Source: Podarcis gaigeae (Eukaryota). From it: a DNA stretch of 64,000 nucleotides. Below are positions 1 to 64,000 of the stretch, piece by piece; the stretch's first letter is position 1; the number at the start of each line of letters is the position of its first letter. The notes under the pieces are model-generated. The model made no database searches. It was not told where the DNA came from and saw only the letters and a program-made list of their open reading frames with translations. The position numbers and the translations under genes were made by a program. The stretch is taken from NCBI GenBank assembly GCA_964106915.2, contig OZ066929.1, one strand, 5' to 3'.

Positions 1-2
1 CA

Positions 3-1372
<1,370 letters not shown>

Positions 1373-2968
1373 TGCGATTTCAGAGCTGTGCCTCTAAGGA
1401 CGGAGAGAAGGTGCCTGTAGCAGTTCTGCCTTTAGATCCCAGTTTACAGTAAATGTGAGAAGAGGGGTGGCAGCACCAATGTGCTAGAAAGAAGAGAGAG
1501 AGGCAGGGAACCAGCAGCTGTCAGAGCACTTGAGCGGCAGGCGCTTGCCAGGGTTTCTGCTGAGCCCGGAGGTTTGCTGGAGTTCGCTGTTGCTCTCTTT
1601 TCTGCTCACGGCCACCTTCTGGAGAATAATTAACTCCGGGAACATGGCTGGACACACTGTTCAGTATAAATCCATCCACCTACAGTGAAACAAACAAGAG
1701 ACGCTAGCCTGGGATAAACAGAGCTGTCTTCTGAGTAGAAAGATTAACAAGGGTTTCCTCACTCCCACTACACTCTGACCCCTGAACTCAAATAGCACGA
1801 TGGAGTAAAGGGGGGGGGGGAATCAATGCCTTCCTCAATCAGGTCTACAACATAATCTTTGATAGGAACTAAGTCCTGCTGCAGAAGCAAGCTGCCTATG
1901 GGCTGGGCAGTCTACCTAGCACCACCCTTCCTAGGAAAAGAGTCTTGCTCCCAAAAGAAGTTGCAAAGCTATAAAGACATTATCCTGCAGTCGCAGACAC
2001 TGATGGATTGCTCTGTCAAAATCAGGAAGGCAAGAAGGCTGTCTCTTGTATTGGCAGGAACATAGGCAGACTGCCTTACAGAGTCAGATCATGGGTCCAT
2101 CTAGCTCAGTATTGTCAACACGGACAGGCAGCAAGAATCTCTCTAGGTTTTGGCAGGGGGTATCTTCCAGCCCTACCTCAGACTGCTGTGGGTTGAACCT
2201 GGGACTTTTTGAATGCAAGGCAGAGGCTCTACCACTGAGTGATGGCCCTGATACTGCAAGTGAATTAAAAACCAAACACTTCCCTCTACTGTATTTCCAG
2301 GGTGGACCACCAAGCTTATTAATTTGGAAGACTTTTATTCTGCCTTTCAATTTATCAAAATTCCTAAGGAAGCTTCTAAATGTAGAGCAAAAATACAAAA
2401 ATCAAGGCGTATAAATGTAAAAGCACAAAAATAAAAGCATAAAATACAGAAAGGCAGCATAAAATTAAAATCCAAAACAATTTAAAGCACTAGATGAACT
2501 GCTTTTGCCCACACTGTTTGAAATCAAACCATGCAGGCAAAGGCACAACCAGAAAAGTACTAACACAGTCCCATAAACAGTGCTTCATAAGACCAGACAA
2601 TCAGCTTACTCTTGGGATTTGAAAGCCCATATGCACAGGACTGATCAGCTGTGCTTGCAAACCCGCTTTCGACTCAGCCCTGTTTTACCTGCCCCATATA
2701 GCTTGGCAGAAACATTGAAACATCTTTTTCTGTTTGTGTCCACCTTTGCCCTCCATCTCCCTTTAAGCTTTCTCCCCGTTTTTAATTATTTATAAAGCAC
2801 TCACATTATAAAATATCAGGGTGGTGTACAAAAAACAAGGATAAGTATAAAATGTATGTTGATATGAATGACAACAGAAAAGTTCAGTCAGAAAAGGCTT
2901 GGGCAGATAGAAAGATCTTAAGCACACATCTGGAAGATTAGATTGTTGGGGCATGCCATATCTTAATA

Positions 2969-3194
2969 CAGTGGTACCTCAGGTTACATACGCTTCAGGT
3001 TACAGACTCCACTAACCCAGAAATAGTACTTCGGGTTAAAAACTTTGCTTCAGGATGAGAACAGAAATTGTGCAGCAGCGGCGCGGCAGCAGCAGGAGGC
3101 CCCATTAGCTAAAGTGGTGCTTCAGGTTAAGAACAGTTTCAGGTTAAGAACGGACCTCCGGAACGAATTAAGTACTTAACCCGAGGTACCACTG
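2969..3194. mobile_element. Non-autonomous Tc1/mariner (Tigger/pogo-like) MITE
   Basis: Terminal inverted repeats CAGTGGTACCTCAGGTTA / TAACCCGAGGTACCACTG, flanked by TA on both sides (2967-68, 3195-96). Confidence 0.85.
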
Positions 3195-5462
3195 TATATC
3201 CCATGTTAAAGGGACTGCCCATAAGAGGAAAACCTTCCATAAGTTTGCTTGCCATTTGCCTTTTATCATAATTAACGCTTCCTTTTTCTGGAAAAGTTTA
3301 GGCTTTGTCTCTGTTATTTCCTTTCAGGTACCTTAGGGCACTCTGCTCACCAGACTAGGGTTCCTAAAGTTACGCATGCTGTGCTTCTGTGGATTTGATA
3401 AACATGCTAGTTTCTTGGCCAGCTCTACTTGCTCAACAGCCTGTCCTTTGCCACAACAGAACCAGGGCTGCAAAAAACAGGTACCCCAAGCACTAGAGTA
3501 ATCTCACCCATCATTATTCCATGAAAACAGAAAAGTAAGTTTTAGACAGACATGCAGACACAATTCCATGCAGTGCGTTCCAGTCAATAAATTTAGTTGT
3601 CACATTTTGCATCAGTTTATGTGTAGTCTTCAAAGGCAGCTCCTAGAAGCGTTGCAGTAACCCAAGTTAGATGTTACCAGGTCACAGACAATGATTACCA
3701 GGTGCAGGAGGTGAATCAGCCCAAGTTGCTGAAAAGCTTGTGCTAGATGCCATCTGGGCTTCCAGCATAAGGCTGCATCAAACTGAGACATCCCCAAGGT
3801 GCAAACTATTACAGTAGGAGGAATGGATGAGAAAATGAAACACCCACCATGCGGTTGATTAGATGAACTGGCCCTCTTCTTATTACTGTTAAGTTTATTA
3901 GCATTTGTCTGGTCCATGGCAGACTGCAATTTCCCTGCTCAGAACATCCTGTCTCACATGAATCCTGTATGAAAAGGATAGAGCTGAGTGTAAACAGCAT
4001 ATTAGCAACTGCTCTGCAAATTTCTTCTTAAGCAACAGAAAGAATGAAACACTCTTGTGGCACTCCATAGCACATATGCCATGGGGCAAAGTAAAAGTCC
4101 CCCAAGACAGCATGGGGAATCTGAGCTGAGCCAAATGCAACCCTCCAAGCCTTTCTACCCAGCCATCATGCCACTCTCCTAACTGGTTCAGCTCTGTACC
4201 CTTCTTAAGTGCTTTTGTGTGGTTGGAATGTGTCGCTGAACTGTGATAATGCCTTTTGCTAGCATGGATGAAAGGATGGGTAACTTGTGGCTGGCTGCTG
4301 GAATGTAGCCTCTTGTACAGACCTAAGAGTTACGGCTGTTGTTCTACACACTTTTTGCCTCCTGCTCTGGGCACCATTGATATGTTCTCTCTGCAAAACA
4401 ATTGTCCATGAGCTGAAAAATGTCTCCCCCCCCCACTTTTAAAAAAGTTTCCTTGCTTCTTTTAAGGAGTTCCAAGACTAAATCTCATTCAGAGATTTAA
4501 AATCTGCTTTGACATGTGATAATTTCACTGCAGTGTTGCTAGACAGCACTACTGTAGTTTGCTGCCATTTTTGTGTCCTCTCACAGGGACTTTGGAACAA
4601 AAGGATAAATTTTGTATTGAAAAGTGAGCTAGTAGAGAACTAGTAGAGAGCAAAGTAGAATGAAGTTGAAATGGACAAGGCAGGACTCAGACTCCCCGCA
4701 CAGATGTGGGACCACCTAAAATTATAAATGGGCTACAGAGTCCTGCAATTTCAAGGGTCCTTAACAAGAACTCCTTTAAACTTCACATAAAGTCCAGGGT
4801 TGCAGCAGAAAGCTATTGCTCTGTGTTTGAGCTAAATTTCCCCAGCTACTTGCTTTTTAGAAGGGCTTATTCCTGGGACACGGTGAAGCAGTTTGCAGAC
4901 ATTTGTCCTGAGTGGTAAGAGCATGGTCACATTTATCCCAGTTTTTCACAGCCCTCTGAAGGAGATCCCATATCTTACTTAAACAGTATGACTTTCTAGA
5001 GCCTAAAAGGGCTTGGAAACAAGCATGCAAAATCAATAAAGGAAAGTCCATCAAAATGGTTCTGATACAAGTCTGATGAAGTCAGCGGAGCTTTCCCTCT
5101 ACTGAATTTAGGCCAAAGAATAATTAACAGAGATAACTTTACAATTGGGTAACTGCCGGCAATGGGCAGTCAGCCAAGCTGGAGGACTGTGCCAAGGGCT
5201 AATGCTAATATGTACACTTTTTCAGAGTAAAACTTTTATCTAGTCACTTGTTACACCACTATCTAAAACTAAGACTGTGTTACAGGATACTTTACATTAC
5301 ATTTTATAATGAAGACAACTCTGTGTGAACAGCTGTCTATTAGTGTCTCTTCCTAAGTAGAACAGGATCCCCAAGGATGTGCTTTTGGAGGAGCTTGCTT
5401 TCAGGCACTAGGTTGGCACTGGCAGACCAATTCTGCATTACAAAGATGTCTGCAAATGTGAC

Positions 5463-5625
5463 ATAATAATAATAATAATAATTTTTTATTTATACCCCGC
5501 CCTCCCCAGCCAAGGCCGGGCTCAGAGCGGCTTACAAGCAATAATAAAAACAAGATGAATGATTACAAACTTAAAAACAAAAATAAAACACAACAATTAA
5601 AATAATGGAACATTAAAATATTAAT
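5463..5625 (-). mobile_element. 3' end fragment of an L2-like LINE/SINE with (TAA)n tail
   Basis: (ATA)n tail followed by TTTATTTATACCCCGCCC...CTCAGAGCGGCTTACA, a pattern typical of squamate L2-related 3' ends. Confidence 0.55.
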
Positions 5626-6399
5626 GAGGGTTGACATTAACCTCGCCATATGGAAACCCTTGCAGACAACTGCAGTGCCTGGAGAGTGTCAGGTCATGAA
5701 ACGCTGTGAGGCATCTGCAGCAGCAAAACCAGATGCCTTCATTTACCCCACCTGCAATAAAACATGTCTCTCTCATATTGGGTTTCTACAGCCACAACAG
5801 GTGCTGTAACTCTCCAACTGTTTGACTTTACCTCTGATGGTGCACTCTTTCATTGTCTCTTGAGAGACAGATGCCAAAAATGGGGGTTTGTGTGTTTTCC
5901 TAATATGCTGTACTGTATGTAATATTAATGTAGTATATGATGTAATGTATTTATGTATTTCTGTGTGCCATTGTCATACACACACATATATATTCCAACC
6001 TACATTCTGAGAGACGCTTTGGGTTACAAGTGACTAGTAAGTTTAATTTAATAAATAATAAGGGGAGGGAGGCAATAGTTATGGTGGAGTTAACAGTTCA
6101 ACTTTAGCCTGAGATAATTCTGTATACTTTAAGCGGATGTTTGAATTTAAAAAGTTTGGGATTGGAGAACAGCGCTATATATTAGGAGCTGCACTGTATA
6201 TATTAGGAGCTGCAACCCAAATATTATCCAATTTCTTACCCCCTTTTCATCATGTGGTTGCGGGAAGTATGACAACAATTTTAAAAAGTACAGTGCTGAA
6301 ATCAGTATTAAAAGAAATACAAACATCGTGAGTCAAATATTTTGAGGTGCCAAAGGCTATTTAGGCTAAAACAATAACGAATTTTAATGCCACGTAATA

Positions 6400-7330
6400 T
6401 AAAACACCTTCCCGCGTGACGTGGTCTAGGCAGAGATGGGGCTAAATCGAGAAACGGCAGCATCTTGAGTCTGTCTCGGGTGTTTGTGGGGGTGCCTGGC
6501 ACGTACCCCATACGGAGCCAGACAGGAAAGGCAATTGAAGGTGCAGAGGCAGTCAGGAGACCGGACGGGTCCCCCGACCCCGGGCGGAGACTATTCGCAT
6601 TCCATTCCTCCCGCCTGGGGATGGGTTCAGGCAGCGCGAGGAGCCCACCTGCCCCAGGGGAGCGCCATCCCTTCACCCTCCGAGAGGATAGCGGCGCGAC
6701 AGCGGTAACCTTTTAGTATAGATCTACACAACAAGGGAAGCAAAGGTCGCAGGAAGAAACTTTTATCACGCTCGCCGCAGACGCTCCCTCCCGCTCCCAA
6801 AGGCCTCCGGGCGCCCATCAACGTCGGCCCGGGCACCTTGGGCCCATACAATTCAAGGGCGCTTGCCCAAGCCGGACGTGGACCATTCGCCGCCGCCAAC
6901 CCACCAACCGGCCGCGGTGGTTCCTCTGCACCAGCCGCAGGAAAAGTGGGCTAACCTGATAGTGGCTCCTCAGCGACCCGCAGCTTGAAGCTCCGCCTTG
7001 CGGAAAGCATTCTCCTCGGCTATTGAGCAAGGGGCACGCCACTCTCCGAGCTCCTCCAATCCATATTGTCCGTGTCGACAGGTAAGAGCTTCCGGCCAAT
7101 CCCTGCCTCTCGCGCGCAGAATTCTCTATGGCAACGCTTCCCTTTCTAAGCAGGGTCGCCATCCGTGTTTGGCCTCCTTTACCTGTTTTCCCGTCGACCT
7201 CACGTCCCAAGCCAAGCTGCAGCGCACGCGCACTTCCCCCTACTGAAAGACCTGCGCGGCCTTCCAAGTTTGAATCACTTTTCCCGCCAAAAAGTAATGA
7301 CGAGAAAGGGCTGCGCCTTTTGAGGCAGCC
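6400..7330 (-). promoter_or_regulatory. CpG island, probable SLC37A4 housekeeping promoter and non-coding first exon
   Basis: CpG-dense, GC-rich segment upstream of the SLC37A4 coding exons and downstream of the HYOU1 3' end. CCAAT motifs near 7035 and 7096; candidate minus-strand donor CAG|GTTAGC near 6955. Confidence 0.6.
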
Positions 7331-8019
7331 CAAGGCTGCGCTGAAAGCATTTTAAGTAGGAAGCACCTTGAGGAGAAGCTGAAGGAGGCCATAAATAAAA
7401 TAAAATAAAAATAAAAGAGTGCTGATTTCCCCCCCTTGGCCAGCAACTTCCACAGTGGAATGGTCACCAAGGCAACAGCCTCCCTGTCCTTCCTGTCAAA
7501 AATGAAACCCCAACTGAAGGCATCAAGCACCACACCAAACAAGGCCCTGGCTTCATGCTAGGAGTATTTAAAGTTTAGGAAAAAATCCAACACCCTTTTA
7601 TATAGTGGGGGCTTAACATGAGACAGGATTCCAAACTAAAAAGAGGTTCAGGGACAAGAAAAAAATCACACAAGTAAAGGTAGCCAATATGGTGGTCATC
7701 AGATGTTGTTGGACTGCCTTTGGGCTTAAGCCATTCGGGCTTAAAAGAATAGGGGCCTAACACCTGGAGGGCACCACAATTGACTACCCAAGCTCTAGAA
7801 TGCATCCACCAATATGAAGGGGAAGGAAGCGAGAGGAAAGAAAAACTGCACTTAGGCACCATGGCCAATTCTCACTGCCCACACAGGAGGCCTGGATGGG
7901 TTAGGGATTACCAAACAGGCAGCCCCTCACCTTTTAGAAATCCATCACTGCAGCAGGTAGTAGGTAGCACTTTAGGATCCATCTGTTTGAGAGGGTAGCC
8001 AGTGTAGGTTCCACCAATT

Positions 8020-8079
8020 TTTATTCTTCCATTTAAAAAGAGTGATTTTTTTTTTTTTAGAAAAGCAAGTTATTTTATT
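8020..8079 (-). terminator. Candidate HYOU1 polyadenylation signals
   Basis: AATAAA on the minus strand at 8079-8074 and 8025-8020, about 2.3 kb after the HYOU1 stop codon. Confidence 0.5.
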
Positions 8080-8696
8080 GAAACCATTTTCAAAAGGAGC
8101 AAATACATTTCAACTGAATGACTTAAAATGTGATCACCACCCGCTTTCTCTTTTCCTCCCTCCAGAAAAAAAAGTTAACAGAACTGACCAACGAGCACCT
8201 GAACATTGATGTAAAACAAACAACTCCAGACTCCACAGCTAAGTAAGTGCCAATATGGCAGAGGGAACTTGCACAATTTCTGCAGAGCACACAAAGGTGG
8301 CAGCACAAGGTACTCTCTTGCCTACTGGCTTTCTGGATTAGGCTTAGTTGGGTTTTAGGCAGCAGCAGAGGAATGGAAGAGGGAACATTCCTCCTTCACT
8401 CCCAAATTACATTCCCATGGCAGAGAAATTAAAACTTCTAAGCCTGCCCTGTTCAAAAGGGGGAAATTTTTAAGAAAAGACAGACACAGCACAAGACAAA
8501 TTCAGGGAAATGTTTTTCAGGAAACCAAGATTTACATTCAAATTCCAATTACTTTATCAATGCTCACAGTAGAATGCACATTCTCATCAAAAAATAGGTA
8601 TGCAGAAATAGTTGCTTTGTTTTTAATAAGGTTTTAAACTCCATTTTCATCAAAATCCAAATATTCAATGCACATTTTAACAGAGGCAAAAACACC

Positions 8697-8768
<72 letters not shown>
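8697..8768. repeat. Compound microsatellite (TG)10(TA)8CATA(CA)16
   Basis: Read directly from the sequence. Confidence 0.95.
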
Positions 8769-8769
<1 letters not shown>

Positions 8770-10341
8770 CTGGGAAAGATGGCAAGCTTAACTTCCAAGC
8801 ACAAGTATAAAGCTTGTTGAAATGAAGAGGAAAGGGGGCATTACAATAGGCAGCACACAATTTAGTATTAATTTCTCACATTTGCCTTGTTCTAGGAGCC
8901 TGTAGCATTTGGCATACCACTTCTGCCTGAATACTAGAGAAATAATTCCTCAAAGTTGCAAGTTAAGACAAAGACGTCTTGAAATTAATTCAAGAGAAGA
9001 ACACATTTCCAAATTGATTTTAGGGACTAGGAGGCAGTGCTTAGGAATGAGTTGCTGAGCAATGATGTTAAAGAAAACGCGGTCTCAGCATGGTCTACAT
9101 ATGATATTCCTTTGAACAGTTTGGACATTGTGTGTAGAGGGGAAAACTGAAGTAAAAAGGGCTGGATGAAGTTTTTCCTCTACTTTGTGATATCTTTACA
9201 TATTCTAGTTTATGTGCAGTTGGACTGATTTGTACTTCTGAAAACTGAAGTATCACAATTATTTGTCCTATAGCCAAAGCTGTCCCTACTACACTACTAG
9301 GTGGCCAAAGTGGAAAGTTCAGCTGCCAGTAGGGTGACTGAGCTAGTAAATAAAAGGTGCACACACACAAATGTGCATTCACCACCCAAGACAGCAAGCT
9401 TTGTAAGCCAGCTTCCCAAATCACCATATAACACCAGCAGTATTAGGAAATGGCAAGACTAAGAACAGTGCCCAGTGTTGCTGGGAAGGCAATTAGAAAG
9501 CAAAACTACAAACTTGAGGAGCAAATAAAATAGGTAAAGAAAACCTGTACCTTTCTGGGATAGATCAGACTTCCTGCTTTATTACAACAGCATAGTTTCA
9601 TGGGCCTCTTAGAAAATGACTGGCATTAGGGAGTTTTGCTAAAGGCAGTAACTGATAATAAGAATCAGGGATACGTGTCTCATCAGTGGCCATCCCTGCT
9701 ATGCTACAGCTGTCTGATAAATACTTCTGAAAGCAGAGTTGTATAGTTATCTGTTTCAGCATTTTGGTTTTCCTTCCAAGCATTGTCAACTTCTTTTACT
9801 CTCCACTCCTGTTTCATCCATTTCAGTTGCACAGACACCCCCAAAACAGAAAACTGTCCATCAACAGCCCAAGAGTAAGGATATAAAGGGACTTGCTCAT
9901 TCAAGCCTAGTTGATGAACCATAACATGATGAGGCTGCAGCAGATGGTTCCAATTTGATATTTCCAGTTGCAGACAAATAATGTTTCCAGAAGGTGAAGC
10001 ATAGCCCAAAAAACTGCTGATGCCAACTGTCATTTCCTAGAACAGTTTCAGGTAGATTTAAATCTACTGGTTAGAAGTGCAATTCAGGGGACAGTGCTGT
10101 GGAAAACACAGCAAGAGTGCCCAGTGAGCTCAAAGTCATTTTTAAAGAAAGGAAGAGACAAGACAACACACCAAAATCAGCAACAAATAAATCCCCAACA
10201 GAAAGAAAAAAAATGTACAGCTCTATTGCATTTTGTTGTCAGTCTGTGCCATGTTCCACTAACCAGGTCCATCATAAAAACAATGGAGTTAACTGTAAAT
10301 AAATAGGTGTTGGTGCAAGGGGGGGGGCGTTTAAGGAACTG

Positions 10342-13300
10342 TTATAATTCATCATTGGTTCTGGTGTCTTCCCTTGTTTCCGACCTCTTGTCAGTTTGTG
10401 GCCCTGAAAAGAGCAAGAGCAGAAAAACCATAATGAATCAAAACTGTGCAGCATGCACAACAACTTTCCAAATCAAGATAGTACTAGGGAAACATGTTCA
10501 GATACACAAAGAGTAAGAAACAGGGTAGCAGGGTTAGAAAGCAAGAGCAGGCAGATAAAGCCATGGCTTGAGACTCAAACATATTAGCGGAATGGAAGAG
10601 CATTTGGAATTGAAAAGTAAAGGGTTGCTACCTCTACATTTGCTAACCCTAACCCTGGACGGTTCCAAAGGGATTTGGTTCTTCAAGATTCCCAGTGCCA
10701 ACCCTCGTGCAGTACAGGGATGAGGTAAACAGGAAGTAAGAAAAGGGTAATTGGGGAAAAAAATACATTGCCATCCTTGAGATGCATGCTGCATAAAAAT
10801 TCAATCAGTTTTGTGGCACTTTAAACCCACACATTTGTGCCACTTAAATTCCCTACACGTGCTCTTGAGGCCCCTTCTTCCATCAGGACTGTTGAGATCA
10901 CTTGGTGAGGAGCTTTTGCCAGGAGACCCTTCCCCTGAGTTGGCAGGGCAAGGAGGAGAGAGCAAGTCTTGTCTGGGAATAGCTCATCCCTCTGTATTAC
11001 TGTCTTTTCTCCTCCCTCCTTGAATGTTGGGAATGCTATTGGTGCCCCTTAAGCATCACAGTGCCCATTTCAGCTGTAAAAGTCTTTTCTGAAAGCAGCC
11101 ACGTCCCCCCCTGCCTTGCAGCCAATTCCCAGGATGGCATGGAGTTTCCCAGCATTAACTGTATAAATTGACTACGGCTATTAAAATAGTAATTTGAATA
11201 ACTTGTTTCCTTACATTGTTTCACATTGTGAATTTGAGGCCCAGAATAGCATGGCTCCAGAATAAAAGGTTCCTGAATTCCCACTATGATGTGGAGAACC
11301 CAAGAAAAAGCAATCACATGGCCTGGGGAATTCCAATTCTCTCAGCCCAATATTTCCTTACCAGAGTTCTGGTCAGTGATCGAAATAAATCAATTCATTC
11401 CTTACCAGAGTCTGGTCCCAATTCATCATCCAGTGGTGCCTTTTCTTCTATGGGTGGTTCTTTGACTGGGCTAGCATCTTCTGGTTTATCTGGTTGGAAG
11501 GAGAAAAAAAGGTATCCATAGTTGCAGAGGTATGTGCAATGACCAAACTGGATGCACACCACATCACCCAAGAGAAATTTGAGCCATTTACAACACAGCT
11601 CATGGAGCAACCAACTAAAGGCTAGAAGAGGCAGCAAAGAATGAGGACCCTCTTTTACACCAAGCAGTCTTCCACAGGGCTAGTTTCAAACACCAGGGAA
11701 TATGAACAGGGGAATTAGAAGACTACTGATGCTGCTGCGAGACCTTCTTACCTTTTTGATTCTCATCCTTGGGAGGAATGACCTTTTCACCCTCAGGAGG
11801 CACAGTGGTGTTCTTGCCCGCTTCTGTTTTTGTGGTGTTCTTCTTGGGGGGCCTGATCTTTGAAAACTTGGCTTTGTTGAGGAGATATTGCACTTCCCTG
11901 TCCAGAGCTGCAATCTTCAGCTCAATGTCTTTGGAAAGCAGAATAGGCTTCTCGGCGGGCGACAGCTTGGTCTGTTCTGCCAGGGTCTCATTCTTCCACA
12001 ACTAAAACAAACAAACCCAGGAAAACATATTATCCTTAGGCTCCACCTGATAAGACCAGCCCTGTTTGGTGCTGCTCATTTACCAAGTGCCAATGGCCTT
12101 CTGACCTGACACGCCACGACTCTATGCAAAATCACTGCTTGAAAGCTCCACGTGGCCTCTGCTGAGCCCCATTTCTACAACCATTCATTCATTCATACCC
12201 CCATACTCCATAAAGCAAGCACAAGTTGTGGGCTTACTGTATTTTGGCAGGATTCTTAGGTTTACCTGTGAACTGAATCACAACATTCTAAGTAAAAAAA
12301 CCAAAAGGGGTATCTTTTGGAGCCTAGAGCAGAAGGGACAAGACATGCACATGCATGAACGCACATAGTTTGGATACTGAAAAGATTTTCTGCACTCCTT
12401 GTGACCCTTCTTACCGTTGTCTCGTTTATAACTTTTTCCAAGGTGCTTAGCTCCACCTCTGTGAATAACTGATCAGCCTCCGGGATCATGCGAGCGCCCC
12501 TGAAAAAGTGAATGAGAATTGTGTCTCCCTCTTGCCCTGAAGCAGTTTTCACACTATATTAAAGCTCTCCAGTTGGTGTAACTGGCTCCTGTGCAGCCAA
12601 CAACAACTGCTAAAGACAACACCTTCAGCTTTACTGTTCTAGGAAAAGTGACAACTGGGACACAGGATGCAGCACAGAAATATCTAGGCCATAACATTTC
12701 TAGCTAATTTCAACTGCTAAGTTTGACAACCATGTTAACAAGTGAGATAGACAACAGGTGAAACTTCGGGAGATGGTTACAAAGCGGGATTTTTTTTCCA
12801 GTGACCATGAGTGCCAATTTCTTTTGCCTCAAACAATTTTCCTTTCAATTTGGTGACAAAGATATGGAATCAGTAACTGAAGTTCTACACAAAAAAATTG
12901 TAAAATATTGTTCAAGGAAAGGGAAAAAAAACCCAGTATGTAGGACTATGGCAAAATACCAGCCCTCCATAAGAAAAGCAAACTCCACCACACCCTTATA
13001 GCAGCGTGCACATGTGTAATTATCTTGGTCCTTGATATGCACCCTTACTTCCTTTCAAGATAGCAGAGATTTGGAAAGCAACTCTCATGGGTAAGAGTTT
13101 AGCGTTTCATGCTAAGAATCTCAACTTCTCATAAATGGGGACCATTTTTCTATATAACTTTTAGCAAGAGGAAGCTACAGCACTGGAACCTGTAGCTATT
13201 CTTCCATGAGTGCCACTATCAGCTTGAGAACAAGGCTTATTAAAATAAAACTGTTGTGTGGTACAACCAAAAACGGTTTCACTGAAAGTGAACTGCTTCT

Positions 13301-16300
13301 TTGTCTCCTGGTTGCCTTGCTGAGATTTAAACAGCTGCATTGCACAGCTCCCCATGCACACCCTTTGGGTCCAGAGAGTGCTGATCTCAGCTGCTAGTGT
13401 GAGTAAGGCAAGCCCCTCTGCCCCAACCCAAGTCCCCTCCTCTCCTACTAAAGACATCTTGGTTGCTCGTACTTGAGGAAAATATTGGAGTGATTGAGCA
13501 AGCTTTCTAGGGTAGCTAGACGGTCTGGCCACTTCCTTCTCTCCTCCACACGGAAGAAAAGGCTCCGACACAGCTTCTTCAGTTCAGAGAGCCTCTCTTT
13601 CAGCTCCTGTGAATTGGAATAGAAGTTAAAAAGCTAAAATTCTGCCTTGGACACATATATCATCTTGCAAAGATGGTCTGGAAATTCAGGAAGAAGGGGT
13701 TAAACATCCACAAACTGAGCCTGCCTGGAGACACACTAGAACTCCGCCCTGGAGGCTCCACAGTGACAGCTAAGCTATTATACAGGCATCCAGTTCCCAG
13801 GGAGTTCAAACCCCCGTCCCAAAGTTAAGAGGGCACACAAGCCAAATGTGACACTTGTAGGTTGGTCAGACATGCAGACCACGGGAATCCCACACAATGA
13901 TTGCAGCTATGAATGACAAAGTACTTTGCCATTGCCCAGAAGGCAGTGCAGTCAAGGAAGCTCAAAGTTGTTCTCATCAACCATAGCAAGTCACATTCTT
14001 CTGTTTCTCCGATTCTGACAAAACGTACTGGCTAAAATTTCCAAAAAGCTTTTGGCGAGGGAAAGACACTTCTGTAGTCCAGATAACCCACATGAAACAC
14101 ACTCTGAGAATCTTCAAACTCTAGCCTAACAATACAGAGAAGTTTCCCCTGAAAAAGATATTGGCAGTTCAATGTGGTGCCCCAACCTTAGTTGTGGCTG
14201 TATAGCCTTCCTCTTCCATCCAGTTGGAAGCTTCGCTCAGCTTCTTGGAAATTTCCTCTCGCTCGTCTTCTGTTGAAACAAACTTATACTCCTCCTGTTG
14301 TAGCTTATCCTGGTAAAAGAGACACACACACACACACAAAATCAATCTCTCTGAAGTTCTTGTCACTTATGGGAACATTCACCAAACAGGAGCCAAAACA
14401 ATTTCTTTGTTTGACAGAAATTTAGCTAAAGGCGACACGGCAGCCTCCCTGACCTATTCCAAATTTTCTTACAGCTCAAGTTGCAATAGTGCTGAAACTT
14501 TACACAAAAGACAAGATACACATAAGTTAAACGGCAGCAGAGAAATAATTTTATGGGAGTGGGATCATCGGCAACAAGATGAACCCGCTAAATGCCCTCT
14601 GATCCTTTTTCCCGGGACCTACCTGAGTCTCAAAGATGAAGGCCTCAAGGCCATTGGCTGACTTTTCCCTCTCATGCTTTGCTATGTCTCTTTCAGTCAA
14701 TTCTTGCAACCTGATGTTAGAAAAAGGTGGGAAGAACAAGGTACGCAAGGTCACAACCTTCTCTTAATGGGAGAAGACAAAAAAACATCCCCATGCACTG
14801 ACTGCAAGCAGTCTCATCCCAGCTAACAGCTAGGGGGCAGAGGCAGCCCTGAAGATCCACGTACTTCTTAATGGAGTCCTGCAGTTCTTCTGGCAGCAAC
14901 TCTGGCACATCATTCACATCCAGCTCTACTGCAATCTCTTCCACCAGCTTTTGTTTCTTTGGCGGCTTCAGCTTTTTCTCCTCCTCCTCAGCTGCTTTGG
15001 CACCATTGCCCTCGGGGCTCTTTGTAGGCTCCTCATCCTTCCCAGTATCTGTCTTTTCTTGGGCTTCCTAGATGGGAGCAATTCCAAGACTAACAGGGGG
15101 CTGTTTTCAGCCACCAGCTAGAGCCAACATTTGACAGGCTTGCTTTAATTTTAAATTTAAGTTGGGCCGGCCCTGCCATTAGGTAGAGAGGCAACTACCT
15201 CAAGTGCTAACTTCTGGGAACAGCCACCTACCAACCCCATTCCTTCCGAGTTCCCTGGCCATATCTTTCTGTTGTAAGATCTGTACCTGCTTAACTACTC
15301 TTGCCCTCAGGGTTGGTGGAGGGCATTATTCCACTGGCAACGATGAAATAAAAAATTCAACTGCTGGTCCAGTCAGAGTTTGTATGTACAATTTGTTGTT
15401 GGTGGAAATTTGTTGCTTCAGGTAGCAAAAGGTTTTGTAATGGCCCTGGATTCAGCCATGCTTGGAACCATGTAGATGTCAAGTTTTTAGGAGAATTCTC
15501 ACACAACCCCATAGGCATCAGACCTTAAAAGGAAGTTTCCCACCCTCTCCAATAAGTAGACAACCATGGTTCAGGGGATTTGAAGCATGAAAAAGTACTG
15601 TTCCCCACAATAACTTCACCCCTACGGACGCCTTCTCATTTGTCTTCTGTTGGATAAAAAAGGGGGGGGGGGAGGCTCTTCAGTGACCCTCCTCACTGCT
15701 TGCTCACCTGGGAGTCTGATTTCTCTCTTCCTTCCTCTTGTTGGTCCTCAGCTGAAGCATCTTCAGCAGCTTTTTCCTGAGATGGGGATGGCGTTGGCTG
15801 CTTTTCTTCCTCCTCACTAGCAGCCCCATTGTCATCCTTCTGGTCCTCCTTACCTGCTTCCGCTTGGCTCTCCTCTTCCTCCTGGGCAACAGAGGGGAAA
15901 TTCCCAAGGGTGTTATAAGAATCTTGCGCAGCCAGGCTTCTTCAGCCAAGACAGGTGTGACTCTGAAGGGACCCAGCAGGTCCAGCTACAAGCTCTGCCG
16001 CGACAGTCACTTGTCATGGATTCCTTCTGACTCTTAAGTATTTATTATGGTTTTAGCCAAGAACACAGTGCCAATGAACAGTGCCAATATCTTTTTTTCA
16101 TATTTGTAGCCCTTTTCAAGTCCCTGATGACATTTGCATTAGGCTCAAATCCTGCATCTTGCTGGCAGGCTCTCCACAGAACAGAGCTCACCTGAACAGT
16201 CTCAGTCAAGTTTTCAGATGCTTCTGGAACAGGGCTCCCTCCTCCAAAGAGACTAGAGATGGTGTTCCCAAGCTCTGCTCGAAAGAAGAAACATATTTAA

Positions 16301-19300
16301 GAAAGGTTTGGGTTCTACACACAGAAAACCCAGCTCCTGTCTGCCACCTGACCCATCCCCTCCTAAGGGACAGATCTTTGTCTCTGCTTAGTGAATGCCT
16401 TCATAATCTATGTGGTAGCTTCTCAATCTTGGGGTGGGTGTTCGCTGGCAAAACAGCACAGGCCACCTCTGCCCCTACAGCTGTAAAAACTACAATACCC
16501 TCAACGAATGTGAAACCTCCATGTCTCCGAGTGCCAACAGTGCCCTGGTGTGTACACTGCCTTGTTTCTCCAGCATACCTGATTACTAAAGGTAGCCAAG
16601 AACAGAGAGGCCCCACCCCAAGGAACCAGTCCCTGCAACTGCAGCTTGCTTGGTTGTAAAGCTGAGGGGCAAAGAGTTGGAAAGGTCTCATTTCCGACCA
16701 CTCAAAGTGATGCTGAAAACTGGGAAGGGGCAGATTAAGTCAAACTGCCTACATGGTACGAGAAGAGCTGTTGCTGCAACCCAACCAACTCACTTGTTAG
16801 CGTGGATTCCTCCTCTGGCTTGTCCTCCACCAGAGTCTCAAACACAGATTCTACCTGGGAGACAACACACGGAGCAGAATGAGATTGGAAGGCCCAGCAA
16901 GTGAGCGGGAGATGAAGAGCATTGAAGCGGTACTTACACGATCAAGGCTCAGCACACCACTCTCGTCCATGTTGAAATGAGCCTTGATGCCTTTGGACTC
17001 GTAATCCAAATGTTTCTTGAAGCTCTCGCCCACTCCTTGCAGCTTCACCCTTGTGAGGTTCAAGGACCCAAAAGCTCTGCAGAAACCACACAAGGACACA
17101 CATTGGGATGGGTGAGCACAGCGGCTGGCCACCCCTCCTTTCTGTTCCCATTCTCTAGCTCTACCACAGAAATCACAAAACCTTGTAGAAACACCAAAGG
17201 GCAGTAATGTAGATATTTTATTTCCTGGATACTCAGCTGCAAGGGTACAAGTTCAAACAGCCGAGAACAAATTTGAGTTCCCAAAGCCATAGCCACTGAC
17301 ATAAAGCTGAGTTCGGGCAGAATCATAAACTCTGAGGACATGAGTCAAGTTAAGCCTTTTTTAAAAAAATGATTTTATTAGGACTTTTCAAAATACTATA
17401 GAAGACCAGACCAAAGCAGAAACAAAACAAAGAAAATAAGAGGGAAATAATATTTAGGGAAATAACAGAATAGAAAGATAAAGAAAAAGATAACAAATAT
17501 AAGTAGAAGGGACTTCCAGCTACCACATACAAGAGTTCCTCAAAACAATCAAATGTCCAATAAAGAGTAATATCCAGCTATTCCTCCCTCTGTCATGTTT
17601 TGTTTTTATTCCTTATGCAACCCCATCAGTTCTTCGCTCCTTAGACCAAACTCCCGGGCAGCTGTAACTACCATAACAAAAGGGAAAAGGAAAGCAAGAG
17701 CCAGCATGCTCTGTTTTTTGTGGTTGACCCACAACTGCACTCACTTCAAGTCACTGTCACCCAGGAAGCCCATATCTGCGTAGTTGACATGGAACTCAAA
17801 GTCATCTGTGTATCGGTTGAAGGTGATGACCTTCCGTTGGGGATACGGAGCCATGCGCTGGAACAGGATCCGCCGGTTGTGCTTAAGGCTTTTGGATTTA
17901 TCCTCCTCTTCTACCTCACGGGTGAACTCAACCTAAGGTTAGGAGAGGATAAAGAACAGACTGTACCTCTTCCAGATTCTACCACACGGGAGAGCCAATT
18001 GCATGCCAACATTAAGCGACAAAGATCAGCACTTTTCTTGGGCTGCTTGAGACAGAATGCCGAGACAGGCTTTTTACCAACCCTCTCCCTGAAATCCACA
18101 GCACTCTGATACTTGATAATGAACCACAGCTCACCTGGATGGGGAAAACAGCTGCATCACGGACAATGAAAGGCTTCACCTTAAAGGCTTTGCTCAAGGC
18201 AGCTGCTTGGTAGACAGCGCCCATTGCAGCTGCTTCATCTGCATTGATGTTCTTGCCCAGCTCATCCCTGTGTTGTCAACAGAAGAATGATTAGGTGCTA
18301 TCCTGCTCTGGACAGAGAACATTTTGAGGGGTGGGAGGCAGAAAGTACCACCAAAACTGGGCTGATGCTTACTTGCCAACTGCCTTTAGCAGATATTCCT
18401 GTACCTTTGGGACGCGAGTGGCACCACCGACAAGGATCACCTGGTCAATTTCATTCTGGGAATTGGGGAAAGATAACAGGGTCTGACTCTCTCGAGCTTG
18501 AACTCTGTTACATTTTCTGAATCTACGAGTTCTGGTTGCACAGATGTAGGTAGCCTGGAAGGAGCAGTAACTGCTTCCCACAATGGCCTACGCTGTGGAA
18601 TTCACGTTGTTTGGTGAAAACTAGAGACCTTGTAACAAAACCATCCGCACTTACCAAACCGATCTCAGCACTGCTGACCGCCTGCTGCACAGGTCCTGCA
18701 ACCCGCTGGAACAAATCAGAGCACAGCTCCTCCAATTCCTGCCGTGAAACTTTGGCCTTGAAGTCAATATCATCCAGCAAGCCCTCGATCTAGGGAGAGA
18801 AACCAAGAGCATCTTATCTCACAGACACATACAGCACTTCCTCTCCGAAGCCAGCACACTGCTTCTACTGTGCCTTCAAAACAGGATAAGACCTTAATGA
18901 AATGTAGAAGCTTTTCATCTACATGTAAGCAGATAGCTGCTTACAATTGACTATAGCAGACTACGAAAGTTAGGCATTTTCCATGCACCCAGGCCACGCC
19001 AAATGATACACACACAACCTACCTGGGCCACATGGTCAGCATTGGCACTTAGTACTGTTTTCACGCGATTGGCTTCCTTTAGTAGCTTGGCCATGGCCCG
19101 GAGATTTTTCCGGACATCCTTTGATGGATTTTGCTGATTGAAGAGTTTGGCCAGATGGTCACGGAGGCGCAGCTCCATCTCCAGCCCTCCCAGTGTGCGA
19201 TCAAATCTGGGGAGGAGGACGAGGTATGCAGTGGAAGCAGCTACTCAAGCCAGCAGCCCCTTTGCGATGAAGCCCAGCAACTACCTCTCCAGCTACCACT

Positions 19301-22300
19301 CCTCTCAACAAGCTTGATATCTCTCTATTCCCTCCCACCCCAAAACCAGCATTTTGGTTTTCTAAACATCCTTCCACAAGTGCCCTGCAGCAAGATCAGA
19401 CCACATGTCCATCCAAATCCAGCATCCCAATCTTACAGTGGCTTATGGGTAACCGTCAAATAGGAAACAAATGCAATAGCACTTTCCACATTTGCAATTC
19501 CCAGGAAATCACTTTAAAAAGAAGGGTGGGGGAAAGAGGCATGTTGACTCCAGCTAGGACCTAGCCAACATGATCCATTATGCATTTGTTTTATTCTGCT
19601 TTGTGCAATATGCGTCCCAGTTTGGACCTTTCTACTTCAGATATCCTGCTCTCTCCTGACTCCCTAGCAAATTTAATTTCAAGAATCAAGCTCTTACCCA
19701 ACACCCCGAATCTGAAGCTGAGGCTGGGTTCCCGAGTCCTTGGTTTTCACTGCTTGGTAAGTCACGATGGTACACACAGTGCTGCCTGCTCCCATGTCAT
19801 AAAACATAATATTCTGGAAATCAATAAAGAACCAATGCTAAAGACAGCAGGCAACAGCAGGCACGGAGGTATCACAGTCTGAAGGATGGTACATGAATGT
19901 CTGTGGGAACTCAGATCAGCCATCTCCAAGCTTAAAAATATATACAAGAGTATGAAGTTGCCAGAGTGGCTGGGGCAACCCAGTTAGATGGGTGGGATAT
20001 ATAATAATAATAATAAGAAGAAGAAGAAGTCAGACTGTTTGTTCATCTGGTCCAGAGGTGGGTCAGCCCTCCAGCCTGCAGACCTAATTAGACCTAACAT
20101 GGGTCCAAATTTGGCCCATGAGGCTATTTTCTGCCAAGTATGCCCACCAGCCCCACACCAGATGTCATGTGTGATGTCAGGTGGGAGACAGGTAAAGATG
20201 CAGCTGACAAGATGCTATATATACTGGGAGTCCTGAAGAATGCTCCAGATTGTGCATTGGCAAGGGAGGCTTCCTGTCCACGGCAATCAACTGACAGACA
20301 AAGCAGGCATGTGGAACTCTTAACAGGCCTCAAGTCTCGACCTATGGTCTTGGTGACTCCAAGCCCAGTGGTTCAGATGTGCAACCAAGTTCTCCAGAGG
20401 AAACTCAAGCCACAGAGCCAATCCCTGCAGAAAGCAGGTTTGGAGTCACTGCCTATTGGCCAATAGGTACTAACTTGAAACTTGGCTTGGCTTTGGTAAC
20501 GCAGCTTGCCTTGCTACAAAGGATAAGTTGGTCACTAGATTTCATAGTAATATCAGATGACTGACAGGTGAGTGGGCCCTGCTCGCTTGTGTATGTGGCT
20601 AGCTGGAATTAGGGGAATGCAGAATCTGTACATAAAAGTTTGGATTCAAACAGGCAACTCTCACTGACCAAGAAGACTGCCCTGCTCAAATTCCCTGTGT
20701 TTTCTAGGTAAGGTTACAGAGGCACAATGAGCTTGAGCCCTGGGTAAAAACCTCCCCCCTCCCGAGCCACACACACCCTCCAATTACAAGCACCTGGGCT
20801 GTAGCATTGATGTCCTTCCTTCGGAACACCCCATAGTTCAAAGCCACAGCTGTGTTATCGTTGATGAGCTGCAAAACCTTGAGATCTGCCATTTTTGCTG
20901 CATGCAGGACCGCTCTCCTCTCTGCCTGGTTGAAGTAGGCAGGGACAGTGATCACGGCATCCTTGACAGGCTGTTCTGTAAGATAAGGAGGAGGTATGGT
21001 GTGAGCTCCTGGTTCAGGTGCCTCTTCATTTTTATTCATATGCTTGCTGACCCAAGAAGGAAAGACACCTCTTGTGCCTCAAACACTCAAGAGTCATTTC
21101 TAACCTGCAAATTCCTCTGCCAGCGCCCGAGAATAGTTGAGCACCATGCCTAGGATCTCTTCTGGAGTATAGTGCAATTTGCTGCAAGGAAGAACAAGAA
21201 TGATAAATTCTAAACTCCTGATCCCAGCTGTGAAATGCATCTTTTGAGCATGGGTGGGCCTCATCACTTCCACAAACCACTTGCCCATTATCAGGGCACA
21301 TACCAAATACAAGCTGACCATGGCATTGGGCCAACCAAATCTATGCAGCAGTACTCCCAAAGTGGCTTGCAGAGAGATGCCACAGCCTTTCTTGCTCAGC
21401 AGTGCCACGTGGCAAACCTCAAAGTGGAAACGTACTCTGACAGCTTGAAACTGACTGTCTCCCTCCTTGCATCTTTCACCAGCTCATGTTCTGGGAACCG
21501 TGACTGGTACATGGTCACTTGTGGGTTATCAATGCGCTTGCCCAGGAGATCCTGGAAATACCGGAAAGCCACTTTTGGGTTCTTGATGCCCTATTAAAAA
21601 AACAGGAAAAACACACAACCATGCTGATTCTTCTGGAATGTTCACCTATCCCCCATAAATTTCTTTTTAAAAGGCATACACGCCAGAAACCCTCAACAAC
21701 TGAACTACTGAAAATACCCAAAGTGGCATTTAGGATCCTCCGTTTCCAAAACCAAAAAAGTCACTGCATGCCAGCACTGGAAAAGTCCTTATCTGGAACC
21801 TGAGCTAAACTGCCAAAGAGGACCTGTAGTACTGTCTCTTCAACAAATCTCAGTGGGGAGGAACATGTTATTGAAGCTGAAAGTGTAAAGAGGAAGGTGC
21901 AGCAGAGACAGGACCCCAGAAGAACAAGCTGTGTATGCAAATAAATACTCTTGGTATAGAAAAAGCAGAGGGGATGTGTGAGTGGACATCTAAGGGACTT
22001 ACCATTCCCACGGCATTGTCACCAAAGAGGCGCTCATTCTCCTTTAGAGTTACAGCCACTGGTGTTTTTCTCCGAGATTCCCTAGAACAACAAGAAAAAT
22101 TAAACTAGAACTGTTTCCTGGGGAGATAGGAAGTTGTCTAATAACCAGGCTAGGCTATTTATTCATCCAGCTGAAGCAATATTTCTGACTCAGGTCTGCA
22201 GTGGTTCTCCAGGGCCTCAGACCGAAGCACACTGTTCCTGTCGTCTGGTACCTAATAAATTTAAGGAGATGCCTGGGATTCAATACGCAACCTGCTACAA

Positions 22301-25055
22301 ACAAAGCAGGTGCCCTGTCACTGCACAATGGCCCTGCCCCAGAAATTCATGGGGTCTAACTTCTGGGTTCCTTGGAGAAATGCAGAACTGGTTTTCAATG
22401 CCAGGATTCAGCACTGGAACAAGTGAAGAGAAACACATTGGAGTCTCTTCTAAATAACCACATCTGAGATTAGTGAACAATAAGTAAGGGCAAAAGAAAG
22501 TTACACCTATGGGAAGCTGCCCCATATTTTCTGTACTGCACCACTAAGACATGGATTTATTCCTGCACTGTAAGTGGTTGGACTGGTTGAACCTTGGGGC
22601 ACCTTTACAATTCTATGATGTGTCAAGCCCTCCAAAACAGTTGTTGCCACAGTCACATTCATTGCAGCACATATTTAGCCCACTCACTTGTTTAAGACAA
22701 TTTCCATTGGCACCCCAGGCTTCACAATGGCGATCTTCATAGATTCACTACCCATGTCCACTGACATCACAGCCAATGAATCTGTGGAACAAAAGTATTG
22801 TGTCAAATGTACTTTCTTCCAGTAAGAACCTTAGACAATACCCTCCAGCCTCCTTCTAATTTCTAATGCTTAGCTGAATTGATAAGAAACAAAAAGCCAG
22901 TCTAAACACAGATGCGTTACAGCACACCCGGAGGACTCCACCAGAATAAAGTTTCACAGTACTGTATCATCCAGAGCATCTCATTTGTAGGGAAACATCT
23001 CAAAATATCTCTTTATCGCTAAGAATTTTTAAGCATCCTTCAACCATATTCCTAGGGAGGTTTATAGGAAGTAAATACAAAAAACAAACACACAATCAAA
23101 ATGTAAATAAAATTATAAAGCTAAAAGGTACAAAGTAGTAGAATTAAAACTATGTCTACATGGAAATTAGGAGGCATCTTTCCTGTTACTAAAAGAAAAA
23201 TAAACTAGATTCCAAAGACCCACCCAGAAGGCCTTCTCTCTGGTAGCTACTTGCTTCACCACAGATATGGGGGCACCTACAAGAGACCCTCCAATGAATA
23301 TATCAATTTATGGAATTAATGAGTCCTATGAAAGCACTCAGTCCTTTAAATAGGCCAGCTTAAGACATGAAGGGTTTTGAAGGTGAAAAACAGCACTTGA
23401 ACTGGACCTGAAAATGGACTGCGAGCCACTGTGGTTGGTATCACAGAGGCGTAATACAATAAATAATGCCCAGTCGAACATAGCTAGCAGTATGAATGGC
23501 GGTTTCCAAACAGACTTCAAGGCAGTCAATATGTGCCTTATGGACATGCGGCACTGACAGCTTAGCCAAGGGAGGCCCTGAACTGGTTTAAAGGGCACCT
23601 CGCCTCTAAGACACATTGGGCCCAAACCACTCAAACACCATCTAGGCTGAATTGTGAATCCTGCAATAGAAGGCTACCTGGAGGTGCAGACAATGGCACA
23701 TAAGTCGCTAGCATGTTCCTGATAACTCAACAGCCTGCCCCATTCTGTACCAGCTGATACGTATGAAATCTCTAAGGATAGTGCCCCCCCCATGCCAAAT
23801 ATTTAGTAGCCTAGCCTAGAGGTTACAAATGGCAGATAAATATCTGGAGTCAAAATCTAGGGAAAAAATGGTTATAACATTCTCAATTTTATTTTGAAAA
23901 ATGGCTCTCTATTTACTTTAAAGTTAGTTTTGGTAAACACAAGTTATGGCATAGGTCTGAATAAAAAAACCACCTCTGCTGGATGCCTACAAAAACAAGG
24001 AGCTTTATTCTTGCCAATGGACCCCATATCAATAACAATAAATGTAATATCCAGGGCCCCAAAAAGCTCCCTGCAATTATAGCAATACCTGCCATAATCA
24101 ACACCTCTCCTAATATGGTTTCTGGACCTAAAATGGGCTATCATTTACATCACTCAAAGTGCCTCTTTTCAAGAACTAAACTGGTAAAAAAAAGATATGC
24201 AAGAATGTACAGCTGTGGTCCCTCTTTCTTTATGCAACACATTTTGCAAGGCTTAAATGTTGACACACATTTTCTAGAGGAGGTGGCAAATGAAACATGC
24301 CACCACCAAATAAATAAATAAATAAATAAATAAATAAATGTAGTGCAGCATCAGCAGCATCCTTTAGAAAAGTTGTCTCCATCAGGTCCCACGGCCAGTT
24401 TCCGCATTCCAGTAGTTCATAATGAGTCCAACACCAGCTAAAATGGAAATGCTTTCACTCTCAGGGACATGACAGACTGTCACCTAAGGGCTACCTCAAG
24501 GTGTTCACAGAACACTCGGCCCTTCCTGCTGGTCAGTTTCGTCCCGCCCACCTACAAGATACACGTTAGCTTTTCAGACATCACTAGGTGAATAGCTCAG
24601 TCTTTGTGGGTTCGAGCACCATGTTGGGCAAGAGATTCCTGCATTGCAGGTGGTTGGGCTTTATCAGGGTTCCCCAAATTTGGGTCTCCAGCTGTCTTTG
24701 GACTACAATTCCCACCATCCCTGACCACTGGTCCTAAAGGATAGGGATGATGGGAGTTGGAAGTCCAAGATCAGCTGGAGATCCAAGTTTGGGAAACCCT
24801 GGACTAGATGATCCTAGTGCTTTCTTCCAACTCCACCATTCTATGATTCTGAGACGAGCCGGATCAAACCATGCGATGAAAGGGCTCGCTCCTGCCCAAC
24901 TCCGCTTAGCAAGCCTGATTCTTCGGCAACTTGCAAAACCACCAAGATCTTTCCCAGGTCCTTCCATGGGGGCGGGAGGGGCACCTACCCAAGTGCGCAG
25001 GCAGGGAAGCCAGCAGGAGGAGGGGCAGCAGCGGCCACACGCGTGCTGGAGCCAT
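10342..25055 (-). CDS. HYOU1: Hypoxia up-regulated protein 1 (GRP170/ORP150), ER Hsp70-family nucleotide exchange factor, 992 aa
   Basis: 24 coding exons, all GT-AG and in frame: 25055-24989, 22781-22688, 22081-22003, 21590-21436, 21181-21105, 20975-20794, 19813-19698, 19206-19023, 18789-18655, 18455-18373, 18267-18135, 17932-17745, 17076-16938, 16854-16794, 16274-16192, 15881-15708, 15067-14865, 14710-14623, 14309-14187, 13606-13473, 12499-12415, 12001-11752, 11489-11406, 10403-10342 (total 2979 nt). Signal peptide [22 protein letters not shown]; Hsp70 motifs [14 protein letters not shown] and [14 protein letters not shown]; C-terminal NDEL. Confidence 0.97.
24665..24801. mobile_element. hAT-like palindromic MITE inserted in a tRNA-derived SINE with CR1-type tail (about 24585-24852)
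   Basis: TIRs CAGGGTTCCCCAAATTTGG / CCAAGTTTGGGAAACCCTG with an internal ACTACAATTCCC...GGGAGTTG palindrome. The host element has an AGCTCAG...GGTTCGAGC head and an ATTCTATGATTCT tail. Confidence 0.65.
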
Positions 25056-25429
25056 CCTGACGATCGAGGGCCGCCAAACCCCGATGTGGAAACAAAGGCG
25101 AGGCGGCGAGGGCACTTTCCTCCGACAGACCCGGAACGGCGGCGAGGCCCGGCGCCAAGGTTCACCTGGAGACCCAGAGGTTCCCCCACCCCCACGCGGA
25201 AGAGGCCGACCCCCGGGCGCCTCTAAGGGGGACGCCGCTGTCTTCGGCCCGGCACGCCAACCGCTCCCTCCGGGGGTTCCCTGCCCGCTCGCTCTCGGCT
25301 CGGACTCCGCGGACTCTCTGCCTCCCGCTCCGGCTACCCCTCTCTCTCTCTCCCCTCGGCCGGCCGGTCTCCCGGACTCCCTGCCTTGCGAAAGCTGCGC
25401 TCCGCCCTCCTTCCCTCCCCGGAGCCGGA

Positions 25430-25486
25430 CGCGGCGCGAGCTCATTGGCCCGGCGGCTCCCCTCGCGCGCTCCCCATTGGGCCACG
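25430..25486. promoter_or_regulatory. HYOU1 ER-stress elements: ERSE-like and ERSE-II
   Basis: Minus strand 25448-25430 reads CCAAT-gagctcgcg-CCGCG (ERSE consensus CCAAT-N9-CCACG, one mismatch). Plus strand 25476-25486 reads ATTGG-G-CCACG (exact ERSE-II consensus). A third CCAAT box lies at 25517-25521. Confidence 0.85.
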
Positions 25487-25747
25487 TCTCGGCCGCCGGG
25501 CGCAGCGGCCGCGGTCATTGGCCGAGGGGCGGGGCTTCCTAGCATGGCGGTGGCAGCGACGGGCCTGGCCGGAGAGCTCCTGAGCACGTGCAGATTGCGC
25601 GCTCTCCTTTGGCCACCCCAGCACCTCTCTGATCTGTGCCGACCCGCCAGTCAGTCACAGTCACCCGCCTGCCGCCTCAGCGTGGATGCCTGCAATACCG
25701 CCGCGTAGAAACAAGGGGGCAGCGGCGCAAGGGGTGCGGGTCTCCTC

Positions 25748-25890
25748 TGCGCTTGCGCACTAGGGCGGGGGTTTAGAGACCAGGCGAACTACAAATCCCA
25801 GCAGCCTCAGCGCTAAGAGGAGAGCAACGCGGAAGCGGCATGGTCACATGACTCTCCTCCGGAGTTGGGCCTACCTGTCAAGATGGCGGC
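25748..25890 (+). promoter_or_regulatory. VPS11 proximal promoter motifs (NRF1, GC box, ZNF143, ETS, CLEAR/M-box, YY1)
   Basis: TGCGCTTGCGCA 25748-59; GGGCGGGG about 25763-70; ACTACAAATCCCAGCAGCC 25788-806; CGGAAG about 25830; GTCACATGAC 25843-52; CAAGATGGCGGC 25879-90 spanning the ATG. Confidence 0.7.
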
Positions 25891-28800
25891 CTACCTGCAG
25901 TGGCGCCGCTTCGGCTTCTTCGACCGCGATGTCCTGACGGAGCCTGACGGGAAGCCCGTGCTGTTGCCGCCGGGCATCACGGTCTGCGACTCGGGCCGGG
26001 GCAGTCTCGTTTTCGGGGATATCCTTGCTGTTAGTGGTGTCGCGAGGGGCGGGCAGGGTGCCTCTGAGCGTGTGTGGAGTGCTCTTTTCCCCTCAACCAG
26101 CTTGCCTGGGCAGGGCTTTTGTCTCGGTAAGCGGACATGAGTTTTGGGTAAGCTGCACCCATGGCTCGCCTTCTGCCAAAGTCTGAAGGCATTCCTCCTC
26201 TCCACCCCGTGAGCTTATTCAAGTTAAGAACATAAGGCGATGCCTGATGCAAGCATTGGCTCAGCTACTTCAGTGTTGCCTACATCGTGGTGACTGAGTT
26301 GTCACCCTTGCTGCTGACCATGCCATTGCCCAAACTGACAGCAGTTGGCAGGGGGTTGGACTCGATGGCCCTTGTGGTCTCTTCCAACTCTATGATTCTA
26401 TGAAAAGTCCAGCTACATCTGGGCAACCACAGGTTAGGTAGGCACTCTGAGTCTATGATGACCAACAGACAGAAAGTAGAAGCCTTTACCTGCTTGGAGG
26501 TTCTAGGGATTGAATCTAGAATCCTTTGTATGCAAAGCAGGTGCTTCACCACCAGCCTTTGACCCAGCTCAGATATGCAGGTCTTGTTCAGTGTCTGGGT
26601 GGGAGGCAGCTGCGGAAACAATTTGAGTTCCATCATGGAAGAAAGATGGGATATAAACATAGTGCGATAAAAGATTTTAATAGCAAACCACTGAGCCTTT
26701 TGTGCCTTCTGCTCTCTTATGGGGAGGACTCCTTAACTCAGACCTACATATGGAAGGGCAGATATGGTTCCTGCTGCGCAACCTTGAGCTCAGCAGCTTC
26801 CAAGCTTATAAGCTGAGAGTGACACATCTCTACCAGTTGAAGCAGCACAGCATCTTGGCTTCAGTTGGGGAGGATGAAGAAGGTATTAACCCTTTGGTAA
26901 GTTGGTTTGAGGGAAGCCGGACTTGTTTTTCTATTTGATGGAAAGCATTTGCGAGATTAGTTGTAGGGAAGGAGGAGTCTTCCGTGATGACAAGGCTGAG
27001 ATAAGTGTGGGCCACCAGTTCTTCAAAACATTGCTGCTGGAATCTAGGAATTTTAAATATTTATTTGTCACCTAAGACTTTAACTCAGGTGTTCAGGAAT
27101 TTTGGCTTTTTTGTATTTTTCTGACTTGTGCATACAGTCATGCCTCATGTTACGTCCGCTTCATGTTACGTTCTTTCAGGTTACTTCCTGCGGCGACCCG
27201 GAGTACCGGAAAGGGTTACTTCCGGGTTTTGCCACTCGCGCATGCGCAGAAGTGCAAAATGATGTCACGCGCATGTGCAGAAGTGGCAAATTGCAACCTG
27301 CCATGAGCAGATGCACTGCTGCGGGTTACGCTCTTTTCATGTTGTGAGCGGACCTCCAGAACGGATCCCGTTTGCAACCAGAGATACCATTGTGTTTGGC
27401 TTAAGCCTAATCAAAAGAAGGGTGTCTTGCTCCTTCTGCCTATTTGCCCTGCAGTGACTTCCTGTTAGGAGAGTAAATGTGGCTCCTTTCTTTCCACAGC
27501 AGCTATGTCTGTACTCCTGGTCCCAGAGTTTGACTGGAGAAAGGGGGAAATGTGCATCTTATATGCACAGTAGCACTTACTTTTAGATAAGAAGGGAATT
27601 GGTCCAATTTGTGGTGGTTTTCCTCAACAAGCCCCCTATAATAACTTGTAGGTCAAAGTCTGGAATCTAGAGAAGCGTGATGGTGGGAATCCTCTGTGCA
27701 CCAGGATTTTCCCTGCAATACCAGGCAACAAGCCTACAGTTGTGTCCTGCCTCACAGTCCATGAGAATCTCAACTTCATGGCCATTGGTAAGTGGAAATG
27801 AAATTGCTGCTGTGAGTTACAGACATAAAATCATAAAGGAGAAATTGATCTACTTTGTTTTGGGGAGAGTACTCCTCTGTCTTTTCATATTAATCTAATT
27901 CAGCTTTCCATTTGGTGGACTTACCTGATGTCTTCCGATGGCAGAGAATGCCTGCTTTTTCCCAGGGTGTCTCATGGAATGCAGCATTCACCCTTTCCCA
28001 TTTCTGCTGTAGGCTTTACAGATGGGAGCGTTGTGCTCACTAAAGGGGACATCACGAGAGATCGGCACAGCAAAAGTCAGATCCTTCATGAAGGCAGTTA
28101 CCCAATTACAGGCCTTGCCTTCCGTCAGTCTGGCAAAACAACACACCTGTTTGTTGCCACCACAGAGAACATCCAGGTAAGATGTTTGGTTGACCACTGT
28201 GTGTGTGTGTGTGTGTGTCATGCCCTGCCCCGCCCCAGTTTCTGAGCTGTTCTTGTGGCTTTCCAAGCTTCATTGTGTCCTCCTCCTTGTGGACTTTGCA
28301 GTGTTACACGCTTTCAGTGAAGGATTATCCGAAGCTAGAATTGGACACACGTGGCTGTGGGTTGCGCTGTTCCACACTCAGCGATCCCTCCCAGGACCTC
28401 CAGTTCATTGTGGCAGGAGATGAATGTGTATATCTGTACCAGCCAGATGAGCGTGGGCCCTGCTTTGCCTTCGAAGGCCAGAAGCTGATAGCCCACTGGT
28501 ATCGGGGCTACCTTGTCATTGTTTCCAAGGAACGGAAGCCTTCTCCAAAGTAAGACAGAGCTGCAAGACAGAATAACTTGTTGAATTGTTTTCCTTTGAC
28601 CTCTTAAAAACTTGGGGTGTGGGATCTGGATAAAGGTGGTTGCTGTGAAATTATTTATTGCTTCTGGTTAGGTACTCCTCTGTAGGAGAGAGCAGTAGAA
28701 AGCCATTGTGTGTTGCATGGGATTTCTTTTTGGCCTTCCAATCCCTATTTGCAGGCAGTGTTAAATCTGGCCTTCCTTTCCAGCTTCCTATCAGATTTCG

Positions 28801-31800
28801 GATTTTCTGAATATGCTGAGTGGGATATGTACAAGTAATCTTGAGAATGTGATGACTGTTACGAAAGGCTGGAAGGTCCAAATGGCTGAGTGCGGGGGTT
28901 GGGGTTGGGTAGGGAAACCCTACTTTGCAGCAAGGCAATATGTTGTGCTATCCAAGGCTCAGAAACAGTTAGGTTGACGTACATATCGTGGGGGAGAAAC
29001 AGGAGGCAGATGCATCTTATGCATTGGAATGCAAAAGCTTGGTCATTAGTTTTTTAGATTCATCAGGTACTCACAGAGGGCTCTGCCAGCTGACTTTAAC
29101 GTTTGCCTGGAAATGTTAAGACCAGCAGTTTGAGACTCTCTGAGGCTGTGAGTGTGGACCATTCTTTCATCCAGTGCACGAAAGGGAACTCCTGACCTGT
29201 GAGTGAAAGTTAAAAGACTATCTCTGAGGCTGTCCCTCACTCTTTGCTCCTCTGTACTCCAGATCGGAATTTGCTGGGAGTGATCCACAAAACTCCGACA
29301 AGCAGATCCTGAATATTTATGACTTGGGCAACAAGTTCATTGCATACAGCTCTGTCTTTGACGACGTGGTGGATGTCCTGGCCGAGTGGGGGTGCCTCTA
29401 TGTGCTGACCAGAGATGGGAAGCTCCATGCACTGCAGGAGAAGGATACGCAAACCAAGCTTGAGGCAAGGGACCTTGGTCGCTTCTTCCTCCTCTGTGGT
29501 TAGTGGGGTTCTGAGGTGCAAAGCTTATTCACATCTGCCTGCAGCTCAAAGCCCAGATGTTGCCCTACACCAGGCCGTTTGGACTGCAAATACCATCAGT
29601 CCCAGCATCATACACCTGTGCTGCCTGGAGCTGATGGGGAGCCGTAGCCCCAACCATTTGGAGGGCTCCAGTTTGTGCGAGGTTGGTGTGGTCTGCTGTT
29701 GCTCCGAAGGGAGCACTAGTAAGGGGCTGGAAGTGACTCTGAACTAGCATCTGTGCCACGTGGCACAGAGGGAGGGAGCAGCTGTGGCCTAGAGCCCCTT
29801 GTTTCTCCTCTTACAGTTACGAAAGCTGCAAATGCGTGTCATTATTCATTCACAAAACAATACATCAGCATGCATTCCATACTTGAGGACCCCAGTAATT
29901 AAGCAGCTCTCCGTGGAAGAATAGTTATGAATAGTCAATATTACCCTTAAAACCCTGTTGTTCCCATCAACGTTTGTAAGCAAGCAAGCACTTCTCTTCC
30001 AACAGATGCTCTTCAGGAAGAACCTCTTTGAAATGGCCATTCACCTGGCCAGGAGCCACCACCTGGATAGTGACGGCTTGTCTGAGATCTTTCGCCAGTA
30101 TGGAGACCATCTGTATAACAAGGGAAACCACGATGGCGCCATTCAGCAATATATTCGGTAGGCGGGACAGGGGAGTTTTGGCCCTCCCTCTTCATTACAG
30201 CCATGTTGGGGTGAGAAGAAAAACCAGAGGCCTTGCTATCTAAGCATCTGGGTGCCACAAATCTGGATTTTTTAATCTGACCAACCTGCCACCTTCTTGT
30301 TGGCTTCCTTTCTGAATTGCTTCACCAGGGAATTCATCATGAGATGGGAACTAAATCCATCCAAATGTGGTTTGCAAACACACAGAGCCCTGGTGAGCTC
30401 TGACACATCCAAATGGAGTTTGGCTCTCTGGATCCTAGTGGACTGGGATTTATTTACTGAGATAGTATATAGGGAATGGGACGCAGGTGGCGCTGTGGGT
30501 TAAAGCCTCAGTGCCTAGGACTTGCCGATCGAAAGGTCGGCGGTTCGAATCCCTGCGGCGGGGTGCGCTCCCGCTGCTCGGTCCCAGCGCCTGCCAACCT
30601 AGCAGTTCGAAAGCACCTCCGGGTGCAAGTAGATAAATAGGGACCACTTACCAGCAGGAAGGTAAACGGCGTTTCCGTGTGCGGCTCTGGCTCGCCAGAG
30701 CAGCGATGTCACACTGGCCACGTGACCCGGAAGTGTCTCCGGACAGCGCTGGCCCCTGGCCTCTTGAGTGAGATGGGCGCACAACCCCAGAGTCTGTCAA
30801 GACTGGCCCGTACGGGCAGGGGGACCTTTACCTTTACCTTTATATAGGGAATGCCTATCTATCTGTGGTTGCTCCTGGCTTTTCAGATTGTGAGGTGCTT
30901 ATCAGCAGATTGCACTACCTTTGGCAATGTGAGGGGCAGACCAAGATAAGTTTCCAGCCCCAAATTGTGAGAACTACAAGTTTTGATTTCCACCCACTTG
31001 ATTTCCACTCTCCCCAATTAATTTGGCACTCCAAGCTACCTCCTCTCCCTGTGCCCTACTTGGGTTGGAAATTGTGGTTGCACCTTCTGATCTTCTGTAG
31101 AACCAGATGTGAGGTTGGGCTTACATGCACACTTTCTCATCTTCTCTCTTGGCTTTTGACTACCTGGAATAGGGTCCTCATGGGGTCCTCTTTCTTCCTA
31201 GTACCATTGGGAAACTAGAGCCATCCTACGTCATCCGCAAGTTCTTGGATGCTCAGAGGATACACAACCTGACTGCGTACTTGCAGACGCTCCACCTGCA
31301 GTCATTGGCCAACGCAGACCACACGACACTGCTGCTGAATTGCTACACCAAGCTGAAAGACATATCCAAGCTTGAGGAGTTCATCAAGGTACAACAGGGA
31401 AGGGTGTGGATGCCCTGGCGCGCTGGCGGCTTGTTCCACATTATGCCTCAATGGGCTTGTGTGCTTGAGCAGCCATCCTCCAACTTTTGGTGCCTGCCTG
31501 CTCCACATTCCCAGTGCAGAGATTGAGAGAGCCTTCCAGGTAATTGAAGGACCCTTCATTTGGCTGCCTGAGGTTGGGAGTTGAGTCCTGGAGTTGAGAA
31601 GGATCAGAAGTCTTCCCTTTGCAGGAAGAGAAGCTTATTTCTTTTTAACCTCATAGGAAGGAAGAAGCAGAGGCTTTCTCTTTGTCTCAGGGGGCAATCT
31701 GCTGCTTCTGGCTCCAGCCATAATATATTACGGTTTCATGGGAGAGATACAGAGGCATTCCTCTTTTCTCAGTAAACATGCCCCTTCTGAATGCCTTCTT

Positions 31801-34800
31801 TGCTTTGTCTCCCCCACACAGACCAGTGAGAGCGAGGTGCACTTTGATGTGGAGACAGCCATCAAGGTTCTGCGCCAGGCAGGCTGCTACTCCCACGCCG
31901 TGTACCTAGCTGAGAAGCATGCGCACCACGAGTGGTACCTCAAGATCCAGCTGGAGGATATCAAGGTGAGGCCAAACAGCTTGCCTGGTGCTGAGCTTCA
32001 CTTCCAGCTTTTAAAGCTGACTTCTTGGAGGGCATCTGGATGCTGGAGAAACCTGAGAGGCGCTTTGGCTTGGGAGGGGGGTGTGTGATGACCGTGTTTC
32101 TCTACATTCCCCCTTTTTTGCACTGGGGATAGTAGTGTCCACAGTTTGGGACTGTGTACATCTGTTTTCCCACATGGCAGACAAAGAGGCGTTAGACTAG
32201 CGTAAGGGTGGGTAACTTGCCGGCTCCCGTGGGTCTTTCACTTGGCCTGTTACGAACACTTTCTTAGTTGTTAAACGTTTTGGGGTCTCAAGGCTGCAGC
32301 AGCAAGTTAAAAGGGCTTGCCATGATTTTTACATTAAGTTGAGCAGCTGCTCCTGTGCTGCATTTTGCAAGAGGAGCTGGGTGACTTGTTGCCATGGAGA
32401 ATAAAAGGCAGGACCGTACACTGCTTAGCTCTTTTTCCTTATTATTATTATTATTTATTGAATTTCACAAAAAACAAACAGACAGACAGACAAAAACCTT
32501 TAACATAGACCATATATTACGGTACATTATCAATTGACTTTTCATCCTCCCCTTCTATGGTTTCCACATTTACCCTTGAATGCTGCATATTTCACATATA
32601 CTATCCAATACAGTCATACCTTGGAAGTCGAACGGAATCTGAAGTCCGTTCAACTTCCAAAACGTTCAGAAACCAAAGTGTGACTTCTGATTGGCTACAG
32701 GAAGTTCCTGCAGCCAGTCAGAAGCCGCGCTGGACTTTCGGCTTCTGAAAATCGTTCGGAAACCGGAACACTCACTTCTGGTTTTTGATCGTTTGAGAGC
32801 CAAAACGTACGAGTTCCAATGCGTTTAGCAACCAAGGTACAACTGTACATCCATGTTAACCTATTTATCTTAATAATGAACGCTGTTGCTCATATTTCAA
32901 GTCCTGCTTGCGTTTTCATCTCACTATAGGTAGTTCTTCAAATACTTAGTTCTAACCCCAAGATACAGGGGAACTGGGCTCTCCTTCTGAAGTTGGCTCA
33001 GCCTGTCTTGCCCTGGGAGTATTATCCATGCTTGTGTCAGAAGCCCTCTTCAGGTGTCCTATCAGCATGTAGAATATTACTGGTGGAGGGGGGGCATGGG
33101 GATGGGAGTGCTAGCTCTGCCCCCCTAAGTTTCATTCCTGTTGCCCTCCTCCAAGTTGGAGGCCAATTGTCTGAAGCTCTGAGCTTCTTGTACTTGTTGA
33201 GGCTCCCTGTGTACTTTTAAACTCCAAAGTCAGGGTTCTAAAATGCATTGGAGAGTTTCCTTGAGTACAGGAGGCTCCCCGCTTTGCAAGGTCAGCATCC
33301 AGCATGCGGAGGACCCACAGAAACGGCGGTGAGAGGGGCAGAGCTGGCAAACGTACCTCACAAACTTTCCATGTGTGATGGTTCTGCAGCACACATTTCC
33401 CTGTGTGTTTTGGACTACAGTTCCCATCAGCCCCCATCATCACAGTGGTTGTGCTGGCTAGGACTAAGGAGAGTTATCCTGAAAAACATGCAGAGGGCAC
33501 CCGGTTTGGGAAAGCTGTTCTGCATGCAGACAGAAGGCCAACATGTTGGCTCTGGAGCAACCTCTCTATCCTATCACCTGCCCTTCTCTTGTGCAGAACT
33601 ACCAGGAAGCCCTGCGTTACATTGGGAAGCTGCCCTTTGAGCAGGCCGAGAGCAACATGAAGCGGTACGGCAAGATCCTCATGCATCACGTCCCAAATGA
33701 GACCACTGAGCTCCTGAAGGTCCTGTGCACGAACTACCAGCCGGTGGGGGATCGTGAGGGTCCTGGAGCACTGGAAGGGAGGAAGGTATCAGCTGGATTC
33801 GGGGCGCGGAGGGGGTTGCGTTGCTGCCCTTTGTGTAGCTGAAGATGGTGCTCACCAAGGAGAGCAGGGGATGAGGAGTAATCGGCATTAAGTGAACAAA
33901 ATGCTGAGTGTAAAATACAGTCTGGGCAAGCAGGCTCAGTGGTGATAGCTTGCAGGGTATTGTGGGGGACAAGCAGAGTCATAGAATTGTAGAGTTGGAA
34001 GGGACCGTTAGGGTCATCTTGTCCAACCCCTGTTGCCCAATGTGGGATTCAAACCTGCAACCCTGAGATTAAGAGCCTCATGCTCTACCGACTGAGCTGG
34101 TTGGAAGGCAGGAATGTTGAACAACCTCTGGGAGGCAGCAAAGGGCTCAGACCTGTGTGGCTTGCAGAGTTTTTGCTTGTCTGGTTGCTGTTCAGATAAG
34201 CCATTCTCCCCATACAAACAGACACACATACCGTATTTTTCGTCCCATAGGACGCTCCGTCCCATAGGACGCACCTAGTTTTTTTGGGGGGGAAATAAAA
34301 GGAATTTTTTCCCTTTATTTCCCCCCCAAAAGCAGGTCGGGGAAACCGAACCAGGTCGAGGGACAGCGGGATGGCGGCGCTGCGCCTCCCTGCTGTCCCC
34401 CGAGCTTGTGGGGCTGGCCGATGTCTGCCCGGCGCGAGGGGCGCTCTGCTTCAGGGCGCCCCGCCCGCCGGCGGCAGGCTGCTATCCGCAGCGTGGGGAG
34501 CCCTGCGGGGAACTCCTGCAGGGCTCCCCATGCTGCGGATGTCTGCTGCGGATGTCTTCCTGAAGCCTGGAGAGCGAGAGGGGTCGGTGCGCACCGACCC
34601 CTCTCGCTCTCCAAGCTTCAGCGAAAGCCTGCATTCGCCCCATAGGACCCACCCAGATTTCCCCTTCATTTTTGGAGGGGAAAAAGTGCGTCCTATAGAG
34701 CGAAAAATACGGTGCCTCATACCAGGAATAGCACTTGCTGATACTTGCTGTGTCCTGAGCACCAGCCAGTCTTTGCTAGGCTCCTTGTAGGGCAGGTGTG

Positions 34801-37800
34801 GGGAGTCACTGACCCTCCAGGTGTTGCTGAACTACAGCTCCCATCACCTCTGGCCATTTGCTTGCTGGGGCTGGTGGGAAATGTAGTTCAGCGATGTCCG
34901 GAGAGCCAAAGGTTCCCCACATGTTTTGTGGGGGGGAGCTCTGGGACATTTGGGGCTGCAGAAGGCTCTGCCAGGAGAACTGAGACACAGAATGTTCCAT
35001 CTAGACTGGCTACTGCCTGCCTTTCCCCATTCTCTTCTCTCTTTGTAATATAGGCAAATCCTGATGAGTTCATTCCCATTTTTGCCAACAACTCCCGGGA
35101 GCTGAAGGCCTTCCTAGAGCACATGTCAGAAGTGCAGCCAGACTCTCCACAGGGCGTGTACGACACACTGCTGGAGCTCCGCCTCCAGAACTGGGCGCAT
35201 GAGCAGGATCCACAGGTCAGTCCTCCATCCGCTTGGGGTCAAATTTGTAGTTGTGCCCAGGGGAGGTTGACTGGTGGAAGCCATTGGCAGCAAGGTCTTG
35301 GGTGACCTGCCTGGTGAAAATCTGGCTGGCAAGAGAGAAAAGCTCAATTCATGGGGCTCTGGTTCAAGGTGTCTGTGACGCAGGTGGCTAACCCATCTTT
35401 TGGCCTGAGTGCCACATTGAACCTTGGTCAACCTTCACAGGGGGCAAGGAACTGCGTTCCAGGGGTGGGTGCTCACCAGATACTATCACATACTGTTGCC
35501 TGCACACACAAACACAGCTGATCTATGCAGAAAACTGTGAAGTGGAGATTATCTTTTCCTCTCTGTACACCAAATGACCAGTTGGATGACCAGGAACAGG
35601 ACAGTTTGCACCCACACAGACTCTTGAAATGAGGAGTAGCCACCCGTGTCCCTTGCCCCATCTCCTAGTTCTTGATCCTGGGGTTATCCAGCAAAGCTGA
35701 ATAGTGGGAGATTCAGGGCAGAGAAACGGGAAGATGGGACACAAAATACGGAATCTACTCCCACATAATTTAGTGATGATCACCAACTTGGATGGCTTCA
35801 AAAAAGGATTAGACACATTCATGGAGGGCAATGCTATTATTCCTGATGGTTGCATGCTCTCTCCAGAATCAGTGGGCAGGAGCAGGCAAGTGCTTCTGTT
35901 GCATTTAGCTCTCCTTGCATTATGCCATCTGGTTGGCCACTGTAAGAACAGGATACTGGACTGGATGGGCCTCCTTTGGCCTGATCCAGTTGCTGCAGAG
36001 CTCTGCTTATTAGCTTGATGTTTTCTTGGCTTTGGGCTCCATGTAGGTCAAAGAGAGGCTGCACAACGAAGCCATTTCCTTGCTGAAGAGTGGGAAGTTT
36101 CGGAGCGTCTTCGACAAGGCTTTGGTCCTGTGCCAGATGCACAACTTCAAGGATGGTGTCCTATACCTCTATGAACAGGGCAAGCTGTGAGTCTAGAGGC
36201 ACCAGCAGCCTCCTACTCTTTGTGGGGGTTGGAAGAGGGTTTCTGGAGCTTCCCCAATGAGGAGGGTGCCGGATATTGTAGACCAGGCTTTGCAGCCTAT
36301 GTGCAGGGTTTGGACCTGGTTGGTCTGTGCCCAGGCTATGTAGCTAAGGAAGGTTTGGAGAGCATCAGGTGGGCTCAAGGGCATTTTTTGTGGCCTCCTG
36401 GTGGAAAGAGCCCTCTTCTCCCTTCCTTCCCCAGTTTCCAGCAGATCATGCACTACCACATGCAGAACGAGCAGTACAAGAAGGTGGTGGAAGTCTGTGA
36501 GCTGTACGGAGACCAGGAGGCCTGCCTTTGGGAACAAGCCCTCGGCTACTTCGCCCACAAGGAGGAGGACTGCAAAGAGTACATCACAGCTGTGCTCAAG
36601 CACATTGAGACCAAGAATCTCATGCCGCCCCTGCTGGGTGAGGGAGGTTCCACTTCCAGGCGGGGGGTGGGGGTGGCTTGAGAGGCTTGACTTTGGGAAG
36701 CTGGTGGATGGAGCTGGGAATTAAAACCAGTCTCTCAAGCAAAAGAGCTGCTAGTTAAATCCAGGGCTCCCTTCAGCCTCTCCCTTTATGAGAATGACCT
36801 GCCTTCCAAGACCCTATGGAGGCCAGATGCTGCTCCTTACTCTTGATGCCAGTGATGCTTTTGGCTGAAGGTTTATTTGTTTTTCTGATCCACCCTTTAT
36901 CAATGGTCCCCGGATGTTTCACCATCTATTGATCCCTGTGCCACCACTTTATTTCTCGCTGCCACCACCCAGGCCCTACCTGGGACAATACTGAGTCCAG
37001 TCAGGGTTAAATTGAAACATAAACTTTTGTTTATTTATTGCAGTTTAACAAGCGTGTGGTTTCATAAACAGTATCTGTCAATTACATTCATGGGGTGCCT
37101 ATCCAGACCTATAACTTTTGCTACCTGCTCTCACACACTAAACCACCTCTCAGATATATACTTGTCTGCCTAGCCCTTAACTGTTCCTGACTCAGCCTAT
37201 TTCGCTGCACTAACTCTACTTACTTTATCAAACCTTTATTAGGCATTATGGAAATAAAACCTTAAAAGAGAAAATAACATATAAAAGCCTTGAAATATAT
37301 ATAAAAAGGCAGCAGTTTGCTAAATGCATATATATATATACATATAGAGTCAGTGGTTTTCCTTGTTATCCTGCTCCTTGGAGGACTGCTACCAAAAACT
37401 CGGCTACCCCCGCCGTTACCCTTTGGTCAACGTCGGATAGGTAGAAACCCACACATTCACCTTGCTGCGGTTCCATACCACCCAAAAGAGGGGACAGCAC
37501 GCGTTGACGGAGCGTACTGTACAATGGGCAATGAAGGAGAATATGCTCTACAGTGTCCGGGACATTCATAGAGCATCTGCAGAGTCTCTTGTTTCTAGGA
37601 ATGTTTTGATATCTTCCCCTGACAAATGCTGAGGGAAAAACATTCAAACGGGCCAGCATAAAAGCCCTACGTTGGGCTGGGATTATTAGTTTAGTGACGT
37701 AATTGGCTCTGCTATCTAAGATATTTAATTCATAGAATATGGGGGAGCAAATTTAGTTTACAGCTGCCATAATATTTTGTCTCTTGACATCCTTTAGTCT

Positions 37801-40800
37801 AGTTAGGATATTATGGGAGATATATTGCTCACTAGAATTGTACAGGGGCTCCAGCTCGATGCCTAAAGATTCAATCTTTTTTTCGAGGTGCTGATACCAT
37901 CTTGATTTATAGGAGTCTTTGAGCAAATCAGCGAGCAGACTTGATGGAGGGCAGCGAAAGTGGCAGCGTAACCAATACTTTATTGAGGTGGACCATGCCC
38001 AATATTCCATTGTGTGTATGCCTATTTCTGCACACATTGTTTCGTATTTGATCATAGCTGGGAGTCCAAGAATACGTCTCAGAAAGCTAGAGTGAATCTT
38101 TTTTAAATCATTGTTATATGCTTGGACCCATAGCGGGATTCCATAGAATATCTGGGATTGCACTTTTGTTTGAAATATCTGATTTGCCGCAGGAATAAAT
38201 TGATTACCTTTCTGATAATGAAAACGGGCAACTGCTGATGAGATGCACTTTGCCTGTTTTATGGCATTTGTGCGATGGGTTGCCCACCCTAAATTGCTCT
38301 GGAATAAGATTCCCAGATACCTATAGATTTTCACTTGTTGGATTTCTTGCCCTCTTATTTTCCATTTCTCTAATTTCCAACCATTCGAGAAGACCAAAAT
38401 TTTTGTCTTCTCATAGTTTATAGAGAGTTTGTTACATTCGCAATAGAGGATCAGTGAAGATATAAGACGTTTCAGACCCAAGCTCGTTAAGGATAGTAGG
38501 ACAGCATCGTCTGCGTATAGTAAGAGAGGAACTGGTTTCTGATTAAGTTTAGGGGCATGTGATTCTATTTTTTGAAGGTAATCTGGCAAGTCTGATAAAA
38601 ATAAATTAAATAGAAAGGGGGCGAGAATACACCCTTGTTTTACCCCTTTCGAGATTGGGATGTCTGATGAAAGGTGACCTTTGATGTTAAGTTTGACTTG
38701 ACAGGTATTGGAAGAGTGTAGATTTTGCATTAGAATCAATAGGCGCTGATCAATTTTTAATTCTGCGAGTTTCCTCCACAACTTTGGGCGGTCAATTGAG
38801 TCGAATGCACCACGAAAATCTACAAAAGCAGCGTATATCTTAGATTGCCTTTGGGATCTGTATTTTTCAACCAGATGCATAAGTATAAGACAGTGGTCTA
38901 GTGTGGAGCAACCTTTGGAGAAACCTATTTGTTCTTTCCCTGGTAAATTTAGATTTTTCATCCAGGTAAGGAGTTTAGATAAGAGGTGCTTAGCGTAGAT
39001 TTTCCCTATCACTGATAGAAGGCTTATCGGTCTATAATTCCTTGGTTCTTTTGGGTCGCCATTTTTAAAGATTGGAATAATTATTGATCTTAGCCATATC
39101 TCAGGTATGATCCCATATTTATCTATAAGCGTAAACAGTTGGGCTAAGGGTTCTGCCCACCAATCGATATAGGTCTTAAATAATTCTATTGGTAGACCGT
39201 CTGGTCCAGGAGATTTCCCGGATTTGAAATTTTTAACTATCTCTCTAATTTCCTCTTCCTCTACCCTTGGCCACTCCTGGAGTTTAATAATTTTATTTTT
39301 GGTGGTTTCATTTCCTTTAAGTTCACTGTGTAGATTGTTAAATACAGATGTAAAGTATTGGAACCATTTGGATTCTGCAATTGGTGGTAGAGTTAGTTGG
39401 TTTTCGGCTTTCAATCCTCCATACACTAGGTTCCAGAACGCTTTGTTGTTTTTGCTCTGAATTGAGTCAAATAATTGTAGCCATTTTTGGGTTGCGTATT
39501 TCTGTTTCTTTTCGGCCAGAATGTAATGATATTTTCTTTTTTCATCAAGATAAGAGGGCTCTAGTTTAGTGCGATTATTTTTAAATGTTTGGCGCAGTTT
39601 TCTTTTTAGCTGGAAACATTCATCATCAAACCAAGGGCTAGCGGTATGTTTAAGTACCCAAACTTTAGGTGGAGTACTAAGCTCTACAAACATTTGAAAG
39701 ATTTCATTATAAATTTTCGGAATATCACTGTAGAAATTAGTGATCTTTAAGTTGGATAATACTTGTTTTCTCAGGTTGGCTGTAAGTTTTTGCCCCACTG
39801 CTACACTCATTTCCTGGGACCATTTTAATTGGGTCATTTGTTTGTATTGAGAAGGTTCTATGGTATTGTACTTAGTTATTTTGGTTTCGTCCTTTAAGTT
39901 AATAGACAACGATAATGGCTGGTGGTCGCTTTCAGTGCGTGTTCCAATTTTGAAGTCCATGATCGAATTTATAATATTATAAGGGACAAGAATATAGTCG
40001 ATGACACTGCATCCTCGGGGGGAGAAGTATGTAAACTCCCCGCTTCTATCGCCTTTTGTTGAACCATTCACAATCTGCAAATTAAAGTTGTTACATAATT
40101 CAAGTAGGCGTAAGCCTTCGTTGTTAACAACCCTGTCTCTGGAGAATCGTCCTATTTTCAGGGCATGTGCGATATCATTATCAGTATTCCAATTTAGTTT
40201 GCTACATAGTTGTTCATTGTTGGTTCCTACTCTGGCATTAAAATCACCTGCTATTATCAGTGAGGCATTTGGGTATTTATCGGTCAGATTTTCTATATAA
40301 GAGGTTAGTTGTGACCAGTTTTCACTGCTGCTGTTGTTTTTGGTTGGGGGGATATAGACATTTACAAGTAGCAAAGAATCTTTGTTTTGGGTTAAAAGTA
40401 GAGCTTGGCTGCACTAACTCACCCTACCCACAACTCTAGCCCAATTCACTCCCACTCCAACCAACCACCCAACTAACTCCCCAATGAACTCTCCCCTTTG
40501 CCTCTCCCAGAGCTGGTTTTATAGTCCCACTGACTCCACCCCCCAGGTCCTGATTGGGCAACCTGTTTAACTATTTCACCTCCAGCACTCTCTCATATGT
40601 TAACATCACAATGCTGCTCTTACTCTTGACGCCAGTGATGCTTTTGGCTGAAGGTTTATTTGTTTTTCTGATCCACCCTTTGTCAATGGATAACAAGTTT
40701 AAATTGTCCTTTGCTATCTGAATCTTGGCCGTTAAAGGGTCTGAAGTGTTTTGGAATGGGACAGAGAATGCTGAAGGGCCCCTCCCCTGTGGTTTGAAGG

Positions 40801-42211
40801 GACAAGGTAGATTTGTGCTCACCCAGCTGTACTATAAATTGCCCCACTCCCTCTCCTTCCCTGTGCTGATGGATTGCCCCCTCTGTCCAGTTGTGCAGAC
40901 TCTGGCTCACAACTCCACAGCCACCCTGTCAGTCATCAAGGATTACCTGGTCAGCAAGCTGCAGAAGCAGAGCCGCCAGATTGAGCAGGACGAGCAGAGG
41001 ATTCAGAAGTACCGGGAGGAGACTAAGCGGATCCGCAAGGAGATCGAGGAGCTCAAAAGCAGGTAGACGCAGTCCATGTTGCTGGGCCTGTCTGACCTCC
41101 ATAAGACGCGGGCTCCAGAGGGAGCAAGACATCACTACATGCCACTTTCCTGCCTTCTGCCCATTGTGCTCTGTTTGGTGGTGCAATGTGATGAACAAGT
41201 CCAGGTGGTTCCTTGGAAGGGATTGAGATGGATCAAGAGTACAGCTGCTATTTACTTACAGCTGCTGTAGCAATCCTGGAATCCAGGGCAGGGGAGAAGC
41301 TTGATGCCCAAATACAGTGTGGGCATTATAGGAATGTGTTGCTGTTGCTTCTGCACATTGTGTGTCCCTGAAAACCATCTCTCTTCCTTGCCCTTCCCTT
41401 GTGTGTTTCCTTTTCTCAGTCCCAAGATCTTCCAGAAGACCAAGTGCAGCATTTGCACCAGTGCCTTGGAGCTGCCCTCAGTTCACTTTCTGTGTGGCCA
41501 CTCCTTCCACCAGCACTGCTTTGAGAGCTACTCGGAGAGTGGGTCAGAGTGTCCCACCTGCTTGCCAGAGAACCGCAAAGTCATGGACATGATCCGCACT
41601 CAAGAGCAGAGGCGGGACTTGCATGACCAGTTCCAGCACCAGGTGGGGCTCCCTGGCTGGATTTCCAGTCTGGTTTATTATGACACCTTATATCCAACTG
41701 GTGGGGAGTGCCCAGCCCTGCCTGGGATTTTTTAGGAGGGGAATACTGTGTTGTTTTAAATGCGTAGTGTAATTTGTGTTTGAACCCATAACTCTGGATG
41801 TTCGGTGAGGACATGCCAAAGTCATGCTTCCATCCACCATCTTGGTTCAAAATGGCATCTGTGCCCAAACAGCAACAAAGTCTACTGCCCCATGTCAGGA
41901 ACCATCGTTCCTGAGTTTGCCAATGATATCTCAAGAGGTGGCTGAACATATAGAGGCAAACCATTTGCCAAAATGTATAGTAAATGATAGAATCTCCCAC
42001 CCCAAACACCCCCAAAAGTGAAGCTTTTGTTTGTTCCATCTTACAGATGAAATGCTCCAATGACAGCTTTTCTGTGGTTGCGGATTATTTTGGCCGAGGC
42101 GTTTTCAACAAGCTCACCCTCATCACAGACCTTCCTCCAGGCAAATCTGCTGCAGTACTCGATGCAGGCTTGCAGCGTGAGCTGCTGATACACACAAAAC
42201 GGAGCACTTAG
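25883..42211 (+). CDS. VPS11: Vacuolar protein sorting 11 (HOPS/CORVET core subunit, C-terminal RING), 923 aa
   Basis: 16 exons in frame: 25883-26018, 26748-26896, 27652-27787, 28013-28176, 28302-28549, 29263-29464, 30006-30157, 31202-31388, 31822-31965, 33597-33785, 35054-35215, 36047-36186, 36435-36637, 40891-41062, 41420-41642, 42047-42211 (total 2772 nt). Starts MAAYLQWRRF; RING CSICTSALELPSVHFLCGHSFHQHC...CPTC. Intron 1 is AT-AC and intron 6 is GC-AG. Confidence 0.97.
26019..26747 (+). other. U12-type (minor spliceosome) AT-AC intron 1 of VPS11
   Basis: Donor ATATCCTT at 26019, branch site TCCTTAAC at 26730-37, acceptor AC at 26746-47. Splicing restores FG-D-MEGQIWF. Confidence 0.93.
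27135..27392. mobile_element. Degenerate Tigger-like MITE
   Basis: Imperfect TIRs: TA-CAGTCATGCCTCATGTTAC ... GCAACCAGAGATACCATTG; the interior resembles the 2969-3194 element. Confidence 0.6.
30478..30840 (+). mobile_element. Full-length Sauria SINE
   Basis: tRNA-like head GGGACGCAGGTGGCGCTGTGG...GGTTCGAATCC, core CCTAGCAGTTCGAAAGCA, (ACCTTT)n tail. 12-bp target-site duplication TATATAGGGAAT at 30466-77 and 30841-52. Confidence 0.9.
32611..32845. mobile_element. Tigger-like MITE
   Basis: TIRs CAGTCATACCTTGG / CCAAGGTACAACTG with TA on both sides and a palindromic interior. Confidence 0.75.
33979..34103 (-). mobile_element. tRNA-Lys(CTT)-derived short SINE with CR1-type 3' tail
   Basis: Minus strand reads AGCTCAGTCGGTAGAGCATGAGGCTCTTAATCTCAGGGTTGCAGGTTTGAATCCCACATTGGGC, followed by GGGTTGGAC...TTCCAACTCTACAATTCTATGA. 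Confidence 0.75.
34231..34712. mobile_element. Non-autonomous Tc2/pogo-like DNA transposon with GC-rich interior
   Basis: TIRs CCGTATTTTTCGTCCCATAGGACGC / GCGTCCTATAGAGCGAAAAATACGG, preceded by TA. Confidence 0.8.
35760..35990 (+). mobile_element. CR1 LINE 3' fragment
   Basis: Contains GATGGCTTCAAAAAAGGATTAGACACATTCATGGAGG ... GGACTGGATGGGCC...GGCCTGATCCAG, a CR1 3'-end pattern. Confidence 0.6.
36907..40610 (-). mobile_element. LTR-like element (about 500 bp once the nested LINE is removed), interrupted by an RTE-X-like LINE
   Basis: On the minus strand it starts TGTGATG at 40610, then has CCAAT (40557-53), TATAAAA (40523-17) and, past the LINE, AATAAA (37039-30). It is flanked by an ~80-bp direct repeat. 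Confidence 0.5.
37217..40407 (-). mobile_element. 5'-truncated non-LTR retrotransposon (APE endonuclease + RT + CCHC; RTE-X-like) in VPS11 intron 13
   Basis: ORF 40374-37753 (873 aa) has the APE motifs IIAGDFNARVG, SVIDY and SDHQP and the RT motifs GVKQGCILAP and LLYADD. After one stop it continues in frame to 37366 (GRYQNIPRNKRLCRC...EHILLHCPLY). AATAAA at 37240-35 and a short (AAGT)n tail; 13-bp TSD GCTGCACTAACTC at 37204-16 and 40408-20. Confidence 0.9.
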
Positions 42212-44249
42212 ATGGCAGTGGGTGGGTGTCCTTCAGTCCCCTGACCTTGGCTCTCCGAACGAGTGATGCAATCAGCTTCTCTTTCTAGTGCACTGTGACC
42301 CAAAAGAGGCTAGGATTTGACTGAAGACCAGGAGGGCTGCGTAACTGGCTTAGGAAACGGAGAGAGAGACCAAGGGAACTCTGGCTTGTTTATTATTGTT
42401 ATTATTATTATTTTGCCTGACTACAGCCAGGCCTGCTTCTCCAAGCCTTACAGCCTGCTGGTTAAGTCTCCTGGTTAAAAGTCTGGTGCTTCAGCATTAG
42501 CAGTGGGCTCCTGTAAGACTGTGTCGTGAAAACGAGCTCTCCGCTCCAACTTTCTCCTGGTGCCTCTTGTGTTCCAAGCTCTGTATGAAGAGGATCTCTA
42601 GTTGCCCTCATCAAAGATATACAGCGTGGAACTAAACTGACTGGATTCTGGAACTGGAAGAGTTATTTTCCTGGGGAGGTGGATTGAAGATGTAGATAAT
42701 GTTCAGCACTAATATCTCTGTAACCCTTCACTTAATAGCGGTTTACTTGCTTGAGCTATAAAGTGTGTGATTGTGGGTGAAGAGAACTATGGGTCTTCCT
42801 GTATATGTATGTATACTCTTTTCTTCCTTTCTGAACAACTGCCTCTCTCTCCCTCCCGCCTTCCCAATTCTTTGGTATTTCTGTGAGAGCCAAGAGGAGC
42901 TGCTTCATAGAAAAGGCCCAGTTCTGTGGCTAATCTTGCTCAGGATTAGATTTCTGGTATAGTTTGTGGGTGGTAGTAGAAGCTGGGCCTGCAGGCAGAT
43001 GGCTGTTATCTGAGCTGGTTCCTCCCATCTCCTCTGCTGCAATTAGCTTCCTACCACCCCGGCACTTCACCTCCTTGGTTCTTGACTTTGCAAGAGCAAT
43101 TATGCATTGGAACTGTGCTCCAAGCCACAGGGAGCTTCCTTCCTGCTCCTTCATCTTTCTTGGGGCACCATCTTCTACCACAGAGGGAGGAATAGTCTTT
43201 GAGGCTAGATGCAGGTTTGAGCTTCCTCCCACAGCTGCCTGCTCTTTTCTCTCTCTGGAGATAATGAGGAAAATGCAGTTCACTCTAAACCATGAATTGA
43301 TGTATGTTGGGGCAAAATACCTTAATTTTACATATACCTCGTGGTCTCTGAATCTGATGGTGCGCTGCCAGGAATGAGACCTTGTGGGTGGCAGTGGATA
43401 GCTCAATGGAGGTGTTGACGTAGCACGTGGCAGCTGTGAAAAAGGACAACTTCCATGCTAGGAATCATTGGGAAAGAAAATGAAAAGAAAACTATTGATA
43501 TCATAATGCTGCAACAGCAATCTGGAAAAAATATTACATTGTTAGAAAAGGGCACCAAAAATGATGGATGGAATGACTGGTTTAGAGAAAAGTTTGGTAA
43601 AAGGGGTGAAGGGGTTGGTTGCTCTCACTTGGTTGGGCTGTTACTGGCATACAGAACTAGGTGGTGTGTGGGCTACAGCAGTAGAGCTGCTCATACACTA
43701 TTTATAGTTATGCTCTTTGGGAGCTGGGGTTCCTAATACGCATCGTTAAACCTCTTCACTTCCATCAGTTGGTCCAATCCCCTTTTAATAAAACACATGC
43801 AAATTTCCTTGCTGGATCCAGTTGAGCACCACACTCGTCTACTATCCTGCCAGCTGCACTTGCTAATTAGGCCACCTCCAATAAACTCATTTGCAGCACC
43901 ATCAGGGATGAACACCAGTCAGTGGGTCCCATTTTCAGTATGCAGTGATATACCGTACTTCTTGTGCACCTGGGGTCTCCATATTACAGGATGAGAAGCC
44001 TGAGAGACCTCTCCGTTTAAGGTAGCGTTCGTTGTCAGCTCATCTTGTAGCAGAGAGTTACACAGGAAGCAGCTATACACCAACCAGACCATTGGCCCTT
44101 CTGCCTCATTGGCTGGCTGGCTGCGGCTCTCCCAGGCCTTTCAAGCAACGTTTCCTCAATTTTAGAATAAGTCTCGTGACACATTTGAAGGCGATTTGCA
44201 GGTAGTTTGCATAATACTATAGGCCAGCCCCTTTCAAACGCCTAACTGG

Positions 44250-44850
44250 TGTATTCGGGCAGGAGACGCTCCACTGCCCGTAAAATATTCGGCCGGAGCC
44301 ACGTGCTGCGTCCACAGCGCCTCACTGCAAGGACCGGAACGCGAGGCAATCCAGCGGCGCCCCCGGCTTCACGTTTCCGAAAAGGGGCGTGCGCCGCGTC
44401 GACGGTAATTACAGTATAAAGGGCATCGGGAGCCACCTCCCATTCATGGAAAGTCGCCTGTGGGAGGAACAGGAAGCTGCCGGAAGTGACGTCCGGGACG
44501 GGGAGGCGCATGCGTGGCTCAGCGGAGTGGCGATGGAACCGGCAGCGCCTAGTTGACCCAGAGCGGGACCCCCTCCAGCCCTCGCCCCGCCTGCCTGCCT
44601 GCCGGCCCCCTTCGCTGCTCGGCGCCACCAGCGGCATGACCAGCTCGCCGCCCGCCTCGGTGAGCCTCTGCGCCGCTGCCTTGACCGGCGCTTCGCTCGC
44701 TTTGGGGAGGGGGAGGGAGAGAGGGGGCGAAGGGGCGGGGCTTCCAGGGGCTCAGCCAATGGCGGAGGACGTCGGGAGGTGACCTCTGTGCATGGTGGTG
44801 ACCTCACGCGCGTCGCGGGGGTCTTTAATGAGATGCAAATGAGTTCATCC
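44250..44850 (+). promoter_or_regulatory. CpG island and HMBS housekeeping promoter
   Basis: CpG-rich. ETS-CRE composite CCGGAAGTGACGT at 44480-92, NRF1-like GCGCATGCGT at 44506-15, and exon 1 ATG at 44636 with donor TCG|GTGAGC at 44659/60. Confidence 0.8.
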
Positions 44851-47800
44851 CCCGCTGATGAGCCTGGGGACGGGGGTTGTCTCCGACCATGGCTGCCTAT
44901 CTGCTACTCCTCCCCCCCCCCCCCCCGACTTACTTGTTCAGTTTCTGTTAATTGATTCTCATGAAAACTTACAGATTCTGGCTTCACACAATTAACTCAA
45001 GGCAGTGTCAATTTACTCTTGGCAGAAAGTCAAGGTCTGCTTGACCTAGAAACTACTTTCTCTGATTGGTTAACGACCAGCACTCAACCCTGTTATCTAG
45101 GAATGCTAGCACAGTTTGTGTTAGGAGTAGAAGTGCTGTGTATGGTTAAGAGAGAGAGAGAGAGAAAGAAAGGATTTATTTTGCTTTGTTTTATATGCAG
45201 AAACTCTGCTGGTTTTATTTTTCCTTTTAATAAATCCTGTAAATAGTTATTCTGAGTCTAGCTGACTAGTCATTCCACCTCAACTAGCTTCTTCGCTGTG
45301 CAGGAAAACTCTGCTACGTTTGGGCTAAAGCCATTAGAGCTATGCCTGACACTTCAAAGTTCCAAGATTACTTGGGTGGTATCTCTCTTTTCCTACACCT
45401 GTGTGTCGTCCAGTGCTACTTTCCTTAGGAAGGGGGAATATAGTTGTTAAATGGTAGTGCTAGTTTGATTTTTATGAAACACGATTTATACACACACACA
45501 CACAATTTTGTTTATGGTAACAGCAGTAGCAAGAACAACAACAGGGCATTGGCCTCGTTTGAGTGCCCAAAGTGTTTCATGTTAGTATCCCTGTAATCCG
45601 CTTTATATCTGCAGAGAAACATTGGGAGAGGCTGGTGTTTCTCCCAGGGCTATTTTGCCCTTTGCCGGTCAAGGGAGGCAGGTTGCATTTCTAGAATGTG
45701 CTCCTGCCAAAATCAGATGCCTCTTGTTTCTTGCACAATGTTGTGCAACTTGAGCCCTGCCTCTGTGTGCAAAGGCACTCTTGCCTAATCCAAAGGGTGG
45801 CTTGGTAGGACACACCTTTGCCCTGTTAGGTAGTACACTGTACAGATACCTCCAGGCAGTTTCTACTGGCAGCCAAGGTGAGCCAGAGTGCGGTGGTGGC
45901 GAAGAGAAGTGTGGGTTTGCTGCTTCTTGCATTCCCCTCTGCTATAGGGTGCTTCATCAAGCTGTTTTTCTAGTTTCTGCGTGCACACTCACACTTTCAC
46001 ATACCCTTTCAAAGTTCCTCTGGGAATACATCCCATAGCCTTCCCATGGGGAGACTGTTATATTAGCTTCCAAACCTGAGCCTTTGCCTGGATTTTGGGC
46101 TGTTGGGCCTGAGCCTTTTGGGTGATACTGTATGGTGGACACCTACACAGCTTGCCTGATTCTGTGTTTTCAGTCCCAGATTCAAACAAATTCTCTTCTC
46201 TCTTCACACTGAGCACCTCTTTCTGTCCCCCTCGGCTGCATAATTGCCCTACAAACACAGAAACTAGTGCTCATGGCTATGTTTGATGAAGACTGAAAGG
46301 AACTGATGATTTGGGGTTGACTTCCAGAAGTCACACATGGGGCTTCAGTACCTTGTGACTACCAATCTCTCCTATGAACTATTGATATCTACTGCCCATT
46401 TTTAGCTCTACTGCCCACCTGTGCCCCTTTCCTGTATTTTTTTTTAAAATATATATTTATTAAGATTTTTAAACATAAATGCAAAAATAATGAACAATGT
46501 AACATATATCATAACATAATTTCTTAACTTCTTTGGACTCCCTCACGTCTCCCGCTCCCACTTGCATCGTTGTCAATTCTTGCCCGCAATTTATCATCTT
46601 GTTTACATTCTTGTGTCCCATTCATTTAGAATATAATCTAATAATTCTCCCAAAGGTTTATGATTTTTCCTCAATCTCAGTTATCATCCTAATTGCATCT
46701 AATTTAGTGGTGCTCAATTATTTATGATCTAGCCTCCATCTTAACATTCAACCAAATTACAGTGCTTTTTTAAATAAATCTTAAATTTCTTCCAATCTTC
46801 TTCAACCTTCTCTTCTCCCAGGTCTCGGATTCTGCCGGTCATCTCGGCTAGTTCCATATAGTCTATCAGTTGCATCTGCCACTCTTCCAGTGTGGGTAGA
46901 TCTTGAGTTTTCCAGTGCTTAGCGATGAGTATCCTTGCTGCCGTTGTTGCATACATAAAAAATATTCGGTCCTTCTTTAACACCTTCTGGCCGACAATAC
47001 CCAAAAGGAAGGCCTCTGGTTTCTTAGTAAAGGTATACTTAAATACCTTTTTCAGCTCATTATATATCATTTCCCAGAAGGCCTTCACTCTAGGGCAGGT
47101 CCACCAGAGGTGAAAGAATGTTCCATCATTTTCTTTACATTTCCAACATTTGTTATCAGACAAATGGTATATTTTGGCAAGTTTAACTGGGGTCATGTAC
47201 CATCTATATATCATTTTCATTACATTTTCCTTCAAAGCATTACATGCAGTGAGACCACAACCTTTCCCAGTCCTCAAACATGATATTATGCCCAATGTCC
47301 TGAGCCCACTTTATCATAGCCGATTTAACCATTTCATCTTGTGTATTCCATTTTAACAGCAAGTTATACATTCTTGAAAGTACCTTAGTCTTAGGTTCTA
47401 ACAGTTCTGTTTCCAATTTCGATTTCTCCACCTGGAACCCTAACTTTTTGTCATTTTTAAAAACTTCATTAATCTGAGCGTAGTGTAACCAGTCTCGCAC
47501 TTTATCCTTCATTTTCTCCAAACTCTGCAATTTCCAATTGTCTCCATCTTTTTCTAATATTTCCCAATATTTTGGCCATTTGGCCTCCATATTGGGTCTT
47601 TTTCGAGCCTTAGCTTCCAGCGGTGAAAGCCACCTTGGAGTTTTATTTTCCAATAAGTCTTTATATTTTGTCCAGACATTAAACACTGCTTTTCTGACAA
47701 TATGGTTCTTAAAGGCCTTATTGATCTTAACCTTGTCATACCATAAGTATGCATGCCAACCAAAAGCATTGTTAAAACCTTCCAGATCCAGAACGTCAGT

Positions 47801-50800
47801 GTCCTCGAGAAGTAGCCAGCCAGCAGAAAGCTGCGGCCTCATAGTACAGCTTTAGGTCTGGCAGGGCAAAGCCCCCTCGTTTTTTCGCATCAGTTAATAT
47901 CTTAAACTTAATTCTGGGCTTTTTGCCCTGCCAGACAAACTTAGAGATGTCTCTCTGCCACTTCCGGAAGCACTCCGTCCTGTCCACAATCTGTAGTGTT
48001 TGAAACAAAAACAACATTTTTGGCAATACATTCATCTTAATAGCAGCAATTCGGCCTAACAAAGAAAGTTTCAATTTTGTCCAACTGTCTAAGTCTCTCT
48101 TAATTTCGGACCAGCATTTTTCATAGTTATCCTTAAAAAGACTCAGATTTTTTGCTGTTATGTTTACCCCTAGGTACTTTACTTTTTTAACCACAGTTAG
48201 TTCTGTCTCTCTCTGAAACCGTTCTGACTCTGAATCTGTCAAATTTTTCCCCAACACCTTAGTTTTCTGTTTGTTTAATTTAAATCCCGCCACCCGACCA
48301 AAGTCTTGAATCAGTTGTAATACTCTTTTCGTACTAGATTCTGGCTCCTGCAGAGTCAAAACTAGGTCATCTGCAAAAGCTTTAAGTTTGCATTGTTTTG
48401 CTCCGACCTCCTGTGTTTTGCCCTATCTCGCTGCATCCCATTTCTTGTCTTTATGTACTCCTTTCCACAGCCACCACCCTAAGAAGAGCCGCATTCTCTT
48501 GGGAGATGTCCTAGAAAGTAAATATCAGCCCAGCTTGTGCACTTCCTTGCTGCAGAACTTTGTGGATGGCACAGATAGCCCTCGCCACCATGGGCGGAAG
48601 CAAGGAGGTTCTCAGGATGATAGCTTCCTGCATTCTGATCCATTGAGATTATAGTTGTTTGCCATGCAGTTTGATTGTATCTCCCCATCTGCGCCGCCAC
48701 CCTCCCCCTGCCCTATATTGCAAATAAGTGGTTGAAATGTCCCTTGTTCACTTGTGCAAATGGCTCCTTTGTCAATTGCTTTGCTCTGGGAGATTGTCTT
48801 CTGCTGCCTGTCTTTCCCAGAACAATTTCTTTCTGTGCAAAACCCGGACAGTTCCTTGCAAGCAGCCCCTGCAGCTGCAGTTCCCTCCAGGCTCAGTTCC
48901 TTCCTTCTCCCCACCCCCCTTGAACACCCTTTCCCCTTCTCTGCCTTATCTCTGCTGCCAGGTTGGGGCTAGTTTGCAAGGAGAGACTCCCTTGATTAGA
49001 CGCTGACAGAGCAAGGCAGCAGGTCTTCCTCTCCCCTCTAGCAAAGACATCTTTCTTCTCCTCTTCACTGGGTCCTGGGTTGCAAACCTCTGTTGAGATG
49101 GCAAAGGTGGTGCTGCAGGACAGTCAGGTAAGAGGCGTATGTCTCTCCAGGCCTCAGGAAATATTTCAAATCTTAAGAGCCATTTTGACAGGTCTGAAGA
49201 TTTTCTGGCCCTGGGTTATTGTCCAGGACTTCATACTTCTCTCCCTGCCTCTTACCCACACTCATGCATACACAATCTCTCTTTTCAGCTGTGTGTATTA
49301 TGACATATTTAGGGGTGAAACTTTACCACAACAGACAGACCCTACTGAGGAATACTTCTATCTGCAATTAGGACTTGATAGGCTCTTAACTGATAATGTT
49401 TGTCTCAGTGCTATCTTGTCCTGTGCCCTGTATGGCTCTGCAGGCACCTTTTCCTGCAGGGCCCTTGCTCGTTCCATGTGCTGCTTACCTGCGTTACACA
49501 GCCTGATCTTTGGGGAAGCAAATGACTGCCCCTTGGGGCCAGTTGTGCTACTGAATAACCTCCGCTTCTTTCAGGTCTTTGACGCATGTGTTCTTTGCCC
49601 TAAAGCCTGTCAAGGGTTGCTGGTCTAGGGCTGGTCAGGTCAGGCAATAAAAACGACATTAGTAATAGTTGTTTGTGGTTGTGCCAACAATGTTCTGGTG
49701 TTTTACAGCACAACAAAGGGAAAGGCGGGCCCCTGCCCAGAGAAGCGTAGAATTTTAGATCTGACACAAGGGAGGCAGGCAAGAGGGATGGGTATCTAAT
49801 TGCACGTTGCTCAGCTAACCTTTAGGGCTGTTCCTTTTAATGCAGCGAACATTGCAGAAGGTGTCTGCCCAGGTAAGTTCCAGTGTGGAGCTTCCTGGGA
49901 TGCCTTCTGTGTCCACTTCCATGGCTTAACTGTCCCACCCTGCTTGGCAGCCCCTTTGCGAGGAAAGGCTTGGCTGGTGCAAGCTTCCTCTTGATGTAGG
50001 GTTTTGCGGGGAGATTGTGGAAATGCCACCATAATAACCCTCCCTCTTTGGAGTAATTGGAGACATTTCTTCACAGGAGAAGAATGGCTTGAAGAAAGAG
50101 ACTATCCGCGTGGGAACAAGGAAAAGCCAGGTGAGGTTCTTGTCATTACTGTTTTCTTGCCTGCCTGCTGCTTTTCTCTCTGCTTTCCCTGGGTCTGCTT
50201 CTTGCAAAGTGTTCGTACAAACAGGACTGTGCATTGACTGGTGAATGAATTTGCATTGGGACAACAGGGCATTTTCTGTTGCTTTCCTAGTAACCAGGTT
50301 GGAACAGAGGAAGGCAGGGAAAGACGGCTGGTGCTGAAGAGAGCAAGTCATAGAACGAAGTGTATTCTTAAAGGCCTGAGTTATAGGGGTGGATAATAGC
50401 AATATATAAAAATGCCTTAAGAAAAGGACGAAGAACTATCCTCTGTTGTGCCAGAGGACAGGACTAGATCCTAGGGGCTTAAATCCCAGGAGGGGAGAAC
50501 TCAGATGAGCATTTGGAGAGACTTCTTAAAGGCGAGAGCAGTCCTGACACCGAAACCATGGTGGAAGGGTCAGAGCTCAGTGGTGGAGCCCTTGTGGTTC
50601 AATCCCCGGCATCTCCAGGTAGGGCTGTGAAAGAAGACTCCCTGCCTGAAAGCCTGGAAGAATGGTTGCTAGTCAGTGCTGACCGAACTGAGCTAGAGGG
50701 AGCAATGGTTTGTCTTGGGATAATGCAGTTTCCTGTATTGCCTCACTGGGGGCAGAGGCTGGACAGTCCTTTCTTAGAGATGTTGCTGGGTTTTCTGTAT

Positions 50801-52674
50801 CAAGCAGAGCTTAGACTTAGAGTCCCCCACTGCTGCCGGAGCTCTTAATGGCTGCTTTGCAGGAACTCACATATTCTGGGAACTATCCTTGCCCTCCCCT
50901 TCAGCAGTAGCAAATTCCAAATTCATATTAGGCTAAGTATCACAGGAGCTGTATTCCCAAATGTGCATCTTTCTGAGTTATATTTCACTCAGTGCTTCTC
51001 CTCAATACTTTGTCCCTTTGCTACTAACCCTAATTTGCTAGCAGCCACAGGGTTTCGTTTGTAAGGCTGTTACGTCATTTGCATTATACTGCCTTAAGTG
51101 TTTGTCAGCTGTGCTACTTCGCTGCTGCTTATTGAAGAACGACCTTAAAACTTTTCATTTGTATCCACCTGGCAATTAATCCATACTTCTCCAGCTGAAT
51201 TGTTTTGGTGGTGTTGAGCAACCATCAATTCCCCTGACCTTTCTTTTGCCAGGAGGATGCAAAGATTTCCTCATGGGCCGCCCTAGCAGGAGCAAAGAAG
51301 TACGCCCAAGAGCCAAGACTGGGAGGGGCAGACTTGTAAAGAAAGATAATGCTCCACCCTTGCGGTGGAGAGCTAATCTCCCATCTGCCTCCTGTTGTTG
51401 AGGCTGGTGGCAGCTCAGGAATAAACCCAGAAAGCCTGTTTGGAACAGGGGCCTAGGATGGGGCGGCACCTCAGGGCGGCATCTCCTTTTCGCTAGAAGC
51501 CTTGTCCTGGGCGCCAGAAGTGGTTCTCCACTCCTTCTCTCAGAACATAAGAATTGCCCTTCAGCCGGGTCACGTCAAAGACCCATCTAGTCCAGCATCC
51601 GGTTCTCACAGTGGCCAACCACATGCCTCTTGGAAGCCCACAAGAAGCCCTGAGTCCAGCAGCAATATTTTCACTATTGCAATTCTCAGCAACTGATATT
51701 CAATGGCACACAACCACCAACAATGGATGCACAACACGGCCATTGTAGCTAATATTCCACTGATAGGCTTTCACACCCTTTTATAGCCCCTGAAATTGAT
51801 GACCATCTCTATGTCTTGTGGGAGCAAACCCTGAAATTTAATTACGCTCTGTGTGAAGAAGTCCTTCCCTTTGCCTGTCCGGAATCCTGCAACACTTGGC
51901 TTCAATGAATGGTATTTCTGCAGAGCTTCATTCTGGGAGGTTTGCTGAGCGCACATCAGCTGCGCTGCTGCCTTCTTCCTTTTCATTCTCTGACTGGCTC
52001 AAGCCAGGTTGGCTCTCTTCATGTCTGGCTTTTTCTCTGTGGGCCCCCAAAGCTGGGGGAGGGGGGGGGCAGAGCAGATCACAGACATGAACCGGACCCA
52101 AAACCGATGAGAGTGAAGTGCATAGGAAGTGGGACTTGAAGTCTCATGTCTTCTGGGCTCTTGTGGGAACAGCGTATCGGAGCAAGAATCTGCGCACATG
52201 TCTTCCTCTGACAGCAGGTGCGTTGGGCACACTTGCCGCCTGCGCCTCTTGGGTCATAGGTAGGGCACACTGATTGACTTTGCCTTCCTTCTCTCTGAAA
52301 TTGCAGCTCGCCCGGATCCAAACGGACAGTGTAGTTCAGATGCTGCAGGAGCGCCACCCTCACCTCTGCTTTGAGATTGGTGAGTGTGTGAGGCAGGAAG
52401 CCTGGGAATTAGGTATTGACCAAGTAGTGGATGGGGAGAAAGCAAGCCAACACAGGAGCTCCATCCAGGTGCTGGGTGAGAGCAGCCTCAGGTGCACAGA
52501 AAGAGTGCTGAGCTTTTCTGACCTGGTGCATGGAGAGGATGGGCTTGTGTGGCACCTAGCTTTGTATTATTATTATTACTACTAATTAATTAATTAATTA
52601 ATTAATTTCTATATGACCATTCCTTCAAGACTCACAGAGTGGCTTACCTTGTAAAACCCCAAAATACATAACAT

Positions 52675-52714
<40 letters not shown>

Positions 52715-55700
52715 TACATTTATATGCCTTTTTTCCCTTCCAAGGGGCTCAAGGCATTGTACATAGTTCTCCTCCCCATTTCATCCTCTCAACAGCCCTG
52801 TGAGGTAGGTTAGACTAAAAGATACCCAGTGAGCTTCATGGCTGAGTGGGAATTCGAACCCTGGTCTCCCAGGTCCTACTCCCAACACATTATCAGTTAT
52901 GCCACACGTTAAATAGTAGCAAACATAAACAATATCCCCCACCCACACAGTTTAAAAGGCCATAGATTATTTAAGTAGCCAAAGGCCTGGGATAAGAGGG
53001 GTGTTTTTTCCTGGCGCCAGTTTGTATCCTACCCTACTAAAGCAGTGAGCATCTAGGAAGTCCACACATTGCTCACCTTTGTTGTAGCTCATGTCCTACT
53101 GGTGCTTGTCATCCTTCCTGATCTTCCCTCTTCCTTCTTTCCTTCCTCTCTCTCTGAATAGTTGCCATGTCAACCACAGGTGACAAGATCCTGGACACAG
53201 CTCTGTCCAAGGTAAGCAGCCGTATGCTCCATGGGCTCAAGACGCAACCAGCAGTGGATAGAAAAAGCAACCCAGGTTGTAACATGCTCTTTTCCTATTT
53301 AGATTGGTGAGAAAAGCTTATTTACGAAGGAACTGGAAAATGCACTGGAAAGAAATGAGTAAGTTCTGTTTGGCTGGGAAGTGCAGGAGAAAGCTCTCCT
53401 TGGCAGGCAATGCCTGGTGGTGCCCTTGGTGCTGGTGCTTTTCCTTTGAGCAGGAGTCTATGTCCTGGTAGGCAATGGATTCTTCCAGAGCCAGGAAGTC
53501 TTCTCTTGAGCGAAAGCGTTTCCTCTAACCCAACGTTGCAGGTTGGGAGTCCAGCAATTGTGGGGAGGGGGAACCTAGTCATGGCGCATAACTGAGGAGA
53601 GCTCTGGTGCCTTCTGTAAAATAACGGGTGTTTTTCCTGCTCTTTCTGAAACATCAGGGTCTGATGTTTAAAACTGTGTCACAGCAATCCTGAGCAGTAG
53701 GCCACATTGAGGCTGACATGCCCAGGCCCACCCAGCAAAGCTTCATAGCCAAGCAGGCATCTGCGCTGAGGTCTTATGCTTCATAATTGCTCTCTCTGCC
53801 CATCCTGGGCGCATAGGTTTGACACACCCATGACCAGCTTATTTCTTCCCTTCCAGGGTTGACTTGGTGGTTCACTCCCTGAAGGACCTGCCCACATCTC
53901 TCCCACCTGGCTTCACCATTGGTGGAATCTGCAAGTGAGTTTGGGCTCCTCTGCTTCCTTCTGCCTGACTGGTGCTCAACGCTCCGGCTCTTGGTCCATC
54001 AAAGTTTGCCCTGGCCAGGCATCCGACTTCCCATTTCCACGTCAGCTGTTGGTTCCCTGTGGAAGTGGCCCTGCCCACCAAACCACCTAACTTCCAGAGC
54101 ATCAGATGGGTAACGCCTTCTTTAACCCATTTCAACTGGCCACTGCCTTAGGCCAAGTGGTGGCCTTTGCTGTGAACAGACAAAAGTCCAGGTCGTGTAG
54201 CCTCCCACTGTCTCTTTGCAAGAAATTTGGGAGGCAACTGCTGCTGATGCAGCAGCAGCCCTGCTGACCTGCTCCCTAAAAGGCAACCCTGTCTGTCCGT
54301 TGCAGGAGAGAGAGTCCATATGATGCGGTCGTCTTCCACCCTAAGCATGCAGGCAAGAGCCTCCACAGCCTCCCTGAGAAGAGGTGAGTTCCACTTGTTC
54401 CTTCCTTGGGTTCCATCTGGTGTGCAGGGAGGGCTGAAATTAGCATTTTGCCCCAGCTTCAACCCCTCTTGGGTAGCAGTGCTGAGAGGGGTCCCTGCCT
54501 GGCTGAGGTCTTGCCCAGAGTTGACACTTTGCTGCCAGGAAATAACAGCACATGGTCCCATGTAGACAATGTTTCTGCAGAGGTGTCCGGGGGACTGTTC
54601 CTAACTCTGCTCAGACGGGTGAGGCTGACCAGTCCAGACTCTTCTTTGACACCGTTTTCCTTTTGGCTCTCTGGCAGCGTGATCGGGACCAGCTCACTTC
54701 GCCGGGCAGCTCAGCTGAAGAGAAAGTTCCCTCACCTGGAATTCAGGGATATTGTATCCTTTGAAAATGACCCCTGGACTTAGACTGGCCCTTGAAAAAC
54801 CAAACAGTGATGCCCCCTCTCTGTACACCCCCCCGTCTCACCATGCTTAGCCTTTGCACTCAAATTTTGCCACCATGTGCGAAAAGGACACCTTGTGGAG
54901 GTTGAATGTCCTAGTGGAGAATGTGGCCATTCCTTTGAATATGCAGCTTCTGTTATATTGAATATGAACTTTTTCAAGGCCCCACATCCCTGGCTTGGCT
55001 TTGAATCGGGGCCTAGCCAGGCATTGTGCTGAGATGCAGCCCGGAGGCCTGGCAGAGGAGCTAAGGTCTTGAGCCGCCTTCTCCCCTGCAGAGAGGGACT
55101 GTGATGTTAGAACACCCTCCCTGGTGGCCAGCTCTGGAAGTGCAGGCCATGGGCCATCCAACCAGGGATCTCTGTGGTTTTCCCTTAATCCTTCTTGTAG
55201 AGGGGAAATTTGAACACTCGCTTGAAGAAGCTGGATGAGAAGGAGGATTTCAGCGCCATTGTCCTGGCAGCGGCTGGCCTCAGGCGGATGGGCTGGGACA
55301 GCCGCATTGGTCAAGTAAGTAGGGCACAAGAGATTGGGATGGAGGTTGTGTCGTCGTCGTTCCCGCCACCGCCGCAGCCCCTTCATCGTGCCCAGGGAGC
55401 TTCTCCTCCTTGTGTCTTCAGTTCTTGAGATGCTCACTGATTTCTGCATTCCTTTGGGATATATAAACTGAATGAATTTGTGAAACGCCCTGAGGTGTAT
55501 AGGGCTGAATACAAATTTAAAATAAATAAAATATTTTGCTCCGCCTTTGTTCTGAGCATCACCAACCCTCGTTCTGCTTCCTTCCAGGTCCTGAGCCCCG
55601 CAGACTGCTTGTACGCAGTTGGGCAGGTACAGTATGTGATGTGCTCTCCGTTCTGGCCCTGCTGTGTGTGCGAACAGCTGAGCCTCCCCAACACACCCTT

Positions 55701-58700
55701 CTTCTTGAGGGTGCCTTTCGCTCTTTCTCCAACTGCTCCTCGCCCTCAAATGAGCACCCCAAAGTCAGGCTATGCACACATTCCAACAAATTCTCTCTAG
55801 AGAGCAAACTCTCACCTGGTGTGAATCCCAAAGCTGGAAGGTTAAATGGCCTTGGTGCTCCGAGGCTGCGCCGCTTGCCCTGATGGGTACCAGCTTCTGC
55901 ATCCTCCCATTTGTGCAGGTATGGCTAACCTGTGGCCCTCTAGAATTTGTTGGCCTACACCCCCAAATCAATCCTGGCCATGTACTGTAAAGTGCATGAA
56001 CTGTAAACTGTAAAAGTGGGTTTCCCCAAATTTAAAAATGTTGCTAAGCTCTCTTTTCACTGCATGCCTTGCTTGCCCCTTGTCCAAAAGTGGGTGAAAT
56101 GTATGCATTGTGGGAATCCTTGAAGACATGTTCTTTTGTCTCTCGGAAATCCCAGCAACAAAAATGCCAAAATCCATCACAGGGCAATTCCTTTCTAAAG
56201 CCAACCAGAATGTCACAAAATATTGTGCCAGCTTTTGAGTCCCCCAGAACTATTCATTGGGCTGAAGTAAAGAAAACACAGAAACTTAAAAGCTTGCACT
56301 ATATTGTGACATTTTGGTTGACCTAATAAAGGCATTGGCATAATATGGATTTAGTAATTTTTCTTATGGGTCAGTATGGCTGGCTTTCCACCCACCCACC
56401 CACTGAAAGCAGTTTTTAGCAGGGGCTTGTGGGGGAAAGGGGTAGTGGATGCTTTGGTAGTCATATGTCTCCATCTCAAGCTCAAGCCTGCTTCACAGAG
56501 TAGAGAGAGACTGCTCCTGTTGTTATCTGACTGCTGACCCTGGTCGTTGCAGAGCAGAGGCTTTGAACGCTGTGGGGGCTGCGTAGCCACTAGGCTGTTC
56601 TAGAAGCTGAGAAGGGCCTCTTTCCCTGCTCCTCTTCCTTTCTCCAGGGAGCCCTAGCAGTGGAGGTGAGAGCCAGGGACCAGGAGATCCTTGATATGGT
56701 GTCCGTCCTGCACGACGGTGAGACGGTGCTGCGCTGCATTGCAGAGAGGGCCTTCATGAAGCACTTGGTAGGTTTCAGGAAGTGCTTGATCGGAGGCCAC
56801 AGCAGCCACCTGCTTATGTGGGGCTCAGGGCAGTGGGGTGCTTCCTTCCCAGGGAGAAGAGGAATTCAGGGATTTTGTTTTTTTAAATAGTTCTGAGTTG
56901 CATTTGTTTCTCAGTTTGATCCTTTCCCATGGCATGCATTGTGACTTGCGGTTATTATTGATAGTTTATTGCAATTGTTAAGAGTGAATTTGTTTAGTCA
57001 TCATTGGTTGATGTTTTGAGTTATTTTATTGTGTACCATTATAGTCAAATAGATTATTGAATATTACTTTGATATGTCATTCATTAAAGTTATGCCATGT
57101 TATGGCTTTTTTAATTGGATCAAGTTATGACAAGTTGTGTGTTCTTTGTTGTATATTTTGTTGCTGTGAACCGCCTTGTTTAGTAATATGGAAAAGTGGT
57201 ATGCTATGCTAATTAAAAGTAAAATGAAGAGGGAGGCTTGGCAACAGCGTCATTCATCTCCCCGACATTTTCCATTCCAGGAAGGTGGCTGCAGTGTCCC
57301 TGTGGCAGTGAACACCGTGCTGAAGGACTTCCAGGTAATGACAATTCAGAATACCATAGGCCTTGTTTTTTCCAGCCAGCAGCCAGGCTGGGTCTCTCTT
57401 AGCAATGGTTTGTGGGCCGCTCCCAGCATTGAAAGCAGTTGGTGGAGGGAGAGACCTGTGCTGGATGCAATAGCCCTGCTTGGTATGAAGGGTTCCCTGA
57501 CTGAGATGGAGCAAAGAACCCTCGAACCAGTGAACTCACATTCATGACATGTGACCCACCTTCTTGGCCTTCCACCTGCAATACAAGGATAACAACACTG
57601 GCCTACTCTATAGGGTTGTTGTAAGGATCACCAGAAGATAATCTATGGTTATTATCAACCGACTAGCTGTTTGCTAGCCAGGGATGGGGAATCTGTGGTT
57701 CCAATCCCCATCATCCTATTGGCTGTGGCTGATAGTTATTATTAAAAAGCATTTATAAACCACTTTAAAAATGCTGAGTTGGCAGTCCCCCCACTTCAGA
57801 CATTCATTTCCCCTTTTGACTGGATCAGTCTCAGCACTCATCCTGGAAGATTTGGTAGTTCACATAAAAGTTTAAGTTGCTGCTTCCAGCCTGATAATTC
57901 CTTCCTGTCCTTCTAGGACCCTTCCTTTTTAAAAAAGGTGACTTAATTCTGAATCCCAGACTCTTGTAGAAGATGTCACACACTGCCTATCCCTTGGTTT
58001 TCCCTTCTCTATCCCTTCTCCAAAGGGAGAGCTGTGTGCGGTGCTGTTGACGTTTTCTCTTTATTTTCCCTAGTTATATTTGACTGGAGCAGTCTACAGC
58101 CTTGATGGATCAGAGAGCCTACGTGAGACCATGCAAGCAAGCATGAATTATTTCCCACATGAGGTACTCGCTACTGTATTGCAAAACAGCACATTTTCTA
58201 GGCTTCCACACAGGGGAAAACCTTTCTGCTTGGCTCCTCCCATGACACAGAGAGAAAACCCCCCAATAAAACTACATCTAAGCAAAGTGTGGGGAGCTTT
58301 TGGCTGTTGCTGAACTACGCTTCCCATCATTCCTGGCAATGGGTCCTGCTTGTTCAGACTGATGGAAATTGTAGTTCAGTAATATCTGGAGGGACAAAGC
58401 TTCCCCACACCTTATTTAAGCTTTGTTTCCTATTATATCCAAAACGGAGACACTGGCCTGTTGCTCCCAAACAAGCCACTGTATGTAAGGCAGCAACAGA
58501 CCCTAATCCTGGATTTCAGTGTTAACAGGAAGCAAAGCTTAAGTGCAACTTCCTGGTTTGCTTCACAGGAGTGAAGCAGGAACTATTGCAAAGTATGCAG
58601 TAGCATGCTCCTCATTCACACTAAACCATGGCTTATTGTAATATGCTAACAAGCTCATAGATGTTTTGGCCAATAGTGTTAGTCACACTTGTTCAGCCAC

Positions 58701-59430
58701 CTCCATTAAAAGACCAGCTGTACAATCCTAGCATCTTGTTTATATGGGTTGTTTTCCCTCCTCTAATTTTACTGCAGGATACAAAACCAATGTTAAATTT
58801 GAGGAGGCTCACTAAAAGGACCCCTGACAGTTAAGTCCAGTCGTGAATGACTGTGGGGTTGCAGCACTCATCTCGCTTTACTGGCTGAGAGAGCCGGCGT
58901 TTGTCCACAAGTTTTTCCGGCTCATGTGGCCAGCATGACTAAGCCGCTTCTGGCGAAACCAGAGCAGCGCACGAAAATGCTGTTTCCCTTCCCGCTGGAG
59001 TGGTACCTATTTATCTATTTGCACTTTGATGTGCTTTTGAACTGCTAGGTTGGCAGGAGCTGGGACCGAGCACCGGGAGCTCACCCCATCGCGGGGATTT
59101 GAACCACCAACCTTCCGATCGGCAAGGCCTAGGCTCAGTGGTTTAGACCACAGCATCCCCCACTATCCTTCAATAAATGTGAATCTTGAATTGCTGCCTC
59201 TAACCCTCAAATGTCCTATTGCTGGCTAAGGAATTTTGCATCTTACTTTTACTTTTCAGAATGAAGATGGCCCCAACGATGACATCCAGCATGTTGGCAT
59301 CACTGCAAAGAATTTCTCTCAGTCTGCTCAAGTGGCTGCAGAGAAGTTAGGCATTCAGGTGGCTGAGCTCCTCCTGAGCAGAGGGGCAAAGCACATCCTC
59401 AACGTGGCCCGACAGCTCAACGATGCCTGA
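44636..59430 (+). CDS. HMBS: Hydroxymethylbilane synthase (porphobilinogen deaminase), housekeeping isoform, 358 aa
   Basis: Exons 44636-44659, 50077-50130, 52307-52379, 53162-53211, 53303-53358, 53857-53934, 54306-54383, 54678-54753, 55201-55314, 55588-55626, 56648-56767, 57281-57334, 58074-58163, 59260-59430 (1077 nt, in frame). Motifs [43 protein letters not shown] and EGGCSVP (cofactor Cys). Confidence 0.96.
46441..48408 (-). mobile_element. 5'-truncated, frameshifted L1-clade LINE (3' half of ORF2) in HMBS intron 1
   Basis: Three overlapping ORF pieces (48359-47796, 47842-47240, 47295-46741) with [24 protein letters not shown] and CWKC...HLWWTC motifs. AATAAA and poly(A) near 46461-46437; TSD TCCTGT(A/G)TTTT at 46430-40 and 48409-19. 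Confidence 0.9.
48911..48961. promoter_or_regulatory. Candidate erythroid-specific HMBS promoter (two CACCC boxes + GATA/TAL1 composite)
   Basis: CACCC at 48912-16 and 48925-29; minus strand 48961-48946 reads CTG-GCAGCAG-AGATAA. Confidence 0.7.
49098..49127 (+). CDS. HMBS: Candidate alternative (erythroid) coding first exon of [14 protein letters not shown]
   Basis: Strong Kozak context gagATGG, 10 codons, strong phase-0 donor CAG|GTAAGA, in frame with exon 50077-50130. Confidence 0.7.
51540..51880 (-). mobile_element. CR1 LINE 3' fragment
   Basis: Begins AGAACATAAGAA...CCCATCTAGTCCAGCATCC, the reverse complement of a CR1 3' end, and continues into degenerate CR1-like sequence. Confidence 0.6.
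52675..52908 (-). mobile_element. tRNA-derived squamate SINE (MIR/Squam3-like) with (TAAA)n tail
   Basis: (TTTA)n tail, core CAACAGCCCTGTGAGGTAGG, and B-box GGGTTCGAATTCCC on the minus strand. Confidence 0.7.
54754..55200 (+). other. U12-type GT-AG intron of HMBS
   Basis: Donor GTATCCTTT at 54754, branch-like CCTTAAT at 55183-89, and AG at 55199-200. Splicing restores [12 protein letters not shown]. Confidence 0.88.
58813..59160 (-). mobile_element. Sauria SINE (older copy)
   Basis: The reverse complement shares its head, core (CCAACCTAGCAGTTC) and 3' region with the 30478-30840 element. Confidence 0.85.
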
Positions 59431-59770
59431 TGGGGGCCTGACGTGGATGTCAAGCTGTAGCCGTTGTCCTTCATGGAAGCAATGAAGTCTCTTGCAAATC
59501 AACCACTGCCCTCTCGGTGAAGGGAATCTTAATTTATTATGGTAGCTACGCCACAGTTTACCTGTGCTGCTAAGGACTGACTCATGCTGTAGCCTCCAAT
59601 GGAAGATTCATGCTGGCAGGGATCACACTCCCTTTAACACACAGCCTGAATTTTGAGAATGAGAACCATTTAAAAGAAGTTGGTGCCTTCATTGATTGCT
59701 GTAAGGAATAATGTAACCTGGTACAGTTGCATAGAATGAAGTGTATATTTTTTTAATTATTGCCAAATGG

Positions 59771-59776
59771 ATTAAA
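59771..59776 (+). terminator. Candidate HMBS poly(A) signal ATTAAA
   Basis: First poly(A) hexamer after the stop codon (about 340 nt downstream), followed by a T-rich tract. Confidence 0.55.
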
Positions 59777-60840
59777 GAGATTTAAACTGAAAGTAGTGGA
59801 ATTCTTATTTGTTTAGCTATAGCTGAATTTACTGCGGCTTACTTGCGTATGCATGCCAGCTCCTTTAAAGCACACGGCTTTCCCTCAAAGAACCCTGGGA
59901 ACCACAGTCTGCCCCCGGGAGCTGCAATACCAGCACTCTTAACCAACCACAATTTCCAGAATTCTTTGAGTTTGTAAACAGACCTGTTTTCACCTGAGTA
60001 TTGCAAAACAATCACCAAAGGGCTTTAGCAGGAAGGAGCAAACCTGCCTGGTCATAATAGAACCGTCATGAAGAAAGGGTGGGTAGAAAGAAAACTTTGT
60101 AAATCTCAAATGATCTCCAGAACTCCATCCTCTTTCCAACAGTGGCTAACTAGCTGCTTCCAGGCACCCATACAATAAGCAGGACATGAAAGCGAGATGC
60201 AGGAAGCTGTAAGCTCCACAGAGCCATCTGTCACCTCCATTAATTTAATACCCTTTTGCCTAATGGCAGGAAAGTCCATTAAGTTAGGAAAGAGAGTTCC
60301 CTTTGGCTGCTTTCACCAAACAAATGTCAGTCCCAGTCAGCATGGTCTAATTGGGGGGTGGGGGAAAGCCCACCTGTTTTCTATGCCAAGCCAACAATGA
60401 CCTTTCTCCTGCCTGTTAGCCATGCTGCTTTGGGCTGCCATTAATCTTAATCTGCACCAGTGGATACTCCTCTCTCTGCTTTTCTATACCACACCCTCAA
60501 CTTTTTATGGTAAGGACCAAGAGGACACAGGAAGCTGCCTTACACTCAGCCAGGCCACTGGCTCATGCAGCTCAGTACAGTACTGTTTATAGTAACGGGC
60601 AAAGGTCCTGCAGATGCCTTCAGGCAAGGGGCAATCCCAGTCTTCCCCAGAGTTTGAACCTGGCAAAGTGCAAGAATGTAAGAATTTCTTCATAAAGAGT
60701 TATCATACAGCCTACTGAGACTGGTGCACTGAACGTAGCTCTTGCGAAACCTTGCAGAGCTCACCTGCCGCTTATTTTCTAAACGGCTTGCCCCCACCCA
60801 TATAAACTTAAGCAAGCCCAGTTTAAACAGCGCAAATTCG

Positions 60841-60846
60841 TTTAAT
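60841..60846 (-). terminator. Candidate H2AX poly(A) signal ATTAAA
   Basis: Minus-strand ATTAAA about 240 nt after the stop codon, preceded by a U-rich tract. Confidence 0.6.
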
Positions 60847-61084
60847 AAAAGAAAAGCCAACACCGCGATCCCTGCAACGTAATTTCAACGGGATCTCCAC
60901 CCAGTTCAGCAATCCGTTTGTGGGCCAGGCAACCATGCGCTCAGTCCCGGCGCCTGACCCTTGTCCCAAACCAAACCCCAAGGAAAACAGGGGGGTTGCG
61001 TGACCCGTCCTCGTGTCCATCCCTCGCCGGCTCCTCGCCGGCTGCTACCGGAGTCCCGTCCAGAGGCTGCTGCTGCTCGCCCGC

Positions 61085-61525
61085 CTAGTATTCCTGGGAG
61101 GCCTGGGTGGCTTTCTTCCTCGGCGCCGCTCCGCTCGCCGCTCCTCCTCCTCCAGCGCCGGCCTTGCGGGGCAGAAGGGCGGCGGGGATGTTGGGCAGGA
61201 CGCCGCCCTGCGCGATGGTGACGCGGCCCAGGAGGCGGCTGAGCTCCTCGTCGTTGCGCACGGCCAGCTGCACGTGGCGAGGTACGATGCGCGTCTTGCG
61301 GTTGTCCCGCGCCGCGTTGCCCGCCAGCTCCAGGATCTCGGCAGTCAGGTACTCCAGCACCGCGGCGAGGTAGACGGGCGCCCCGGCCCCGACCCGCTCC
61401 GCGTAGTGGCCGCGCCGCAGCAGCCGGTGCACGCGCCCCACCGGGAATTGCAGCCCGGCCCGCGACGAGCGCGACTTCGCTTTGGCCCGAGCCTTGCCGC
61501 CCCCGGTTTTCCCGCGGCCCGACAT
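61085..61525 (-). CDS. H2AX: Histone H2AX, 146 aa, intronless
   Basis: H2A core ([19 protein letters not shown]...[21 protein letters not shown]) with the diagnostic C-terminal ATQASQEY motif; syntenic position next to HMBS. Confidence 0.98.
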
Positions 61526-61546
61526 GCTTCTCCGCTGAAAGATCTG

Positions 61547-61773
61547 GCGCCAAAGGTGAACGAGACACCGAAGAATGAATGGGGAAAGAAAGCCCGCGCT
61601 TTCCTACCCATTTATAGCCGCCGCTCTTTCTTCTCATTGGACGCAACCTTTTAGCATTCCCATTGGCCCTCGGCTGCGTCAGGCGAACGCAGGGATTGGG
61701 CGCACGGATCGTTATCTGCTCGCCCATTGGTTGGTTTGCGGAGCCAGTAGGAAAGACGCGCGCCAAATTTAAA
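61547..61773 (-). promoter_or_regulatory. H2AX promoter: TATA, four CCAAT boxes, two E2F sites
   Basis: TATAAAT 61616-10; CCAAT at 61640-36, 61666-62, 61699-95 and 61730-26; TTTGGCGC at 61767-60 and 61554-47; CHR-like TTTAAA at 61768-73. Confidence 0.85.
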
Positions 61774-62099
61774 TGTGGGGGAGGTATTTGGCATTCGATT
61801 TTAGCTCCACCTTAAACAGGAAATGCAGCATGAGCAGAATCAGGATTTATTTTAGGAGTGGCAGGCTTTATGTTGGGGGGTGAGGGGAAGAACCAAATGA
61901 TCTGGTCAGTTAGTTCACTACTGTATTTAGATTTATTTGCTTGATTTGGGCGGGGGCAGCTGTCTCTGCACCTCCCTGGCTGTGCTCATGAAAGGTAGCT
62001 AGCCACTGCCACCCCTCCTTTACTGCTGCTTCGTATGTCTGCAGCAGGTAGAAAATCAGGGTCTGCCAACACACATTCATCATGTACACATTAATGTGC

Positions 62100-62229
62100 C
62101 AGTTACAGATAGGTAGCCGTGTTGGTCTGCCATAGTCAAAACAAAAAAAATTCCTTCCAGTAGCACCTTAAAGACCAACTAAGTCAGTTCTTGGTATGAG
62201 CTTTCGTGTGCATGCACACTTCTTCAGAT
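62100..62229 (-). mobile_element. Short Penelope-like element (pLTR-derived) fragment
   Basis: Minus strand reads CTGAAGAAGTGTGCATGCACACGAAAGCTCATACC...TTAGTTGGTCTTTAAGGTGCTACTGG...AGACCAACACGGCTACC. 12-bp direct repeat ACATTAATGTGC at 62088-99 and 62230-41. Confidence 0.7.
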
Positions 62230-62231
62230 AC
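62194..62231 (-). ncRNA. Minimal type I hammerhead ribozyme motif
   Basis: GUAU-CUGAAGA-A-GUGUG(CAUG)CACAC-GAAA-GC-UC^AUAC: complete CUGANGA / GAAA / NUH core, 4-bp stem I, 5-6-bp stem II and a palindromic AGCU in place of stem III. Confidence 0.72.
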
Positions 62232-62812
62232 ATTAATGTGCACTTGTGTTATCTACCACTTTTCTAAACTGTTAACCCCCAAAGTAAATGCTACTTTTAA
62301 AAGCGAGCACCCATAGTAGTAGGAAGAAGAACAAGTAGATAATCAGCCCAAAACCTGGTAGAAAAAGTGCATCTTGCTCTCCATGTGAAGAGCTATCAGA
62401 GAAAGATACAGCTCTCTAGCAAGATCCCACGTTTGTGGGGCAATATAATCTAGTTTCCAACTTCATCTCTCAAAGACAGTAGGAAGTATGGCAAGATGAC
62501 TTCTGATCCTCCCTCACCATTAGCCAAGGGGGGACAGTTACCCCCTCTAGATCAAGTAAAACAATAGAAATACTTAACTAAATGACCAATCACGTGGGTT
62601 CCCCCCCCCAAAAAAAAAACAAAAATGCTTGCTACACCCATGCCATTGGCCCTGCTGCTGCAAATGGATGTTGGAGAATAGTGTGGATTAAGAGAAAGCA
62701 ATGGAAGGGTAGGGGGAGTAACAGAGGTCCCAGCAGCTTGGGGAAGGGGGCTGCCCTGGCTCTGCTAGAAGGGGAAGTAGCTAGGGTGCACTTCATGGTA
62801 GATGTTCTAGAA

Positions 62813-63332
62813 CAGGGATGTCTAACCAGTTGATCCCAGGATGATCCTGGTCGCTTGCGGGATCCGTTTTGATTGGCGGTAGTGATTAGAAATGGAGAGA
62901 CAGTCCCTGCCGCCACTCTTCCTGTTGTGTGAAATGAATATTTTGTTGAGGAGCTGCGTTGTTGTTGTAGGTGAGCTCTACAAGCTTTGCTATTTCTCCC
63001 TTTACAAAGTGGTATTTGAAGAAGTGTGCATGCACACAAAAGCTTATACCCAGAACATACTTAGTTGGTCTCTGAGGTGCTGCTGGATAATTTATTTATT
63101 TTATTTATTTTGACTGTGTCAGACCAACATGGCTACCTATCTGAAATTTAAAAAGTTTATCAACTTTAGCCCCCGCCCCTAGAAAAAGGTCATCAACTTT
63201 GTCTTTGCTCCCTCTAAAAAAAGGTCAAAAACCTTTGCTCTCTCCCCCCCCCCCCCCCCGCCATGGGTAGATCACTTCCAGAATGTTTATACTGGGAGTA
63301 GATCACAGTCACTTGGGAGTTGGACATGCCTG
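62813..63332. mobile_element. Non-autonomous hAT (Charlie-like) transposon containing a second Penelope-like fragment (about 63012-63145)
   Basis: TIRs CAGGGATGTCTAAC / GTTGGACATGCCTG; 8-bp TSD TTCTAGAA (62805-12) / TTCTAGAG (63333-40), matching the nTCTAGAn target preference. Confidence 0.8.
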
Positions 63333-64000
63333 TTCTAGAGGGATAGTTGGCTGAGAAAGCTTGAAAACTTTGTTGTGCACCTAAGATTGCTCAGATTGCT
63401 CTTCCTTCAGTCATTTGTCCTTCCCTCATGACTAAAAGCTAGGATGTCACCTGGGTGATGTATTATTCTCCATTCCCTCCTCCCTCTTTCCTCTTCCATC
63501 CGCAAGATGTCACTTCCAGCTAATCCAGGCCTCCTCCTCCATTTCAACACTCAGGCCAGCTCCGTTTAAGCAAAAGACAACGAAACCAAAAAGCACTATA
63601 CCAAATCATCTTCATTTGGGTTTGTGAGAGAGAGTTGGACAGTAGTATAGAAACGGTTTAGAAGAGCAGCCCTGAATAGACCGTCAACAGGATCTTAAGG
63701 AGGTTTGAATTGAAGTCAGTCCCACCAGGTTCAATCGGAATTCCTTCCCACTTTGGTTGCGGGAGCTTCGGGGTCACTGTTTTGGCACTGCATTAGCCAT
63801 GAGACTATAAAAACAAAGTCCTTCAAAACAAACACAGCACAAACTAGGAGGGAAACTGCAATTGCAAAGCCCAAGCCCCCATCAGAGCTGTCTGGTGCTT
63901 TGATTCTATCAATATTTTGACAGTGAAGCCTTGCTCAAGTACTTACAGGTAGCCTGATGGGGAAATTTGCTTCCTTCTGTTGTGGAGGGACACACACACT

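Follow-up and report, generated by a model that had tools for sequence, protein, structure and literature searches.

We think it probable that the HMBS gene of a lacertid lizard uses two coding start exons that splice to the same exon 3, with the second transcribed from a putative red-cell promoter of GATA1/TAL1/KLF1 type in intron 1. The complete gene lies inside the window (the 64-kb stretch of DNA analysed here). The second first exon (49098-49127) is almost certainly used and is very probably a true first exon. Its use is likely biased toward erythroid cells, to judge from motifs and position. A layout with two coding starts is quite likely ancestral for tetrapods and, somewhat less surely, for bony vertebrates.

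The gene is on the plus strand. The coding part of exon 1 (44636-44659) has eight codons and a phase-0 donor. It lies in a CpG-rich region (CpG o/e 0.9 and GC 0.67 across 44250-44900), and the CpG island includes a housekeeping-type upstream promoter piece (44292-44452), a copy of which is also found inside a hAT-like element. At the second first exon CpG o/e is 0.1, versus 0.9 at exon 1. The coding part of this exon has ten codons and again a phase-0 donor. The common exon 3 (50077-50130) is bounded by AG and GT in phase 0, and two stops in the intron before it close its reading frame. The other twelve coding exons run to the stop codon (52307-59430). The exon model is open throughout and gives 360 or 358 residues, 354-359 of them identical to lacertid records. 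Genome searches found a single copy of the second first exon and one HMBS last coding exon in the lizard's own genome, and an Rfam scan of 44000-52500 gave no match. Intron 1 also holds a high-copy insertion, LINE-like by eye, at about 46266-48408. A contig from organism B jumps from 46265 to 48409, so the insertion is absent there. A single-exon histone H2A on the minus strand (61085-61525), placed tail to tail with HMBS just as mammals have it, ends in SQEY and is presumably H2AX.

In mammals, HMBS exon 2 is non-coding and the erythroid promoter maps to intron 1. The candidate promoter in the lizard is likewise in intron 1, downstream of a CpG-island promoter, and has GATA and CACCC motifs near the start of the second exon. 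The motifs named in the preliminary description are all present. Its two CACCC boxes are at 48912 and 48925 (48909-48929, plus strand); of these the first alone makes up a complete KLF-type CCNCACCC (48909-48916). The CTG-N7-AGATAA composite, a predicted TAL1/GATA1 site, is on the minus strand at 48946-48961; intron 1 has no other, and the window has four in all. When the 250 bases ahead of the ATG, a region picked after the motifs had been seen, were dinucleotide-shuffled 5000 times, 0.22 per cent of the shuffles contained the composite, 4.3 per cent the KLF motif, and 0.06 per cent both. Both also occur in 1 of the 255 real 250-base tiles of the window, which is again a post hoc count. Since the composite is kept in 17 of 27 copies of the element, the motif by itself is no mark of a promoter. 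We found no NF-E2/AP-1 core, TGA(C/G)TCA, in intron 1; an NF-E2 site is a feature of the mammalian erythroid HMBS promoter.

The coding features described earlier also held. The ATG at 49098 has G at both -3 and +4, the strong Kozak context that had been claimed, and is the only ATG within 48900-49127. Ten codons follow, up to the phase-0 donor CAG/GTAAGA at 49127/49128. Exon 3 contains no in-frame Met, as had been stated, and a mammalian-type translation start at an exon-3 Met is absent from the lizard gene.

The proposal that this lizard makes two isoforms with different N-terminal peptides agrees with annotation, as both are present in lacertid databases. The second-exon form matches P. muralis XP_028563799.1 at 359 of 360 residues, and the exon-1 form matches XP_028563800.1 at 357 of 358. 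Lacertid HMBS records XP_028563799.1, XP_034994817.1, XP_033027731.1, and CAI5795453.1 are the same protein (355-359 of 360 identical). The second-exon peptide is the N-terminus of records P0002, P0073, P0075, and P0076, and the annotated isoforms begin at this exon's own Met. The lacertid RefSeq/GenBank isoforms are automatic, and their names are listed without a tissue or promoter label. The preliminary description implied more novelty than there is: RefSeq/GenBank already lists the isoform, and the available part of a 2015 paper reports the same layout by 5′ RACE in zebrafish hmbsb (PMC4432979). One annotated model (P0089, Emydura X1, 698 aa) has 349 residues ahead of HMBS exon 3, which are probably read-through from an upstream gene.

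We then turned to contigs from sequencing runs of related organisms. Eighteen of 24 run rows, from six related organisms and none from the window's own species, were guessed to be RNA; no row is recorded as such, and this status remains a guess. The eight runs examined were all guessed-RNA and included none of the six other rows, hence the joint has no DNA control. The predicted 49127→50077 junction was seen in contigs from four of these eight runs, with GT..AG ends: X1 and X14 (organism A), X8 (organism D), and X16 (organism E), representing three organisms and three studies. Its short side was 26 bases in X1, 54 in X14, 30 in X8, and 32 in X16, so that two runs pass our bar of 31 bases on each side. 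X8 and X16 hold the exon-1 joint 44659→50077 as well. In X9 and X11 the form seen is the one with exon 1, whose loose end lies at 50076. The next joint, 50130→52307, is also present in contigs. Cover is absent for exon 1 in X14 and X2 and for the second exon in X9 and X11, but contigs cannot show tissue bias or levels, and we therefore did not count cover gaps or contig depths as tissue bias. The X16 contig with the 49127→50077 joint reaches past the CACCC boxes by 350 bases on their upstream side, to 48557. This disagrees with a transcription start at 48990-49090 unless the contig merges pre-mRNA.

Other contigs show further variation at the 5′ end of the gene. X2 uses a donor at 49872 instead; the joint 49872→50077 occurs in X2 only, with a side of 26 bases. 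This donor closes a candidate third first exon (49840-49872, plus strand) with 11 codons, a phase-0 donor, and a weak start context. A contig from X11 starts at 49821, near this mini-exon, which is possibly the product of a third HMBS promoter. In X6 (organism C), one contig is unspliced through 49128-50076 and then spliced to exon 4, resembling the intron-retaining human erythroid HMBS variant.

Could 49098-49127 instead be an internal cassette between exons 1 and 3? A pyrimidine-rich AG at 49041, the only strong-looking acceptor, would allow it, and one fish gene model (P0230) joins both peptides in series. A cassette from 49042 would however be 86 bases long and shift the exon-1 frame, and contigs from three runs (X1, X8, and X16) pass 49041 unspliced into the second first exon. 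No joint from an upstream exon into the second first exon, including one from exon 1, appears among the 15 of 38 joints listed, though contigs cannot show starts. With the annotated isoforms starting at the exon's own Met, we regard the cassette as highly improbable. A real alternative first exon with a promoter that is induced by stress (hypoxia, cold) or active in another tissue is a less remote alternative, but still an unlikely one. According to the available text of PMC4432979, hypoxia and cold turn on zebrafish hmbsb P2, and mouse Pbgd mRNA barely changed on KLF1 induction in the portion of PMC3463598 at hand. Against this, the RCGTG hypoxia element is absent from 48301-49300, and the GATA/TAL1 and KLF cluster exceeds chance. 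Moreover, in the same zebrafish text the globin hbm rose 8.3-fold alongside a 5.8-fold rise of P2 (PMC4432979), which would fit more red-cell output. An erythroid bias of the second first exon is the reading that we prefer.

The preliminary description had suggested that this might be the ancestral amniote arrangement, and the layout is likely older still. Using homologue searches and cluster look-ups, and pairing two-peptide species by hand, we found 34 species in which two different N-terminal peptides meet exon 3 at one boundary. We excluded species for which only one isoform was returned and those whose two records were alike there. The pairs come from nineteen squamates (geckos to snakes), the gharial, six amphibians, a lungfish, and seven ray-finned fish. 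This spread, together with a Met at the mammalian position that is nearly restricted to mammals, points to an origin before amniotes. The second peptide has 10 residues in 20 of the 34 species and 4 in six snakes; N-terminal peptide lengths vary between species from 4 to 14 residues. First and second peptides were labelled by eye, so the agreement counts describe a pattern and are no independent test. Labels agree in 171 of 171 comparisons among squamates, 87 of 113 between squamates and amphibians, and 6 of 6 between gharial and amphibians. Agreement is weak for fish (79/125 with squamates, 23/41 with amphibians), and the lungfish labels (2/29) are probably reversed. No turtle or tuatara records with both peptides were returned, and only one crocodilian pair; peptides from the tuatara and two turtles score 25-29 against the gharial's second peptide versus -7 to -11 against its first.

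Of 244 records, 35 have a Met among the four residues that precede the I-R-V-G-T-R motif: thirty-three from mammals, including platypus and opossum, and two from the frog Discoglossus. The Discoglossus records (P0132, P0183) have Met in the mammalian exon-3 column, yet keep two first-exon peptides. In three other amphibian records (P0261, P0136, P0143) one Met is all that precedes exon 3, which may point to an additional first exon of one codon. All 28 bird records listed start with one kind of peptide. Fifteen of them have about 19-29 extra residues before exon 3, many ending acceptor-like (e.g. P0022, P0051), which on the protein evidence reads as an in-frame retained intron 1 of 60-90 bases. 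An intron of that size would be too short for a second promoter and exon.

Part of the candidate promoter turned out to be repeated across the genome. A 69-base core (48937-49005, plus strand) that contains the GATA/TAL1 composite is a dispersed repeat common to HMBS and the main subfamily of the hAT-like element. Many unrelated contigs matched it in all four runs of the first set. It has 39 other genome matches among 40 scored of 103 candidates, and a 21-base core pattern has 24 other exact genome matches, against none for the control. All searches combined place the element at a minimum of 58 places (at least) on 17 contigs. It is about 330-550 bases long, or longer with inserted DNA, and has 12-base inverted ends and 8-base target duplications. 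After screening 44 loci and picking the best end pair at each, 12 of 13 two-ended loci have 6-8 of 8 flank bases matching, five of them perfectly. An 8-base target duplication with short ends is the rule for the hAT superfamily, and these two features suggest that the element is hAT-like; it appears to be non-autonomous.

Two long copies show how the HMBS pieces are arranged. L022 (1386-1923) is complete, has a perfect duplication, and contains 48748-49005, while L025 (G000:C21:42.66 Mb) has 44292-44452 joined to 48728-49007. In both, the intron-1 segment directly abuts the 44452 end of the upstream piece. The intron-1 promoter segment of HMBS (48728-49007, plus strand), found in long form in these two copies, is 79-91 per cent identical to element copies, in pieces. 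The upstream piece is 68 per cent identical to L025 over 161 bases, and its 44292-44377 part, present in shorter copies, 70-79 per cent. In the main subfamily, 44377 is joined to 48937 at a shared TTC, which resembles a deletion product of the long form. The two pieces are 4.3 kb apart in the gene and keep gene order within the element.

From these comparisons it is very likely that the element captured the pieces from HMBS, for four reasons. There are no element ends flanking the HMBS pieces in 42001-51000 (one left-end-like motif with 1 mismatch at 50578, and no right end). Gene order is kept across exon 1. At CpG positions of HMBS, 100 of 180 copy cells show TG/CA decay versus 9 in reverse, although cells are not independent. 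Finally, there are cargo-free sister copies: of 25 loci located through the left end, 14 lack an intron-1 piece within 1.5 kb, and copies with both ends and a target duplication include five without the HMBS core and seven with it. Later insertions have broken several copies (L002/L025, L031, L034, L035, L045-L048), five of them at the same point of the core (about base 27). L025 carries one of some 720 bases, possibly a solo LTR, and L045-L048 are tandem duplicates about 10 kb apart. A search for a unique host source of the filler in L028 was uninformative, as this filler is itself a high-copy repeat (1552 candidates).

The opposite direction, in which intron 1 received the element and the gene co-opted its GATA site, would make the promoter core transposon-derived. 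The core is indeed 86-97 per cent identical to dozens of dispersed copies, and its non-CpG identity to them is 93.5 per cent versus 78 per cent for the upstream piece, a gap that comes partly from finding copies with the core as query. But HMBS lacks the element's ends, the CpG decay sits in the copies, and the exon is common to all sampled squamate groups and beyond. Because the element's cargo comes from either side of exon 1 and follows the order of the gene, exon 1 would also have had to insert into an element. We consider this direction very unlikely. There is a larger but still small chance that second coding exons arose independently in several lineages, which would make the lizard exon uninformative on the mammalian ancestor. 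The ten-residue peptides align poorly between squamates and fish and are known outside the window from proteins alone. Their splice boundary and phase are nevertheless identical and their modal length is 10 codons, and a chain of like peptides runs through tuatara, turtles, gharial, caecilian, newts, frogs, bowfin, and sturgeons. An inherited second exon, with capture of promoter pieces by the element, remains our preferred account.

In the mechanism that we propose, the upstream CpG-island promoter would serve all tissues, and GATA1, TAL1, and KLF1 would act through the intron-1 cluster to increase output in erythroblasts, on the model of the mammalian promoter in the portion of PMC3463598 available. 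Without a Met in exon 3, each promoter must supply its own ATG, which would result in a conserved yet freely drifting mini-exon. The peptides would then be mainly start modules with no distinct functions. The mammalian stem probably gained the exon-3 Met, which would have freed exon 2 from coding, and birds likely lost the second exon as their intron 1 became shorter. In origin the promoter core probably belongs to the host: the hAT-like element would have taken up pieces of both HMBS promoters and then multiplied. A fuller scenario is unlikely when taken as a whole. In it, the second exon is the ancestral erythroid start of bony vertebrates, which a new Met made dispensable in mammals and which birds lost, and in lacertids the element fused the captured core to the housekeeping promoter piece and spread it to 58 or more sites, some now acting as red-cell enhancers or promoters of other genes.

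This history would give a likely origin for the textbook human arrangement, in which mammals appear to have superimposed a new internal Met on an older two-exon design. The shorter erythroid HMBS is spared in non-erythroid acute intermittent porphyria. On this proposal, mammals should retain a dead start codon within or close to exon 2, and birds should have only one HMBS promoter. No change is likely in the enzyme as such. In the available part of PMC13564367, the human extension is seemingly without effect on catalysis; this source assigns the extension to the erythroid form, which contradicts PMC4628764 and bioRxiv 10.1101/2023.02.06.527353, as far as the accessible text of each goes. The captured promoter pieces would be a rare high-copy animal Pack-TIR, and the element copies offer a natural test of whether a transposon can disperse a host transcription-factor module that still works, opposite to the usual course of exaptation.

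Our literature search, with most subscription papers outside the searched set, found no account of a reptile second exon or of the evolutionary order, and the zebrafish paper was the only relevant one. The available excerpt of PMC3904948 describes conserved intron-1 sites in PBGD and mentions no coding second exon. A similar search on Pack-TIRs, again with most subscription papers outside the set, returned only PMC8277862 as relevant.

Among known systems, human and mouse HMBS resemble the lizard in having one gene with a CpG-island promoter and an intron-1 promoter with GATA and CACCC motifs (PMC3463598, in part). The mammalian erythroid form starts at the internal Met, a 17-residue truncation in the accessible text of bioRxiv 10.1101/2023.02.06.527353 and PMC4628764. 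The human and mouse form is thus shortened, whereas the second lizard form swaps in its own 10-residue peptide. Zebrafish hmbsb is closer. As described in the available part of PMC4432979, it has promoters P1 and P2 with an ATG in each first exon, defined by 5′ RACE, and P2 is induced by hypoxia and cold. Like the lizard gene, it has two first exons with their own start codons and a common next exon, so that the first ten residues differ. Its RefSeq peptides have 8 and 10 residues, as in the lizard. The P2 start was mapped by 5′ RACE and is not shown there to be erythroid, while the lizard starts are putative; that part of the paper connects P2 neither with reptiles nor with how the mammalian Met arose. 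For the element, the comparison is with animal Pack-TIRs, for which the accessible part of a survey of 100 genomes reports four multicopy cases (PMC8277862), including a frog hAT-N8 with the CAPSL 5′ UTR in three copies. The lizard element is like these in having host DNA between TIR ends, mostly of hAT type, with microhomology joins and distinct target duplications. It differs from the surveyed cases in its spread to 58 or more places and in its cargo, two promoter pieces of one gene. High-copy Pack-TIR families may be hidden as ordinary transposon consensus entries in the supplements of PMC8277862. The lizard exon and the element are therefore further members of two known kinds, the coding first exon of hmbsb type and the Pack-TIR.
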